DNA from: a virus
Lineage: Duplodnaviria > Caudoviricetes
IMG/VR virus record: IMGVR_UViG_3300028326_000328
Coordinates: 8,331-72,330 of that record
Reading direction: 5' to 3' (one strand)
DNA: 64,000 bases
The position numbers and the translations under genes are program-made. Position 1 is the stretch's first letter, and every line of letters starts with the position of its first letter. Positions 1-64,000 of this stretch are shown here, in pieces. The notes beneath the pieces are model-generated. The model ran no database searches. It saw only the letters and a list, made by a program, of their open reading frames with translations, and had not been told where the DNA came from.

Positions 1-989
1 GCAAGCAGCTTCACCTTGTCCAGGCTCATTGCGAGTTCGCACATCTGCCTATAGGACTTTTTCTCATCCTCATCCGGAAATCTGTGGACGCGGACAATAT
101 CAAAGGCGTTGCAGAGCTTCAGGTATGCCGGGTCTTTTGCGTGATGGCTGTAGACAAATCTGCCGTTCTCCTTGACCTCGACGCCCGCCATGCTGCTTGA
201 CTCGATCAGGTGATACCGCTCGTCGCTGTCAGTGGGTTCGTAGACATCTGACAGAAGCTCGTCTATGGCGAGGTTGATGGGGTAAAAAACACGGTTGAAA
301 AGCCCGATCACGCCCTCCTTGGCCAGCGGGTCTTGAACCTTCTGAAACGTAACGCTGTTTGCCCTGCTCTCCCGCGACGACGTAGGAAGCCTTGTTGGGT
401 CTCTCCAGCCCGGATGCGCGTTCAAAATATCGTCGGGATTGAGCCAGTCCTTTTCGACCTCTATAAAGACAAACTCACCATTGGCGGGCGTACTCGGCCA
501 GTACATGAGCTGATTGGGCAGATAGGAGCACTCGTCGAAATTGTCGATGCCAAGTGTCTCGGCGACATATCTCGATACCGCCACAAACTCCTCTGGCGTC
601 ACGTCTCTCGTGAGCGGGAAAACGACGCGTACTCTGGGATTGTCCGGCGCGTGGCTGTGCGTTGAGTACAGGACAGATGTGTATGGCGTGGCGCTCTCGT
701 AGTTTTGTAGGAACGCCGCATCGATTCTGTCCCCGTCCAGCGCGATCATGGAGCGCGACGCCACCGTGTCGATCTTCCGTCTGCCGCCTTCCAGCATCCC
801 TGCCACAAAGCCGCCGTGATCCTTTGCCGCATCTTTCTGTGCTTTGGAAAACTTCGCGTAATCCTCTGCGGACTCAGGTGTTCGGATGGGAACCTTTAAG
901 CGTTCCTTCAGCGCGTCAAAGCTTGTGGTTTTATTCACCCACGTTTTCGCAAGCCGGTTGCTACCGTAGGCAATCGCAAGATTACGCAT
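1..989 (-). CDS. VirE-family primase/helicase, N-terminal part (partial at the window edge; not in the ORF track)
   Basis: My translation from ATG 989 gives MRNLAIAYGSNRLAKTW...KDHGGFVAG...YSTHSHAPDNPRVRVVFPLTRDV, which aligns with the N-terminus of 54910-57297 (KDVGGFVMG, YSTHKHT..KPRLRLIIPLSREV). Confidence 0.85.
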   Translation of the reverse strand, partial: MRNLAIAYGSNRLAKTWVNKTTSFDALKERLKVPIRTPESAEDYAKFSKAQKDAAKDHGGFVAGMLEGGRRKIDTVASRSMIALDGDRIDAAFLQNYESATPYTSVLYSTHSHAPDNPRVRVVFPLTRDVTPEEFVAVSRYVAETLGIDNFDECSYLPNQLMYWPSTPANGEFVFIEVEKDWLNPDDILNAHPGWRDPTRLPTSSRESRANSVTFQKVQDPLAKEGVIGLFNRVFYPINLAIDELLSDVYEPTDSDERYHLIESSSMAGVEVKENGRFVYSHHAKDPAYLKLCNAFDIVRVHRFPDEDEKKSYRQMCELAMSLDKVKLL

Positions 990-1599
990 AGACCCGCCCT
1001 CCTCGGAAGCGTGGAGTCTCGCCGTGCTCAAATCGTGCGCAACGAGCAAGTCGGTAAGCATGTTCGGTTTTGTGAGCATTCATCTCACAGAGGTAGCTGG
1101 AATCGTCGCCGAAAAGCTCAAATCCACCTTCATGGTTGATGCCGGGATGTGCCGCGAAGTAATCGCCGTCGATGGTTTTAAAGTTGAACTCGTTCGGCCA
1201 ACCGTGGTGGTCGTCATAAGCCCTGTCCTCGATAAAGGCTGTGATGTCATCCATGCAATCGCCGCTCGGGATCTGTCCGACTACCAGTATGGCGGGCGAG
1301 AATTTCCCATTTTGATCAACGTTTCTTGCGCCGATCTCCACGAAGCGATTGATCTTTTCCGCGTCGGCATCGCTCATCGCGCCCTTTACCTCGACAAAAA
1401 GGTCGCCACGGTCTCTGCCAGCCACTCCGTGAAGCAGGAAATCAGGCAGATACATCAGCCCGCCCCCGAGGTCGTACCCTTCAGGTTCGTATTCGTATTT
1501 CACACCGCACACGTCGAAGAATACCGCCCATCGAGCTTCAAGCCTTGACCGGAACAGATAACCGTGATACTGTGTTTGTATTGCCGTTAGGTTCTTCAA
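982..1599 (-). CDS. PD-(D/E)XK-family nuclease-like protein
   Basis: FRSRLEARWAVFFD...YEYEPEG...YLPDFLL...FVEVKG gives a PD...EVK catalytic pattern. Confidence 0.7.
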   Translation of the reverse strand: MKNLTAIQTQYHGYLFRSRLEARWAVFFDVCGVKYEYEPEGYDLGGGLMYLPDFLLHGVAGRDRGDLFVEVKGAMSDADAEKINRFVEIGARNVDQNGKFSPAILVVGQIPSGDCMDDITAFIEDRAYDDHHGWPNEFNFKTIDGDYFAAHPGINHEGGFELFGDDSSYLCEMNAHKTEHAYRLARCARFEHGETPRFRGGRVYA

Positions 1600-2018
1600 T
1601 TCGTGACCTCCTCACATGCCTTGGTATAGTAGCGGATCCGCTGGCCCTTGCGCATAGCGCGCGCGATCTCAACGCCCATGCCCCTCGTAATCGCATCTCC
1701 GAACACCCAGAGTTCTGCGCATTTTGACAGAAGTACGATGTCCATGAACAGCGCCAGATCGCGCTCAGCCTCGTCATCGTCTTGCATGAACTGGGGGAAC
1801 AGCAGATGCGGCGCGATGGGGATGTAGCCGCTATCAACCGCGAAGCGGCAGTAGCGCCGGGCGTTCAGGATGTTGACGTCGGTGTCGCCGGAGTAGGGAG
1901 AGCACACGTAGACGATCGGTCGGAACCGGGCTTTTCGTAGTTCGGCTTCGATGTTGGAGAAGGCTGCAAAGACGGTCGGATCGGGGTATCCTTCGTGGTT
2001 ATACTTGCTGATTGTCAT
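1596..2018 (-). CDS. DUF4406/DUF7768-like protein (nucleoside deoxyribosyltransferase-like fold)
   Basis: VYVCSPYSGD, PIAPHLLF, LLSKCAELWVFG, GMGVEI motifs. Start moved to MTISKYN; paralogue at 57294-57746. Confidence 0.75.
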   Translation of the reverse strand: MTISKYNHEGYPDPTVFAAFSNIEAELRKARFRPIVYVCSPYSGDTDVNILNARRYCRFAVDSGYIPIAPHLLFPQFMQDDDEAERDLALFMDIVLLSKCAELWVFGDAITRGMGVEIARAMRKGQRIRYYTKACEEVTN

Positions 2019-2226
2019 GCCGCGTCGCACCCTTCCAGTGTTTGTAGCTGCATCTCGAACAGCAGATGCCGGTGCCGTACAGATCGAAGTGTTCATCGGA
2101 TGCGAGTTCCGCGAGATCGACCTGCAGTTCGCTACCGCAGTCCGGGCAACGGGTGAACACGTTTTCGTCTGTGATCTCCGTTGTCACCTGAGTTTCCTCG
2201 CTGAGTTGTGCCTTGACGTAAAACAT
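1999..2226 (-). CDS. Small Zn-ribbon hypothetical protein
   Basis: GGAGG RBS before MFYVKAQ; CPDC and CSRC motifs. Confidence 0.6.
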   Translation of the reverse strand: MFYVKAQLSEETQVTTEITDENVFTRCPDCGSELQVDLAELASDEHFDLYGTGICCSRCSYKHWKGATRHDNQQV

Positions 2227-2259
2227 AAAAGCCTCCTGCCGCAAGTAGTAGGGCAACGC

Positions 2260-2300
2260 CCTCTACCTACCTGCTGACAAGAGGAGTTGATTTGTGGACA
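2260..2300 (-). promoter_or_regulatory. Bipartite motif TGTCCAC-N15-GTCAGCA-N8-GAGGGC, copy 1
   Basis: Intergenic; the same boxes with the same 15-nt spacing recur at 6475-6517. Confidence 0.5.
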
Positions 2301-2306
2301 GCCGCG

Positions 2307-4250
2307 CTACTCTTTTTTGTAAAATAGGGTTTCAAATCCGTCCGCGCGAAGAATCAGGTCTTTCGCCCAAGGCGGCGTGCGTACCATCTGTTCACACACG
2401 GTTTGCAGGGACATCCGCTGGTCGGCTTCGATAATGATTTCGTCATGCACGTGCGCCACGATGTTGCAGCAGCGCAGCGTCTTCATGGCGTAACACAGGA
2501 TGTCCCGGCTGATGGCCTGCACTATGTTCTCCACAAATTTTGGACCGTAGCTTTCGAGGCGCTCCCACTTCTTCGTGCCACCGATGCCTTCATACGTGAC
2601 CGATTCGCCCCCAAATCTGTTCTCGCCGATCCGGGGCTTCACGTAAGCAAGCTGTCTGCCCGATGGCAACTGGATAAACAGGAATCCGCTTTCATACACG
2701 AAACGGATACCGTGTGTTTCTGTGGTGACTCTTTCGGATACTGTCTCCTTGACAGCTGCGTCAATGTCCCACCAGAGCTTCACAATGTTAGGATTGGCAG
2801 CCCGCCATGCGTCCACCAGTAGCTTGAGCTCCTCTTCTTGAAGCCCCATTTCCAGCGCACCCATCGCCTTCAGCGCCCCCACGGAGCCACCATAGCCGAG
2901 TGCCAATTCTGCGATCTTCCCCTTCTGGCGGAGATGACCGTTGATCCCGTGCTTCTCCACGGGAACTCTGAACATCTGAGATGCGCTGGCACAATAGATG
3001 TCGCCGCCATTTTCAAAAACGTCAAGCCGCCATTGTTCCCCGGCCAGCCAGGCAATCACGCGGGCTTCGATGGCGGCGAAGTCGGAAACGATGAACTTTC
3101 CACCCTCATAGGGTACGAACGCCGTGCGAATGAGCTCGGAAAGCACATCGGGAACGGAATCATAGAGCATGTGTAGCGTTTTGTAATCCCCGCCTCGCAC
3201 AAGCGCTCGGGCTTGCTCCAGATCGACCATGTGGTTCTGGGGCAAATTCTGCAATTGAATTAGCCTGCCGGAAAATCGGCCTGTTCGATTCGCGCCATAG
3301 AACATGAACATGCCATGCGCCCGGCCGTCACTGCAGACGCAGTTGCGCATTGCCTGATACTTTTTGACCGATGCCTTCGCCAGCTGCTGCCGCAGGAGCA
3401 GCACATCCGCAAGGCCGTCGGGCGCATCCTTGCGCGCCGCCGCAAGCTCCTTTTTGCCGAGGGATTCCATTTCCAGACCGTTCTCAGCCAGCCACGCTTT
3501 CATCTGCGCAACGGAATTAGGGTTGTCAAGCGCGGTCACTTCCTGCATCTTAGCGCTGAGTTCTTCGCGGGAGCGCTCGTCCATGCGAATGGCGTTTTCG
3601 ACAAGCGTCATATCCAGCCTGATGCCCCGGTCGTTGATTTCCTGATCCAGATGATATTCGTCCCAGACGAAATCGGGCACGGGGAAACGGGAGAGCACCT
3701 TTTGTATAGACATTTCGGTCTCCACGTCGCGAAGATTGTACGACTTGAACAGCGCCCACTTATCCGGTGCGTCGGCAGCACGGTTGCGCGTACGACCACC
3801 GTTCGCCTTCGCCGGCGCGCAGGGCTGGCAGAAATACTTGATGAGGTCCTTGCCGGTTTCCAGCTTCTGTTTTTCCAGCTTCAGCACCGCGCCCACGCCT
3901 GTCAGCGAAAGCGGCAAGCCCAGATAAGCTGACCACACCATGGAGCAGCGCCACTGCTGAGGTTCGAGGTATTCACCCGAAGACAGACCGAGATAGCGTG
4001 ACAGGCAAACGCGTTCAAAACTTGCATTGAAGGCCCACTTGGTTACGGAGGGGTCGGTCAGCGCATGACGTATCTCAACAGGCAGCTGCTCTCCATTAGC
4101 CAGATCAACCACCTTCACAGGGCCGCCGTCTATGCTGTAGCCGAAGAGCAGCACCTCAAAATCATCCGCCTCACAATAACGGTAAACGCCCGTCTTGCTG
4201 AGGTCTGCACTGCTAAAGGACTCTAGATCGACACTTAAGTTTTTCATCAT
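2307..4250 (-). CDS. Phage family A DNA polymerase
   Basis: DLESFS exonuclease-like N-terminus, QLQNLPQ, DFAAIEAR (motif A), KIAELALGYG (motif B), HVHDE (motif C). Confidence 0.95.
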   Translation of the reverse strand: MMKNLSVDLESFSSADLSKTGVYRYCEADDFEVLLFGYSIDGGPVKVVDLANGEQLPVEIRHALTDPSVTKWAFNASFERVCLSRYLGLSSGEYLEPQQWRCSMVWSAYLGLPLSLTGVGAVLKLEKQKLETGKDLIKYFCQPCAPAKANGGRTRNRAADAPDKWALFKSYNLRDVETEMSIQKVLSRFPVPDFVWDEYHLDQEINDRGIRLDMTLVENAIRMDERSREELSAKMQEVTALDNPNSVAQMKAWLAENGLEMESLGKKELAAARKDAPDGLADVLLLRQQLAKASVKKYQAMRNCVCSDGRAHGMFMFYGANRTGRFSGRLIQLQNLPQNHMVDLEQARALVRGGDYKTLHMLYDSVPDVLSELIRTAFVPYEGGKFIVSDFAAIEARVIAWLAGEQWRLDVFENGGDIYCASASQMFRVPVEKHGINGHLRQKGKIAELALGYGGSVGALKAMGALEMGLQEEELKLLVDAWRAANPNIVKLWWDIDAAVKETVSERVTTETHGIRFVYESGFLFIQLPSGRQLAYVKPRIGENRFGGESVTYEGIGGTKKWERLESYGPKFVENIVQAISRDILCYAMKTLRCCNIVAHVHDEIIIEADQRMSLQTVCEQMVRTPPWAKDLILRADGFETLFYKKE

Positions 4251-4304
4251 CGCACCTCAATGGCAATTGGGCGGCAGATTGCTCCGCCGCCCTTTCCTTT
4301 CAGT

Positions 4305-4850
4305 TTATGCCAGGAAATCGTCGTCATCCAGCGTGTCGAACTCGGAAGAAGCGTTGGTACGCCCGCCGAGCGGCTCGCCGTCGCGCACCTTTTGGATGTT
4401 GCCCAAGCCGCAGGCCACGCCGCGATTCCCATTGGTGTTGAACGCATAGAAGCTGAGAGAGACGTGAGCGTACACACCAGAGTAGACTTCGCTGCGGTCG
4501 AGGATGGGGCGCACATGCTTGTCCACGATCTGCGGTGCGGTCTTGCTGTTGGCGTTGATGAAGAAACACCCCTTGTAGTCATCATCGTCGCGTTCGGTAT
4601 CGCCATCACGAAGCGGCAGTTTGAGAGCGCCCTTCGGGGGGATCTTCCCGCCAAACTTGCCGACGCCTTCCTTGATGGCGCAGTCGATGGCGTCGTTGAT
4701 CGCATTGACTGTCTCCGTATCGGTCTTGGGGATAATGATGGAACAACTGTACTTGGGGTCCCCGCCGTTGATGGATTTGGGCTCCCACACGCTGGCGTAA
4801 GAAAGGCGGACGAGACCGGTGATCACCTTGGTATTGTTCTGCTTAGCCAT
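4305..4850 (-). CDS. DUF2815 family ssDNA-binding protein (T7 gp2.5-like)
   Basis: RLSYASVWEP, LPLRDGD, YSGVY, GLGNIQK, acidic tail; position next to PolA. Confidence 0.9.
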   Translation of the reverse strand: MAKQNNTKVITGLVRLSYASVWEPKSINGGDPKYSCSIIIPKTDTETVNAINDAIDCAIKEGVGKFGGKIPPKGALKLPLRDGDTERDDDDYKGCFFINANSKTAPQIVDKHVRPILDRSEVYSGVYAHVSLSFYAFNTNGNRGVACGLGNIQKVRDGEPLGGRTNASSEFDTLDDDDFLA

Positions 4851-4852
4851 GA

Positions 4853-5992
4853 TTAAATATCCTCCTGTATTTCATTGAAATCTGTGTTGGCGCTGGCGAT
4901 GGGCGGGCGCTTGTCCGACATGGGCACCAACGTGGGTTTGCCTGCGGGTTTATGGACCAGCCCGCCCAGAATGGTTTGGAAGTTCTGCTTGCCCATGAGC
5001 TTTTCCATTTCAGTCAGCGGGAGCAGCGTCTTCCGGAAGATGTCGTGATATCCTACGTCATTGGATGCGGTGATCACGGCCTGCTCATCGGTATACTTGC
5101 GATTGGAGCGGCCTTCGACCACTTTCCAATTTTTCCACTGCTTGCCGTGGTTGAGGGCGGCGTCCTGTGCGTATTCCATGATCTCGTTGGCCCAACTGGT
5201 GAGATCAGAGAGCTTGTCCAGAATCTCTTCGATCTCCGAATCCAAGAGCAGCGGCGGGAGGGCGAACTCATACTGCGCCAGCCGAAGCTTCTCTTCGGCC
5301 CGTGCGCGGCACTTGACTGCTGCCCGGCAGAAGGTACACCACGGGCCGGGATGATAGTCACCTTTGCCCTCGTAAGCCAAGGCCGCTTTGGGCTTAAGCT
5401 CGTCCTCCGCCCACACCTTGAGCTCAGTCACAGGAATCGTCCATGTGCTGATGTTCTCACGCCGGGGTTGGTAGATGGTCATGGCCACTTCATCGATGTC
5501 GTACAGGCTGTCGTAGACATGGAGAGCGCCCAGCGCGTAGAGCATCATCTGCGGGTTGTGATCCGCTTCGACCAGCACGCCCTGCCCGTACTTGAAATCG
5601 ATGATGTGCAGCGTCTTGTCGGAGATGATGACGCAGTCGCCGGTTCCGAAACCATCGGGAACGTAACAGGAGAAGTCCAGCCGCTGTTCGATGTTGATGA
5701 TTGGGTCAGCGCAAACTTGCCGGGCTTCGGCGATGGTTTCCAGTACGAACTGCACATACCCATCGGCATAGCTGTCCATCTCATCACAGTCGTACTGGGA
5801 GATGGGCTTTCGGGACTGCTGCTTGAGCGCCCTCCGGAGCTTGTGCTCACACAGCGCGTGGGCGGCGGTGCCCTCGGCAGCAGCTTCCGTTTCCCGGTCA
5901 GCGAACTCCTGCTCCAGCCGGGCCGACGGGTTACAGTTCATCCAGCGGTGTGAAGACGATGCTGACAAGATCGCATGTTTTGAAGGGGGCAT
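4853..5992 (-). CDS. DUF2800 family PD-(D/E)XK (Cas4-like) exonuclease
   Basis: HAILSASSSHRW, EGTAAH, GFGTGDC, IIDFKYG, WCTFC..KCRAR. Confidence 0.9.
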   Translation of the reverse strand: MPPSKHAILSASSSHRWMNCNPSARLEQEFADRETEAAAEGTAAHALCEHKLRRALKQQSRKPISQYDCDEMDSYADGYVQFVLETIAEARQVCADPIINIEQRLDFSCYVPDGFGTGDCVIISDKTLHIIDFKYGQGVLVEADHNPQMMLYALGALHVYDSLYDIDEVAMTIYQPRRENISTWTIPVTELKVWAEDELKPKAALAYEGKGDYHPGPWCTFCRAAVKCRARAEEKLRLAQYEFALPPLLLDSEIEEILDKLSDLTSWANEIMEYAQDAALNHGKQWKNWKVVEGRSNRKYTDEQAVITASNDVGYHDIFRKTLLPLTEMEKLMGKQNFQTILGGLVHKPAGKPTLVPMSDKRPPIASANTDFNEIQEDI

Positions 5993-6315
5993 CAGAGCAC
6001 CTCCGCTTCACGCAACAGGTCGGCATACCTTGCCGGATCGACCTGACTCAGCCTATCCGCGCCGTACTTGCGGATCAGAGCCTGTACCTGGGCGGTGTGA
6101 CCTTCCACAGACTTTTGAGCCAACACCGGGCGCACGTCTTCAAGAGTCAGCATCTTGGCGGCGGGTACATTTTTTGTGGCAGCACTATCTGTCTGCTGCT
6201 CATCTGAACCGCTGAACAGATCCCGTAGCGTTTCAGATACGCGGGAAAGGGCTTCGCCGCACCTGCGCAGTTCGGCAACCGCAGCATCCAGTTCTGCCAT
6301 CTTGCTCATTGTCAT
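5992..6315 (-). CDS. Conserved phage hypothetical protein upstream of DUF2800
   Basis: C-terminal VRPVLAQKS..G...VQALIRKYGADRLSQV is shared with 61431-61751. Confidence 0.75.
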   Translation of the reverse strand: MTMSKMAELDAAVAELRRCGEALSRVSETLRDLFSGSDEQQTDSAATKNVPAAKMLTLEDVRPVLAQKSVEGHTAQVQALIRKYGADRLSQVDPARYADLLREAEVL

Positions 6316-6445
6316 GTCCTCCTTCGCCTCGTTTTTCCAGCCTTGCCAGATTGAGCGCCAGTCGCTTCGAGACAATGCTGATCGCCATCAGGAGACCGGC
6401 GACTTCTTCGCAACTGGCTGTTTCGTGTTCACGGTATTCCGCCAT
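6233..6445 (-). CDS. Small hypothetical protein
   Basis: GGAGGTG RBS before MAEYREH; the 3' end overlaps the next gene and is uncertain. Confidence 0.45.
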   Translation of the reverse strand: MAEYREHETASCEEVAGLLMAISIVSKRLALNLARLEKRGEGGHDNEQDGRTGCCGCRTAQVRRSPFPRI

Positions 6446-6474
6446 CCATCTCACCTCCATCCGGGGGCTTGCTG

Positions 6475-6517
6475 CCCTCACACTTTCTTGCTGACAGATG
6501 GAGGGGAGATGTGGACA
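6475..6517 (-). promoter_or_regulatory. Bipartite motif TGTCCAC-N15-GTCAGCA-N9-GAGGGC, copy 2
   Basis: Lies just downstream of the sigma-like gene; matches 2260-2300. Confidence 0.5.
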
Positions 6518-6530
6518 GGCGGAGAAAATG

Positions 6531-7223
6531 TTATTTGGGATCAAGCCGCTGGGCTTCTGCTTTCAAGCGTTCGATGATGCGATTGGCTTTTTTGCCCGCG
6601 TACCGGAAATCGGAGATGCCGCACTCATCGGCCAATTTCCGAAGCGTCATGCCGTCCTGAAAGCGGCGCAGGATAAAGGCGCGGTCATCCTCGGACAACG
6701 AGGTCAATGCAGCGGCGATGAGGTCGCGAGTGGCGGTTTCTTCCATATCACGTTCAATGTTCGTATCGGCGGGAAGCAGATCGCCAAACTCAGTGCCATC
6801 CTCGCCAACGGATTGGTTGAGCGAGACGGTGCGATGAATGTGATCACGAGAGCAGGTTTCGCAGCCTAGGCAACCGTAGTCGTCTCGGGTCCGCCAGCCA
6901 TCACATTTTGCAGTGTTCTTGTATACGCATTGGCGGCCGCGGAGGCGGCGCTGGTCTTCAGCATCTTTCTCTCGCTTGAGTCGGATGGCGAACTCCGCCA
7001 TATGTCCAGAAAGCGGGAAGAAATATGCGTACCCGCCATCAGCGTCGATGTAGGTCTGTTTGACAGGCTCATCCACACTGTGCATCAAGGAGAAATACTC
7101 CGCGCGGGTAATCAGGGTGTAGCTGTCATCGTCGCCGATACGAATGTAGTGCATCGGCTGATGGTCGTAGGCTTGCTTCGGAAGGTGCGGATAGGACTTG
7201 CGATGATTGTTGAATTGGCTCAT
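6531..7223 (-). CDS. Sigma-70 region-4-type transcription factor with Cys-rich central region
   Basis: C-terminal ALTSLSEDDRAFILRRFQDGMTLRKLADECGIS HTH; SLNQ box. The real start is MSQFNNH, preceded by an AAGGAG RBS. Confidence 0.75.
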   Translation of the reverse strand: MSQFNNHRKSYPHLPKQAYDHQPMHYIRIGDDDSYTLITRAEYFSLMHSVDEPVKQTYIDADGGYAYFFPLSGHMAEFAIRLKREKDAEDQRRLRGRQCVYKNTAKCDGWRTRDDYGCLGCETCSRDHIHRTVSLNQSVGEDGTEFGDLLPADTNIERDMEETATRDLIAAALTSLSEDDRAFILRRFQDGMTLRKLADECGISDFRYAGKKANRIIERLKAEAQRLDPK

Positions 7224-7594
7224 GTTTGGCTCCTTTTCGTTTTCAGATCGTGTTGTTCTGAAAGCGCGAAGGAGGCAAAAATGAAGCTCCCTCAACGCTT
7301 TGCTGCATTTGAGGGAGCCATCCAAGGCATTTTGAGCGCACCTTAACAAGGTCAGCCGCAAAATGAAGGAGGATCCCTCATCGGCTGCACCTGCGCCTTC
7401 CCAAGCGTGGTGCGGGTCTTCCAGCATGATCGGGAACTTCAGACCGGGAGCGGCCCGGCAGGATCAAGCTGTACGTGGTAATGTCCGCTTTCTTTGTATC
7501 CCGCCGCCTGATGGTCATCTCTGCGTTGAGATATCGTAGAAAGCGTCATCTCTGCTATCCACGAAGAGTTTATCTTGATATATGAGGGCTGTGT

Positions 7595-7734
7595 TGGACA
7601 CGCCTCGTCCACATAGCACGAGACCAAAAGCGCAAAAAAGCCCGGTAAAAACTCCACGAGTGAAGTCTCTACCGGGCTTTCAGAATGGAAATGCGAATTT
7701 ATGGCAAAAAAAGGTGGACGTGCCTCGTCCACCT
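7595..7734. promoter_or_regulatory. Two operator-like palindromes, TGGAC-N7-GTCCA (7595-7611) and AAGGTGGAC-N7-GTCCACCTT (7711-7735)
   Basis: Seen directly; the spacers are near-identical (acgcctc / gtgcctc). Confidence 0.55.
7634..7680 (-). terminator. Intrinsic terminator-like hairpin after the ImmA-like gene
   Basis: AAAGCCCGGTA...TACCGGGCTTT followed by a T-run on the minus strand. Confidence 0.6.
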
Positions 7735-7745
7735 TCTCGAAAATT

Positions 7746-9656
7746 TTACTCGATTATTTTACCGCGTTGGGCATCGCTGGTGATCAGCGAAGCGCCATGC
7801 TCCGCCAGAAAGTCGTTGACTTTCAGAAAACGTTCCGGGTACTTATGCATCAATGCAAATCTATACCAGATATGGGAATCCTTCTGTAAAACAAGCGGGC
7901 AGGGCGAGCTTCTCATAATATGTTCACTAACACCAAAAGGAAGATGCAGGCCAAGACATATCATGACAAGTGACTCTGTGGTTGGCTCACGTACTCCGTT
8001 TACAATGCGGCTAATTGTTTGATCGTCTAGCCCGATTCTTCTCTCAAGCTCTGCATTGCTTACGTTACGATATTTCATCATTTTCTGTAGGGCTAATGCG
8101 CAGTTGCCCGGCAAGCCTTCCTCCAGTATTTTTGCTTCTTCATGAACAGCAGTGGTAAGAATTTCTTTCTGCTTTTCAGAGCTTACATACTGATTCCCAT
8201 TGCTGTACTTGATTTCAAATGTAACGGGAGAGTCTTTGTCTTTATTAAGGAAACACTCAGTATGATATCGCTCTTTTTGCCCTGACTTGACTTCCATGTC
8301 AAACACGAGGCAACATAATTCCATGTGCCTACGGGCGTATTTCGTAAGGCACAAAGCGCCCTCGCCGTCTATGGTGACATACTTGGGGCTATTGATAACA
8401 AAATGCGAGTCAACATACACATAGTTTCCATCCTTCACCGTATCGCAGAAATCTGAGCATGTGAAGTATAGAATAGCCGCATCCTCTGCCGAGACAGAAA
8501 ACGTCTGGTTACGCTTAATGGAGTCTTTCTTAAAGGCATGCGTCCGGATATAACGTCCATCTATATAGTTAAACGCACCAACAGCCTCGTGAAACCCAGC
8601 GTCGACCATACGAATCTTTGCGGCGGTTCTGGAAACGCCATAGAACACGGCCAATGCGTTGATGAGCGGCTCAATGAAATCCAAAATATCGTCAGAGCCA
8701 GATTTTGCACGGTATTCGCGCAAGAGTTCGTATACCTTCATCTTGAAAGGCGCAAGCGGCATCTGTATGCGAGGCGCAAGCGCATTTGCATGCCACTCCA
8801 TCCAATCAATAGAACTTTTGTTGATACCACTAACACCGCCCACAACTTTACAGCATATTTGTGTTGCACTCTCGTTATACAGCCGTTCTAATTCAAATGC
8901 TTTTCGATGCTGATCCCAGTGGACGCATTCATGAACGATGGTATTATTGACCTGGCCTAGATTTCGAAGAAAGTAGGCTTTCGGGTCAACTATGATGGTT
9001 TTCGCTTGTGCATCGACTGTTTCCATCTTTTCTGCTCTATCATCATATAGTTCTGTAGTACAATCCCGAAAGCAAAGCTGCCCGAACACGGAAAAATCTT
9101 CGGTGATGCTTCGTATATCGATGGTAAGCCCCATAGCTTTTGCTAATTCGGCAGGGTCAACCGGCATCGGCTGCTTTAGCGCCTGCGAGTAGTGCCGCTC
9201 CAAAAAACCGTTCGCAACCGTCTCCAAATCATCCGAATGGATAAACGGCACAAGCGAATCGTCCAGCGGCTTTGGCATTCTATTTTTGCCACTATACGGC
9301 TTTACAGAGGCTATGTAAAGGTCGTTCAGATTCTTATCCAGATCGCCGGAGCATCGAAGCATAAACCACTCGATGCAGCTCTCGTCTGTGTCATAGTGAT
9401 AATCGGCTTCACGCACATATAGCTCGGCTTCGATAGCAACGTCAAAAGCTATCTTGCCGTCTGGCAGATCGCTAATGTTGGTATACAGGATGGTTGTATC
9501 GACAACCTCAATGTTTCCGATGTTCCGAACCTTATGGAGACGTAGATCAAGGGTGCTGGCATTTTTTTCGTCTTCGATATAATCCATAATCGCTTGTGAG
9601 AATTCGTCCTCGAAGCGATCACTGACGTATTCCTTGAATGATCGACTCTTGCCCAC
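7746..9656 (-). CDS. ImmA/IrrE-family metallopeptidase fused to a C-terminal XRE HTH
   Basis: IVHECVH (HExxH) and EWHAN; C-terminal VSNAELERRIGLDDQTISRIVNG HTH. Confidence 0.85.
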   Translation of the reverse strand: MGKSRSFKEYVSDRFEDEFSQAIMDYIEDEKNASTLDLRLHKVRNIGNIEVVDTTILYTNISDLPDGKIAFDVAIEAELYVREADYHYDTDESCIEWFMLRCSGDLDKNLNDLYIASVKPYSGKNRMPKPLDDSLVPFIHSDDLETVANGFLERHYSQALKQPMPVDPAELAKAMGLTIDIRSITEDFSVFGQLCFRDCTTELYDDRAEKMETVDAQAKTIIVDPKAYFLRNLGQVNNTIVHECVHWDQHRKAFELERLYNESATQICCKVVGGVSGINKSSIDWMEWHANALAPRIQMPLAPFKMKVYELLREYRAKSGSDDILDFIEPLINALAVFYGVSRTAAKIRMVDAGFHEAVGAFNYIDGRYIRTHAFKKDSIKRNQTFSVSAEDAAILYFTCSDFCDTVKDGNYVYVDSHFVINSPKYVTIDGEGALCLTKYARRHMELCCLVFDMEVKSGQKERYHTECFLNKDKDSPVTFEIKYSNGNQYVSSEKQKEILTTAVHEEAKILEEGLPGNCALALQKMMKYRNVSNAELERRIGLDDQTISRIVNGVREPTTESLVMICLGLHLPFGVSEHIMRSSPCPLVLQKDSHIWYRFALMHKYPERFLKVNDFLAEHGASLITSDAQRGKIIE

Positions 9657-9715
9657 TCTTCTGCCCCCCTAAATGCAAGACCACTTGTTACAGATACCAT
9701 CACGAAAGCGCATAC

Positions 9716-9744
9716 AGTATACCATAGGCCTGAAGAGATTTCAA
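9716..9744 (-). promoter_or_regulatory. Sigma-A promoter for the ImmA-like gene
   Basis: TTGAAA-N17-TATACT with an extended -10 TG. Confidence 0.7.
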
Positions 9745-9785
9745 CCAATAACTCGAACTAATCTTGTATATGCAGCAATTTTCTC

Positions 9786-9814
9786 TTGAACTCTGCCGAA
9801 CAGAATGCTATAAT
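9786..9814 (+). promoter_or_regulatory. Sigma-A promoter for the HTH-mod-res operon
   Basis: TTGAAC-N17-TATAAT with an extended -10 TG. Confidence 0.8.
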
Positions 9815-9876
9815 GAAAATATGTGGTAGTACGAAACCGCAGGACAGCCTTAAGTGATGTTAGGAGTGTCGTGGAT

Positions 9877-10089
9877 ATGGGAGTAAGCTACAAAAAGCTT
9901 TGGAAGATTTTAATTGATAAAGATATGAAAAAAAAGGACTTGCAAGAGACATCGGGCGTCAGCTGGGCATCTATCACCAAAATGTCAAAGGGCGAAACTG
10001 TGAGCATGGATGTGCTGATAAAAATCTGCAAATCCTTGCAATGCAACATCGGGGATATCCTGGATTTGGTTGATGACAAAACAGAATAA
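9877..10089 (+). CDS. Cro/C1-type HTH (HTH_26-like) regulator
   Basis: VSYKKLWKILIDKDMKKKDL...ITKMSKGETVSMDVLIKICKSLQCNIGDI. Confidence 0.85.
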   Translation: MGVSYKKLWKILIDKDMKKKDLQETSGVSWASITKMSKGETVSMDVLIKICKSLQCNIGDILDLVDDKTE

Positions 10090-10127
10090 GTTGCGTAAAG
10101 TACGACAGATGACGGAGGATTCAACAT

Positions 10128-12215
10128 ATGGCTGCAATCAATGATCTGATCAACCAAATTGATAACCCTGAACTGCGAGAGCGCATTCAGCGGGAAGTAG
10201 ACCGTATGAACAAGCAGAAAAAATTCGGCCTGGTTTTTGAAGAGCATCTCCCCGAATGCGCCCCGTTGTATGATGTTCCCGTGAACAAGGGAAGCTTGGT
10301 TGCGCTTAAAACCGGCAAGATGAGCGACAATTATGTTGTGCTAAGGCTAGCCGATGGTCAGGCGATCTGTTTACCGAAAGCGGGCGGGGAGTCTGCATCG
10401 TTTCCTGTGGCGGATCTGGTATCCGTGGCTGAATTCGGTGAGCCGATCTATCCGCACCTCAAGCCCATCGACACCGTGTGCAACGCGCCCGACAGCGACC
10501 TGTGGCATGTGCTGATCGAAGCGGACAACTACCATGCCCTACAGTTCCTAGAATACCTCTATGCCGGAAAGGTGGACTGCATCTATATCGATCCGCCGTA
10601 CAATACCGGTGCAAGAGACTGGAAGTACAACAATGACTATGTAGATGGCAACGACACCTATCGCCACAGCAAATGGCTGTCAATGATGCAAAAACGGCTT
10701 AAGATCGCCAAGAAGCTACTGAACCCGAAGGATTCTGTGCTGATCGTGACCATTGATGAAAAAGAGTATCTGCATCTTGGATGCTTGCTGGAGGAATTAT
10801 TCCCAGATGCAAAAATGCAAATGATATCAAGCATTATTAACCCAAAGGGAACAGCTCGGACTAATGAATTTAGCCGAGTAAACGAATTTATATATTTCGT
10901 AATGATCGGCGATTATACTTTGTCCCGAACAGGAAGTGATATGCTAACCCAAGATGTGTCTCAAGACACAAATGTAAGATGGCGTGGCTTTCCTCGAACG
11001 GGGCGAAAAGGGTTGCGGCCAGTTAATCCTGGTTCATGGTATCCTGTTTATTTTAACTGCAGCGATGACTCTTTTCATTCTGTTGGAAATGCGGTTTACG
11101 AAGGAGCAAATATTCCGGTTGCTCCAGAAGGCACTTATGAAATTTGGCCTCCTGTACGAGATGGTGAAGAGTATAGTTGGGGAATGGTTCCGTCAACCTT
11201 TCGCAAGCTTTATGAAATCGGAGCTATTAAATTTGGAAAACCCACGAAAGGTAAGGGGGCTTCTATATCCTACCTTACGAACAATCAACTGAAACAGATT
11301 GAAGACGGAACTATTAAAGTAATTGGGCGAGATGCCAATGGTTCTCTGGAAGTTGTTTATGTAGACGATTCAAAAACAACAGCGCCTAAAACCCAGTGGA
11401 ACATGACGGCTCATGAAGCTGGCGCATATGGAACCAACATAATTGGCTCATTGATACCGGGTAGACGGTTTGCCTTTCCGAAGTCTTTGTATGCAGTGGA
11501 AGATGCAATTCGTTTTTTTGTAAAAGAAAAACCGTGTGCATTAATCATCGACTTTTTTGCCGGTTCTGGCACAACCCTTCATGCCGTCAACCTTCTCAAT
11601 GCCGAGGACGGCGGGCATCGTCGATGCATCATGGTGACAAACAACGAGGTGTCCGACAATGAAGCCAAGTCGCTGACGGCACAGGGCTATCACCCCGGCG
11701 ATCCCGAATGGGAAAGACTCGGCATTGCTCGTTACGTCACATGGCCTCGCACAGTCTGTTCCATCGTAGGCCATGATGTGAACGGTCAGCCGCTCAAGGG
11801 CGAATACATCGGCAGCAAGATTCCCATGGCGGACGGCTTCAAGGCGAACGCTGCCTTCTTCAAGCTGAGCTTCTTGAACAAGACCAGTGTTGCACTGGGT
11901 CGTCAGTTCAAGGAGATGCTGCCGACGCTGTGGATGAAAGCCGGTTCGCACGGGGCATGCCCCACGCTGGAAGATAGAGAAACGCCCACCATGCTGGTGT
12001 TGCCTGAAAACCGCTTTGCCGTACTGACGGTGGAATCCGCCTTCAGCGATTTTGCGGAACAGGTCAATGCTCTCCCCGAAATCCAAACGGTGTACATTGT
12101 CACCGATTATGAAGCCGGATACTGCGCCATGGCGAAAAACCTGAATGCGCCGCACACCTTCCAGCTTTATCGCGATTACTTTGATAATTTTAGAATCAAT
12201 ACAGGGAGGTACTGA
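10128..12215 (+). CDS. mod: Type III R-M modification subunit (N6-adenine/N4-cytosine MTase)
   Basis: IYIDPPYNTG (motif IV) precedes IIDFFAGSGTT (motif I); directly upstream of a res-like helicase. Confidence 0.85.
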   Translation: MAAINDLINQIDNPELRERIQREVDRMNKQKKFGLVFEEHLPECAPLYDVPVNKGSLVALKTGKMSDNYVVLRLADGQAICLPKAGGESASFPVADLVSVAEFGEPIYPHLKPIDTVCNAPDSDLWHVLIEADNYHALQFLEYLYAGKVDCIYIDPPYNTGARDWKYNNDYVDGNDTYRHSKWLSMMQKRLKIAKKLLNPKDSVLIVTIDEKEYLHLGCLLEELFPDAKMQMISSIINPKGTARTNEFSRVNEFIYFVMIGDYTLSRTGSDMLTQDVSQDTNVRWRGFPRTGRKGLRPVNPGSWYPVYFNCSDDSFHSVGNAVYEGANIPVAPEGTYEIWPPVRDGEEYSWGMVPSTFRKLYEIGAIKFGKPTKGKGASISYLTNNQLKQIEDGTIKVIGRDANGSLEVVYVDDSKTTAPKTQWNMTAHEAGAYGTNIIGSLIPGRRFAFPKSLYAVEDAIRFFVKEKPCALIIDFFAGSGTTLHAVNLLNAEDGGHRRCIMVTNNEVSDNEAKSLTAQGYHPGDPEWERLGIARYVTWPRTVCSIVGHDVNGQPLKGEYIGSKIPMADGFKANAAFFKLSFLNKTSVALGRQFKEMLPTLWMKAGSHGACPTLEDRETPTMLVLPENRFAVLTVESAFSDFAEQVNALPEIQTVYIVTDYEAGYCAMAKNLNAPHTFQLYRDYFDNFRINTGRY

Positions 12216-12217
12216 CA

Positions 12218-15022
12218 ATGAGGGTTGAATTATTTCCATTTCAGAAAAAGGCAGTTACCGACCTGCGCATAAAACTTGCAGAAGCACTGGGCAGCTATCA
12301 TCGCACTCACATTCCGCAGGTGGTTTCTCTGCAGGCGCCGACCGGCTCCGGCAAAACCATTATCATGGCTGCGCTCGTAGAGGACATATACTTCGGAACC
12401 GAGCAGTTTACCGAGCAGCCAGAGGCAATTTTCGTCTGGTTGTCAGATTCTCCTGAGCTTAATGCACAGTCAAAGCAGAAATTCGACCTGAAGGCGGATA
12501 AGATTCGCTTTGGGCAGTGTGTCACCATTGAGGACGAGTCCTTCGACATGGAGATGCTGGATGACGGGCATATTTACTTCCTCAACACGCAGAAGCTCGG
12601 CAAGGCTGGGAATCTGGGAAAGCACTCCGACACCCGGCAGTACACTATCTGGGAAACGCTAGCTAACACCGTACGGGAAAAGAGCGACCGGCTCTATTTC
12701 CTCATCGATGAAGCGCATCGTGGCGCACAAGGACGCGAGGCCGGGAAGGCCACCTCCATCATGCAGCGCTTTCTAAAGGGAAGCCCGGAAGTGAAGCTGC
12801 CACCCATGCCCGTGGTTATTGGCATCAGTGCTACGGCGGAGCGCTTCAACAAGCTGGTCGGCGACACCACCTCCACCCTACAGAAGTGCATCGTCTCGGC
12901 AAATGATGTGCGCACTTCCGGCTTGCTGAAGGATCGCATCGTCATCACCTACCCGGACGATCCGCAGCGGAACAACGAAATGGCGCTCTTGCAGGCGGCC
13001 ACGGACGAATGGCGCAAGAAGTGCGAGCATTGGTATCAGTATTCCTATGAACAACACTATGCGCAGGTGAACCCTATCTTCCTGATTCAGGTGCTTGCAG
13101 GCAGCGGCAAAGCCGTGTCCGACACGAAACTCGATGATGTCATTGCAAAGGTCGAGGAGCGCCTCGGCACACGCTTCCGCGAACATGAAGTGGTGCACAC
13201 CTTTGGCTCTACGCCTGCGCTGACCATCAACGGTTTGCAGGTGGAGCGCATCGAGCCTTCTGAGATTTCCGAGGACAAGCGCATCCGTGTGGTGCTGTTC
13301 AAGGAGAACCTCTCCACGGGCTGGGATTGCCCTCGTGCCGAAACGATGATGTCCTTCCGTCATGCAGAGGATGCCACCTATATTGCGCAGCTTCTTGGGC
13401 GCATGGTGCGCACTCCGCTGCAATGCCATATCCTCGTTGATGATTCGCTGAACGATGTGCGGTTGTACCTACCGTATTTCAACCAGAATACGGTAAAGTC
13501 CGTCATTGATGAGCTGCAAAGCACTGAAGGTGGCGATATTCCGACTGTAATCGATGGGGAATCGCTGGAACAGCAGGTGTATGTGTCGTGGACAGTGCAT
13601 ACGCAGCACCACAGGGAAGCGCAACAGGTTCCTGGTCAGATTAGTTTCTCCAACTTGACAACTTGTGCTGTGACGCCTTTTCAGCCCGCCACACAGCTAG
13701 GACAAAACAGGCTGTCAGGAGATGCGCCGGTTCACCATACAGAGGAACCGTATGTGCCTAATCCTGTGCATCCGCAGACCGAGCCGACTCTGACAGTTCC
13801 CGTCAAGCCCACCTCCGCGCGCACAGAAACATCTCCTGCCGGTGTTCAGACGCGCATGGCGGGTGCAGGCATCGACCGGGAAGCGATTACGAAGTTCATC
13901 AACGATCAATCCCTGCTGACATATATGGTGCGCTCAGTAAAGATCAATAACTATATGAAGTCCCTACTGAACCTTGCCAGTCTGCTGACGCGCGAAGCCA
14001 TCTTCCCGGCTGCGACTGATGAGGTTAAGGCCGATGTTGTGGATATGATCCGCCATTACGCAGAGGAGCTGCGTTATACGGGAAAGTATAAAGAATTAGC
14101 CAGTCAGGTGCTGTCCTTCAAGCTATCTGTTCGCGTTTTTGACGTGTTCGGCGAATCTCTGGACAACGGTATGGCGCAGGGCTTCTTGGCTGCCTCCGAG
14201 AGCGATCTGGATCGTCAGCTTCGCGCTGCAGATGCCCGGATGAGCGGTTATGGCTTCCCGAATTGCTATGGGCAGCAATATTTCAACGAGGACGATCCCT
14301 CCGCCTATAAAATCGACTGCATCCTTTTCGCTGCAGACGATGACTGCATCGCCACAATGAACCGCTACGCGGAGAAGAAATTCCATGGTCTCAATGATAA
14401 GTATCGCAAGTATATCGTTGGTAAATCCGAAAAGTGCCGGAAGCAGTACAGCGACATCATCGCGGACGGTGATGTGATCAGTAAGCATAGCTTCACCCTG
14501 CCGGAGACAATCAGCGTGAAGAATGAAAAAGACGGTAAAGAATACGATAATCATCTGTTCGCAGATGAAAATGGAGTTGCCATTATCAAACTGAACGGTT
14601 GGGAAGATGACCTGATCTCCGAAGAGGAAAAGCGGCCTGACTTCGTGTGCTGGCTGCGGAATCCGCCTCGCGTATCGTGGTCGCTGTGCATTCCGTATGA
14701 GATCAACGGCGAAGTGAAGGCCACATATCCCGATTTCCTGATTATTCGAGGCGATCCACAACTGAACTACGTCGTGGACATCCTCGAACCACACAACCCG
14801 GAATTCAAGGATAATCTCGGCAAGGCGAAGGGCTTTGCTAAGTATGCCGAAAACGAGCCTTGCATTGGACGCGTGCAGTTGATTCGCACAGGAAAGGATG
14901 CCGCAGGAAAAACGCGTTTCAAGCGTCTTGATCTGTCGCATGGGGCTGTTCGTGACAAGGTGCTGAAAGCGCAGAATAACGACGAGCTAGACCATATTTT
15001 AGAAACAGATGGTATTTTCTGA
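12218..15022 (+). CDS. res: Type III R-M restriction subunit (SF2 helicase plus C-terminal nuclease)
   Basis: APTGSGKT, LIDEAH, ISATA, LSTGWDCP, QLLGRMVR; C-terminal YPDF...DILEPH. Confidence 0.85.
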   Translation: MRVELFPFQKKAVTDLRIKLAEALGSYHRTHIPQVVSLQAPTGSGKTIIMAALVEDIYFGTEQFTEQPEAIFVWLSDSPELNAQSKQKFDLKADKIRFGQCVTIEDESFDMEMLDDGHIYFLNTQKLGKAGNLGKHSDTRQYTIWETLANTVREKSDRLYFLIDEAHRGAQGREAGKATSIMQRFLKGSPEVKLPPMPVVIGISATAERFNKLVGDTTSTLQKCIVSANDVRTSGLLKDRIVITYPDDPQRNNEMALLQAATDEWRKKCEHWYQYSYEQHYAQVNPIFLIQVLAGSGKAVSDTKLDDVIAKVEERLGTRFREHEVVHTFGSTPALTINGLQVERIEPSEISEDKRIRVVLFKENLSTGWDCPRAETMMSFRHAEDATYIAQLLGRMVRTPLQCHILVDDSLNDVRLYLPYFNQNTVKSVIDELQSTEGGDIPTVIDGESLEQQVYVSWTVHTQHHREAQQVPGQISFSNLTTCAVTPFQPATQLGQNRLSGDAPVHHTEEPYVPNPVHPQTEPTLTVPVKPTSARTETSPAGVQTRMAGAGIDREAITKFINDQSLLTYMVRSVKINNYMKSLLNLASLLTREAIFPAATDEVKADVVDMIRHYAEELRYTGKYKELASQVLSFKLSVRVFDVFGESLDNGMAQGFLAASESDLDRQLRAADARMSGYGFPNCYGQQYFNEDDPSAYKIDCILFAADDDCIATMNRYAEKKFHGLNDKYRKYIVGKSEKCRKQYSDIIADGDVISKHSFTLPETISVKNEKDGKEYDNHLFADENGVAIIKLNGWEDDLISEEEKRPDFVCWLRNPPRVSWSLCIPYEINGEVKATYPDFLIIRGDPQLNYVVDILEPHNPEFKDNLGKAKGFAKYAENEPCIGRVQLIRTGKDAAGKTRFKRLDLSHGAVRDKVLKAQNNDELDHILETDGIF

Positions 15023-15041
15023 TTGAATACCGGAATGTCAA

Positions 15042-15200
15042 ATGGAGAGTGAGTGCGCCTTGCAGCAGGTGATCTTTTCCATTATGTTGGACAACATGGA
15101 GCTGTTCAAGCAGTTTCAGGACAATCCTTCCTTTTAGAAGTGGCTGTCCGATATGGTGTTCAACATGACGTATCAAGAAAATGCGCGCAAGGGGAACTGA
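15042..15200 (+). pseudogene. Relic of the C-terminus of a Type I restriction subunit (HsdR)
   Basis: My translation: MESECALQQVIFSIMLDNMELFKQFQDNPSF*KWLSDMVFNMTY, with an in-frame TAG at 15135-15137. I recognise it from memory as an HsdR C-terminal motif. Confidence 0.65.
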
Positions 15201-15229
15201 CCAGAAACGTCGATGGAATTTGAAAGGGA

Positions 15230-16375
15230 GTGACACGTGTGGTTAACAACTTTTTTCAGGAGCAGCGCGAACAATCAATGATAAAGGCTAGAATTGTTGC
15301 GAAGTACTTTGATGCCTGGGCAAAAGTAATACTTGCCACACAGAAGAAGTATCCTCAGCACGTCCAAAGAATGGCGTATATTGATTTGTTTGCAGGGCCA
15401 GGCAGGTATGATGATCAGAGCAAATCCACCCCCTTGTTGGTTTTAGAAACCATCCTCAGCAGCCCTGAACTTTCAGGAAGAATGGTTACGTGGTTTAATG
15501 ATAAGGATCTAGCAAATATTGAGAGCCTCAAAACTTCAATAAGTCAACTCCCCGGCATAGAAAGGCTCAAGTACCCTCCAGCGTTCTATAATGAAGAGGT
15601 TGGAGACGAAATTGCTGAAATGTTTAGTCGAATAAAGCTCGTCCCAGCATTTTTCTTTGTCGATCCGTGGGGGTATAAAGGGCTTTCGCTCAACTTAGTG
15701 TCCTCGATTATCAAAGATTGGGGATGTGATTGTGTATTTTTCTTTAACTATAATCGCGTGAACATGGGCGTCAATAATGATGCTATAAGGACTCATATGG
15801 TATCTTTGTTTGGTGAAGAGCGTCTAGGCACACTTCAACAAGAGTGCTTCGGCAAAACACCAGACGAACGGGAAATGATTGTTGTGCAGGCGTTATGCGA
15901 CTCGTTGCGTCAGAATGGGAGCCGATTTGTTTTGCCATTTAGATTTCGTAATGATAGTGGAACTCGAACAAGCCATCATTTAATATTCTTGAGCAAGGAC
16001 TTCCTAGGATACGATATTATGAAAGGAATTATGCATAAGGAATGTTCTGAAAATAACGAGTGCGTTTCAACATTTGAATACAACCCACGAGATGCTCATT
16101 TCAGGCAAGGTTCCATCTTTGATTTATTATCTACGCCGTTAGAAAAATTGATCGGCATGCTTTTGTCGGAGTACGCGGGTAAAACGATCGACTTTATGCG
16201 CCTGTACGAAGAGCATAGTGTTGATAGGCCATACATTAAGAAGAATTATAAAGATGTTCTTAGGAAACTATATGATGAAGGGAAAGTTGCGGCGAAAGAT
16301 CCCACAACAGATAAGCAGCCGAAGAAAGGTACTTTTTCTGATAAAATGCGAATTACGTTTGGAGATATAAAATGA
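15230..16375 (+). CDS. tcmP: Three-Cys-motif partner protein TcmP (SAM-binding methyltransferase-like, with C-terminal wHTH)
   Basis: KARIVAKYFDAW, YIDLFAGPG, FFFVDPWGYKG, YHLI-like HHLIF; paired with DUF5131. Confidence 0.8.
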   Translation: MTRVVNNFFQEQREQSMIKARIVAKYFDAWAKVILATQKKYPQHVQRMAYIDLFAGPGRYDDQSKSTPLLVLETILSSPELSGRMVTWFNDKDLANIESLKTSISQLPGIERLKYPPAFYNEEVGDEIAEMFSRIKLVPAFFFVDPWGYKGLSLNLVSSIIKDWGCDCVFFFNYNRVNMGVNNDAIRTHMVSLFGEERLGTLQQECFGKTPDEREMIVVQALCDSLRQNGSRFVLPFRFRNDSGTRTSHHLIFLSKDFLGYDIMKGIMHKECSENNECVSTFEYNPRDAHFRQGSIFDLLSTPLEKLIGMLLSEYAGKTIDFMRLYEEHSVDRPYIKKNYKDVLRKLYDEGKVAAKDPTTDKQPKKGTFSDKMRITFGDIK

Positions 16376-17109
16376 GCGTAACGAAGATTGAATGGACAGA
16401 AAGAACATGGAACCCCGTCACTGGTTGCACAAAGATATCGGCGGGATGCGCGCATTGTTACGCTGAGATAATGGCCAATCGGCTTAAGGCAATGGGGGTC
16501 GAGAAATATTCAAATGGCTTTTTGCCGACGGTCCACGAAGATGCTCTTGATGAGCCGATTAGTTGGAAAGCTCCACACACGATTTTTGTTTGTTCAATGG
16601 CAGACTTGTTCCATGAATCCGTCCCTTTTTCGTTTATCGATAGAGTAATGGATACAATTCAGAAAGCCACACACCATCGTTATCAGATACTTACAAAACG
16701 CGCCGGAAGAATGGCTGAGTATTTTGGAAATAATACTGTGCCATCCAATGTCTGGTTAGGCGTTACAGTAGAGGATGTAGAGGCTAAGTCAAGAATTGAA
16801 ATCCTTAGAAATGTAAAAGCGTCTGTTCGTTTTTTATCTTGCGAACCTCTTTTAGAGGACTTAGGCAGACTTGATTTATCGGATATCAACTGGATCATTG
16901 TTGGAGGTGAAAGTGGCGTTCAAGCACGTCCTATGAGCCCGGAATGGGTTATGTCACTACAAGCCCAGGCCAATGATACAAACATACCATTCTTTTTTAA
17001 ACAATGGGGGACGTGGGGATCTGATGGGATTAAGCGAAGCAAAAAAGCTAACGGTAAGCTCCTTGATGGTAAAATTGTGCAAGCTATGCCGCCATTTAAT
17101 GTTGTGTAA
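16372..17109 (+). CDS. DUF5131 / phage Gp37-Gp68 family radical-SAM-like protein
   Basis: WNPVTGCTKISAGCAHCYA (CxxxxxxCxxC), FVCSMADLFH, LTKR, RFLSCEPLL, WIIVGGESG, FFKQWG. Confidence 0.9.
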   Translation: MSVTKIEWTERTWNPVTGCTKISAGCAHCYAEIMANRLKAMGVEKYSNGFLPTVHEDALDEPISWKAPHTIFVCSMADLFHESVPFSFIDRVMDTIQKATHHRYQILTKRAGRMAEYFGNNTVPSNVWLGVTVEDVEAKSRIEILRNVKASVRFLSCEPLLEDLGRLDLSDINWIIVGGESGVQARPMSPEWVMSLQAQANDTNIPFFFKQWGTWGSDGIKRSKKANGKLLDGKIVQAMPPFNVV

Positions 17110-17128
17110 TTTGTTCCGGATAAGACGT

Positions 17129-17362
17129 CTATTCATCGGTATACACCTTCACGAAATCCCATTCTGGCTTTGAGGCAATGTACTCCGTGTAATACTCCAC
17201 TTGCTTTTCGTAGCTGGACAACTGCTCTTCGCTGTCCGTGGAAACGCGGGCATAAGCGGCGACGCGGCGCTTTCTAGTGCTGCCAATCGGCATCGCGGTA
17301 AAACGGTTCAAGGTCGCAGGAACCATCGTAACCCTTGGTTTAAAAGCTCTGGCTTCACTCAT
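17129..17362 (-). pseudogene. Large serine recombinase truncated after 77 aa
   Basis: RVAAYARVSTDSEEQLSSYEKQ...KVYTDE then TAG, where homologues continue with GISG. Confidence 0.85.
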
Positions 17363-18658
17363 CGGCGTACCTCATTCTGGCCTGCGTGGAGGCTCGTGTT
17401 TTCATTTCGGACGTCCAGCTTTCGCTGCGGGACCTGTCCGTCCAAATCCGCTCGACCGTGCTACCATCTTTGAAAACATAAATCAGATGGTTAAAGGCCG
17501 GAACCCGGAGCTCCTGAACGCGCTCCTTAAAAACAGCCTCATCGAACTCGGTCAGGCGAGAACGGAGGCTGTCGTGCTTATCAGGATTTCTTCGGGGATT
17601 TGCTTGGTGTGGCAGTGCTTCTTTCCAAACACCAGATACGTCCCGCAATTCCAAGCTGTTTCCGTGCGGCTCACCTTGCGGCGGTATCGCTTCCCGCATT
17701 TATCGCAGCGGATCATCCCGGTAAACGCGGTGTACTGCGGTGCCTTTCGCTCAATGCCGTTGTGGATGCGGTTGCGCTCCATCTGCTCCTGTACCCGGAG
17801 GAACATCTCCGGCGGGATGATGGCCGGATGCGTACCTTCGGAAAAGTATTTGGGTAACTCCCCGTGGTTGATTTTCTCAAGCTTCGTCAGATGATCCACA
17901 ACGTACTTTTTCTGGAGCAAGGCATTCCCGGCGTACTTCTCATTCTTCAACATATCCAGCACCCGCTTCGGCGACCAAACGCCGCCCCGATAGGACGGAA
18001 TGTTTCGCTCACGCATGATTTCTGATATTTCTGTCACGCCAACGCCACCCAAGTAAGACTCAAACACCCAGCGGACAACAAGCGCCTCTTCAGGCTCAAT
18101 CCATACTCGCCCCTTGCGAATGCGGTATCCATAAAGGAATCGCCAGTTTGCCGGTTCGCCAGCTTCAAACTGCTTTCGGATGCGCCACTTGCAGTTTTCA
18201 GAAACATTCCGGCTTTCCTCCTGCGCGTATGAAGCGAGGATGGAAAGCATCAACTCTCCACCCTCGCTCATGGAATGAATATTCTGTTCCTCAAAGTAGA
18301 CATCAATGCCCAGCGCCTTGAGTTCCCGCACCGTTTCGAGCAATGTGACCGTGTTCCGGGCGAAGCGGGAGATGCTCTTGGTAATCACCATGTCGATCTT
18401 CCCGGCCCGGCAATCGGCAACCATCCGCTGAAAATCAGCCCTGTTTTCCTTCGTGCCGGTAATCGCTTCATCTACATACACCCCGGCATATTCCCATTTG
18501 GGATTCTGCTGAATGTATCCGCTGTAATGGCTCACCTGTGTGGACAGCGAATGCAGCATGGCCTCCTTACCGGACGAAACGCGGGCATAGGCACAAACCC
18601 GCATGCGCACCCAAGCGGGCGGTTTGCTTTGCATAACCCTTTGGATTTTTCTCATCAC
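17355..18658 (-). pseudogene. Serine recombinase family protein with a 1-nt frameshift near 17556
   Basis: YARVSS, DEAITGT, KSISRFARN, NEKYAG, Zn ribbon. The C-terminus (LTEFDE...WTDRSRSESW) continues in the 17355-17699 frame. Confidence 0.8.
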
Positions 18659-18682
18659 GCAGTTCACCTCCTCGTAGTGTCG

Positions 18683-18717
18683 CATATTACCTCTGGTGCC
18701 CATGAATAGCAAGATAA
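18683..18717 (-). promoter_or_regulatory. TTATCTTG-type promoter-like motif upstream of the recombinases
   Basis: TTATC-TTGCTA-N13-GAGGTAATATG; member of a five-copy family. Confidence 0.5.
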
Positions 18718-18738
18718 ATCAACGCGAGAAATGGGTAG

Positions 18739-18798
18739 AAAAAAGACCACAGGGAGGCTCTCCCCTGCGGTACAAGGGGAAGCTCCGCTGTGGTCTTT
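18739..18798 (-). terminator. Long hairpin terminator
   Basis: AAAGACCACAG...CTGTGGTCTTT with a T6 run on the minus strand. Confidence 0.6.
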
Positions 18799-18802
18799 GG
18801 CC

Positions 18803-18958
18803 CTATGCGACGCAGAAAATCGGGCGGTACTTCTCCCGCAGATAGCCGTCGATCTTCTCGAAATCATCTGCGGACAGTATCCCTTCGTTGAGCATCTGCT
18901 GAGAAATGGCCATCATGGCCTGATAGCGCATTTCCCGTTCAAACTGATCGGAGGTCAA
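18803..18958 (-). CDS. SHOCT-like small protein (not in the ORF track)
   Basis: My translation from TTG: MTSDQFEREMRYQAMMAISQQMLNEGILSADDFEKIDGYLREKYRPIFCVA; GGGAGG RBS; typical of these recombinase cassettes. Confidence 0.7.
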   Translation of the reverse strand: MTSDQFEREMRYQAMMAISQQMLNEGILSADDFEKIDGYLREKYRPIFCVA

Positions 18959-18973
18959 GCACAATCCCTCCCA

Positions 18974-20071
18974 TCAAAGAACCTTGGAATACTGCCCGGA
19001 AACCCAGCCCACCTGCGCGCCGACCACGATGGCATTCCAGCCGTTCGGGGCGGTGGCGATGTACTCGAAGGTCGTTCCCGGAGCGACGGAGGTGACGCGG
19101 GTGTAATTCGCGCCATTGCCTACCCGGACATTGACCTTGCCGCCGTCCGAGACAATGACGATCCGGCGCGCATTCGTTTCCGGCACTGGATCAGGGGTCG
19201 GCTTTTCCGATTCGACCGGCTCGTCCTTCTTTCCTTCGTCATCGTCGGCCACAGCGGCCATCAGGGCGGCGTGGGTTTTGTCACCGTATTTGCCGTCAAC
19301 CTCCAAGCCCTCGCTCGTCTGAAACACCTTGACCGCCGCTTCGGTTTCCTCGCCGTATTCGCCGTCCGCGCCGTGTTTCGGCAGGGCATATCCAAGCTGG
19401 AGAAGAAGCTCCTGCAGCGCCTTGACATCCGCGCCAACCATACCGCGTTTGAGCAGTCGGCTCCCCAGCGTCACCTCCGTGGTGGTGGGCGGAGTAACCT
19501 CCGTGCCGCCTTCATATTTGATAAAGGGCAGCTTGTACCAGTGCGTCCATCCGCGACCCGCGACCTTGGTCTTAATGCAGCCATAGGCGAAGCCCTTCCA
19601 CTCAATGGCGTAGCCGTTGCCGATGTAATAGCCCACATGCCCATCCTTGTGGAGCGCGAGGCCGACGATCTCCAGCAGGGTGCCGATCACACCCCAATCC
19701 ATGCCCTTGGATTTGGCATAGGAAAACATGGAGTTGGCTCCCTTATCGGGGCAACCGTTCGCGCCGGATTTGTTGGTAAAGGTCTTATCGGTACCGACGC
19801 TTTCCAAAACATCGACGCCGCCGCCCGTCCACGCATAGCCCTTCGCGCCGCCGATGCAGTCGGCGCAGACCTTTTTTGCGGCAATGTCCTGCCTGTACCG
19901 GCTGGTGCGAGACGAGCCGTAGTGGGGCGGGTATTGCCCGGCCTTACGGGAACGAAGGCTCTCCGTGCATTTATACACGCAGGTTCCGTACCAATACGGC
20001 TGGCCCAGCATCTTCTCGCAATAGGCGGCAAAGTGCTCGTTGGTGAAGGGGATACTCTTGCGGTTAGACAT
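18974..20071 (-). CDS. Endolysin: NlpC/P60-like catalytic domain, PG_binding_1 and SH3b
   Basis: ADCIG, HKDGHVGYYIG; LKRGMVGADVKALQELL..LGY..DGEYG; VNVRVGNG C-terminus; follows the holin. Confidence 0.85.
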   Translation of the reverse strand: MSNRKSIPFTNEHFAAYCEKMLGQPYWYGTCVYKCTESLRSRKAGQYPPHYGSSRTSRYRQDIAAKKVCADCIGGAKGYAWTGGGVDVLESVGTDKTFTNKSGANGCPDKGANSMFSYAKSKGMDWGVIGTLLEIVGLALHKDGHVGYYIGNGYAIEWKGFAYGCIKTKVAGRGWTHWYKLPFIKYEGGTEVTPPTTTEVTLGSRLLKRGMVGADVKALQELLLQLGYALPKHGADGEYGEETEAAVKVFQTSEGLEVDGKYGDKTHAALMAAVADDDEGKKDEPVESEKPTPDPVPETNARRIVIVSDGGKVNVRVGNGANYTRVTSVAPGTTFEYIATAPNGWNAIVVGAQVGWVSGQYSKVL

Positions 20072-20103
20072 TTTCATTTCCTCCAATCAAATAGGGCGAC
20101 AGC

Positions 20104-20553
20104 TTATTCGCCATCGCCCGCGTCGGTCGTGTCACCCTTATCATCGCGGTTGTGAAGCTGTGCCAGAATGTCCTTGAGCTTATCCGGCACAGGCAATCCG
20201 AGGTGAGCGGCGTTTTCCAGCATGGACACGCCCTCGTTCGAGAGGTAGAAGCAAATCACAGCGGATCGCAACGCGCCACCCGTACCGATGACGTGCATAT
20301 CCACGACATGCCCCACGCCCACCAGTGCAATGATGAGCATCTTGCGGAACAGCCCCTTGAACCCCACCGCACTGGATAACTTCTTATCAACAATGCCGCA
20401 CATCACACCGGTGATGTAGTCGAGCACCATGAACACCAGCAGCGTGATGAGCAGACCGTCCGCACCGCCCAAGAAATACCCGAGCCACCCGCCGATGGCG
20501 GCGAATGCCATCTGCACCTTGGCCCATACCAGATCAATCGAAAAGTCCCTCAT
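20104..20553 (-). CDS. Phage holin (family 4 / toxin secretion-phage lysis type)
   Basis: GGWLGYFLGG, LDYITG, LSSAVGFKG, NEGVSMLEN, LGLPVP. Confidence 0.9.
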   Translation of the reverse strand: MRDFSIDLVWAKVQMAFAAIGGWLGYFLGGADGLLITLLVFMVLDYITGVMCGIVDKKLSSAVGFKGLFRKMLIIALVGVGHVVDMHVIGTGGALRSAVICFYLSNEGVSMLENAAHLGLPVPDKLKDILAQLHNRDDKGDTTDAGDGE

Positions 20554-20579
20554 AAGCCCTCCTGTAAATTTAGATATCG

Positions 20580-20605
20580 AAAAACCACCTTCGCGCGGAA
20601 GGTGG
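20580..20605 (-). terminator. Intrinsic terminator before the holin
   Basis: CCACCTTC-CGCGC-GAAGGTGG-TTTTT on the minus strand. Confidence 0.55.
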
Positions 20606-20621
20606 CTGTTCCCGATAATGG

Positions 20622-21281
20622 TCAGACCTGAATCCAATTGCCGCCTGATCGATACCAGGGGATGCACTGCACCCAAGTGCCACCCAAGCGATACCACACC
20701 GCGCATTCCTTCCAAGTGCCGCCATCCCGATACCAGACCGTGGCATCCAAGTAGGTCACGGTAATGGTGCAGGAGGTCACGCGGGCATAGTTGGTGGAGT
20801 AGCCGCTGCTGGTGGATGTCTCTCCGTTGTACAAAACCAGCGCCGAATTGCCCTCTGCGAGATAAGCCTTCACGAAGGCGAACAGTGCCGCATTCGTGGA
20901 GGCGTTTAGGGTGTGCGTGACGGTATTGCCATAGAAGGTGCCTGTCAACGTACCTAGCGCGACACCGACCTGCGCAGAACCGTTGATCCCCGTTTGCAGC
21001 GTCTGGTAATTTGCGCGGCGAAAGGAAAGCACCTTATTGCTGCCTGATGATCCGGCAGCGGAACAGGTGATCTTGAGCGTGATCTGAGAAATGAGCTTGT
21101 TTTTTAGTGCAGCACCTGCCCCGGTGAACACCATGACGCCGACGCGCGAACCGGACGAGGATGTATTCTGATAAGCGCCTTGGCTTGCACCGTTCGAGGT
21201 ACCGGTGTTCCATGTGCTGCTCCCGTACTGCGCGTAGCCGATGGTCGAGGCGCTTTCAGATGTTGCGGTAAACGTGCCCAA
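20622..21281 (-). CDS. Minor tail / receptor-binding candidate
   Basis: Ser/Thr/Gly-rich beta-type sequence, paralogous to the N-terminus of 21294-23321; C-terminal WxxxxVW repeats. Confidence 0.6.
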   Translation of the reverse strand: MGTFTATSESASTIGYAQYGSSTWNTGTSNGASQGAYQNTSSSGSRVGVMVFTGAGAALKNKLISQITLKITCSAAGSSGSNKVLSFRRANYQTLQTGINGSAQVGVALGTLTGTFYGNTVTHTLNASTNAALFAFVKAYLAEGNSALVLYNGETSTSSGYSTNYARVTSCTITVTYLDATVWYRDGGTWKECAVWYRLGGTWVQCIPWYRSGGNWIQV

Positions 21282-21293
21282 CGGCGCACCTCC

Positions 21294-23321
21294 TCAACCA
21301 ACCGGCACAAGGCATATCTGGCCATCCGTGCCGCTGGAGGGTAACGTCGCCGAATAGAAAATCCCGAGGTTCGTCAGCGCCGCCTTCGCGTTGTTTGCAC
21401 CCGTCCCGCCACTTCCCACAGGGATGGGCGTCGCCATTCCCGAATGGAATAAGCGGAAGGCATAGTACGTTCCATTGACTGCTGTTCGCAAGAGAGCCGC
21501 ATTGTCCATGCTGGCTTCATAGGCCGCCGTTCTGACCTCCAACATCCTGCGATTGTTCCCCGTAGAATCCTCCCACGCTGCGAAGGAGGCTGCCCCTACA
21601 TAGCTGCCCTCAAACACGGTGCGGTTGGTCGTGTTATTGTACGTGGGCATCAAATAGACAGACGGGTACAGATAGCCTTGGATGGACAGGTTGCCGGTCA
21701 TGGTATCTCCGGCCTTCTTCACAGCACCGATGTTGGTGCAGGCCGAGGCGGCATTGTCCGCACCGGTGCCACCCTGCGGAATATCGAGCGGCTGGGCCAG
21801 TACCAACGGCCAGCCAAGCTCCACCGCGCCCGCAGTCTCGGCAACCTTGCCAAAGGCGATGCCTGAGCCGTTGCGGTAGAAATCCATCATGACCTGTTTG
21901 GTGCCGATGCTTACGGACTGCTCCGGATTATGGAAGAAATCCTGTACGCGAACCATCAGGTCGAAGCTCGCCAGCACATCGAAGGTCTGCGGCAGAAGGA
22001 GATTTGTTGAGGCGACTCCATAATTGCTGGGCGTGATCGTAGTGGCCTGAGTCCATGCGCTGGCAGAGGACAGCTTATAGTACACCGTACAGGTCATGGT
22101 GTTTTTCCCGCCAACCGAGGACGCCCCCGCCGTCGCCGAAATGCGCACGCGGTTGCCATCCATTTGTGGAGCCGAACCGGTCGCGTTGCACCGCTCAGCT
22201 TTGAAGAGCGAAATCGTCGGCTGTGCGTAGGCCAACACGGAGATCGTCCGGGTGGTAGTCGCCGTGCGCCCTCGGGAATCTGTCACCGTGATACTCAATG
22301 TGCTGTCCCCGGCAACAGAGAGGACGTTTGTCGTGAAGGAAGAAGCGGTATACGCCGTTCCGTTCAGTGTCGTTCGGTAAGTGGTAATCGTACTGCCCTG
22401 CGCACCGGAAGCGGCAATCGATACTGCCAGCTTACTTTTGTTCTGGACATAAGCTGCAAACTGTGCCGCGATCCCCAAAACCGCCTCCGAGAAGGACACG
22501 CTGGAGATCGTCGGTACTACCGAGGCAGGCACATTCAAGATAATCGAGCAGGTCTTTGTGCCGGTGAGCACACCCGCATAGTAGGTATCGCAGGTGATCG
22601 TGCAAATGCCGGAGGTCGCAGAAGGAATTCGCTGCGCCAAGGTCAGCGGAAGTGCCCATAGCACCGAATCGCCGACGCCGGAGGCAATCTGCCCGGATGT
22701 CCCGCCAAAGGAATAAGAGAGCGTATGCGTGGCGGACGTGCTCAAGCGGTCAGTGTAGATTGTGACGGAAGTGCCCATATCAACGGACGATGCGGATGCG
22801 CGGGGCTGGCTGACACCTTCCTCGTAAGTGACATACAGGGTCGCTGCAGACCACTGGAGGTAGTTGTACGAATACCCCTGCCCGCTGGCGGAGGGCGAGG
22901 GATTGTACAGACAAAACGTGTTGTTGCCCGCTTGCAGGTAGGCCGCGACGTTGTTAAAGAGTGCGCCGGAGAAGTCATATGAAGTGGTGTTTCCATAGAA
23001 GCTGCCTGTGAACGTCCCAAGCGCGTCTCCGTAGTAGCCGCCGCCCGTCACGCCGGATTCGGACGCTGCCTGATACCTGGACTTGCGCAGGTACACGGTC
23101 TTTGTCGTTCCGGCACCAAAACCCGCCTCGGCGGAGGTCACTCGCAGCGTAATGCCGATGATGACCTTGTTCAGCAGGGATAGCCCGCTGAAATGCACGA
23201 TGCCGACGAAATTGTAGTCGTTCGAGTAAAACTCCTGACTGGCGGCGGAGCTTTTGTAGTTGCTGGCCGAGTTGGTTTTCCTCGTCCGCATGGATGCGGT
23301 GAAGCTTACGGTCGTTGCCAT
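21294..23321 (-). CDS. Siphovirus minor tail / baseplate protein (DUF859/Gp37-like)
   Basis: Ig-like TVTDSRGRTAT segment, MDFYRNGSGIAFGKVAE, GGTGA fibre repeats; position after the tail spike. Confidence 0.7.
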   Translation of the reverse strand: MATTVSFTASMRTRKTNSASNYKSSAASQEFYSNDYNFVGIVHFSGLSLLNKVIIGITLRVTSAEAGFGAGTTKTVYLRKSRYQAASESGVTGGGYYGDALGTFTGSFYGNTTSYDFSGALFNNVAAYLQAGNNTFCLYNPSPSASGQGYSYNYLQWSAATLYVTYEEGVSQPRASASSVDMGTSVTIYTDRLSTSATHTLSYSFGGTSGQIASGVGDSVLWALPLTLAQRIPSATSGICTITCDTYYAGVLTGTKTCSIILNVPASVVPTISSVSFSEAVLGIAAQFAAYVQNKSKLAVSIAASGAQGSTITTYRTTLNGTAYTASSFTTNVLSVAGDSTLSITVTDSRGRTATTTRTISVLAYAQPTISLFKAERCNATGSAPQMDGNRVRISATAGASSVGGKNTMTCTVYYKLSSASAWTQATTITPSNYGVASTNLLLPQTFDVLASFDLMVRVQDFFHNPEQSVSIGTKQVMMDFYRNGSGIAFGKVAETAGAVELGWPLVLAQPLDIPQGGTGADNAASACTNIGAVKKAGDTMTGNLSIQGYLYPSVYLMPTYNNTTNRTVFEGSYVGAASFAAWEDSTGNNRRMLEVRTAAYEASMDNAALLRTAVNGTYYAFRLFHSGMATPIPVGSGGTGANNAKAALTNLGIFYSATLPSSGTDGQICLVPVG

Positions 23322-23331
23322 AATGACCTCC

Positions 23332-26300
23332 TTACCCCGTGTAGATCACGGACAGATTTCCGTTGGTTTGCGGCTCATACGCAAATTTGCCGATCTGCAG
23401 GCGGGTAAGAATCTCCGCTTGCGTGACATAGAGCTTGTTATTTGACAGATAGGCGACCTGCGTATTGTTCATATAAAAAGCCACCCGGTCGTTGACAACA
23501 CGGATGGTGATGGGGTTGCCTGACTTCCCGATGATCAAACCGTCATCCCCAAAGGTCATATAGGTTTTGATCAAGTTGATCTGTTCTTCGGTGGCCTCCT
23601 GCCCCTCGGACAGATCTTTCTCAATTTCCTCCACCTTGCTGACCGCCCATGTGAAATTGGATTCGGTTTGTTCAGCCAATGTGGAGACGGTTCCCTGAAG
23701 CTGCCCAAGTGCGTCGGCAGAGGCATAGTCACGCTTGACTTCCTGCCGTATGGCGTCGGCGGTCAGCGTGATCTGTGCCACAGCTTCGCCAACGGCGTCT
23801 ACGGCTTCGTCCTTCGCAGCGGATACCTCGCCCTCCACATACAACCGCAGCGCTTCATTGCCGGAAATGTCCACTGCTTGGAGTTTGGCGATGAAGGCTG
23901 TGTACGCGAATAAGTCGTCCACGTCGAGGTTGGCGGCCTTGATCGCCCGTACCAGCGCCTCGTCGGCAAAGATGCTCTGGACGTTGAGCTCGCGGGCGGT
24001 GATCGTATTTTGCAGGAGCTTGCCGCCCGGCAGGCTTTCGTCGGCCACATCATCGCCCGTGACAGACTTCTTTTCGGTGATGATCGAGCCGTCCTCGGCC
24101 ACAGATACCGCATAAAAGGAACCGTCCGCACCTCGAACGATCAATTCGCCCACGGTCAGGGAAGCCATGTTTGCCTCGGTCACGGCAAGATCGGCGACAT
24201 AGAGCTTGCCGTTGATACCGCGCTCGATGATGGCCGTTCCTGCGGTCATATCCTTGATTCGCGCCCAATCTATGTCGGCGCTTCCGATGCTGGCGTTCAC
24301 CATCTGCGCAATGGCGGTATTCAGCGTCGTAATGCCCGCCCAATCAATCTGTGCTTCATGCAGATGCGCCGTGGTGATCTGCGCCACGGCAATGCGCGCG
24401 ATGGCGGCGTTCAGGTCGCCGATGCTGGCCCAATCGATGTGGGCGTTTTCGATGCTCGCTGCGGTGATCTGTGCCAGCGCAATCTGGGCGATCCGGGTAT
24501 TCAGGCTGATGATGTTCGCCCAATCGATGTTCGCCTGATTGATCGTCGCGGTATTGATCTGCGCCACGGCGATGCTTGCCATCTGTGCTGCCAAACCGCC
24601 GATGTCGGCCCAAGAAATGTTGGCGTTCTCGACGTTGGCAGTGGTAATTTGCGCGGTGGCGATGGTGGCCAGCGCCGCATAGAGCGCATCCGTCGTGACG
24701 CTGCCTGCCGCCAACTCCTGTATCTGAGCGGAAATCGCCGTAATCGCGTCCGCGTTTAAGGAGCCGATGGTCGCTTCCTCGATCTTGGCCCGCGTGATCG
24801 CCGCATCTGCAATGAGCGCGTTGACAATAGCTGCAACCTCGATATGCGCCGTCTGAATGGCCGCCAGCCCGATTTGAAGGCTGCCGACCGCGCCATCCCT
24901 GAGTTGGCCCGCACCCACGGAGTTGATGCCCAGCTTCGCGCCGGAGATCAGGCCATTGGCAAGCTGCCGGGACGAGATCATATTGCCTTCGAGCGTGTCC
25001 GTCACGGTGCCGAGGGTCAGGGCGGTGTACTTGTGGGTCAGGCAATCGTAGGTGTACTGCGTCAGCCGCATGGATACCGCGACGCCAATGCGCCGGGCGA
25101 TGACTCGGACGGCATCACCGAGGAAGATATTCTGGAGCGCCCTATACTGCTGGTATTCCTCGGTTTCAGCGCAGTTGATGAAGTCGACTTTGAGCGTCAC
25201 AGTGGGCAGGTCGCAACCCTTGCCGTATTCGGCCTGCGCTGCTTTGCGCATCTCCGTGTAGCATTGTGTCTTGGTCTTTTTGCTGTCGCCCTTCGTGACC
25301 TCTTTCGCGTCGGACACCGGCAGGTGAATCCATTTCGGGTGAACGTAGCTGCCGATGTGCGCGCTGTCGATGTACAACTCCGGCAGATACAGGACGTTGC
25401 CGTCCACATCTTCACCGGTTGGCATGATCCGGGTGACTACATCGGTCAGGTCTACATCGTAGGAAATGCCGAGCAGGTTTTTCCTTTCCCGAATCTGCAC
25501 ATCCGTATCAGAGCCGATGCGATTGACGAGGAAAGCGTCGAACCAATCCCTCCCCAATTCACCGCCGTACTTTTCAACCACGCCGCCCTCACCCAGCAAG
25601 GCATCCACGGGATTGACGTTCTCGATTTCCACCTCTTCGGCGGTGGAATCGAGGTCGGAGTAGAAGGTGAAATCATGCTCGGTCAGGCATTTTGAGGATA
25701 TGTTTTGAACCACATTCGCCCCGGTCACATTGGCGGCGGGTTTGTAGCTCTTGAGCATGTTATCCATCAAGTCGTAAAACAGATGGCGCGCATAGATGGT
25801 GATCTTCGTGAGCTCCGGCACGGCGCGGTAGATGCGGAACGGTTGGTCACGCAGTTGGCGCGGCTCGACCACGGTCTTGCCTGCGGCAGCGGGCGTCGGT
25901 TCGGTACGCACATAGGTCAGGTACTGTGAGGCCATGTATCCGCGCTTGCCGTCCGGGCAGGACACCTCATACCATGAGGAAGTTGTTTTGTTGAGGACGA
26001 TGACCTCGGTGCCTTTCTTGTACTTGGCGAGAATCTTGTACTTGGTTCCGGTGCCGGAGCGCAGGCGTAGCGGATCGCGGCTGGTGGATATTCGGTAGAT
26101 CATGCCGCCGCCCGTTTGCGGCGCGAGCTTCACCTGCGGTGTCATTGCTGCGGGCACCGGCGCGCGGAGGATGTTGCCCTCGATCAGCCGCCGCCATTTT
26201 CCCTGCGCATCCAGCGGATGCTCAAGCGTCAGTTCCCACTCGCCGTTCAGCGTTTCAGTCACGGTGCAAGATGAAGGGCTGACCGGGCCGAGGCCATTTG

Positions 26301-26376
26301 CCGAGAAATCCTCACAATCGGGTGTGTATACGCAGATCAAGGGCTTCACCTCCTTTTGGGCATAAAAAAGGCCCAT
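23332..26376 (-). CDS. Phage tail spike / endopeptidase (Tal-like) with an inserted SH3b domain
   Basis: ETLNGEWELTLEHP, QPFRIYR, VVTRIMPTG, IFLGDAVRV; C-terminal VAYLSNNKLYVTQAEI. Confidence 0.85.
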   Translation of the reverse strand: MGLFYAQKEVKPLICVYTPDCEDFSANGLGPVSPSSCTVTETLNGEWELTLEHPLDAQGKWRRLIEGNILRAPVPAAMTPQVKLAPQTGGGMIYRISTSRDPLRLRSGTGTKYKILAKYKKGTEVIVLNKTTSSWYEVSCPDGKRGYMASQYLTYVRTEPTPAAAGKTVVEPRQLRDQPFRIYRAVPELTKITIYARHLFYDLMDNMLKSYKPAANVTGANVVQNISSKCLTEHDFTFYSDLDSTAEEVEIENVNPVDALLGEGGVVEKYGGELGRDWFDAFLVNRIGSDTDVQIRERKNLLGISYDVDLTDVVTRIMPTGEDVDGNVLYLPELYIDSAHIGSYVHPKWIHLPVSDAKEVTKGDSKKTKTQCYTEMRKAAQAEYGKGCDLPTVTLKVDFINCAETEEYQQYRALQNIFLGDAVRVIARRIGVAVSMRLTQYTYDCLTHKYTALTLGTVTDTLEGNMISSRQLANGLISGAKLGINSVGAGQLRDGAVGSLQIGLAAIQTAHIEVAAIVNALIADAAITRAKIEEATIGSLNADAITAISAQIQELAAGSVTTDALYAALATIATAQITTANVENANISWADIGGLAAQMASIAVAQINTATINQANIDWANIISLNTRIAQIALAQITAASIENAHIDWASIGDLNAAIARIAVAQITTAHLHEAQIDWAGITTLNTAIAQMVNASIGSADIDWARIKDMTAGTAIIERGINGKLYVADLAVTEANMASLTVGELIVRGADGSFYAVSVAEDGSIITEKKSVTGDDVADESLPGGKLLQNTITARELNVQSIFADEALVRAIKAANLDVDDLFAYTAFIAKLQAVDISGNEALRLYVEGEVSAAKDEAVDAVGEAVAQITLTADAIRQEVKRDYASADALGQLQGTVSTLAEQTESNFTWAVSKVEEIEKDLSEGQEATEEQINLIKTYMTFGDDGLIIGKSGNPITIRVVNDRVAFYMNNTQVAYLSNNKLYVTQAEILTRLQIGKFAYEPQTNGNLSVIYTG

Positions 26377-26388
26377 CGGCGATGGGCA

Positions 26389-27090
26389 TCAGAGCAAGTA
26401 CCTCCAATTTGGCCGCACCTCAACCTTGGTTACGCTGCCGCTCCAACTCACTGCGTTCATGCCCGGCGCGAGCGTTGGAAAATCCCCACTCATGTTGTTG
26501 TTCATAGAGGTGGCACCGTTGTATGCTTCCATGAGAGGCGTGTCCAGCGTGATGCTCCCGGAAACACCATCAAGCTCCACAATGGTCAGCCCTACCATGA
26601 GGGTGATCTCCCCAGAGCCGTACACCGTGATCACCGGCTCGGATGGCACATTGCCCGGATTGGTGATTGTGCCGCCCGAGGTCGTCAGTGTAATGAGCGG
26701 CACAGTGTTTGCATTCCAGAACGGCTTGCAGCGGAAGTTGACCGCGAAAGTGCGGGGTGGGTTTCCACGCAGGATTTTCTCGAAGCTGATCCGGTTGACG
26801 ATCCGGGCATCGTAAAAGCCACCCTGCCGATTGGCGAAGGTGACTTTGCCGCTTCCTTTGAGCCAAGCGCAGAGCATGGGGATTTTGGATGGGTCTGAGA
26901 TGATACATTGCGCTGTGAGCAGCAGATCGTCGTAAATGCATTCGCCCTGCAATGTGGTCAGAGAGCCGCTTCGACTCGGTACATCGGTAAAGGTGACGCG
27001 CTCGGAGGGGATGGTGAAAGGGGGCTGCTCCAGCACACGCACTCCATAGGCCGTGCAGCGCGTCCCATTCCATTCAAACCAATCGTTCAT
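26389..27090 (-). CDS. Distal tail protein (Dit)
   Basis: WFEWNG, VPSRSGSL, FRCKPF, NPGNVPSEPVITVYG, GDFPTLAPG; follows the TMP. Confidence 0.85.
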   Translation of the reverse strand: MNDWFEWNGTRCTAYGVRVLEQPPFTIPSERVTFTDVPSRSGSLTTLQGECIYDDLLLTAQCIISDPSKIPMLCAWLKGSGKVTFANRQGGFYDARIVNRISFEKILRGNPPRTFAVNFRCKPFWNANTVPLITLTTSGGTITNPGNVPSEPVITVYGSGEITLMVGLTIVELDGVSGSITLDTPLMEAYNGATSMNNNMSGDFPTLAPGMNAVSWSGSVTKVEVRPNWRYLL

Positions 27091-27159
27091 GGTTTTGACC
27101 TCCTCGGTGTATAGGAAAAGCGCCATCCTTTCGGACAGCGCCCTGTTCATGATAAATGG

Positions 27160-27386
27160 CTAAATCGCCTTGATCTTGTCGATCCCATGGATCGCCGCCA
27201 GCGTGGAACCGTTGTCCCATTGGATGTGGTGCCCCCGGCATCGTCAACCATCTGGACGGTTCCCATAAGGCCCGGTGGCATCTCGCGGTACGGATCGCAC
27301 ATCTCGATCAGTTCCACGCGGGTGCCCTCCGGGTATTGCTCCCGGAGCCGTTTCAGGACTTCGGGGCGCAGCTGCATCGCAAACAT
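27160..27386 (-). pseudogene. DUF4314 family protein with a 1-nt frameshift at a G5 run (about 27234)
   Basis: YPEGTRVELIEM.DPY...GTVQMVDDAG, then in the shifted frame HIQWDNGSTLAAIHGIDKI. Confidence 0.75.
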
Positions 27387-27416
27387 GGCAAAGCCTCCTT
27401 TCTGTTTCAGGTAGAC

Positions 27417-27452
27417 CATCTATCCCTCCACAGGCCGGAAAAGTCAAGATAA
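27417..27452 (-). promoter_or_regulatory. TTATCTTG-type promoter-like motif for DUF4314
   Basis: TTATC-TTGACT-N13-GAGGGATAGATG. Confidence 0.55.
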
Positions 27453-30400
27453 CTATGCCATCCGCAGCCCTCGTCCGCGCTGTTGGCGGCGGGTCAGGCT
27501 GGCGATCTCCACGGCCAGCGCGAAAGCATCCTGCTTATCGTTGATGTAGAAATTGCTGCCCGCGAAGGAGACGGTGTTCTGGTTGGTGTAGGTACGGCGG
27601 TTGTCGCTCGTGGAATAAGCAATGGCCCCTTCTTTTGCCGCACCCGTCAGGAAGCGCGTCGCGTTTCGGAGGACTCTTGCTTGCGCTTTGCTCTCCAGCA
27701 GCGCGCCCAAGCCGAGGCCCTTCATGGCCATGCGTCCAATCTCATCGCGGAACACGCCGGAAGGAGAGTTGATTTTAAGTTCGCTCTTGGCAGCGAGCAC
27801 GGCAGCGCGGGCAGCAGCGCGCATCGCGGTGACTACGCCGGAGCGCCCGGCATTGATGCCTGCCTGAAGCCCCGCCATGGCGTTGAGGCCAATGGAACGG
27901 AGCGTGGCAATGGTCAGGCTACTTGCTACGGCGCTTTTCACATTGGCGGCAACCGTGGTGCCGGTGCCCGCCATGCTGTAGGAGGACATGGCGTTGGCCA
28001 GCCCCTCCGCCGCACTGGTGCCAAGTGTGGAGAGCGTATTGCCTGTAATGGCCGATGTCAGAGCGGCCTCAAGGCTGGCGGCTACGGCCAAAGCATCCGC
28101 AGACAGGTCGTATTCCGTCATGCCCGCGCCGACGCCAGCGGCCACGTATTCGCCGACAGGCTTTACGCGCGTCGAGGGCGACTCAATGCCCAGCGCCTGA
28201 TTGAGCGCGGCTTCCAATTGCGAGGCTACCGTCTCGGCGTCCGCATCCCATCCGGCTTCGGTCATGCCCTGCGCGACGCCTGCCCGGATGTTTTCACCGG
28301 TGCCGGTAAGCTCAAGGTTGTTCAGGAACGCAACGATGTTCTGGAGGTTTTGAATGTCCTCTTCGCTGACTTCCTCGCCGTTCTGGATTGCCGCCACCAG
28401 TTCCGCGACGTAGGTGGAGAAGTTGGCCATGTTGTCGCCGGAGAACTGTTGATTCATACGCTTGTCGATGCCGGAGATCGTGGCATCGTCCAGCAAGCCC
28501 CACAGGGAAACCCAGCTGCCCTTGTTACGCTCGAACGATTCCAATTCACCATTGAAGCCGTTCATCCAGGTCAGCAGATCGGAACCCAAGAGTCCATTGA
28601 GCCAGCCCCAATCGCTGTGTGACTGTTTTCCAAAGAACTCCGATGTCACATACTTGGTGGTAACCCCAGCAGCTGCCTTCTCCACCGATTCAGCGGTACC
28701 CTCGATCTGCGGGGTAATAAGCACATGCAGGGTGCCGTCCGCGTCATAGGCGATCAGGGTACTGGCATCGATCTTGCTGGCCGGGACGAGGTTGACCGGA
28801 ATCTCCTTGCCGCCCTCCCAGAAGGTGGCGTTCGGATCATCCAGCACCTTGGAGGGATCGTCGTATTTTTCGCCCACACGCACAATACCGGTCAGCGTCA
28901 CGGGATTGTTGGCCACGAACTCATTGTAGGCGGTTAAGTCATAGCCCACGATGCCGATCCGGCTCTCGATGTAGCTGGGCTTCGTCACGCCTTCCTTATC
29001 TTTATAAGCGGTGATGATCGCCTCAAGCTCGGCTTTGAGCGCAGTCTTGTCCACGTCCGTAGCGTCCGCATAGGCTGTGACGATTGCGTCGATCTGTGGT
29101 TCGGAGAGCTTGGAAACATCGATGTTCTCCGCGCTCAGATACTTCGTGACCATGGCGGCCACGTTGGTGGGAGTCAAGCTCGCGGTGGACGCGCCGCCCG
29201 TGACCTCTTCATAGGCCAAGACAAAGGCGGTGATACCTTCCGGCTTGAGGCCGTCCGTGTTGGTTTCCGATTCCTCCAGATACTTTGAGATGTAGGCCGT
29301 GATCTCGGCGGGAGTGAGCGTGCTGGTGTCCGCGCCGGTGGCCAGTTCCTGATAGGCGTTCACCATGGCGGTCACATGTTCAGGGGTCAAGCCAGACACA
29401 TCCGCGCCGGTCACTACCTCGGCATAGGTGCTCACATAGGCCAAAAGGCCGGTGGGCGTGAGCGACGCCGTGGAAGCCCCCTCGGGGATTTCCGTATACT
29501 CGTTGATGAACGCGGTGACCTTCGGCTCCAGACGCAGTACGTTCTCGGCCTCCGTGTATCCGTCGATGACCGCCTGCGTGGTAATGACACCCGGATTGGA
29601 GGCAAACTCATCCCACCGCGCCTGCGCGCCGGTCATGTCGAGGTCTGTGGTGATCTTGAGCATTTCTTCGGGCACGGCCTCGGAGAAGATGCCGCTGAGG
29701 CCGGTCAGCGTGCCCTTGTGATCCTCGACAAACTGCGCCAAGGCGGCAACCTGTTCCATTTGCTTGGAGACATCGATCTCCGGGAACAGCGCCTGCACCT
29801 CGGCTTCGGTCATGCCGCTGTCCATCAGCGACTGGATTTGCGTCAGGACACCGAGATACTCGACCAGCGCCGCTTCGTCCATGTCCGCCGTCAGGGCGTT
29901 CATTTCCTCCAGTGCCTTGGCCATGCCCTGCGTATCGTTGTTGGCGGCGGCGATGCTGTAATCCCGGAGCTTACCGGTCAAGGTGTCTAGGTCTGTGCCC
30001 GCCTGCTGGATGTCCGCCTGATTCCAGACAGGCATGACGATTCCTTGGAGCGTCTTGGCGTATTCCTCGGCGGCAGCTTTCCGGTTCTGGTTGTACTTGT
30101 CGTTGAGGTCGGAGAGCGCCTGCTGCTTTTCAGCACCGTCCTCCATCAGCGCAATGAGGGCGTACTCCTTGTCGTACTGCGCGTCCAGTTCGGTGTTGAC
30201 GGCGGCCATGCCTTCGGCTGCGGCAACCATGGCGCTTTCGTACACCGAGGCATCGGCGTCAACTTGGCCACGGGCATGTGCGCGGGCGACCTCGGCCTCC
30301 AGCTTCTGGCGAATGGTTTCAAAGCCGTCCGCTTCGAGGGGCGAGAGTTTGTACTTGACCTCGATGGCCTCGCGGGCGTCGATCAACTCCTGCAGGCGCA

Positions 30401-32843
30401 CCTTGTCCTTCTCGGTGAAATTCTTGTTCTTCCGCTTCTTCAGGAGCCGTGCGATTTCCGTGTCCATCTGGTCGAGCTTGGCGATGTCCTTCTCAAGCTG
30501 AGAAGAAACCGAGGTGTACCCGGCCTCCTTCGCGGTTTGGTTCAACGCCTGAAGCTGCTCACGGGTGGAGCCGGTCAGGGCTTTGAAGCTCTCGATCCAT
30601 TCGGAGGCGATCTCATCGGTTTCTCCTTTGCCATCCGACCATACGGTCAGCAGCCCGGAGAGCCAGCCCTCGGCGTCCCGTGCAGTGCGCACGAAGTCCT
30701 CTTCGGACATACCAAAGAAGGACAGCCCCTTGCCGGAACCGTAGAAGGTATCGGCAGCGCTATTCTTCCATTTGTCCGCTGTCTTGCTTATGCCCTCGAG
30801 GGCTTCGCGGACAGCCTTGGCACCGGAGGCGTAATCGTACAGCTTGACCGCGCCGTAGATCAGCGCTGCAGCCAACGCGGCCACAGCCAGCTTAGAGGAA
30901 AAAAGCGTCTTGACAAAGCCGGTGAACCCACCGCCCGCCAGCTTAACGCTCGCGGAAAACTTGCCGATGCCAATGCTCGCCTTGCCCAGCACAGAAGTGA
31001 CCTTGGATACCGCGCTGAACGTTTTGCCCAGAACGAGGATGGCCGGGCCAGCGGCGGCGGCAAAGGCCGCGAACTTGATGATGGCCATGCGCTGGCTCTC
31101 GTCCATGCCGAGGAAGGATTGCAGAAGCTCGTTTCCCTTGTCAATTAGCTTCTGGATGGTCGGGTTCAGATCGTCGCCGATCTGCTGCGCAAACAGCATC
31201 GCTGTGTTTTTGAGGTTGGTGAGGCGGCTCTTAGTGGTAGCATACCGCTTGTTGGCCTCCGTGGCGAGTGCTGTGTTTTCTGCCCACGCCTTATTGGCGG
31301 TGTTCTGTGTTTTGGTGAAAAGCTCGGTGGCGTTGGTGGCGCGCAGCAGCGTATCCCGCAAACGCACCTCCTTGATGCCGATCTCCTCAAGCGTGGCAAT
31401 GGCCGATTCGCCTTCATCGTCCATACGGCTGAGGCCCACAATGAACGCTTGGAAGGCAGCGGCGGGATCGTTGTCCCACAGCTTTTTGAACTCCTTCGCG
31501 GTCATGCCGGACACCTTGCCGAAATCATCGAGCGCCTTGCCGCCTGTTGCGGCGGCGACTTCCATTTTGATCAGCGCCTTGGAAAAAGCGGAGCCACCCA
31601 TCTCAGCTTCGATGCCTACCGACGAGAGGGCAGCGGCGAAGCCCAAAATCTGCGATTCGGACAGCCCGACCTGATGACCGGCAGCCGCCAGACGCATGGA
31701 CAATTCCATGATTGCGGATTCCGTGGTCGCGTAATTGTTGCCGAGGTCGACCAGCGCGGAACCCAGATTGCTGAACTGCGATTGATCCATACCGGTGATG
31801 TTTGCAAACTTCGCCAACGTGGAGGCCGCCTGATCCGCGACAATGTCCGTGCTGTTGCCGAGGTCAATCATGGTGCGCGTGAACCCGACGAGATGCTTGT
31901 TGGCGATGCCCAGCTGGCCCGCAATTGCCATGACCTCTGCAATGTCCGCACCGGAGGTCGCAACCTCCGTAGACATCTTCTTGACCGAATCGGACAGCGA
32001 ATCGAACTCTTCCTCGGTGGCCTCGACGGTTTTCCTGACGCTGGTAAAGGCGCTCTCGTAATCGATGCTGGCCTTGACGGCGGTCGCGCCCAGTGCCACG
32101 ATGGGCGTGGTGATGGCGGCGGTCATGGCCTTGCCCGTCTTGGTCATGGCCTTGCCGATGGTTTCGGCCTTTTTGGAGAAAGCCGTCAGCGACTCGCCCG
32201 CCTTCGTCCATTTGGACTCCATGCGGTAGAGCGCCTCGGTCAGCTTCTTGATCTCGGCTTCGGTTTCCCGGACGGCGGCCTTGGCGTTGTTCAGATCGGT
32301 GGTCGCCTTGGAAACAGCATCGGCGTTGTTTTGAAGCGTTTTGCTGTTGGATTTGATCTGGCCTTCCAGCAGCTTCACCTTGTCGCGGGCGTCCTGAAAC
32401 TCCTGTTTGTAGCGCTCCAGATTGGCCTTGGCGGCGATGGTCGCTGAATCGTTCTCGCCCAGCGACGAGGCCAGCCTTCGGTATTCCTTGGCGGCATTGC
32501 CCACCTCGGTTTTGAGGCGGGTATACTCTGCGCGGGCTTCGGTCAGGGAAGCCTTCATCTTCTCCTGACGGGCATAGGAATCCGTCAGCTTCTGATTGGC
32601 CGCAACGAGCGCGCGGGAGTATTGCTCCACGGCACGGTTCTGCTGGGTGAGCTTATTGCCCAGCATGGACAGCTTGGCCTCGGTGCCCTTGACCGACTTT
32701 TCAAACTTGTCGATGCCCGAACCCGCCAGCCGGAAGGTGCTCTCGGCCTCCTTGATCTGCTGATTGATGGTGCGCATGTTGCGCGAAAAATTATCGCTGT
32801 CCAGCGACAGCGCGACCACCAACTCGCGCAAGACCTCGCTCAC
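27453..32843 (-). CDS. Tape measure protein (TP901 family core), 1796 aa
   Basis: N-terminal LRELVVALSLD, coiled-coil, IDYESAFTSVRKT...AGQLGI...LGNNYATTE core, C-terminal INSPS.VF. Confidence 0.95.
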   Translation of the reverse strand: MSEVLRELVVALSLDSDNFSRNMRTINQQIKEAESTFRLAGSGIDKFEKSVKGTEAKLSMLGNKLTQQNRAVEQYSRALVAANQKLTDSYARQEKMKASLTEARAEYTRLKTEVGNAAKEYRRLASSLGENDSATIAAKANLERYKQEFQDARDKVKLLEGQIKSNSKTLQNNADAVSKATTDLNNAKAAVRETEAEIKKLTEALYRMESKWTKAGESLTAFSKKAETIGKAMTKTGKAMTAAITTPIVALGATAVKASIDYESAFTSVRKTVEATEEEFDSLSDSVKKMSTEVATSGADIAEVMAIAGQLGIANKHLVGFTRTMIDLGNSTDIVADQAASTLAKFANITGMDQSQFSNLGSALVDLGNNYATTESAIMELSMRLAAAGHQVGLSESQILGFAAALSSVGIEAEMGGSAFSKALIKMEVAAATGGKALDDFGKVSGMTAKEFKKLWDNDPAAAFQAFIVGLSRMDDEGESAIATLEEIGIKEVRLRDTLLRATNATELFTKTQNTANKAWAENTALATEANKRYATTKSRLTNLKNTAMLFAQQIGDDLNPTIQKLIDKGNELLQSFLGMDESQRMAIIKFAAFAAAAGPAILVLGKTFSAVSKVTSVLGKASIGIGKFSASVKLAGGGFTGFVKTLFSSKLAVAALAAALIYGAVKLYDYASGAKAVREALEGISKTADKWKNSAADTFYGSGKGLSFFGMSEEDFVRTARDAEGWLSGLLTVWSDGKGETDEIASEWIESFKALTGSTREQLQALNQTAKEAGYTSVSSQLEKDIAKLDQMDTEIARLLKKRKNKNFTEKDKVRLQELIDAREAIEVKYKLSPLEADGFETIRQKLEAEVARAHARGQVDADASVYESAMVAAAEGMAAVNTELDAQYDKEYALIALMEDGAEKQQALSDLNDKYNQNRKAAAEEYAKTLQGIVMPVWNQADIQQAGTDLDTLTGKLRDYSIAAANNDTQGMAKALEEMNALTADMDEAALVEYLGVLTQIQSLMDSGMTEAEVQALFPEIDVSKQMEQVAALAQFVEDHKGTLTGLSGIFSEAVPEEMLKITTDLDMTGAQARWDEFASNPGVITTQAVIDGYTEAENVLRLEPKVTAFINEYTEIPEGASTASLTPTGLLAYVSTYAEVVTGADVSGLTPEHVTAMVNAYQELATGADTSTLTPAEITAYISKYLEESETNTDGLKPEGITAFVLAYEEVTGGASTASLTPTNVAAMVTKYLSAENIDVSKLSEPQIDAIVTAYADATDVDKTALKAELEAIITAYKDKEGVTKPSYIESRIGIVGYDLTAYNEFVANNPVTLTGIVRVGEKYDDPSKVLDDPNATFWEGGKEIPVNLVPASKIDASTLIAYDADGTLHVLITPQIEGTAESVEKAAAGVTTKYVTSEFFGKQSHSDWGWLNGLLGSDLLTWMNGFNGELESFERNKGSWVSLWGLLDDATISGIDKRMNQQFSGDNMANFSTYVAELVAAIQNGEEVSEEDIQNLQNIVAFLNNLELTGTGENIRAGVAQGMTEAGWDADAETVASQLEAALNQALGIESPSTRVKPVGEYVAAGVGAGMTEYDLSADALAVAASLEAALTSAITGNTLSTLGTSAAEGLANAMSSYSMAGTGTTVAANVKSAVASSLTIATLRSIGLNAMAGLQAGINAGRSGVVTAMRAAARAAVLAAKSELKINSPSGVFRDEIGRMAMKGLGLGALLESKAQARVLRNATRFLTGAAKEGAIAYSTSDNRRTYTNQNTVSFAGSNFYINDKQDAFALAVEIASLTRRQQRGRGLRMA

Positions 32844-32916
32844 TCAAATCACCTCCTGGCAGTGGACCTTCCACCGGCCAAAATGAAAAAGCCGGGAACG
32901 ACTTGCGCTCTCAGCC

Positions 32917-33186
32917 TCAAGGTTTCAAACTCGTCCACACCTGATCGATATAGGCAGGTCTGGGTGTGTTTTTGATCTTCGCCTGCTGCGCGTCCCAAGC
33001 CCGGAGGCGCAGGAAGCCCAGCATATCCATCTCGTCAATCTCCCGCATGCGCCAGCCGCTTTTCAGCAGCGCATTGAAAGTTTCATATATGTATTCCGGC
33101 AGCGTCAGAAGCCCGGAATCTCCTCGTCCTCCGTCTGGGCTTTGAGAAGCTCCTCCGCTTCCATCGTCACCGGCTTCGTAGGGAAA
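32917..33186 (-). CDS. Tail assembly chaperone GT extension (-1 frameshift product)
   Basis: The -1 frame is open from T-TTC-CCT (33186-33180) through LTLPEYIYETFNALLKSGWRMREIDEMDMLGFL...AYIDQVW to TGA at 32917. Confidence 0.7.
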   Translation of the reverse strand, partial: FPYEAGDDGSGGASQSPDGGRGDSGLLTLPEYIYETFNALLKSGWRMREIDEMDMLGFLRLRAWDAQQAKIKNTPRPAYIDQVWTSLKP

Positions 33187-33509
33187 GCGTCCAACACCTC
33201 TGTCGTTTGTGTCTGCACGGCCATGAGCGCCAGAGCGATGTCATGCATCAGCCGGTCGGCGGGATAGAAATCGTACACCTCGTCAGGGCTGAATTGGCCG
33301 CCAAAGAGGATGCAGAACCACTTGACCATGGTGTCGAGGGCATCCGCGACGGTGACCTGCTCACCCGACACGTCCTTGCCCTCGGTAGCGTCGCGGGAGA
33401 TGCGCACGAGGTTGCCGTACATCCTCGAGGCCGGTTCCATCTCGCGCAAAGCGCGACCAGATACAAAATCCACGGAATATTTCTTTTCTCCGAGCGTACA
33501 GGTGATCAT
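33105..33509 (-). CDS. Tail assembly chaperone (G-like)
   Basis: Lies between the major tail gene and the TMP; ends after DAFPT. Confidence 0.8.
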   Translation of the reverse strand: MITCTLGEKKYSVDFVSGRALREMEPASRMYGNLVRISRDATEGKDVSGEQVTVADALDTMVKWFCILFGGQFSPDEVYDFYPADRLMHDIALALMAVQTQTTEVLDAFPTKPVTMEAEELLKAQTEDEEIPGF

Positions 33510-33576
33510 TTGGGCATCGTCCTTTCATCTAAGTAGGAAGCCGCCGCGTGGAACATCTCCGCGCGGCGGCCATGGG

Positions 33577-34188
33577 TTACGGGCCGGGTGTGAACACCGG
33601 CTCGTAGACGCTTTGGAGGAAGGTCGCGCCCTTGGCGGCGGTGAATCCATTCTCACCCTCGTCGGCGACCGCCTGATATTGACCGTCGTGGGTGCGCTTG
33701 ATAGCCACCCATTCCACCTCACCGGTCTGGCGAGTGATGGTACCGCCCTCTTTGGTCTGGTAGGTCTCCGCGACCGGTTTGGCCCTGACCTTGTAGAGCC
33801 ACACATAACGGAACTTGCCGTTCGACTTCTCACTCATGAAGCCCACAGCGTAGTACGGCGGTTTATCGTTGGCCTTGCGGATCAGCACGCCGTTGTCATC
33901 GATGATGTTGCCGAAAATCTGCTCTTGGATGGTGAGCGGAATGTCGGCCATCTTGGTTTTGAAACTGAGCTCGGGATCGGGGTACAGCACGTCGAACTCG
34001 ACATCGTCTGCGTATTGCACGTCCGGGTCGGAATTTTCCGGGGTCACGGAGGCTTCAATCGCACCCGCCACCAGTTGGAGCGGGCCGTAAGCCAGCGCGG
34101 CTTCCGTATCCTCGGTCAGCGGAGCCAACACCATGTTTTTGAGGCCGACCGTGGATGCCACAGCCGGGGACGCAACGGGATTAGGCAT
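33577..34188 (-). CDS. Major tail protein (phi13 family)
   Basis: VGLKN, YADD, AVGFMSEKSNGKFRYVWLYKV. Confidence 0.9.
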   Translation of the reverse strand: MPNPVASPAVASTVGLKNMVLAPLTEDTEAALAYGPLQLVAGAIEASVTPENSDPDVQYADDVEFDVLYPDPELSFKTKMADIPLTIQEQIFGNIIDDNGVLIRKANDKPPYYAVGFMSEKSNGKFRYVWLYKVRAKPVAETYQTKEGGTITRQTGEVEWVAIKRTHDGQYQAVADEGENGFTAAKGATFLQSVYEPVFTPGP

Positions 34189-34201
34189 AAAAAAAGACCT
34201 C

Positions 34202-34612
34202 CTATTTGTTGTTCAGTTCATTGTGCAGAACGCGCTTTATTTCTTCAAAGGCTTCGCTCGCCTTTACGTCAAAAGCCGGACGCACGAAAGGGTGCGCGGG
34301 CGCGGGGGCTGGCCCGCCGTGCCCAAACTCCACGGGGTTTGCGTAGTACGCGCTCTTGTCCTTGTAGTGGACGCCGACGGTGATCCGCTTGCCGCCGCCC
34401 GATTTCTTCTTGACCGAACCGGTTCGGATGGAGCCGTGCAGATCACCGGTGATGATCGCCGGGTCGGTGGAAGCGTTGTGGAGCATCTGGTTTTCGATAG
34501 GCACAGCGCCCGCTTCAAGTGCCCGATTGACGCCCGGCCCCTGATCCAGCGCAGCGGCCATGTTGATCAAATCATCCTTCAGATCGTCAAACCCGCGAAG
34601 CTCAATCGCCAT
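34202..34612 (-). CDS. HK97 gp10-like tail component
   Basis: ALEAGA, TGDLHGSI, VEFG, AHPFVRPAF. Confidence 0.85.
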   Translation of the reverse strand: MAIELRGFDDLKDDLINMAAALDQGPGVNRALEAGAVPIENQMLHNASTDPAIITGDLHGSIRTGSVKKKSGGGKRITVGVHYKDKSAYYANPVEFGHGGPAPAPAHPFVRPAFDVKASEAFEEIKRVLHNELNNK

Positions 34613-34967
34613 GCCGGGCCTCCTCCCGCAGGCACCACGTCCATTGCACGGTGTATTGCCGGGTTGCGGTATCGTAGGCCGGTTGATTGTAGCCCTTGTC
34701 CGATTCCTCGATCATGGCAAACCCGGCAGCGTACATCGCGCTTCGGATTCGGCCCGCTGTGTCTGTGGGATCAAAGTCACTCCACAGATTCAGGTACACG
34801 AAGGTCTTGTAGGCCGTGGCCTGATCGTCCTGATGCGCATCCTCTGTCGTGGTGGTCGAATAGACCGCATACTGCGCGGGCGGGTTCTGATTGCCGGGGG
34901 TAGGACGCCAGATACCGGCGAACACGGGGATGTTCAAGCCGGAGAGGGCCTGCTGCACCTGTTTCAT
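34602..34967 (-). CDS. Putative tail terminator / completion protein
   Basis: Position; start MKQVQQAL is translationally coupled to the upstream gene (TGATG). Confidence 0.65.
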   Translation of the reverse strand: MKQVQQALSGLNIPVFAGIWRPTPGNQNPPAQYAVYSTTTTEDAHQDDQATAYKTFVYLNLWSDFDPTDTAGRIRSAMYAAGFAMIEESDKGYNQPAYDTATRQYTVQWTWCLREEARHGD

Positions 34968-35323
34968 CAGCTGACCCCCTTCACGATGGATGCCTTGAGG
35001 CCGAGGTAGCGGCGCTTGAATTCGTACTCGCCCAGCGTGGAGATGAGCCACTTCTCGCCTCGGAACCGCACCCACATGCCCGGCTTGACGTCATCCCGAT
35101 AACGGATGGTGAAGTTGATGACAGCCTCGGCATTCACCGTATCCGCTGCGCGAAAGTGCTGGTTGCCCGCGTCCGTGGCCGCCGCCCAGACCTTGCAGAG
35201 CACGACCTCCTTGGGTTCCGGGTAGCCGTTTTCATTGATGCCGTTCTCGGTGTACCCGATTTCCACCAGATTGCGAAGGTCGCCCGGATGTGGGGCTGCT
35301 TCGAAGTTTTTATAGCCGCGCAA
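34967..35323 (-). CDS. Head-tail adaptor (head closure)
   Basis: PGDLRNLVEI, KVWAA, FTIRYR, GMWVRF. Confidence 0.85.
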   Translation of the reverse strand: MRGYKNFEAAPHPGDLRNLVEIGYTENGINENGYPEPKEVVLCKVWAAATDAGNQHFRAADTVNAEAVINFTIRYRDDVKPGMWVRFRGEKWLISTLGEYEFKRRYLGLKASIVKGVS

Positions 35324-35336
35324 GCATCCCCACCTC

Positions 35337-35621
35337 CTAAAACATCTGGCTCACATCGCGGTATGGGTAGAGCAGGTTCTCGAACGCAAGCCGCATGGCG
35401 AGGTATACCTGCTTGTCCGGGTTATCCCGGTTTTCGTAGTAATGGCTCGCCATGAGCAGCACGGCCAGCTGCACAGGTTCCGGCGCGACATCGTCAAACG
35501 TGACCCGGCAGAAATCTTCGGCGGCGGCCTGCGCCTGACGAAGAAGGCTTTCCAGATAGGCATCTTCATCGTTGTACTGGATGCGAAGATGGGCCTTGAA
35601 GTCCTCGACGGTTACGACCAT
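35337..35621 (-). CDS. Head-tail connector (gp6-like)
   Basis: FKAHLRI...EDAYL, AVLLMASHYYENR, LLYPYR. Confidence 0.9.
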   Translation of the reverse strand: MVVTVEDFKAHLRIQYNDEDAYLESLLRQAQAAAEDFCRVTFDDVAPEPVQLAVLLMASHYYENRDNPDKQVYLAMRLAFENLLYPYRDVSQMF

Positions 35622-35633
35622 TGGCTCACCGCC

Positions 35634-35900
35634 TTATTCGGCAGACTGGTTCCGCGCCTCGGATGCCATGACACCGGCGGCCTTCATGACCGTCAGCAGT
35701 TGGTTGAAGCTCTCGCGCAGCGCGGCGACCGTGGTGGCCTCGCTGGCGGGGATACAGGGCAGAACCGGTTCACCGGCAGCGGGTAGATCGAATAACCCTT
35801 CCGCGCCTTCAACCGTCGCACCGGGGAGAAAGGTCAGCTTGCCGCCGATGACCCATTCGTTCCCGCCGTGCGCGTGGAAGTTTCGGGTTGAGCTTTCCAT
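35634..35900 (-). CDS. Head fibre / decoration-like protein
   Basis: ASEATTVAALRESFNQLLTVMKAAGVMA; position after the capsid gene. Confidence 0.65.
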   Translation of the reverse strand: MESSTRNFHAHGGNEWVIGGKLTFLPGATVEGAEGLFDLPAAGEPVLPCIPASEATTVAALRESFNQLLTVMKAAGVMASEARNQSAE

Positions 35901-35956
35901 TGTGAACGACCTCCTTCAAAGGGAAGGGGCTGCCCTGCGCGGACAGCCCCCGTAGA

Positions 35957-37156
35957 TTAAGCAGACTTCATGGCCATCACCTTAACCGCTTCCGGCAGGA
36001 TGAGCTTGCCATCCACACGCTGTGAGGCAAGGAATCCGACCTGCCCGGTCGGGGCATAAAGCTCGTTGAGCCTTTGGAACTTGCGGCCTTCGCGGTCGGC
36101 GACCCAATAGTACGACAAGTCGCCGAACAGGATGGATTTCGCGGACGCTGCGATCTCCGGCATGAAGGACGAGGTATAGACCGGACGATTCAGGAGCGTA
36201 TCAGGCGTACCGGCAGTCACGGAGGGCTGCCAGATGTAATCGCCGTTCCCATTTTTCAGCTTGCGGAGCGCCTTCACGGTGCTGTCATTCATGATGAACA
36301 CCGACTGGCGGCGATACGGGGCACGCAGGGCATAGAACAAATCCATCACCTCGTCCATGGTGATGGCAGAGGCGCTGGCAGCGGTCACGCCGGTTTCCGC
36401 GCCGCCCGAGGTGGCCAGAATGCCCAGCGGTTTCCCGGTGCCGTTGCCGCTGAAGAACGCCTGCTCCTCGGCTGCGCCGATGCGGCGCGCGAATTCCGTG
36501 GCGATGTAGCTGGCAATATCGAACACGCTGTCGTGCAACAGCTCATCCGAAACCTTGATCATGGTCGCCAACTTGTAGGCACCAATGGAGGTCTGGCCGA
36601 AAACGTCGTCGCTCTCCGGGTAGGCGGCCTCCTCATCGATCCAAGAAGCGTTGCCCTTGGAAGCGACGACGGGAATCTTGCGGTCGCCGGAACTGGTCGT
36701 AATGACCTTCGCAAGCTGCCGGAAGATGTTCTGCTCTTCCAGCGCCTGCACCAAGGTGCGCTCGTATTCGTCAGGCACGAGGAATCCACCCTCGCTGTCG
36801 GTGCCGACCTGCAAGGCGTTGTACACCTCATGGGGCACGGATTTGCTGCGCATCAAGCGCCAGAACGAGGTCTTGTATTCGTCGCTGGCCCGGCCAGTCT
36901 TGGTGGAACCGTCGGTCTGCGGCTTGCCGGTCAGGGGCTTGGAAGTGGGCTGGTTCATCTCGCGGTCAATGGCCGCCTGACGCTCCAAGCGCTCGATTTC
37001 CTTGCCGAGGCTGACAACGTCGGCCTCCATTTTCTCGTAGGTGGCGTTATCCTCGACGGAGACCATACCGTCCTCACCGCGTTTGGTGTCCAGAAAAGCC
37101 TTCGCGGCATCCCATGCCTTGGCTCGCTTTTCGCGCAGGGCAAGAATCTGGTTCAT
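35957..37156 (-). CDS. Major capsid protein, HK97 family
   Basis: SEGGFLVP, WIDEEAA, GNGTGKPLGIL, LLNRPV, FGDLSYY, RVDGK. Confidence 0.95.
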   Translation of the reverse strand: MNQILALREKRAKAWDAAKAFLDTKRGEDGMVSVEDNATYEKMEADVVSLGKEIERLERQAAIDREMNQPTSKPLTGKPQTDGSTKTGRASDEYKTSFWRLMRSKSVPHEVYNALQVGTDSEGGFLVPDEYERTLVQALEEQNIFRQLAKVITTSSGDRKIPVVASKGNASWIDEEAAYPESDDVFGQTSIGAYKLATMIKVSDELLHDSVFDIASYIATEFARRIGAAEEQAFFSGNGTGKPLGILATSGGAETGVTAASASAITMDEVMDLFYALRAPYRRQSVFIMNDSTVKALRKLKNGNGDYIWQPSVTAGTPDTLLNRPVYTSSFMPEIAASAKSILFGDLSYYWVADREGRKFQRLNELYAPTGQVGFLASQRVDGKLILPEAVKVMAMKSA

Positions 37157-37170
37157 GTGTTTTCCTCCTA

Positions 37171-37917
37171 TCATTTCAAAAGCGACAGCCTTTTTTCAAG
37201 GTCTGCCGCTTTCACTCGGTTGTCCGGTGTGCTTGGTTTGGGGATTCGGGCGATCAGCTTGTCCAGCAGGCTGTTGGTGACGGCCCTGCGGGAGAAGGAG
37301 AAGCTGTTCTCCGGGGCGTTGCCCGGCGAGGAGCCGGACTGGAACATGATCTCATCGCAGAAGCCAAGCTCCTTCGCCTTGTTGGCGTTCATCCACGTTT
37401 CGCCATCCATCAGGTGGCTGAGGCGCGTGCGGGAGAGGCCGGTCTTGATTTCGTAGGCATTGATGATGCTCTCCTTCACCTCATCCAGCAGCTGGATGGC
37501 CTTGCGCATTTCCTCGCTGTCGCCCATGGCGATGGTCAGCGGATTGTGGATCATCATCAGCGAGGTCGGCGACATCAGCACCCGCGTTCCCGCCATGGCA
37601 ATGACCGAAGCTGCGCTGGCGGCGATGCCGTCGATTTTGACCGTGACGTCCGAAGGGTACTCCATGAGCATGTTGTAGATCTGCGAGGCGGCAATGCAAT
37701 CGCCACCGGGCGAGTTGATCCAGACGGTGATGGGGCCGGTACCCGCCAGCAATTCGCTCTTGAAGAGCGCAGGCGTTACATCGTCCTCAAACCAGCTGTC
37801 CTCGGCGATTGCGCCGTCAAGGTACAGCGTCCGGCTGTCCGGGGCAGTTTCATCCCGTGCCTGGAATGCGGCCTCCGCTTGGCAGGCGGCCTCCACCCAA
37901 TTCCAGAACCTTTTCAC
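37171..37917 (-). CDS. ClpP-type prohead protease
   Basis: VWINSPGGD, IDGIAASAAS, MMIHNP, ETWM. Confidence 0.95.
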   Translation of the reverse strand: MKRFWNWVEAACQAEAAFQARDETAPDSRTLYLDGAIAEDSWFEDDVTPALFKSELLAGTGPITVWINSPGGDCIAASQIYNMLMEYPSDVTVKIDGIAASAASVIAMAGTRVLMSPTSLMMIHNPLTIAMGDSEEMRKAIQLLDEVKESIINAYEIKTGLSRTRLSHLMDGETWMNANKAKELGFCDEIMFQSGSSPGNAPENSFSFSRRAVTNSLLDKLIARIPKPSTPDNRVKAADLEKRLSLLK

Positions 37918-39179
37918 TTGGTTTCCTCCTTTGGTTTGCGGCCAGACGAAGGGGCCGGGTTTGCGTTCCCGCCCTTTTCAGCCGCCGTGATGGGGATCAT
38001 GTTGCCGTTGACCAGATAGGCATTGCCGCCATCCGCATCCGGGAGCGGATTGAGGTTTTCGAGGTCGCGGATGTCGTTGGCGCTCATCCAGCCGTTTTGG
38101 CGGGCAATGGCGTAGCCTTCCATGCGCTCCTTGTACGCGCCCCGCATCAGGCCGTCCATGTTGATGCGCACAAAAAAACGCCCTTTCTCCTTTTCGGAGA
38201 AGAGCGCGCGGTTCATGGACTGCTCGATGCGAACGAGCCATGGCCGGATGGTGTGGACGCCAAAGGAGATGGACTGGTGCTCGATGTTTGAGAAGGTGGC
38301 GTGTTCCAGATCGCCCACCAGATGCGGGGGCACCCGGAAGATGCGGCAGATCTCCGAAACTTGGAATTTCCGCGTTTCGAGGAACTGTGCTTCGTTGTTC
38401 GGCATGGAGATGCGTTCAAAACGAAGCCCTTCTTCCAAGATTGCCACGCGGTTGGCGTTGGCGGAGCCGCCATAGGCGGCGTTCCAGCTTTCGCGCAGCG
38501 CCTTGGGGTTCTTGACCGTATTGGGGTGGGTCAAGACACCAGCTGGGGTTGCGCCGTTGGCGAAAAACTTGGAACCGTACTCCTCGGCGGCAATCCCCAA
38601 GCCAATCGCGCTTTTCTCCAGTGCGATGGGGCTGTAGCCCACCACGCCGTCAAAACCCAAACCGGGGATGTGCAGCACCTCTTCCGGCGCAAGCCGGACG
38701 GTACGGCCCTCCGTGGTGGTGTAGGTGTAGGTCAGGGCACCCGCGCTGTTGCGGTCAACCTCCATGCGATCCGGCAGGAGCGGATAGAGGCCCACGATCT
38801 GGCTGCGACCGCTGCGGACGATCTGGCTATAAGAGTTGCCCCACAACAGCAGATGCGAGAGCATGACCTCGCGCAGAATGAAGGAAGTCATTTCATCGTT
38901 CGGCTCGTCATGGAGCAACCGAAACAGGGGATGCTCCAGCGCCTTGACGCTGCCGGTGTCCGTGTTCTCATAAACGTGGAGCGGCAAGCTGGCGACCGTT
39001 TCAGCGATTACCCGCACACAGGCGTACACCGCCGACACCTGAATGGCCGATTGAGCCGTGACGGATTTGCCCGCGCCGCTGGAGCCAAAGTAGAAGGCGA
39101 GCGCGGCGGACACGGCGTTTTGCAGCGTGGGCCGCCCTTCCGGCTTATCGCGTGACCGGAATAGGCCGAGTAAATTCAT
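37914..39179 (-). CDS. Portal protein, HK97 family
   Basis: VYACVRVIAETVASLPL, HLLLWGN, VLHI, ILEEG, QFLETR, IFRVPPH. Confidence 0.95.
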   Translation of the reverse strand: MNLLGLFRSRDKPEGRPTLQNAVSAALAFYFGSSGAGKSVTAQSAIQVSAVYACVRVIAETVASLPLHVYENTDTGSVKALEHPLFRLLHDEPNDEMTSFILREVMLSHLLLWGNSYSQIVRSGRSQIVGLYPLLPDRMEVDRNSAGALTYTYTTTEGRTVRLAPEEVLHIPGLGFDGVVGYSPIALEKSAIGLGIAAEEYGSKFFANGATPAGVLTHPNTVKNPKALRESWNAAYGGSANANRVAILEEGLRFERISMPNNEAQFLETRKFQVSEICRIFRVPPHLVGDLEHATFSNIEHQSISFGVHTIRPWLVRIEQSMNRALFSEKEKGRFFVRINMDGLMRGAYKERMEGYAIARQNGWMSANDIRDLENLNPLPDADGGNAYLVNGNMIPITAAEKGGNANPAPSSGRKPKEETK

Positions 39180-39199
39180 TCAGTTGCACCTCCATTGGA

Positions 39200-39526
39200 T
39201 TACAAACCCGATCCGGTCTTTTTGTCGTGACAGGGCTTGCACAAGGCTTGCCAGTTGGTTTCATCCCAGAACAGCGTTTCGTCCCCGCGATGCGGAACGA
39301 TATGGTCAACGACCGTGGCGGGCGCGAGCAGTCCCTCCCTTCGGCACTCCACGCAAAGGGGATGTCGGCGGAGGTAGCGCGCACGTGCGCTGCGCCATTT
39401 GCCGCCATAGCCACGCTCGGTGGCGCTTTCACGGGCGTACTTCGCCCGGTGCTGTTCGCAATAGGTGCCGTCCGATAAATTGGGGCATCCCGGATGGCGG
39501 CAAGGGCGTTTTGGCTTCTTCGGCAT
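39200..39526 (-). CDS. HNH endonuclease (terminase-associated type)
   Basis: RPCRHPGC, RGYG..W, HPLCVEC, VVDHIVPH, NWQALCKPCH. Confidence 0.9.
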   Translation of the reverse strand: MPKKPKRPCRHPGCPNLSDGTYCEQHRAKYARESATERGYGGKWRSARARYLRRHPLCVECRREGLLAPATVVDHIVPHRGDETLFWDETNWQALCKPCHDKKTGSGL

Positions 39527-39536
39527 AGCAGTTCCT

Positions 39537-41090
39537 TCATATAAGAAGCAGACCTCGTTCGTCATAAACGGAGCCGCCATTTTGATTCTTCATCGCCCGA
39601 TCCAGCGCCATGACCAACGCCACAGCGCCGTCCACTTTCTCGGTCGATTTCTCTTTGTCGATTTTGAGGTTTCCTGCCGGATCGGTGCGGACGAAGGCGT
39701 TGTCCATGTTCCAACGGAGAACCGGGTGCCCGCCATGGTTGAGCTTCCTCTCAAGGACGATACGCATAAGCTCCTTCGTCGGCGGGCTCATGTCTTTATA
39801 TCCCTGGCCGAAGGGTACCATCGTAAAACCGTCGTCCTCCAGCGCCTGCACCATCATCGTGGCGTTCCAGCGGTCGTAGGCGATTTCTCGGATGTTGTAC
39901 CGCTCGCCCAGCTGGACGATGAACCGCTCAATGTGGCCATAATGCACCACATTCCCTTCGGTGGTCTGGATGAAATCCTGACGCTCCCAGACATCGTACA
40001 TCACATGATCGCGCCGGACGCGAAGGCCCAGCGTTTCGTCCGGCAGCCAGAAGAAGGGCAGCACGATGTACGGTTCGTCCTCGTTCTCGGGCGGGAACAC
40101 CAACACCAGCGTGGTCAGGTCGGAAGTAGAAGAGAGGTCAAGCCCCGCGTAGCAGGCCCGGCCCTCCAAAGCTGAAGCGTCAACCACACCACCGCATTCG
40201 TCCCATCGATCCATGGGCATCCAGCGGATGGACTGCTTCACCCATTGATTCAGGCGAAGCTGCCGGAACATATTCTCATCGGCAGGCGTTTCTATGGCCT
40301 TGCGATAAGCATCCCGCACCTTGTCGATGGAGATGGTGTGGCCCAAGGAGGGATTGCACTTGTACCAGTTCTTTTCATTCTGCCAGTCCTCGTTCTCTCC
40401 GAGGCCAAAGATGGTCGGGTAGAAGCGGGGATCGGCTTTCCGACCTTCGAGGATATCCAGCGCCTTTTGGTGAACCTCCCAGCAAATGCTGTTCCGGTCG
40501 GTTCCCGCTGTGGTGAGCAGGAACCAGAGCGGCTGTTTTCGGGCGTCGCCGCTGCCTTGGGTCATCACGTCGTAAAGCGCGCGCGTTGGTTGGGTGTGAA
40601 GCTCATCGAAAATGCAGGCGCTGACGTTCAGGCCGTGTTTGGTGGCCACCTCACTCGACAACACCTGATAGATGCTCCCCGTGGGCTGGTAGATCATCCG
40701 CTTGGTGGAGGGGATGATCTTGATCCGCTTCATGAGCGCGGGGGACTGCTTAACCATATCAACGGCGACATCGAAAACGATGCCTGCTTGTTGCCTGTCA
40801 GCAGCACAGCTATACACCTCGGCCTTCCACTCACTGTCGTTCACCAGCATATTGAGCGCAATGGCCGCGCCAAGTTCGGACTTACCTTGTTTCTTGGGGA
40901 TTTCAATGTAAGCCGTGGTGTACTGGCGCATCGTCGGGTCATCCTCCCGAACCGTGCCGAACACATCCGAGATGATCTTCTCCTGCCAAGGGAGAAGCTG
41001 AAAGTTCTTCCCATGGAATTCGCCCTTTGTATGCTTCAAACACTGGACAAAATCGATCACGCGGCGGGCCTTTGCAGGATCAAACGCCAT
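39537..41090 (-). CDS. terL: Terminase large subunit
   Basis: IPKKQGKS (Walker A), IFDELH (Walker B), GLDLSSTSD, YDRW, KVDG. Confidence 0.95.
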   Translation of the reverse strand: MAFDPAKARRVIDFVQCLKHTKGEFHGKNFQLLPWQEKIISDVFGTVREDDPTMRQYTTAYIEIPKKQGKSELGAAIALNMLVNDSEWKAEVYSCAADRQQAGIVFDVAVDMVKQSPALMKRIKIIPSTKRMIYQPTGSIYQVLSSEVATKHGLNVSACIFDELHTQPTRALYDVMTQGSGDARKQPLWFLLTTAGTDRNSICWEVHQKALDILEGRKADPRFYPTIFGLGENEDWQNEKNWYKCNPSLGHTISIDKVRDAYRKAIETPADENMFRQLRLNQWVKQSIRWMPMDRWDECGGVVDASALEGRACYAGLDLSSTSDLTTLVLVFPPENEDEPYIVLPFFWLPDETLGLRVRRDHVMYDVWERQDFIQTTEGNVVHYGHIERFIVQLGERYNIREIAYDRWNATMMVQALEDDGFTMVPFGQGYKDMSPPTKELMRIVLERKLNHGGHPVLRWNMDNAFVRTDPAGNLKIDKEKSTEKVDGAVALVMALDRAMKNQNGGSVYDERGLLLI

Positions 41091-41583
41091 TGTTCCAGCC
41101 CCCTTTCAGGAGCCTTTCCATTGGATCGTCCGCAAAGGTATTGTCTGAACCGCCGCCCGCCGCGATGATCCGGGCGCGGGTAGCCGGGGTCAGGCCAAAC
41201 TCGGTGCAGAAGCTCTGCATGATCTTCAGGTTCTGTTGGGCGATGGACACCTGCGGCACCTGCTGGACGTAGCCGGACGGCGTTTTGAAGATAGAGCCAT
41301 GCTGGGTGATGAATTCCTCAGCTTCCCGCCAACGGGCATATGCCTGACAATAGCCTGCGAAGGCAGTCAGGTCAGCCATGGTCAGCACACCCATGGCTTC
41401 CAGCGAGGTGGCCAGCCGTTTCCATTCCTTTTTCGCCTCGGGCAGCAGCCATGCGGGGCATTTCAAGTCGCCCTTGGGCGGGACAGGTTCGTGTTCGTTG
41501 ATCGGGCGCTTGCCCGGATTGCCTTCCAATATCCGCATAGCCGTAGGCTTGGGCTTTCTGCCTCTGGTCGCCAACCGGCACAC
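41080..41583 (-). CDS. terS: Terminase small subunit, P27 family
   Basis: GRKPKPT, LEGNPGKR, AKKEW, YCQAY, FGLTPATR. Confidence 0.92.
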   Translation of the reverse strand: MCRLATRGRKPKPTAMRILEGNPGKRPINEHEPVPPKGDLKCPAWLLPEAKKEWKRLATSLEAMGVLTMADLTAFAGYCQAYARWREAEEFITQHGSIFKTPSGYVQQVPQVSIAQQNLKIMQSFCTEFGLTPATRARIIAAGGGSDNTFADDPMERLLKGGWNNGV

Positions 41584-41639
41584 CTCCTTTCTCGTGAAAA
41601 TAAGAAAAGCGCCACTGGCGCTTGAGTCTGTTTACGGTT

Positions 41640-43766
41640 TCAGGCCATGGCAGCCATCATCATCGATACTTCCCTATCGGGCAGTGCTTTCTGATAAACT
41701 GTCAGGTGGCTTACGGTCACGGCGCTGAACCGGAATTTTGTCAGATGGTCGGTATCCTGACAGCCAATGAGCAAATTCCCCAGATACGGCTTCTCAAGTG
41801 AGGTGTTCTTCCGTTCCGCGACAAAAATACCATCTTTGAGGATGCGATAGCTGTGGCGGTTTTTGATAATCGCCAGCACGGAGTACATCTCAGAGTTTCC
41901 CGGTACGACGCCGCCAAAGTTGCGCCCAACGATGACATTGACCTCGTCCCCGACGCAGTTGTAGTCGCGCCGGATCAGCAACCCCTCGTAATTCGGGAAA
42001 ATCTCTGAAAAGCACGAACAGATGACCTTTTCCTCGGAAGCGATTGCGTTTGCATAGCGGAGGATCAGTGTCCAGTCACGGTCAATGTTGTCGAAGATGC
42101 GGATGCCGGTATCCACATAAGCGCCTATGCCATCGCCGATGAACGGTTCCGGCAGGTTGTACAGAACACGGCCATGATTGCCGTTCGCCGTGGTGCGCAG
42201 GTTGCGGATCATGTAATCCACGTATTGTGCTCGCCGTGGGATGTACTCTCGCAGCTGATCCAGATCGCGCACCATCATCTCGATGTCGGGCCACGCTTTT
42301 ACGTCCTCGCCATACAATCGTTGGGGGATGCGCTCCGTATACTCCTCGAAAGCCGCCAGAATGGTGGCCGTGTTGAGTGCGCTTGTGCGCAGTTCCTCGT
42401 AGCGGGCGGCCAATTCATCGGGGAAGCATCTGACCAGCTTTTCCCACAAGCGACTATTTGGGCAGTCGTATTCATCAGGGCATTTTCGGTCGTAGCTGAT
42501 TGCGCTCTTCCCATCCCAGATGACACCCCATAAGCTGTCGAGATCATAGAGGCTGGGAAACCATACCTGACGGTCAAAGGTGACCATTAGCATATTCTTG
42601 GCGAGGTTGTCGGTGGCAGCCGAAAGATAGGCAAAACAATAGTAGTTCAGGCAGGCGTTCAGGTCAAGGAATTGTCCGAGCCGCTCCCGAAAATCGGTAT
42701 CGTTTGCATCGCGTACAAATTCCACCATGCGATTGAACGCGACCAGCGCCGAACCATCGTCCCGGCCATACTCCACCGACCATTCCTCGGACGTAGCGCT
42801 TTGCTGAAATGCGCATGAGTCGGTTTGAGTTTCCGCACACATAATCAGGGCCGTTTCTTTTTCTTCATCGCCTAAGCCGAACAACCAGCCAGCCTTGGGA
42901 ATCGTCCAGCTGTACAGGCCCACGCAAACGCCATTTATGTGAAGCAGCACAGGGAACCCATCGATCAGTCCTCGATTGGGCGTACCTTGAAAAAGACCGT
43001 ACTGCTTCTGCATCCCGGCTGCCAGCCGAGCGGAAACCATGTTGCAGGCATGTGTCCGGTCTACCCAATCCGCCTTGAGAACATAGCGATTCTGCGCCCC
43101 CCAGCCAGAGCGCAGGATTACGTTCTTCTTTTCAACAAGTCCATCATCCTCGTGCAGGTAAACGGTGAAGTTCTTCTTGGGATAGTTGAGTGAGGACGTT
43201 CCTTGCGGCTTCATCCGAAGGGCGCAATCAAAGTTCAGCGCGGCGCTTCGATAGGAGAGCCGCGCAATACGCTCATCGGCTTTTCCATTCCAGTCCGTCA
43301 GGTAATCGCCTTCAATAAAGACCTTGGGTATATCCGAATCCAGCCGCGCGACCAAGCGGGTAAGCTGGTCTGTCCATGCCTGTCCGACACTTGCGGGAGC
43401 GGGGCCTTTGGCAAGCGCAGTATTTACGGTTGCCGCAGCAGATGAAGTTTTCATCAGCCGCCCATCCCGCTCGGCGCACACCTCAAAGCTCACATTTCCG
43501 GGCGCAGCAAGCACCTCGGACGGAATTAGGGCACTCAACTTGCCATCTTCGGGAGCTATACCAGCAAGGAGCGGCCAAGTCGCCTGATCTGGCAAACGCA
43601 CCAGTACACTGTACACGGCCCCTTCAAAGGCTTGTGTCCATCCGCCCACATCGACCACCAATTGAGTAGCTTCTACCTCGCCACAGCGGCCAAGAACCTT
43701 CGTCGATCCTTTGATGGAAAGCGTGCCCCCGGAGGAAACCGTGAGTTCAAACCTTCTCAACGACAT
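41640..43766 (-). CDS. CotH-kinase-domain protein with a BppU-like N-terminus and a lectin-like C-terminus
   Basis: QGTSS..YPKKNF, YVLKAD, GLYSW, DNLAKNM, YDLDSLWG. Start moved to MSLRRF (GGAGGTG RBS). Confidence 0.75.
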   Translation of the reverse strand: MSLRRFELTVSSGGTLSIKGSTKVLGRCGEVEATQLVVDVGGWTQAFEGAVYSVLVRLPDQATWPLLAGIAPEDGKLSALIPSEVLAAPGNVSFEVCAERDGRLMKTSSAAATVNTALAKGPAPASVGQAWTDQLTRLVARLDSDIPKVFIEGDYLTDWNGKADERIARLSYRSAALNFDCALRMKPQGTSSLNYPKKNFTVYLHEDDGLVEKKNVILRSGWGAQNRYVLKADWVDRTHACNMVSARLAAGMQKQYGLFQGTPNRGLIDGFPVLLHINGVCVGLYSWTIPKAGWLFGLGDEEKETALIMCAETQTDSCAFQQSATSEEWSVEYGRDDGSALVAFNRMVEFVRDANDTDFRERLGQFLDLNACLNYYCFAYLSAATDNLAKNMLMVTFDRQVWFPSLYDLDSLWGVIWDGKSAISYDRKCPDEYDCPNSRLWEKLVRCFPDELAARYEELRTSALNTATILAAFEEYTERIPQRLYGEDVKAWPDIEMMVRDLDQLREYIPRRAQYVDYMIRNLRTTANGNHGRVLYNLPEPFIGDGIGAYVDTGIRIFDNIDRDWTLILRYANAIASEEKVICSCFSEIFPNYEGLLIRRDYNCVGDEVNVIVGRNFGGVVPGNSEMYSVLAIIKNRHSYRILKDGIFVAERKNTSLEKPYLGNLLIGCQDTDHLTKFRFSAVTVSHLTVYQKALPDREVSMMMAAMA

Positions 43767-45012
43767 CACCTCCACGGAAAACTTGGTCGTAGGCGAGCAC
43801 ATCGCGGCCACGTAGAACCTCCACGCCGACAGCCCCACCGACCTGATTGACATACCGCTGCACAATGACGCTGGCGTACTTGGGATCAAGCTCCATCGTC
43901 CGGCAGATGCGGTCGGTCTGCTCACAGGCGATGAGCGTACTGCCAGAGCCGCCAAAAAGATCAAGCACCACGCCGTTGGGCGCGGAGCTATTCTTGATGG
44001 GATAGGCCAGCAGCGGAATCGGCTTCATCGTGGGATGCTCGGCGCTGCGCTTGGGTTTGTCGAAGTTCCAGATGGTGGATTGCTTGCGGTCGGCGAACCA
44101 CCGGTGCTTCCCGTTGGGTAGCCAGCCAAACAGGATCGGCTCATGCTGCCACTGGTAGGGCGAGCGCCCCAGCACCAAAGAGTTCTTGGCCCAGATGCAT
44201 ACGCCGCTGATGTGGAAGCCCGCCTCTTTGAAGGCGCGCCGGAAGTTCAAGCCCTCCGTGTCGGCATGGAAGATGTAGGCCGAACCGCCCTCGGCCATAT
44301 GCGCGGCCATGTTGCGGAACGCAGCCAGCAGGAAATCAAAGAACTTCCCGTCCGACATGCTGTCGTTCTGGATGGACTTGCCGTCCGCGCTTTCGTAGGC
44401 GACATTATAGGGAGGGTCGGTCACCACAAGGTTGGCTTTCAGGCCATCCATGAGCAAGACCACATCGGCCTCGCTGGTAGCGTCGCCGCAGACCATCCGG
44501 TGCCGTCCCAGCGTCCAAATGTCGCCGGACTCCACGAAGGGCTTGATCCCCTCCGGGTCGATGTCGCACTCGTCGTCCTTGACGTCCTTGTCGTGAACCT
44601 TGGAGAACAGGTCATCAATCTCAGCGGCATCAAAGCCGGTCGCGCCGAGGTCGTAGCCATTCTGCTGGAGGTCTGAGAGCAGGTCGGCCAACGCCACAGG
44701 CTCCCATTCACCGACCGCTTTGTTGAGGGCGATGTTGAGGGCCTTTTCGTCCTGCGGGTTTTCGATATGCACCACAACGCAATCGATCTCCGTAGCGCCC
44801 TCGGCGGTAAGCACCTTGTACCGCTGATGGCCGCCCACGATGTTGCCGGTCACCTCATTCCAGATCACGGGATCGACATAGCCGAATTCCTTGAGGCTGC
44901 GCCTGATCTTCTCGAAGGCCGGATCGCCGGGCTTGAGGTCTTTGCGCGGGTTATACTTCGCGGGCTTGAGCCGCTCCACGGCGATCCGCTGCAAGTTCAT
45001 GGTCGTGTTCAC
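43747..45012 (-). CDS. ParB-like domain fused to an N6/N4 DNA methyltransferase
   Basis: YNPRK, FGYVDP, VGGHQR (ParB/Srx); TDPPYNV, HPTMKP, LDLFGGSGST. Start is a GTG after GAAGGAGG. Confidence 0.9.
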   Translation of the reverse strand: MNTTMNLQRIAVERLKPAKYNPRKDLKPGDPAFEKIRRSLKEFGYVDPVIWNEVTGNIVGGHQRYKVLTAEGATEIDCVVVHIENPQDEKALNIALNKAVGEWEPVALADLLSDLQQNGYDLGATGFDAAEIDDLFSKVHDKDVKDDECDIDPEGIKPFVESGDIWTLGRHRMVCGDATSEADVVLLMDGLKANLVVTDPPYNVAYESADGKSIQNDSMSDGKFFDFLLAAFRNMAAHMAEGGSAYIFHADTEGLNFRRAFKEAGFHISGVCIWAKNSLVLGRSPYQWQHEPILFGWLPNGKHRWFADRKQSTIWNFDKPKRSAEHPTMKPIPLLAYPIKNSSAPNGVVLDLFGGSGSTLIACEQTDRICRTMELDPKYASVIVQRYVNQVGGAVGVEVLRGRDVLAYDQVFRGGDVVEKV

Positions 45013-45068
45013 CGGGTTTCCTCCTTCAACAGCAACAGCCGCCCAATCGGACGGCTGATTTTTCGTTT

Positions 45069-45170
45069 TGGGGGCTGATACCCCCACCCCCGAATTTCGC
45101 GGGATTTCACGCGAGAGGGGGGCGCGGTCTCCAGCCGGGGCGCTCCAGAGATCGAATCCCCCCTCCCCAA
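45069..45170 (-). other. cos-like packaging-initiation region
   Basis: GGGGAGGGGGG..GATCTCT...GACCGCGCCCCC..TCGCGTGAAA..CGCGAAATT resembles, from memory, the motif upstream of terS in HK97-like Firmicutes phages. Confidence 0.55.
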
Positions 45171-45175
45171 TACAG

Positions 45176-45358
45176 TTTCGCAGAGCAAAGCGCGAAAGCC
45201 GACCACGGCGGTGGACTTTCGCACGGCGAAGCGCGAAAGCCGACCGCGCCGCTGGGACTTCTGCGAAGCAAAGCGCAAAACCCACCACGGCGGTGGGACT
45301 TCTGCGAAGCAAAGCGCAAAAGCCGACCGCGCCGGTCGGGCTTTCGCAGAGCAAAGCG
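45176..45358. repeat. 4.4 tandem imperfect repeats of 41-42 bp, alternating A/B, each with two hairpins
   Basis: Units start at 45176, 45217, 45259, 45300 and 45342; consensus TTYYGC..AGCAAAGCGCRAAAGCCGACC-N-GGAC. Confidence 0.9.
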
Positions 45359-45481
45359 GAGAAGCGTTTTCGGGAAAAAACGGGCGGCGGGCGGGCGAAA
45401 ACGGGCCGCGCGAAAGGCGCTTCCTATATAGCGCGTGGGGCCGCCGCCGTATCAGAAAAGACGCAAAAACGTCGCCGTTAG

Positions 45482-45517
45482 TTATCTTGCGTTTTTGCGC
45501 CGCCGGAGTGATGAATG
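45482..45517 (+). promoter_or_regulatory. TTATCTTG-type promoter-like motif driving the hammerhead operon
   Basis: TTATC-TTGCGT-N13-GAGTGATGAATG. Confidence 0.6.
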
Positions 45518-45584
45518 GGTCGCGGCAAAAAACGCCGCCGCCGCGGGCGGGAAAAACCGCCGGGCGCGAAAGGGGAACCCCGCC

Positions 45585-45932
45585 GTGACCACCGCCGAAA
45601 AAACCGCCGCCGAAACCTTCTGCGCCGCCGCCGCCGCGCAAACCGCCGAAACCCGCGCCGCCGCCGACCGGGCCTTCCGGGCCAGCGCCCGCGCCGCCGA
45701 GGTGCCCTTCCGCGAAACCCGCGCCGCCGCCGCCCGCGCCAGCGAGGACGCCCGTCGCGCCGCCGAAAAAGCCGACGCCCTTTTGGACGGCTTTGACCCG
45801 GAGCCCTACAGCGACGGGCCGGGCGGGCTTTTCGACCAGACCTTTCAGGCCCTCATGGCGGCACACATGGCCCTAGACAGCGCCGCCCGCCGCGCCGCCT
45901 TCGCCGCCCGGTGTGCCCAAGAGAAGGCGTAG
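45585..45932 (+). CDS. Ala-rich, T-poor hypothetical protein (115 aa)
   Basis: GTG start after AAAGGGGA; first ORF after the promoter; its TAG abuts hammerhead 1. Confidence 0.55.
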   Translation: MTTAEKTAAETFCAAAAAQTAETRAAADRAFRASARAAEVPFRETRAAAARASEDARRAAEKADALLDGFDPEPYSDGPGGLFDQTFQALMAAHMALDSAARRAAFAARCAQEKA

Positions 45933-45933
45933 G

Positions 45934-45995
45934 CCCGCCCGATGAGGGCCGGTGGCTCCGGCCCGAAACGCGCACACCGCGCGTCGCGGGAAGCC
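45934..45995 (+). ncRNA. Type I hammerhead ribozyme HH1 (C3-C4 variant core)
   Basis: CCCGC / CCGAUGA / GGGCCGG-uggcu-CCGGCCC / GAAA / CGCGC-acacc-GCGCG / UC / GCGGG-AAGCC; predicted cut after C45985. Confidence 0.8.
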
Positions 45996-46023
45996 GCAAA
46001 AACACGAAAGGAGAGGTCTCCTC

Positions 46024-46890
46024 ATGAAAGACCAGACATTCGGCATTGAGATTGAAATGAACCACATCTCTCGCGCCAAGGCGGCGGAGGTCATCGCCGC
46101 GCATTTCGGCACACGCGTGGAATTTGTCGGCGGCACCTACGACACCCGGTGTGTGCCCGACGGGCAAGGCCGCAAATGGAAGGTGGTGTCCGACGCCAGC
46201 ATCGATGGGCCTGCCAACGAGCGCACGGAATTTGTCAGCCCCATCTGCCGGTGGGAGGACATCGAAACGGTACAGGAATTGGTGCGCAACCTCCGCAAGG
46301 CGGGCGCGCGACCCGACCCCAGCTGCGGCATCCACGTCCACATCGGGCGCGGGCGGCACACGCCCAAAACCCTTCGGAATTTGGTCAACTTGGTCAACGC
46401 CAAGGAGGACTTGCTTACGCTGGCTCTCCAAATCTCGCCCGAGCGCCGCGAGCGGTGGTGCAAAAGAATCGACCCCGACTTCCTCGAACGCCTGAACCGC
46501 CGCAAACCGCAAACCGACGCCGCCTTCGCCCAGCTTTGGTACAACACCTCCGGCTGGCAATCACACGCCAACCAGCACTACGACCAAAGTCGCTACCGGC
46601 TCCTAAATCTACACAGCGTTTTCCAAAAGGGCACGGTGGAATTCCGCGCCTTCAACGCGACGCTCCACGCGGGCGAGGTCAAGACCTACATCCAGCTTTG
46701 CATGGCGATTTCGCACATGGCTTTGGAATCAAGTTCGGCCTCCCCGCGCCGCCCGGAAACGGACAACCCGAAGTACACCTTCCGGTGCTGGCTCCTCCGG
46801 CTGGGGTTCATCGGCCCGGAGTTTGAAACCGCCCGCCAGCACCTGCTCAAATACCTGCCCGGCAACGCCGCTTGGAGACAGGCGGGCTGA
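46024..46890 (+). CDS. Amidoligase family protein (Amidoligase_2)
   Basis: TFGIEIE, DASI, EFVSP, SCGIHVHIG, RYRLLNL, KGTVEFR. Confidence 0.9.
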   Translation: MKDQTFGIEIEMNHISRAKAAEVIAAHFGTRVEFVGGTYDTRCVPDGQGRKWKVVSDASIDGPANERTEFVSPICRWEDIETVQELVRNLRKAGARPDPSCGIHVHIGRGRHTPKTLRNLVNLVNAKEDLLTLALQISPERRERWCKRIDPDFLERLNRRKPQTDAAFAQLWYNTSGWQSHANQHYDQSRYRLLNLHSVFQKGTVEFRAFNATLHAGEVKTYIQLCMAISHMALESSSASPRRPETDNPKYTFRCWLLRLGFIGPEFETARQHLLKYLPGNAAWRQAG

Positions 46891-46931
46891 CGCCCGACCG
46901 GCACAGCTTCCAAATCAAGTGTGCTGTGCCG

Positions 46932-46990
46932 CCCGCCCGACGAGGCTGATTGGCCATCAGCCGAAACGTGCCACACGTCGCGGGAAGCCA
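46932..46990 (+). ncRNA. Type I hammerhead ribozyme HH2 (C3-C4 variant core)
   Basis: CCCGC / CCGACGA / GGCUGAU-uggcc-AUCAGCC / GAAA / CGUG-cca-CACG / UC / GCGGG-AAGCCA; predicted cut after C46979. Confidence 0.8.
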
Positions 46991-47038
46991 CCGGCAGTGC
47001 CGGTACCAAAGCCCCCAAATCAAGCGAGGAGGTACACC

Positions 47039-47272
47039 ATGAACGAACGTATCCACCAAGAAATCCGAGGACTCCTGAATCACATGCGCCAAGAGCCATT
47101 CAATACGCGCGAACACGCCCTCAACATCGCCGCAATCGGTGGCATGCTCACAGCCATCAGGTTCATCACCGGCGAAAGCTGGGCGATGGTCAACGCAAAT
47201 CGCGCGACCCGGATGCACATCCAGAACGAAAGGACGGGCGAGTGCATCGAGGGGGATGTCGAAATGTTCTGA
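47039..47272 (+). CDS. Small hypothetical protein (77 aa)
   Basis: GAGGAGG RBS; MNERIHQEIRG...DVEMF; flanked by HH2 and HH3. Confidence 0.7.
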   Translation: MNERIHQEIRGLLNHMRQEPFNTREHALNIAAIGGMLTAIRFITGESWAMVNANRATRMHIQNERTGECIEGDVEMF

Positions 47273-47278
47273 AATAAG

Positions 47279-47349
47279 CCCGCCTGACGAGCAGCCCGGT
47301 GGCTCCGGGCCGAAACGCTCCGAAATCAACCGGAGCATCGCGGGAAGCC
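47279..47349 (+). ncRNA. Type I hammerhead ribozyme HH3
   Basis: CCCGC / CUGACGA / G(ca)GCCCGG-uggcu-CCGGGC-C / GAAA / c-GCUCCG-aaaucaac-CGGAGC-a / UC / GCGGG-AAGCC; AUC site with a C-A mismatch; predicted cut after C47339. Confidence 0.8.
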
Positions 47350-47380
47350 CAGCTTCCAAATCAAACGCAGGAGGTACACC

Positions 47381-47605
47381 ATGAACGAGCATGTGCAAAA
47401 TCAGGATTCCATCATCACCGAGGAAATCGTAGAGGAAGCCCTTGACGGAATCCTAAACGGGGAATGGGACACAGAAAACAGCGCCCTCGAAGGCGCTCGA
47501 ACCCGGACATTCCAACAGGCGGGCGTCATGACCTACAACAAGGGGTTGATCATCACCTTGCCCGACGGCACAGAGTACCAACTGACCATCGTCCGCAGCC
47601 GGTAA
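47381..47605 (+). CDS. Small acidic hypothetical protein (74 aa)
   Basis: CAGGAGG RBS; TFQQAGVMTYNKGLII..PDGTEYQLTIVRS. Confidence 0.75.
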   Translation: MNEHVQNQDSIITEEIVEEALDGILNGEWDTENSALEGARTRTFQQAGVMTYNKGLIITLPDGTEYQLTIVRSR

Positions 47606-47637
47606 GACGCCCACGGGGACACAGCTTAGCACAGGAC

Positions 47638-47670
47638 GAAACGCTCCTAACCGGGAGTGTCGCGGGAGCC
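47638..47670 (+). ncRNA. 3' half of a hammerhead (no CUGANGA strand)
   Basis: GAAA / CGCUCC-uaaccg-GGAGUG / UC / GCGGG-AGCC is present; the upstream catalytic 5' half is missing. Confidence 0.6.
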
Positions 47671-47703
47671 GCAAGCTTCCAAATCAAGAAGGAGGCACAC
47701 GTC

Positions 47704-48006
47704 ATGACGATGGAGGAAAAATGGAACGCCGCTCATGCCCTTACTGACCTCGCCGCTCGCAAGCTCGCCTTCGCCATTGTACAAACCGAATGGGAAATCG
47801 AGGAGGCCACCAAGCGCCTCTAAGACGCGCGCAAACGCGTCGAGGATTCCGCCACCCGGTCCAGTTCTGCAATGTACGCAGACAGCATCGAAGGCTGGCT
47901 GCGCGATTGGCGAAACGAGTACACGCGCCTTGCGGAAAAGAACCGAACGTTGGAGCTCCTGAATCACCTTGCCCGCGACGCCAAGCCAGAGGCCGCCCGC
48001 TCCTAA
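47704..48006 (+). pseudogene. Helical hypothetical protein interrupted by an in-frame TAA at 47821-47823
   Basis: MTMEEKWN...EATKRL*DARKRVEDS...PEAARS*: the frame stays open for 60 codons after the stop. Confidence 0.6.
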
Positions 48007-48016
48007 ATCAAACTGC

Positions 48017-48063
48017 CTGAAGATGGCCTTTGGCACAGGCCGGAACGCTCTTCAATCAAGGAG
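48017..48063 (+). ncRNA. Degenerate hammerhead
   Basis: CUGAAGA / UGGCCU-uuggcac-AGGCCG / GAAC (one A lost); the UH site and stem I are eroded. Confidence 0.45.
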
Positions 48064-48072
48064 GGACACATC

Positions 48073-48291
48073 ATGAAGATCACCACCGCAGCACAGTGCT
48101 TTGATATCCTCGACTGGTTCGACGATCCGCTTTACGACTACCTCGCACACAACCTTGTCGCCAAGCTCGACGGCGAGGAACGCATCGCCCGAGCGCTCCC
48201 ACATCTGATCGAACATACCACCGCGCCTGTTGCGGCTCACGCGGATAAGGCGAACGCTTACCCGGTGGAGTTTTGGAATCAACCCGCCTGA
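48073..48291 (+). CDS. Small hypothetical protein (72 aa); its stop codon is the UGA of the HH5 core
   Basis: AAGGAGG RBS; MKITTAAQCF...NQPA*. Confidence 0.7.
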   Translation: MKITTAAQCFDILDWFDDPLYDYLAHNLVAKLDGEERIARALPHLIEHTTAPVAAHADKANAYPVEFWNQPA

Positions 48292-48347
48292 CGAGTGCTG
48301 CATGGCTCGCAGCCGAAACCGCCCGCTTGGGCGGTCGCGGGAAGCTA
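48283..48347 (+). ncRNA. Type I hammerhead ribozyme HH5 (fully canonical)
   Basis: CCCGC / CUGACGA / G(u)GCUGC-auggcuc-GCAGC-C / GAAA / CCGCCC-gcuu-GGGCGG / UC / GCGGG-AAGCUA; predicted cut after C48336. Confidence 0.9.
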
Positions 48348-48380
48348 CAGCTTCCAAATCAAACGCAGGAGGTTTACACC

Positions 48381-48527
48381 ATGAATAGGATTGTCATCAA
48401 GGTCTGGCGGGGATTGGTTTCCGAAGTCTACGCAAGCGACGCCAACACAGAAGTCATCGTTATAGATGAGGATTGCGACGAGGTTCTACTCGCAGACACA
48501 GACTTGCCCGCACATCAGGTTTACTGA
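48381..48527 (+). CDS. Small acidic hypothetical protein (48 aa)
   Basis: CAGGAGG RBS; MNRIVIKVWRGLVSEVYASDANTEVIVIDEDCDE... Confidence 0.7.
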   Translation: MNRIVIKVWRGLVSEVYASDANTEVIVIDEDCDEVLLADTDLPAHQVY

Positions 48528-48557
48528 GCTTACAAATCAACCAGAGGAGGTATTCGA

Positions 48558-48764
48558 TTGAAAAGCATTTGCATCCGCGTGGAAGATGAAATACATCGCC
48601 AGTTGAAATGTGTTCTGCTGTATCGAGGTTCAACTCTTCAGGACTTCGTGATCGGACTAATCGAACGCGAAATCGAACGCGAGGCGAGCGAAATCGCGTA
48701 CAACGACACAACCGGCGAGGCAACAAGGCTCTTTCAGCGCGTCGGCATTCCTACCAAGCTGTGA
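48558..48764 (+). CDS. Ribbon-helix-helix-like DNA-binding protein
   Basis: N-terminal alternating strand SICIRV followed by EDEIHRQLK...GSTLQDFVIGLIEREI (RHH pattern); GAGGAGG RBS, TTG start. Confidence 0.6.
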   Translation: MKSICIRVEDEIHRQLKCVLLYRGSTLQDFVIGLIEREIEREASEIAYNDTTGEATRLFQRVGIPTKL

Positions 48765-48782
48765 AATTAAGGAGGAAACACA

Positions 48783-49223
48783 ATGAAGTACATCGCTTAC
48801 GGTTCCAACATGGTCAAGGAGCAAATGGACTACCGCTGCCCGGACGCCAGACTCATCGGCACCGGATACATCAAGCAGGCCCGCTTGGAATTCTATCTCC
48901 ACGCCACCGTCAAACGCTCCCAAATCAAGGACTCGCGTGTGCCGGTGGCGGTGTGGGAGATCTCGGAGGTAGACGAACGGCGACTCGACCGGTACGAGGG
49001 GTTCCCGGATTACTACATCAAGGAGGAATGGCCGGTCACCCTGTCGGACGGCTCCGAAATCAAGGGGATGATTTACCTGATGAAGCGCATCCGCAAAGCG
49101 CCGCCGAACATGGATTACTTCCAAGGCATCTTCAACGCCTACGAGGACTTGGGCCTTGAATCGGAAATCAACAGCGTGTTGATGCCCGCGCTTAGCCGCA
49201 GCCTCCGGCGCAAGAAGCGCTGA
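48783..49223 (+). CDS. Gamma-glutamylcyclotransferase (AIG2-like)
   Basis: YIAYGSNM, VPVAVWEI, LDRYEGFP..Y; the usual partner of amidoligase genes. Confidence 0.9.
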   Translation: MKYIAYGSNMVKEQMDYRCPDARLIGTGYIKQARLEFYLHATVKRSQIKDSRVPVAVWEISEVDERRLDRYEGFPDYYIKEEWPVTLSDGSEIKGMIYLMKRIRKAPPNMDYFQGIFNAYEDLGLESEINSVLMPALSRSLRRKKR

Positions 49224-49243
49224 CGCACAGCCCCAAACGAGAT

Positions 49244-49273
49244 AAGCCGCTCTCCATCGAGGGCGGCTTTTTT
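49244..49273 (+). terminator. Intrinsic terminator ending the plus-strand operon
   Basis: AAGCCGCTC-tccatc-GAGGGCGGCTT-TTTT. Confidence 0.75.
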
Positions 49274-49436
49274 GCTCTGGAATTGGGCCGACGTTGGCGC
49301 GTGTCGGGCCTTGGAATCGGCGGTCGGACAAACCCTCGACCAAGGCCCGCAAGGCCGCACGTGGGGCGAACGTGGCGGCGACGCGGGCAAAGAAAAAGCA
49401 GCCGCACGGGCTGCTTTGGAATCGAGCGGCGGAGGG

Positions 49437-49955
49437 CTATGGAATCAAGTCCAAGGCTACCTCGGTACCGCTTTCCGTCGCGCGAAACCGGACGAGCACT
49501 TTTCCATCCGCCACATCGTAGACCGCTTGAAACGGGTGGCTCCATAGCGACGTCAGCCCTGCGCACTCCGTGTAGGCTTTCACCCGATACACATTGAAAT
49601 CCACTTTGTCGCGCACGGCCTGCCATTCCTCAAAGATGCGGCGCAGACGGGGTACTTGTTCTTTTTGAAGGTGCTCCATAACGACCGCGCCCGGCAGCGC
49701 TTCGAAATCAGATTTCGAGCGCTCCGCTTTGAAACACGCCCAAAATTCAAGCGGCATCGGGCTTTGCATCATCTCAAGCACCGCCTCCGTCGTGCCGCAA
49801 TCATCGCAGACATACAAACCGACCTGACGGCTGAGCGCGTTCCGATGGATTTTCCGGTTCATGGAATCCTGCCCACAGCGCGGGCAAAGCATGTGCTCCC
49901 CGGCCATCTGCCGGACTCTCAAATCAAGTAAGACCTGTTCTTGTTTCTCAGTCAT
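49437..49955 (-). CDS. Zn-binding hypothetical protein
   Basis: CPRC and CDDC motifs; coupled to the upstream gene by an ATGA overlap. Confidence 0.7.
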   Translation of the reverse strand: MTEKQEQVLLDLRVRQMAGEHMLCPRCGQDSMNRKIHRNALSRQVGLYVCDDCGTTEAVLEMMQSPMPLEFWACFKAERSKSDFEALPGAVVMEHLQKEQVPRLRRIFEEWQAVRDKVDFNVYRVKAYTECAGLTSLWSHPFQAVYDVADGKVLVRFRATESGTEVALDLIP

Positions 49956-50758
49956 CTTGCTTCGCCCCCCCTTGTTTCGCGGGCAATCCTGCGGATTTCG
50001 GCGTACTTGTCCTTGTGCTTCATGGCTTCATCATCGTTGCGGAAAGCCGTGTGGCCTTTGAGGCCTGTGAGCAGAGCGTTCCGGGACGCTTTGAAATCAG
50101 CGCCGCCAAAGCCCAACCGTAAAAGCCAAGAGCGCAACACATACTTTTCGTTCTCCGGGCGGCGCACCTCCGCGTTGACCCGCTTCGCCTCTCGCGCCGC
50201 GCGCACCATGGCGCTGACCAAGTCGGCATACGCCTTGTTCTTTTCCGGGGCTTCGTCCAGCGGGAAGTTCAGCGTGACTGTGCCGTCTTGGAAATCGACG
50301 CCGGTCAGGTCGCCCAGCGCTTTGAAATCGCCCATCAGGGTTTCAAAATGAGCAAGGGTTTCCGGCAGGTATTCGCCCAAGCGAGTCGTGACCGCCTCGG
50401 AAATCGAGAAACTCTCGCGCCGCGTGACCCGGTTCAACAGGTGCTGGTAGCCGTAGAGCGTGTAAATCAAATTCCGAAGCTGATTCCCGTCCATGTCCTC
50501 CGTGGGCACCGAAATCGCCAGCGTCTCAATCTCTGTTTCGATCTCCGGTTCGATGAAGCCGTGTTCCATCAGGAAGGGCTTCAAGCCTTCCAGTGCCTCG
50601 GCATCCTCGCCGGTGATGGAACCGTCGCGCTCCACCGTCACCGGGCCGATGCTGTAGGAAAAGGATGGCGGCCCCTGATACCGCGATTCCGCTTGCAGGT
50701 GCTCTGCAATCTTCTTCACCAAGGTGCGCCGGTCTTCCGCGTGGGTTTGGATGGTCAT
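49952..50758 (-). CDS. Phage so-called virulence-related protein (function unknown)
   Basis: YQGPPSFSYSIG N-terminus; C-terminal ENEKY..RSWLLRLGF.G..FK..R..LL..LKG..AFR. Confidence 0.7.
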   Translation of the reverse strand: MTIQTHAEDRRTLVKKIAEHLQAESRYQGPPSFSYSIGPVTVERDGSITGEDAEALEGLKPFLMEHGFIEPEIETEIETLAISVPTEDMDGNQLRNLIYTLYGYQHLLNRVTRRESFSISEAVTTRLGEYLPETLAHFETLMGDFKALGDLTGVDFQDGTVTLNFPLDEAPEKNKAYADLVSAMVRAAREAKRVNAEVRRPENEKYVLRSWLLRLGFGGADFKASRNALLTGLKGHTAFRNDDEAMKHKDKYAEIRRIARETRGGEAR

Positions 50759-50786
50759 GCTTCATACCCCCTTCAATCTGGTAGGA

Positions 50787-50822
50787 CATTAATCACTCTA
50801 AAGGGGATGGAAGTCAAGATAA
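50787..50822 (-). promoter_or_regulatory. TTATCTTG-type promoter-like motif
   Basis: TTATC-TTGACT-N13-GAGTGATTAATG. Confidence 0.65.
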
Positions 50823-51275
50823 TTCTGAACGGTGGAAGCGGTTTTGAATATAGCAGCCGTGACCGCAGAAGCGGCGGTTCCGATTCCCGTAGGCGGAGAA
50901 CATCTTTCCGCAGCACGCGCACGTCGTCGGGTACAGCGCGCTTTCACGTTTTTGAATCGCGTCGGAGTGCGCCAACCACCAAGCGCGGCGACAGGCATCG
51001 CTGCAGAATTTTCGCCTGCGTCCAGTGTGCGGCTGCGTCAGGGGCTTGCCGCAGTTGGAGCATTGGGCGTCCCGTTGTTCCCGCTTCTCGGCAGCCTGCG
51101 CATCGGCATAACCGCCCATGTTATGGATACGGCAGTAATTTCGAACAGTATCCCGGCTAAGGCCGAGCTTTGTCGCTATTGCCTTATAGCCGATCCCTTT
51201 GCTGCGGCCATCCTGAATCAACCTTTGTTGTAGAGCAGTCAGCGGGTTTCGGCTCGAAGCGGCTTGTTCTGTCAT
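50814..51275 (-). CDS. HTH plus double Zn-finger protein (often labelled sigma-70-like)
   Basis: GIGYKAIATKLGLSRDTVRNYCR; CSNC...FCSDAC; CACC...FCGHGC. Confidence 0.75.
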   Translation of the reverse strand: MTEQAASSRNPLTALQQRLIQDGRSKGIGYKAIATKLGLSRDTVRNYCRIHNMGGYADAQAAEKREQRDAQCSNCGKPLTQPHTGRRRKFCSDACRRAWWLAHSDAIQKRESALYPTTCACCGKMFSAYGNRNRRFCGHGCYIQNRFHRSELS

Positions 51276-51305
51276 GGGAATACCTCCATAGTAATTTTTA
51301 CGTGA

Positions 51306-51337
51306 TATCAATCACTCTGAAGGGCTTCAAAGTCAAG
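51306..51337 (-). promoter_or_regulatory. Promoter-like motif of the same family
   Basis: TTGACT-N13-GAGTGATTGATA, overlapping the metK stop. Confidence 0.6.
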
Positions 51338-52385
51338 TGCTTTGTTCCCATGGCAACTCCGCCTTTCCGAAATGCCCGTAGGCCGATACACGATTGTAAT
51401 CCACATCCAGCAGATGCAGCCGGTCGATGATCCCGCACGGTGTCAAATCGTACAGCGTGCGAATCTGCCGCTCAATCTCGGGAACCGGCATTCGGTTGGT
51501 GCCGAAGCAATAGACCGACACGGACACAGGCTCGGCGATCCCAATCGCGTAGGCAATTTGTACCTCGCAGCGCCGCGCCTGTCCCGCGCGCACAATATCG
51601 CAGGCGATCTTCCGTGCCATGTAAGCGCCCGAACGGTCAACCTTGGTGGGGTCTTTGCCGGAGAACGCTCCGCCGCCGTGGCGGCACATGCCGCCGTAGG
51701 AATCGGCGATGATCTTCCTGCCCGTCAGACCAGTGTCCGCAAAGGACGAACCGATCACAAATCGCCCGGTGGGATTCACCAGTGCTTTGAAATCGGTGTT
51801 CAATCCGTAGTGCTCAGCCGCTTTGGCCATCACCGCGTCCACCGCAGATCGAATCTCGCGGAGGTCGGCATCGGCTTGGTGCTGTGTACTGATCAGGAAG
51901 GTGGCGATTCGCTTCTTACCGTAGTCGTAGGTCACTTGGCTCTTCGCGTCGTGTAGCAGGAGCGGGTGTTCAAGATGCCGCAGCAGCTTAAGTGCATGGG
52001 TGGCGACGGCAAACGGAATGGGCAGATGCTCCGGCGTTTCGTCCGTCGCGTACCCGAACATCATCCCCTGATCGCCAGCGCCCTTCCGATCCACGCCCAA
52101 CGCGATGTCCCGGCTCTGGCAGGTGAACAGCGGCGTGACATGGTATCGCTCCACATCTTGAAGGCCGATCCGATCAAGCACCCCACGCGCCACCGACAAG
52201 TAGTCAGGCATGTGCAGGGAAGTGGTTTCGCCTGCAAGGATGATCTCGTAATCCTTGATCATACACTCAATCGCCAAGCGGCTGTCCCGGTCGTGGCGAA
52301 GGAAGTCGGTCAAGAGCGCGTCTGAAATCTGGTCGCAAATCTTATCAGGATGCCCGCAGGACACCTGCTCGCTCGTAAATAGCAT
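51333..52385 (-). CDS. metK: S-adenosylmethionine synthetase (phage-borne, compact)
   Basis: FTSEQVSCGHPDKICDQISD, GAGDQGMMFGYA, NPTGRF, DTGLTGRKII, GGGAFSGKDPTKVDRS, YGHFG. Confidence 0.95.
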   Translation of the reverse strand: MLFTSEQVSCGHPDKICDQISDALLTDFLRHDRDSRLAIECMIKDYEIILAGETTSLHMPDYLSVARGVLDRIGLQDVERYHVTPLFTCQSRDIALGVDRKGAGDQGMMFGYATDETPEHLPIPFAVATHALKLLRHLEHPLLLHDAKSQVTYDYGKKRIATFLISTQHQADADLREIRSAVDAVMAKAAEHYGLNTDFKALVNPTGRFVIGSSFADTGLTGRKIIADSYGGMCRHGGGAFSGKDPTKVDRSGAYMARKIACDIVRAGQARRCEVQIAYAIGIAEPVSVSVYCFGTNRMPVPEIERQIRTLYDLTPCGIIDRLHLLDVDYNRVSAYGHFGKAELPWEQST

Positions 52386-52466
52386 GTTGATCCCTCCGTG
52401 CTATGGATAGAGCCGCCCGCCAGCGGAGTGAAAGGACAAGCCTCCGCTGGGCAAGCGGCCAGCCAC

Positions 52467-52497
52467 AAAAGAAAAAGAGCAGGTTGTTTTCCTGCTC
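52467..52497 (-). terminator. Intrinsic terminator upstream of metK
   Basis: GAGCAGG-aaaacaa-CCTGCTC-TTTTTCTTTT on the minus strand. Confidence 0.65.
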
Positions 52498-52588
52498 CAT
52501 CCATTTCCGGCGATTCTAAGAATACCACATTTTCAGAACCAAGTCAGTGTACCGACAGTGTACCTTTGGTGAACCAAAGCGCAACCCT

Positions 52589-53080
52589 TTAGTCCAGGAT
52601 ATAGGCGACCACTTCCTTGTCACGAACCTCGTACAGAGAATCCAGTTCCTCGATGGCCCTTTTGCGGTACTTCCCAATCATCCTGCGGCTCACATAGTAT
52701 TTGGTCGAGAGAGCGTCCCAAGTCATCTGCCCGATCACCATATCGCGCATGACCTCTGGCAGCTTCTTGGACAGGGAACCCAGCGCCGCCTCCAGAAACT
52801 GCAACTCCTCGTTCAGCACACGCAGTTTGTTTTCCAGATGCCCAAACCACTCCCGATTGATCCGCTCCATCCTCTCCTGATAGTTCAGGGCGATCTGGGC
52901 GGTCTTGTCGGATGTGCCGCTGGTCTGGACGCGCTCCCCGTCCATGCGTGGCGTGTACATGCTCTCGATCACTTCCTCCGCCGTGACGCCCCGGAAGTGT
53001 GCGATCTGATGCGCCAAGCAGTCGCGTTCCCGTTTGAGCTTCGGGTACTCCTTCAGCAGCTTTTCAATCCTCGCGCTCAT
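52589..53080 (-). CDS. ArpU/RinA-like late-transcription regulator candidate
   Basis: Position after SNF2; ERVQTSGTSDKT; C-terminal HTH MTWDALSTKYYVSRRMI. Confidence 0.6.
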   Translation of the reverse strand: MSARIEKLLKEYPKLKRERDCLAHQIAHFRGVTAEEVIESMYTPRMDGERVQTSGTSDKTAQIALNYQERMERINREWFGHLENKLRVLNEELQFLEAALGSLSKKLPEVMRDMVIGQMTWDALSTKYYVSRRMIGKYRKRAIEELDSLYEVRDKEVVAYILD

Positions 53081-54423
53081 GCCTCGCCTCCAATTCTGGC
53101 CTTCACCGCCTCGATCAAGGCGGCCTGTCCCATGTCTTTTCGCTCCAGCGCCCGCACCACATCCTCGTCGTGAGTGCCAAGGGCAACGATGTGCTGGAGA
53201 ATCACCGCGTCCCGCTGGCCTTGCCGCCAGAGCCGGGCGTTCAGCTGCTGGTAGAGTTCCAAGCTCCACGTGAGGCCGAACCACACCACGGTTGAACCGC
53301 CGTCCTGCAGGTTCAAGCCGTGCCCGGCAGAGGCCGGGTGAATCAGCGCTACGGGAATCCGCCCGGCGTTCCAGTCCGCGATGTCCCGCGCCGTGTCAAT
53401 GATCCGAACGTCAAACCGCCCCTGAATCCGGGCGAGGTCGTGCTTGTACCAGTAGGCGACCAGCAGGGGCTTGCCGTTGGCCGCCTCGATCAAATCTTCC
53501 AGCGCGTCCAACTTTCGGTCGTGGATGGGAAGCGTCCTGCCCTCCGCGTCGTACACCGCGCCGTTGGCCATTTGGAGGAGCTTGCCGGACAGCGCTGCCG
53601 CGTTGACCGCGTCGATCTGGCCACTTGGTAAGCGGAGCACCATCTCTCGCCGAAGCGTATCGTACAGCTTGCGCTCGGCGCTGTTCAACCGTACCTCGAC
53701 GCGATTGCTGATGAGTTCCGGCATTTTCAGGTGGTCGGTCGCCTTCATGGAGATGCACAGGTCGGAGATCAGTTCGTAAATGCGCTGTTCCGCGCCCTCC
53801 CGAAGCCTGTAGCTGTACACGATCTCCCGGTTTCGCTTATCGGGGAGAAAGAACCGATCCCGGTATCCGGTGATGAAGCGCCCCAGCCGCTTGCCCATGT
53901 CCAGCAGATAGACCTGCGGCCACAGGTCGATGAGCGTGTTGGGGGCCGGTGTGCCCGTCAGCCCGATGACCCGTTTCACCATGGGCCGCACGCGCTTAAG
54001 CGCACGGAACCGCTGCGCTTTGGAGGACTTGAAGGAGGACAGTTCATCGATCACCAGCGTGTCGAAATCCCAGCGGTGGTTGTCGACCAGCCATGCCACG
54101 TTCTCCCGGTTGATGATGTACAAAAACGCCCTCCGGCGAAGGGCCTACCGCCTCTGTTTCTCCGTGCCCATGACCAGCGAGTAGGATAGCCCCTTCAGGT
54201 GATCCCATTTGGCCAGTTCCTTGGGCCAAGTGTCCTCGGCCACGCGCTTGGGGGCGATCACCAGCGCCCGTCCGCAGTCGAAGCTGTCAAGCACCAAATC
54301 CCAAAGCGCCGTCAGGGTGATGACGCTTTTGCCCAAACCCATGTCGAGGATCAGGCCGCAGTACGGGTGTGTGAGCACAAAGTCCGTGGCGTAATCCTGA
54401 TAATCATGCGGATTGTATTGCAT
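53077..54423 (-). pseudogene. SNF2-family helicase interrupted by one in-frame TAG (54145-54147)
   Basis: LDMGLGKS...EKQRR*ALRRRAFLYIINREN...VIDELS, GLTGTP, HGLNLQ, QLNARLWRQGQ; both ORFs are in the same frame. Confidence 0.85.
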
Positions 54424-54685
54424 CCAAGACCACTCCTATCTGCTCCGGCCCATCTACGACGAACACCCGAAACCCTAGACCCTCCAGCTGTTCCTTGCGC
54501 AATGCCTGTAAGGGCCGGAGCGTTTTGCCGGGGGCTTTCAATTCCACAAAGGCGAGCCTTCCACTCGGTAACAGGGCAATGCGGTCGGGCACCCCATCAA
54601 GACCGGGGGAGATGAATTTGGGAGCCAACCCGCCACGTTTTTTTACCTCGGTGACGAACCGCCGCTCGATGCTGCTTTCTCTCAA
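54404..54685 (-). CDS. VRR-NUC domain nuclease
   Basis: GVPDRIAL...FVELKAPG..LRPLQ; TTG start after GGAAGGAG. Confidence 0.9.
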   Translation of the reverse strand: MRESSIERRFVTEVKKRGGLAPKFISPGLDGVPDRIALLPSGRLAFVELKAPGKTLRPLQALRKEQLEGLGFRVFVVDGPEQIGVVLDAIQSA

Positions 54686-54909
54686 GGTTTTCTCCTTCCG
54701 GCTGTGTTTCCAGTTGTTGTTGCCAACTGCCTGTAAACCCCTTACGCGTGTATATGTGTGTTTCTCCACTATATATAGTGTTTTCATAGCTCATAAGGGG
54801 GCTATCTGGGAAACGAGAGAAACGGATACCGAAGAACCCAAGCAACACTGCTTTTCCCTCGTTTCCCAGCCAAGTTTCCAGCTACCGTTATGGCAATGAA
54901 GGAAACGAA

Positions 54910-57297
54910 TCAAGCGTTTCCGGGTGCTTCCTTGGCAACGCGCACAAAGGTCTTTTGAACGCCGTATCCAGAGATGCGCATTTTCCCGGAGGCGTTGCCC
55001 TTGTAGCGCTCCCAGCCGCCGATGCGGTTCAGAATCCCTTCGATCTCGTAGGAGTCGGTGCGTTTGAGGTTCTGGCGCTCCTTGCCGAAGCACTCGCACC
55101 AGATTTCCATGATGCACACCCTCTCCCGGCGCACGCTGCCCTTGTTCGCCCCGCCGTCAAACTCGCTGTCGCCCAAGAAGCTCCGGCGCTGATACAGATC
55201 CATGGCGTCCCATCGGTCAGGCAGAAGCCTTTCAAGGTAATCGGCGATGATGCCCTCGCGGTCGTCCGCTTCCATGGCATCCTGCTGGGCGCAGTATGCC
55301 TGTGCGGCAACTTCACCCTTGAGGTATAGCTCCTCACCGGCCCTGTACTTCTCAATGGCCTCCGCCCAGATCTGATCCACGGTCGCAGGGGTGATCTCGA
55401 ATACCGTGTGAGCCGTCCCGCCCTTCACCAGCACCGGCCAGAAGCGGCGGTTGCCGGTGATGTCCCGAAGGAAGCCGGACTCCGAGTTTGTGGAGCCAAC
55501 GATGACACAGGCCCTCGGATGGCTCTCCACCGCAATGCCGTAGGACTGCCGGAATTTATCGTCCGTGCGGGTGATGAACGACTTCACCGTTTCCACGTCC
55601 ACCTTCTTGATGCCCGCGAGCTCACCCAACTCCAGAATCCAATAGCCCTGAAGCTTCTCGGCGGCGGTCTTGTCCTTCATGTCGGAGATCGACAGCGAGT
55701 CGGAGTACCACTTGCCGCCCAGACGGGCAAAGAGGGTGGACTTGCCGATGCCCTGCGGGCCGTTGAGCACGAGGATGGAGTCGAACTTCACGCCCGGCTC
55801 GTACACACGGGCGACGGCGGCGCAGAGGGTTTTCCGTGAGACGCTGCGCGTGTACTCGTTGTTTTCGCCCCCGAGGTAATCGATGAGCAGGGTGTCGATG
55901 CGTTCGACGCCGTCCCACGTGAGCGGCTCGAAGTATTCCTTGATGGGATGGTACGTTCGCTCCGCCGACACCACGGCCAGCAGGGCGTCCTTGAATTTGG
56001 CGGGCGACCAGATGCCGTAAACCTGCTCAAAGTACACCTTGGCGCAGGCGATGTCGGCGTCGCCCCAGCCGGGCCTGACCTGTCGCCACGGCAGATCGCC
56101 GGTCACGTCCAACATGCCGGTGAACTCGTTGTACACGATGGCTTGGAGGTTGGGATCGTAACGAACGATGTGGGCGATGTTGGTCAGGGTATCCTTGACA
56201 CGCCCCTGCTTGTCAAGCTCCAGCAGCTTCTGCCAATCGTCCGGGTTATCAAATTCCACCTCGGCCTGCGCCATGCGCTCCCGCGCCAGCGTGGCCTTGA
56301 CCTGCTCATCCTGCACGGCGAACTCCTGCATAGCCTTGAAGGACGGGAGCTTGGACGGCTCCGTGTCCTCCCCGGCGCGACCGTCCAAATGCCCGAACCT
56401 GTGAAGCCTCACCACGTCGAAGGCGTTGAGCAGCTTGCCGCACACAGGATCGCTGGCATGGTGGCTGAAAGCGAACTTGTCCTCGTAGATCACCACACCC
56501 GCTTGGGAATCGGCGGGGAGGTAATCGAAACGACCGGGCATGGCGCTGGGTTTGTATACGTCCGGCAGGAAGGTCTCAATGGCCTCCGGCACCGTGTACG
56601 TCCGGCAGAACGCCCCGATGGCCCCCGGCTTGGAGAGCGGATCGGCCTGCTGGCGGGCCTCGCGTTGCACGATGGTCTGCTGGCGGTTGGACACCGGCCA
56701 TTCGGCCACATTACGCCAGTCCCTGTACTTGCGCAGCACATCGTCCGGGTTCAGGATCGCGCCTGCGATCTCCCGAAAGACGAACGCACCGTCTGAGGAG
56801 GTGGAGGGCCAATACATCAGGCGGGAAGGTTCGTAGGTCGTATCGTCGAACTGCTCGATGCCGATTTCCTCGGCGACCTTCCGGCCCACCGCCATGTACT
56901 CGTCCGGCGTCACCTCACGGGACAGCGGGATGATCAGGCGCAGGCGCGGTTTTTCTTGTGTGTGCTTGTGGGTGGAGTAGACGTAGCATTGGTAGGCGGT
57001 GAACATCTCCAGCTGGTCAACGACGTCCGGCGCGGCGTAGTCCATATCCAAGGTCAGGCCGGAGCGGGAAAGCACGCTGTCCTTCTTCCGCTGGCCGTCC
57101 TTGAGCGTCCCCATGACGAAGCCGCCCACATCCTTGATGCTGTCCTGCTGAGCCTTGGAGAGCTTGCGGTATTGCTCCACCGTTTCAGCGGTGCGCCGGG
57201 TGATGGCAATGCGATCCCGGAACTCATCCAGCGTCATGCTTACCCGGTTCCATCGCTTATCCATGCGGGAGTTGCCCACACTGATTGCGATCTTCAT
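54910..57297 (-). CDS. VirE-family primase/helicase
   Basis: Primase-like N-terminus; LNGPQGIGKST (Walker A), ELGELAG, GNRRFWPV. Confidence 0.92.
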   Translation of the reverse strand: MKIAISVGNSRMDKRWNRVSMTLDEFRDRIAITRRTAETVEQYRKLSKAQQDSIKDVGGFVMGTLKDGQRKKDSVLSRSGLTLDMDYAAPDVVDQLEMFTAYQCYVYSTHKHTQEKPRLRLIIPLSREVTPDEYMAVGRKVAEEIGIEQFDDTTYEPSRLMYWPSTSSDGAFVFREIAGAILNPDDVLRKYRDWRNVAEWPVSNRQQTIVQREARQQADPLSKPGAIGAFCRTYTVPEAIETFLPDVYKPSAMPGRFDYLPADSQAGVVIYEDKFAFSHHASDPVCGKLLNAFDVVRLHRFGHLDGRAGEDTEPSKLPSFKAMQEFAVQDEQVKATLARERMAQAEVEFDNPDDWQKLLELDKQGRVKDTLTNIAHIVRYDPNLQAIVYNEFTGMLDVTGDLPWRQVRPGWGDADIACAKVYFEQVYGIWSPAKFKDALLAVVSAERTYHPIKEYFEPLTWDGVERIDTLLIDYLGGENNEYTRSVSRKTLCAAVARVYEPGVKFDSILVLNGPQGIGKSTLFARLGGKWYSDSLSISDMKDKTAAEKLQGYWILELGELAGIKKVDVETVKSFITRTDDKFRQSYGIAVESHPRACVIVGSTNSESGFLRDITGNRRFWPVLVKGGTAHTVFEITPATVDQIWAEAIEKYRAGEELYLKGEVAAQAYCAQQDAMEADDREGIIADYLERLLPDRWDAMDLYQRRSFLGDSEFDGGANKGSVRRERVCIMEIWCECFGKERQNLKRTDSYEIEGILNRIGGWERYKGNASGKMRISGYGVQKTFVRVAKEAPGNA

Positions 57298-57746
57298 ACG
57301 GCCACCTCCTCGCAATCCGTGGTGAAATACCGAATCCGCATGCCTCGCCGCTCGGCGCTGTCGATCTCCATGGACATGCCCTTGGAAATGGTGTCGCCAA
57401 ATACCCAGACCTCGGCGCACTTGGTGAGAAGGATGAAGCCCAAGAACAGCCCCTCTGCGCGCTGCGCCTCATCCGAATCATCGAGGAAGCGCGTAAAGTA
57501 CAGGTGCGGCGCAAGCGGAAGGCATTTGTGCTGTAGGGCAAAGCGGCAGTAGCGCAGCGCGTTTTGCTCGTTTCTTTCGATGTCGCCCGCGTAGGGCGAG
57601 CAGATGTACACCAAGGGGCGGTAGTTCGGGACGCGGCGCGACAGGCCCTCCAAGGTGGCTGCCCGCGTTTCCCTTTCGATGCTCATGAAGGCATCATAGG
57701 CCGTGGGGTCGAAGTATCCCTCGCAGTTGTACTTGCTGACGCTCAT
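57294..57746 (-). CDS. DUF4406/DUF7768-like protein
   Basis: YICSPYAGD, PLAPHLYF, LLTKCAEVWVFG; start moved to MSVSKYN. Confidence 0.8.
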   Translation of the reverse strand: MSVSKYNCEGYFDPTAYDAFMSIERETRAATLEGLSRRVPNYRPLVYICSPYAGDIERNEQNALRYCRFALQHKCLPLAPHLYFTRFLDDSDEAQRAEGLFLGFILLTKCAEVWVFGDTISKGMSMEIDSAERRGMRIRYFTTDCEEVAV

Positions 57747-57757
57747 GTCGCGCCTCC

Positions 57758-59704
57758 TCAGTCTTTTTGATAGAAATTGCACTCGAAGCCGTCCGCCCGA
57801 AGCGGCAGACCGGCTGCCCAATCCGGCGCAACGGCCATGATGCGACACACCTCTTGGGCACTGGACGCGCCCAGCGGAACCTCCAGCACGGCTTCGTCGT
57901 GTACATGCATCACGATCTCGAAGCCCGCGTCGCGCAGCCGGAGCATACCCAGCGCCAGCAGATCGCGGGCGGTCGCCTGCACGATGTTCTCGACCAGCTT
58001 GGGGCCGTAGGTTTCGATTCGCATCCATTTCTTGCTTTCGCCGACGCCCTCGTAAGTCAGTCCCTGCCGACCGAACCGGTTCTCCTGCAGGCGCGGCTTG
58101 ATGTAGCAGAGCCGCCTGCCGGAGGGTAGCGTGATGAACAGCATCCCGGATTGGTACTGAAAGGTGATGTCCCCGACGCGGGCCATAGTTTTTTCCGTGA
58201 ACGCGGTCAGGGCGGCGGTATCCACGTCCCACCAGAGCTTGGTGATGTGCGGATTGGCGCTTCGCCATTGGTTGACTAGCGTGGGCAGTTCTTCTTCCGT
58301 CAGCCCCATCTCCAGAGCACCCATGGCCGTGAGCGCACCGACCGAGCCGCCGTAGCCCAAGGCCAATTCCGCGATCTTGCCCTTTTGGCGCAGGTGCCCG
58401 TTGACACCGTGCTTCTCCACCGGGATGCCGAACATCTGAGAGGCCGAGGCGCAGTAGATGTCGCCGCCCTGCTCGAACACATCCAGCCGCCATTGTTCGC
58501 CGGAGAGCCATGCGATGACGCGAGCCTCAATGGCGCTGAAATCCGCCACCAGAAATCGGCAGCCGGGCTTCGGCACAAAGGCGGTGCGAATCAACTCGGA
58601 GAGCACGTTGGGGGTCGATTCAAACAGTGTCTCGACATCCTCAAACCGCCCGTCGCAAATCAGCTGTCGGGCAAGGGCAAGGTCTGGAATATGGTTCTGC
58701 GGGAGGTTTTGGACTTGAACCAAGCGGCCTGCCCACCTGCCTGTTCTGTTTGCCCCATAAAACTGGAGCAGGCCATGCACCCGACCGTCCGAGCATACCG
58801 AGCGCCGGATGGCCTCGTACTTCTTGACTGAGGTCTTGGCCATGAGCAGCCGGAGCTTCAGCATCTCGAGCACTTCGCCGTCCGCATCCGGTAGCAGGGA
58901 TTTCACGGCCTTCTTGTCGAGGCTTTCCGTTTCAACTCCCTGGCCAACGAGCCACTCCCTGACCTGCGCGACGGAATTCGGATTGTTGAGGCCGGTTAGT
59001 TCATACGCCCGGCGCGCGGAATGCTCTTTGTACAGCAGGTCGCATTCGATAGCCCGTTCCACCAGCACCGGGTCGACCAGAATGCCCCGGTCGTTGATCT
59101 CCTGATCGAGTTGGTAGAGCGCTTGTTCGGACGCCGGGATTGGGTAGTTCCTGAGCCTCTGCCTGATCTCGCGCTCCGCTTCCACGTCCCGAGCGCAGTA
59201 CGCCTTAAAACGCCGCCATTTCTCCATGTCATGCTCCGGCAGGTTGCGCCGCCGTTCACCATTGGCTTTCGTAGGCTTGCAGGGAAAGGAAAAGTAGCGA
59301 ACGAGGTCAGTCCCTTCCTTGAGCTTTTTGCGCTCGATGTCCAGCACCTCACCTACACCGTCCAGCGAGAGGGGCAGCGCCAGCATAGCCGACTGGACAG
59401 CGGTACACTGCCAAGACAGGGGCCGCAGAAACACACCGAGGTGCTTTGACAGGCAGGTGCGCTCGAACGCCTCGTTGAAGGCGGTCTTGGTGACGGAGGG
59501 ATCGGTCAGGGCATCCAACACCCGCTGGGGCAGCCGCTCCCCGCATTTGAGGTCGACCACCGTGGCCGGATCATCGTCGAAAGCGTAGCCGAAGAGCAGA
59601 ACCTCGAAGCTGTCGCTGTCGGCGTAGGCGTACACGCCGGACTTGGTCAGGTCTACCTCCGAGTAGGTTTCGATATCGATAGCCAAGACGGGCATGCTCA
59701 TCAC
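57758..59704 (-). CDS. Phage family A DNA polymerase
   Basis: DIETYS, QVQNLPQ, DFSAIEAR, KIAELALGYG, HVHDE. Confidence 0.95.
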   Translation of the reverse strand: MMSMPVLAIDIETYSEVDLTKSGVYAYADSDSFEVLLFGYAFDDDPATVVDLKCGERLPQRVLDALTDPSVTKTAFNEAFERTCLSKHLGVFLRPLSWQCTAVQSAMLALPLSLDGVGEVLDIERKKLKEGTDLVRYFSFPCKPTKANGERRRNLPEHDMEKWRRFKAYCARDVEAEREIRQRLRNYPIPASEQALYQLDQEINDRGILVDPVLVERAIECDLLYKEHSARRAYELTGLNNPNSVAQVREWLVGQGVETESLDKKAVKSLLPDADGEVLEMLKLRLLMAKTSVKKYEAIRRSVCSDGRVHGLLQFYGANRTGRWAGRLVQVQNLPQNHIPDLALARQLICDGRFEDVETLFESTPNVLSELIRTAFVPKPGCRFLVADFSAIEARVIAWLSGEQWRLDVFEQGGDIYCASASQMFGIPVEKHGVNGHLRQKGKIAELALGYGGSVGALTAMGALEMGLTEEELPTLVNQWRSANPHITKLWWDVDTAALTAFTEKTMARVGDITFQYQSGMLFITLPSGRRLCYIKPRLQENRFGRQGLTYEGVGESKKWMRIETYGPKLVENIVQATARDLLALGMLRLRDAGFEIVMHVHDEAVLEVPLGASSAQEVCRIMAVAPDWAAGLPLRADGFECNFYQKD

Positions 59705-59751
59705 CTCACAAATGAAAAAGGGGCGGCAGCTGCCCGCCGCCCCGAGACTGC

Positions 59752-60294
59752 TCAGGAGAGAAAGTCCTCGTCCTGCACGGTGTCGAATTCCTCGGACGCC
59801 TTCGCCCTACCGCCGAGGCTCTCGCCGTCCCGCAGCTTCTGAATGTTGCCAAGGCCCGCCGCGATGCCGCGATTGCCGTTGGAGTTGTAGCCGTAGAAGT
59901 TGACGCTGATCTTGCCGTAGCAGCCGGAGTACACCTCGCTCTGATCCAAGACGGGCTCCACCCGGCTGTTCACCACCTGCGGGGCCTGACGGCTGTTGGC
60001 GTTGAGGAAGTAGCAGCCCGCATAGGCTTCGTCCTCCGGGCGGTCGATGTCGCCGTCTCGGAGCGGGAGCTTCAGGTTCGGGGGAACCTTGCCGCCCCAC
60101 TTGGAGGCTGACTCCTTCTTGGCCACCTCGATGGCCGCCTTGATGGCGTTCACGGTTGCGGTGTCCGACTTGGGGATGATGGCCGAGACGCTGTACTTGG
60201 GTTCGCTGCCGTTGACCGAATCCGGCTCCCAGCAGTGCAGGAACGAGAAGCGGCAGGGAACGATGACCTTCGTGGGATTCTTGGGATTGCTCAT
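59752..60294 (-). CDS. DUF2815 ssDNA-binding protein
   Basis: LKLPLRDGD, YSGCY, GLGNIQK, acidic tail. Confidence 0.9.
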   Translation of the reverse strand: MSNPKNPTKVIVPCRFSFLHCWEPDSVNGSEPKYSVSAIIPKSDTATVNAIKAAIEVAKKESASKWGGKVPPNLKLPLRDGDIDRPEDEAYAGCYFLNANSRQAPQVVNSRVEPVLDQSEVYSGCYGKISVNFYGYNSNGNRGIAAGLGNIQKLRDGESLGGRAKASEEFDTVQDEDFLS

Positions 60295-60297
60295 GGA

Positions 60298-61431
60298 TTA
60301 GCCCTCCTGTTCAAAATCCGCCTTGGCGGTGGTGTTGGTGATGGATTCCCGCTTGTCCGATTCCGGTACCAAGGTCAGCTTGCCTTGGGGCTTGTACACC
60401 AGTGCGCTCAGAATCGTGTTGAAGTTCTCCTTGCCCATCAGGCGTTCCATCTCGGTGATGCCGACGAGCGTGTGCTTGTAGATGTCCTTGTAACCGGCAG
60501 CCATGGCGGCCTGCGCCACCTCTTCGTCCGAGGTGTATTTCCGGCTTGTGCGCCCTTCGACCACTTTGTAGCCCGGCCACTGTTTGCCGTGGATGATGGC
60601 CTCGTCCTGCGCAAAGGCGTAGATGTCGGCGGCCCATTTGGAAAGCTCGTCCGCCTTGGAGAGAACCTCGGCGATTTCCTCGTCCGACAAGAGTGCGGGC
60701 TTGCTGAATTCCATCCGGGCGAGCGCGAGAAAGGATTCTGCCCGTGCGCGGCACTGGTGCTGCGCCTTGCAGAAGCGGCACCATGTTCCGGCTGCGAACT
60801 CGCCTGCGCCGATCAGCGCCTTGGCTCCGGCAGGCCGGAGAACGTCTTCGCCCCAGCGCTTCAGGAAATCGGGGGATACGCTCCATGTGGAGGAGTTATT
60901 CAGCCGGGGCTGGAAGATGGTCATGCGCACGGTCTCGATGTCGTAGATGGCCTCCGCCATGAGGAGCACACCCAGACCGTAGATCATAAGCTGCGGGTTT
61001 TCCTCCGCGCAGACCTCTACGCCCTTGCCCAGCTTCAGGTCGATGATATGGGCGACTGTGTCGGTGATAATGACCATGTCCGCTGTACCGAAGCAGCCGT
61101 AGACATACTCGGAAGCATCGATGCGCTGCTCCACCAGCAGGATGGGGTGAGCGCATTCCCTGCGGGCGTCCTCGATCTCGCCGATCACGAAGGAGACGTA
61201 TTCGTCCACAGCTTCCATAAGCTCGTCGGTGTAGTAGTCGGACACCGGGCGCTTGGTGCGCTGTTTCAGGTATTTGCGGAGAAGATGCTCCGCCAGCGCG
61301 TGCCCTGCGGTACCCTCGGCGGCGTAGGGGCTTTCGCGCTCATCGTATTGCTCCTCCAAGAGCAGGGAGGGAGGGCAATGGATGCGGCGGCTTGCCGCCG
61401 AGGGGGAAAACCTTGCGTGTGCGGATGGCAT
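60298..61431 (-). CDS. DUF2800 Cas4-like nuclease
   Basis: EGTAGH, FGTAD, IIDLKLG, WCRFC..QCRAR. Confidence 0.9.
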   Translation of the reverse strand: MPSAHARFSPSAASRRIHCPPSLLLEEQYDERESPYAAEGTAGHALAEHLLRKYLKQRTKRPVSDYYTDELMEAVDEYVSFVIGEIEDARRECAHPILLVEQRIDASEYVYGCFGTADMVIITDTVAHIIDLKLGKGVEVCAEENPQLMIYGLGVLLMAEAIYDIETVRMTIFQPRLNNSSTWSVSPDFLKRWGEDVLRPAGAKALIGAGEFAAGTWCRFCKAQHQCRARAESFLALARMEFSKPALLSDEEIAEVLSKADELSKWAADIYAFAQDEAIIHGKQWPGYKVVEGRTSRKYTSDEEVAQAAMAAGYKDIYKHTLVGITEMERLMGKENFNTILSALVYKPQGKLTLVPESDKRESITNTTAKADFEQEG

Positions 61432-61751
61432 TATAGCTTCATTGCCTCCTCCAGAAGTGCCGGGTAATCCTCGGGTTTTACCCCGGAGAGTTTGCCGGCG
61501 TCGTATTTGAACAGGAGAGCCTTGACCTCTTGTGTCTTGCCGTCGCCGCTCTTTTCTGCCAGCACGGCCCGAACCTGATCGATGGCGACCTGCTGGGGAG
61601 TGTGTTTCTGCGGCGAACTATCTGGGTTACTGTCCGGGATGCTATCGTCGCTGGGTGTGTTTCCGGCCATGGTTTCCGCGACTGTCTGCAGACTGTCCGC
61701 CAGCCTGCGTATGTCCTCCACCACATCCAGAAGGAGCTTGGTTCTGCTCAT
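61431..61751 (-). CDS. Conserved phage hypothetical protein
   Basis: VRAVLAEKSGDG....VKALL.KY.A.KLS; paralogue of 5992-6315. Confidence 0.75.
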   Translation of the reverse strand: MSRTKLLLDVVEDIRRLADSLQTVAETMAGNTPSDDSIPDSNPDSSPQKHTPQQVAIDQVRAVLAEKSGDGKTQEVKALLFKYDAGKLSGVKPEDYPALLEEAMKL

Positions 61752-62104
61752 ATGGCCGTTCCTTTCTTCTGTCGGTAATGTGCCGAGCCATACTCCTGAA
61801 GCATCTGCCTGAGAACATTGGCCTGATGTTCGTCGCTGACGCTGATCAGCTGGGAGAGAACCTGCTGCTGCTCATGGCTGAGAATGTTCCGGTGGGGATG
61901 GTACCAATCCGCCACCTTCACACAGCCGCCATTCCCTCGTTGGGTTTCCAGAGGGTAATCGAGCGTGAGAATGAGAATGTCTCTGCGTATCGTGTTAACG
62001 GATACCCTAAGCTCTCTTGCGAGTTGGGGCGCAGTCTCATACCGGCGAGCGATCACGATTCGCATGATTTCCGCCCTTCGTTCACTCGCCGTCACGTTCG
62101 TCAC
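61748..62104 (-). CDS. DeoR/HTH_11-type HTH protein
   Basis: ERRAEI...TAPQLARELRVSVNTIRRDILIL...ETQRGNGG. Confidence 0.85.
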   Translation of the reverse strand: MTNVTASERRAEIMRIVIARRYETAPQLARELRVSVNTIRRDILILTLDYPLETQRGNGGCVKVADWYHPHRNILSHEQQQVLSQLISVSDEHQANVLRQMLQEYGSAHYRQKKGTAI

Positions 62105-62260
62105 CTCCTTCCACCATCGGCTCTGGTTGGAGGTTACCGCTCAAACTACCAAGGTTTTGGGTAGTTTGAAAAATTTGTGATGAAAGATGATTCAACTCTC
62201 TCGCTCCTTATCGGAGCCAAGACAGGAAGCAGGAACCGTAGATCGCCTTATCCAAAACAC

Positions 62261-62378
62261 AAAAAAGCCGAGCAACAAGCGTCGGCACAAAGGAGAATCG
62301 CCGAAAATGAGCGCTTTGAATAAAGCAGTCATTCCGGCGATTTGGTACTCCTCTGTATCGGCGTCCGTTGCTCGGCTT
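62261..62378 (-). terminator. Large structured terminator/attenuator-like element
   Basis: 12-bp closing helix AAGCCGAGCAAC/GTTGCTCGGCTT with nested hairpins, followed by T6 on the minus strand. Confidence 0.55.
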
Positions 62379-62501
62379 GGTTGCGGTGGTGCGCATTCAT
62401 CAAGGAAAGCGGATTTTACCGGGATACAACCCGTAGGTCACCCTAGGCTGCGGCGACCTAGTGAACCGTCATGGCAAGGGAATCGCACCTCTCGCTCGAG
62501 T

Positions 62502-62668
62502 TCATTTCCGTTTCCAAGCTGCGCTATGCTGTTTTCCTGACGACGCGATCCGGGCTTCCACCGGCCTCTTACATCGCTTACAATACGCGGTCAGTTTTGT
62601 GGAGAGCCCTCAGCGCAAAGGACGAACAGCTTTCCTTTGCATTGAGGGCATCGTATGACCTTAGTCAT
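62502..62668 (-). pseudogene. Small Zn-ribbon (Com-like) protein with a 1-nt frameshift (not in the ORF track)
   Basis: AAAGGAG RBS; MTKVIRCPQCKGKLFVL..., then in the shifted frame TKLTAYCKRCKRPVEARI. Confidence 0.6.
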
Positions 62669-63491
62669 GGGTGCTCCTTTCTAGGTTGACCAGATCGCTG
62701 AGCCATGTAGCGGTTGGCTTGGCCAGCAGTCTGGCATTTTGATAGGCCATCTCCAGCGTTAAGCAGGTGTGGCCGATATAATAGCCTTCCATCACTGACA
62801 GCGCCATGGCGAGATCAGGTCGGGCCATGTTCGTCAGATGGATTGGAAGGAGGTACTGAACGCGGTTCTGGAACACCTGCGGAACCGCGAGGCTCCAATC
62901 GACGAGCGCTTTGCGCCGGGCCAATTCTACCGCCGTTTCCAGCAGCAAGGGCAGGTTCCATGCTTCGCGTATAGGTTCGGGAAGCCGCGCAACATTCTCT
63001 TCATCGCCTAAAATGTGATCCGTGTTGACGCGAACCTCCCATTCGGGGTCATAGTACGTCATCCATTGCCGCATTGGGAATGATGGCCTGAGCGGCAGCA
63101 GCTGAACGTATTTGAGCTTATCCGAGCTTTCGTCGGCGAATCCTTTGAAGTACCATTGCTTTAGCGTATCAAGTCGTTTGTTCCGGTTAAAACACATCAG
63201 TATCCCCTTAAAGTGCTTGGTATAGAGGCCCGTGTGAAAGCAGGCAAATTCATTCCGTACATAAAAAGCGCTGTCGGCTTCTGACGGATTTTGGGCGTTG
63301 TTATGCTCGATGGCCTGCTTGCGGAACACCTGATTGAGGTAACGCTCCAAAATCGGCGTTTCTGTGTTCTGGGTTTCGTATCCTGGCTCTTTATACCTCC
63401 ACGGCTCCGGCACGGCCATCTGGGACAGTTCATAAAGCTGCTCAAACCATGCCGGGACATAAGCGAAGTTGAACAGTTCCGTCTCGATCAT
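62661..63491 (-). CDS. DUF3825 family protein
   Basis: LAQMA-like EPW, ILERYL..VF, ACFHTGL, AVPQ.FQNRVQYLLP, TCLTLEMAYQNARLL. Confidence 0.75.
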   Translation of the reverse strand: MIETELFNFAYVPAWFEQLYELSQMAVPEPWRYKEPGYETQNTETPILERYLNQVFRKQAIEHNNAQNPSEADSAFYVRNEFACFHTGLYTKHFKGILMCFNRNKRLDTLKQWYFKGFADESSDKLKYVQLLPLRPSFPMRQWMTYYDPEWEVRVNTDHILGDEENVARLPEPIREAWNLPLLLETAVELARRKALVDWSLAVPQVFQNRVQYLLPIHLTNMARPDLAMALSVMEGYYIGHTCLTLEMAYQNARLLAKPTATWLSDLVNLERSTHD

Positions 63492-64000
63492 TCAGAGGCT
63501 CCTTCTTGCGTATAGAATTCCGCTACATCGCGCCGAATTTCCCGCGCCATGTGCCCGATGTAGCAATCCATTTCCTCTACCGCGCGCCTTCCATCCCACG
63601 GATTGCACCAAGTCAGACAGGCGGGGCATACATGCCCCGAGGCCTTCCTTAGAAAGATCAGCATGGATGTGAATATATCCTCTCCCTCGGCGGTCAAGTT
63701 GTCGGGCTTTGTCAAACGCAACCGGTCGTATGCTCGTCCGTCGCCAGAAACCATATTCGCATCTCCTTCTTCATCGGCCACGAATTCTTCCAAAATGGAG
63801 TCAACAGAGATATGGTGCTTTGCGCAATAGCTGATGGCTTTCTCAAAAGCAATCGTCCCGGCCTTTGCCACATCGAGGTTCTTAAACACCTTTTCAATGG
63901 TTCGTTGCTGTATGCCGAGTTGCCGCGCCATGTCGGCTTTGCTCTTGAACCGGTTATGCAATAAGTATCGCAGCACATGCGCCGTGATACGCTTTTCCAT
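63488..64000 (-). CDS. Hypothetical protein with an N-terminal HTH and C-terminal Cys motifs
   Basis: SKADMARQLGIQQRTIEKVF; CPACLTWC; ATGA overlap with DUF3825. The start lies at the window edge. Confidence 0.6.
   Translation of the reverse strand: MEKRITAHVLRYLLHNRFKSKADMARQLGIQQRTIEKVFKNLDVAKAGTIAFEKAISYCAKHHISVDSILEEFVADEEGDANMVSGDGRAYDRLRLTKPDNLTAEGEDIFTSMLIFLRKASGHVCPACLTWCNPWDGRRAVEEMDCYIGHMAREIRRDVAEFYTQEGASE

Follow-up and report, generated by a model that had tools for sequence, protein, structure and literature searches.

Self-cleaving hammerhead ribozymes between the genes of a Clostridial prophage operon: a likely route to transcript processing

An accessory operon in a prophage of Christensenellales-like Clostridia hosts four genuine type I hammerhead ribozymes, all on the plus strand. 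The operon lies in a window of 64,000 nucleotides taken from an IMG/VR provirus, a record that also holds terminase, ParB-methyltransferase, helicase-primase and DNA polymerase genes. In our best explanation, to which we give a probability of about 0.7, these are competent ribozymes that cut the transcript of the accessory operon in cis into pieces with defined ends. Cleavage of the amidoligase-to-GGCT transcript into five pieces is the likely function of the array.

The four units, HH1 to HH4, can be read directly from the sequence at 45934..45997, 46932..46991, 47279..47351 and 48283..48348, where the initial annotation had placed them. They lie 360-997 nt apart within 2.4 kb. Each unit consists, in order, of one strand of the stem I CCCGC/GCGGG, a C-(U/C)-G-A-(U/C)-G-A core, a stem II hairpin, GAA, stem III and the cleavage-site C. 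Stems II and III are loop-closed and stem I is open, which is the type I topology. The predicted cuts fall at 45985/45986, 46979/46980, 47339/47340 and 48336/48337, and the 3′ products would begin at 45986, 46980, 47340 and 48337. The leaders between these cuts and the next start codons measure 38, 59, 41 and 44 nt, in agreement with the 38-59 nt described earlier.

HH1 to HH4 score 80.3, 75.5, 77.2 and 84.8 bits with model R1 and 70.8, 66.5, 65.5 and 77.6 bits with R2, a covariance model of 138 units that all come from other genomes. The R2 matches have E-values of about 1e-13 to 1e-15 and, beyond the four units and two weak relics, this model finds no match across the 64-kb window. The minimum free energy (MFE) folds of HH1 and HH3 already contain the full three-way junction.

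The cores are not identical. HH3 (CUGACGA) and HH4 have the canonical core and match the type I pattern at every position (C3 U4 G5 A6 N7 G8 A9, G12 A13 A14, A15.1-U16.1, H17), and HH1 (CCGAUGA) and HH2 (CCGACGA) depart from it only by a C at position 4. This U4C change 'considerably decreases activity in vitro' (PMC3088659), and HH1 and HH2 probably cut more slowly. The stem III hairpin starts with an A-U pair in all four units; its second pair is a C-A mismatch in HH3, which also carries an AAAUCAA motif inside the stem III loop. The initial annotation was right about the shared stem I, the core and the pairing stems, and needs correcting on two points, the mismatch and the weakening natural variant.

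The ribozymes are placed closely with respect to the genes. The first ORF of the operon (45585..45932, 115 aa, GTG start with an RBS) has no family match, and HH1 begins 2 nt 3′ of its stop codon. The amidoligase gene (46024..46890; Amidoligase_2, PF12224, E 3.8e-65; phrog_2443) is bounded by HH1 and HH2, the latter beginning 41 nt downstream of its stop codon. A 77-aa ORF (47039..47272) lies between HH2 and HH3. The block from HH3 to HH4 (47381..48291) holds three small ORFs, 47381-47605 (74 aa), 47704-47823 and 48073-48291 (72 aa), the last of which uses the core UGA of HH4 (48289-48291) as its stop codon. In related loci the 74-aa ORF has a family of 26 members and the 72-aa ORF one of 20. 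The frame of 47704-47823 continues after its TAA to 48006, and for this split ORF no homologues were found outside the record. The last block (48381..49223) contains 48381-48527, 48558-48764 and the gamma-glutamyl cyclotransferase (GGCT) gene at 48783-49223 (GGACT, E 5e-11; phrog_2520). Searches of the small ORFs against Pfam and PHROGs gave no families, except one PHROG with no assigned function for 48558-48764. A terminator-like hairpin of 11 pairs with a T run (49244..49269, plus strand) closes the operon. The initial annotation set the array beside a putative cos-like site; what the sequence has upstream is a 41-bp tandem repeat. A promoter scan found no sigma-70-like site.

Two relic copies, one half and one degenerate as first described, separate the small ORFs between HH3 and HH4 on the plus strand. 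The half hammerhead (47592..47672) retains GAAAC, stem III, GUC, GCGGG and the tail and has lost the 5′ strand of stem I and the CUGAYGA core; it scores 19.9 bits with R2 (E 0.057) and 16.1 bits in another scoring, and its MFE fold has no three-way junction. The degenerate copy (48012..48060) retains CUGAAGA and stem II, has GGAA in place of GAAA and lacks the cleavage site and the 3′ strand of stem I. It scores 17.7 bits with R2 (E 0.18), and what was once its stem III 3′ arm overlaps the RBS of the ORF at 48073.

Further evidence for the ribozymes comes from related genomes. A survey of related amidoligase-GGCT loci, as had been proposed, shows that the array is linked to this accessory operon in Christensenellales/Oscillospirales phages: 88 + 138 matches were found in 128 related loci, all but one of them (E 0.05) on the amidoligase strand. 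Approximately 220 homologous units across these loci, from phages and metagenome-assembled genomes (MAGs), keep the catalytic core. Among 208 parsed units the core is CUGANGA in 201 (CUGAYGA in 195) and CCGAYGA in 7, C17 is present in 205 and stem I is CCCGC/GCGGG in 172. By comparison, amidoligase loci of Lachnospiraceae (53-56% identity) hold neither a unit of this hammerhead family nor an Rfam ribozyme.

The stems vary and continue to pair. An alignment of 77 distinct homologues has 90.7% of its cells paired, compared with 74% after shuffling. Both-sided changes occur at 17 of the 23 pairs, among them 6/6 in stem III, 6/7 in stem II and 4/5 in stem I; the observed values were reached in 0 of 500 shuffles. 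When the partners were slid by 1-3 columns as a control, only 28-43% remained paired. The covariation of stems II and III, first suggested by the four copies of the window, thus holds across the family. A further helix is formed between loop II (GGC/GGCU) and the 3′ tail (GCC/AGCC), a pseudoknot of 3-5 bp in 195 of 208 units. It too covaries, as a GCC tail goes with a GGC loop (168 units) and an ACC tail with GGU (8) or GCGG (5), and the pairs change to GGU/ACC and GCGG/CCGC. A pseudoknot of this type has been shown by experiment to be needed for fast cleavage (PMC3088659).

The position relative to the ORFs is conserved as well. Downstream of 199 of the 208 units there is an ORF of at least 30 aa with an RBS and a start codon; the leader has a median length of 46 nt, and the median spacing between units in the related loci is 747 nt. 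A GCUYYNRAAUCAA motif lies 15-25 nt past the cut and is strictly strand-polar. The window operon has four complete units, the record as a whole six, and a host MAG up to 10 within 6.5 kb. A comparison with the closest relative (amidoligase 92% identical) finds matching sequence only in the units of hammerhead and leader; the genes between which they lie differ.

These units are missed by Rfam-based annotation, since their scores fall below the gathering score. Rfam 15 matched no hammerhead in the window, either at gathering or at E up to 10, nor in related loci with 6-8 units each; the Rfam hammerhead models, the check first proposed for the array, did not reach threshold. RF00163 (Hammerhead_1) alone gives scores of 11-23 bits where 34 is the gathering score, e.g. 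11.1 bits for HH4 and 23 bits for the best unit of the whole record. A separate weak RF00163 match at 4135-4210 of the window was not hammerhead-like on inspection.

From the motif, its conservation and covariation and its position relative to the ORFs, all of which can be seen in the DNA, we infer transcription, cleavage in vivo and a benefit to the phage. The operon would be copied into one plus-strand transcript, from about 45585 to 49223 and ending at the 49244-49269 terminator. In each unit the 5-bp stem I would be held by the pseudoknot of 3-5 bp that loop II forms with the tail, immediately 3′ of stem I. The unit would fold once its own 3′ strand has been made, then cut after C17. Four cuts would yield five RNAs. 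The piece upstream of a cut would keep its stop codon and end in two GC-rich hairpins and a 2′,3′-cyclic phosphate. The downstream piece would start with a 5′-OH and a common short leader, comprising GCGGG-AAGCC, often the AAUCAA motif, AGGAGG and the start codon. After the piece that ends at the first cut, the predicted plus-strand RNAs are a monocistronic amidoligase RNA (45986-46979, 994 nt), a monocistronic RNA for the 77-aa ORF (46980-47339, 360 nt), an RNA with the three ORFs between HH3 and HH4 (47340-48336, 997 nt) and a last one with three ORFs (48337 to the terminator). The self-processing that was proposed at the outset, which is also the published reading of such clusters (PMC3088659), is the best-supported function, but its products would not be 'mono- or di-cistronic': two of these pieces are monocistronic and two have three ORFs. 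Clustered prophage hammerheads do cleave during in vitro transcription, and a cluster from A. tumefaciens cleaves in E. coli (PMC3088659).

The probable benefit is that gene blocks obtain defined ends and a uniform 5′ UTR regardless of the sequence upstream, which would suit a region in which related phages exchange genes. The predicted openness of the RBS hardly shifts upon cleavage (0.53 before, 0.56 after), so an unmasking effect is not evident.

It is also possible, though we consider it doubtful as the main reason, that the unit of about 110 nt (hammerhead, leader and RBS) is kept mainly as a shared recombination site for the swapping of small accessory genes, with ribozyme cleavage insulating whatever gene is swapped in so that it works. 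This reading and processing in cis overlap and are compatible. Across the gene maps of 80 distinct loci, the region from amidoligase to GGCT draws on the same families of small genes and arranges them in many orders, and between the window and one related locus (L052) only the units are common between different genes, with one gene shifted across a unit. When the upstream gene is held fixed, the gene that follows it is less constant if a hammerhead lies between them (0.14 vs 0.31). However, with the downstream gene fixed, a hammerhead in between brings no greater variability (0.30 vs 0.25), and the operon has no linked recombinase. Moreover, homology at the DNA level cannot explain strictly conserved catalytic nucleotides alongside freely covarying stems.

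A more speculative idea, which we regard as unlikely, is that the array does more than trim mRNA passively: an unvarying combination of stem I, tail and leader would turn every gene block into an interchangeable self-excising expression cassette, and the overlap with upstream stop codons and the GCUYYNRAAUCAA motif would form a phage-specific layer of post-transcriptional control. Cleavage might, for example, be gated by ribosomes, or GCUYYNRAAUCAA on leaders with a 5′-OH might be read by a protein or an RNA.

Could the ribozymes be switches that sense translation? A ribosome terminating at the upstream ORF would then block folding, and cleavage would report on upstream translation. Under strict RBS-based gene calls the core UGA is the upstream stop codon in 31 of 143 distinct units, including HH4, and in 43 further units, including HH1 and HH3, that stop lies 0-10 nt before the ribozyme. 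We think this quite improbable nonetheless. About half of the units, HH2 included, lie 12-69 nt past the stop, so the overlap is not a rule; phage genomes are commonly tightly packed, and a UGA that is fixed in the core may by chance serve one frame as its stop codon.

The initial annotation also suggested that a piece flanked by two hammerheads could be ligated into a single-gene circle. Sharing of stem I and of the pseudoknot partner would let such a piece close, and the ligation would be done by the reverse ribozyme reaction or an RtcB-type ligase. In the window the four units are identical in stem I and their tails fit, which allows the 5′ end of a piece to pair with the ribozyme body at that piece's 3′ end; the same stem I recurs in the 172 homologous units counted above. 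Where stem I diverges, however, the compensation is found within the unit (5/5 pairs), and pairing with the next unit reaches only 4/5 in 20 of 30 informative neighbour pairs, including the amidoligase piece in several loci. No RtcB gene was found in the provirus, and only one of five host MAGs, which may be incomplete, has one. Perreault et al. detected no circular or spliced products from comparable clusters (PMC3088659). We therefore hold circles to be very unlikely.

Least probable of all is that the units are decaying remnants of a spreading intergenic repeat that have lost cleavage, as the two relics, several more in relatives (e.g. L004, L032 and L098) and the U4C change in HH1 and HH2 might suggest: relics drop many core positions at once and score below 20 bits, whereas the perfect core of 195 units amid widely diverged stems calls for purifying selection on catalysis, and U4C is a known natural variant that is functional in vivo in a viroid.

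Processing in cis has also been proposed for similar arrays. Clustered hammerheads flanking small prophage genes were published in 2011 for C. scindens, A. caulinodans and A. tumefaciens (Perreault et al., PLoS Comput Biol, PMC3088659), with the proposal that a long phage transcript is cut into operon- or gene-length mRNAs and with circles as an alternative. The array meets these clusters on several points, namely several same-strand hammerheads within about 2 kb between small non-conserved prophage genes, a Watson-Crick pseudoknot joining stems I and II, and natural core variants. The four units likewise flank single genes or short blocks on one strand of phage DNA. The clusters tested in 2011 had two or three units; the window operon has four complete ones. 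The novelty that the initial annotation implied consequently fails, since the arrangement was described in 2011 and in later reviews (PMC6155905, PMC6765202). Among the papers searched, none names a hammerhead together with an amidoligase. Compared with RF00163, the window units share the topology with an open stem I, the catalytic core and the cleavage site, and differ in having a short 5-bp stem I and a tail pseudoknot instead of loop-loop contacts.

A synthetic parallel is RiboJ, a 5′ UTR insulator engineered from a satellite RNA ribozyme. Hammerheads of this type remove the upstream RNA and leave the downstream gene with a constant short 5′ leader. The natural units would have this leader-trimming logic in common, and may insulate their genes in the same way. 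The purpose of bacterial and phage hammerheads is still termed an open question in reviews (PMC6155905, PMC6765202). The comparative set assembled here holds more than 200 units from 128 loci at a fixed position relative to the ORFs, with natural relics and U4C variants side by side. Being large and invisible to Rfam, it could serve as a test bed for processing and insulation and as a seed for a better type I model. The array leaves knowledge of this kind of system unchanged: it is a clean, well-conserved case of a prophage arrangement known since 2011, and no new kind of system.

The plus strand of the window carries four complete type I hammerhead units, HH1 to HH4 (45934-45997, 46932-46991, 47279-47351 and 48283-48348). 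Cleavage is predicted to give 3′ products whose first nucleotides are 45986, 46980, 47340 and 48337, leaving leaders of 38, 59, 41 and 44 nt to the next start codon, exactly as the initial annotation had placed them. In each unit a 5-nt CCCGC strand pairs with GCGGG to form stem I, the core reads C-(U/C)-G-A-(U/C)-G-A, stem II is a 6-7 bp hairpin followed by G-A-A, and stem III is a 5-8 bp hairpin with an A-U first pair. A C occupies the cleavage position, and the stem I partner is followed by a conserved AAGCC or AAGCU tail. Loops close stems II and III and stem I is left open, which makes the topology type I. The three-way junction is the minimum free energy fold of HH1 and HH3.

The copies are not all equal. 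HH4 is canonical, in HH3 the second pair of stem III is a C-A mismatch, and HH1 and HH2 carry a C at core position 4 (U4C). This substitution considerably reduces activity in vitro, and still permits viroid infectivity (PMC3088659). Two further plus-strand copies, previously described as a half copy and a degenerate copy, are decayed units: the first (about 47592-47672) keeps the 3′ half alone, and in the second (about 48012-48060) G-G-A-A replaces G-A-A-A and the cleavage site is absent.

A scan of Rfam 15 returned no hammerhead, either at the gathering threshold or at E-values up to 10. The hammerhead model RF00163 alone scores HH4 at 11.1 bits and nothing in the whole record above 23 bits, against a cut-off of 34. 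This score is the sole point on which the locus falls outside the class; it agrees with the class in every sequence-level feature. Because Rfam gave nothing above its cut-off, we built our own covariance model, R1, from the four window copies and searched loci with genes related to the adjacent amidoligase gene, 48 from IMG/VR and 80 from MAGs or genomes. This gave 88 and 138 matches, respectively, with up to eight per 5.5-kb locus and all but one weak match on the amidoligase strand. A second model, R2, built solely from the 138 matches in other genomes, recovers HH1-HH4 at 65.5-77.6 bits, while the relics reach 19.9 and 17.7 bits; it matches nothing else in the 64-kb window.

The covariation first noticed among the four copies extends to the family. 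Across 77 distinct sequences 90.7% of cells are paired versus 74% in shuffles, both partners vary at 17 of the 23 pairs, and just 28-43% remain paired when partners are slid by 1-3 columns. The proposed survey of amidoligase loci found conserved cores: among 208 fully parsing units the core is CUGAYGA in 195 and CCGAYGA in 7, these U4C units all coming from the window or a few related loci, and the cleavage-site C is present in 205. Stem I is CCCGC/GCGGG in 172 units, with compensated variants such as UCCGC/GCGGA (n=16) and CUCGC/GCGAG (n=8). These patterns mark the units as genuine hammerheads on which selection for catalysis acts.

A feature absent from the initial annotation is a pseudoknot. 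Loop II (UGGCU, UGGCC or AUGGCUC) is complementary to the tail directly after stem I (AGCC, GCCA or AGCUA), giving 3-5 bp in 195/208 units. The contact covaries: GCC tails pair with GGC loops in 168 units, while ACC tails occur with GGU loops (8 units) or with a shifted-register GCGG (5 units), with one exception. In the work of Perreault et al., fast cleavage at low Mg2+ depended on this kind of contact (PMC3088659).

The 72-kb record is an IMG/VR provirus. The closest relative of its amidoligase, at 92% identity, comes from a Candidatus Limiplasma MAG; others belong to Christensenellales, Oscillospiraceae and unclassified Clostridia. The plus-strand operon runs from a 115-aa ORF (start 45585) through the amidoligase (46024-46890; PF12224, E 4e-65) and six small ORFs without a family to a gamma-glutamyl cyclotransferase (GGCT) gene (48783-49223), and ends at a strong terminator-like hairpin (49244-49269, plus strand). 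Minus-strand genes lie on both flanks: a ParB-methyltransferase and the large terminase on one, and a second amidoligase, helicase, primase-helicase and DNA polymerase on the other. This second, divergent amidoligase-like gene (49952-50758; phrog_2443, E 2e-41) lies just past the terminator. The gap between the ParB-methyltransferase gene and the operon start holds a tandem repeat (45176-45358; 41-bp unit, 4.4 copies, 79% match), which may be a regulatory or origin-like region. Within the operon, an in-frame TAA (47821-47823) interrupts a plus-strand 100-codon frame with a good RBS (47704-48006). This frame has no homologue outside its own record among the loci compared, and is either one broken gene or two short ones. 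From the amidoligase stop to HH2 (46891-46931) there is a 9-bp hairpin, CGGCACAGC ... GCUGUGCCG, whose loop presents the motif UUCCAAAUCAA. A similar hairpin, ACCGGC ... GCCGGU, is found 3′ of HH2. At the other end of the record, upstream of the window, a paralogous amidoligase operon (locus L001) hosts two more complete hammerheads of the family (G000:C1:1360-1420 and 1855-1919; 64 and 63 bits).

The placement of the units relative to genes is regular. In 199/208 units an RBS and a start codon come next, opening an ORF of 30 aa or more; the median leader is 46 nt. Among 143 distinct units, 43 lie 0-10 nt past the end of the upstream gene, and in 31, HH4 included, that gene stops at the core UGA. 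The window and its closest relative are colinear only in HH1 with the amidoligase and in the last genes; between these the genes differ, and only the hammerhead-plus-leader units match as DNA. Mapping the genes of 80 distinct loci reveals shared small-gene families arranged in many different orders. Taken together, these observations fit cis-processing by which every exchangeable gene block would acquire defined ends and an invariant 5′ UTR. If the operon is transcribed, cuts at the four sites would yield five RNAs: the first ORF; the amidoligase alone (994 nt); a 77-aa ORF alone (360 nt); a three-ORF piece (997 nt) with the two dead units as internal borders; and a three-ORF piece with the GGCT gene last. 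Owing to the type I topology, nearly the whole ribozyme would stay with the upstream piece, which would retain its own stop codon and end in two GC-rich hairpins, and every downstream piece would begin with the same short leader. In a fold comparison cleavage hardly alters RBS openness (0.53 vs 0.56), and a test for greater neighbour variability across hammerheads gave mixed results.

It had also been proposed that pieces bounded by two hammerheads are ligated into single-gene circular RNAs. The window itself is uninformative here, since stem I is identical in HH1-HH4. In relatives, 30 neighbour pairs differ in stem I: within a unit 5/5 positions pair, whereas matching a unit's 3′ strand to the 5′ strand of the following unit gives 4/5 in 20 of these cases, so selection acts on the cis fold. 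RtcB was not found in the provirus and is present in only one of five host MAGs carrying such arrays, and Perreault et al. could detect neither circular nor spliced products (PMC3088659). We consider circles very improbable. The initial observation is confirmed; of its interpretation, cis-processing retains support.

The array is accompanied by a strand-polar motif. Allowing at most one mismatch, the 13-mer GCTYYNRAATCAA is found at 21 plus-strand sites within 46599-51336 versus 2.5 expected, with exact matches at 46720-49063, and at a single minus-strand site in another part of the window. Related loci totalling 921 kb contain 343 exact copies on the operon strand and none on the opposite strand. 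The form RAATCRA follows the cut by 15-25 nt in 100/170 distinct hammerhead units; it also turns up within genes and in the stem III loops of some units. Such strict polarity suggests an RNA-level or transcription-coupled signal. Lachnospiraceae loci (L111-L130; Lacrimispora, Hungatella and others) encoding amidoligases of 53-56% identity have no hammerhead of the family and no Rfam ribozyme nearby, so the array is confined to the phage lineage of Christensenellales/Oscillospirales type and is not tied to the gene as such.

Bacterial hammerheads are known to flank small, non-conserved ORFs, and reviews regard their prokaryotic role as open (PMC6155905, PMC6765202). Clusters from three bacteria cleave in vitro, one of these also in E. 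coli (Perreault et al., PMC3088659), and the locus shares every sequence-level feature of that class and arrangement. Among the papers searched, none contains both 'hammerhead' and 'amidoligase'. Compared with the tested examples of Perreault et al. the arrays of this family are denser; one host contig has 10 units within 6.5 kb. To that arrangement the locus adds natural U4C copies and a family, large and coherent, that is linked to an amidoligase-to-GGCT operon.
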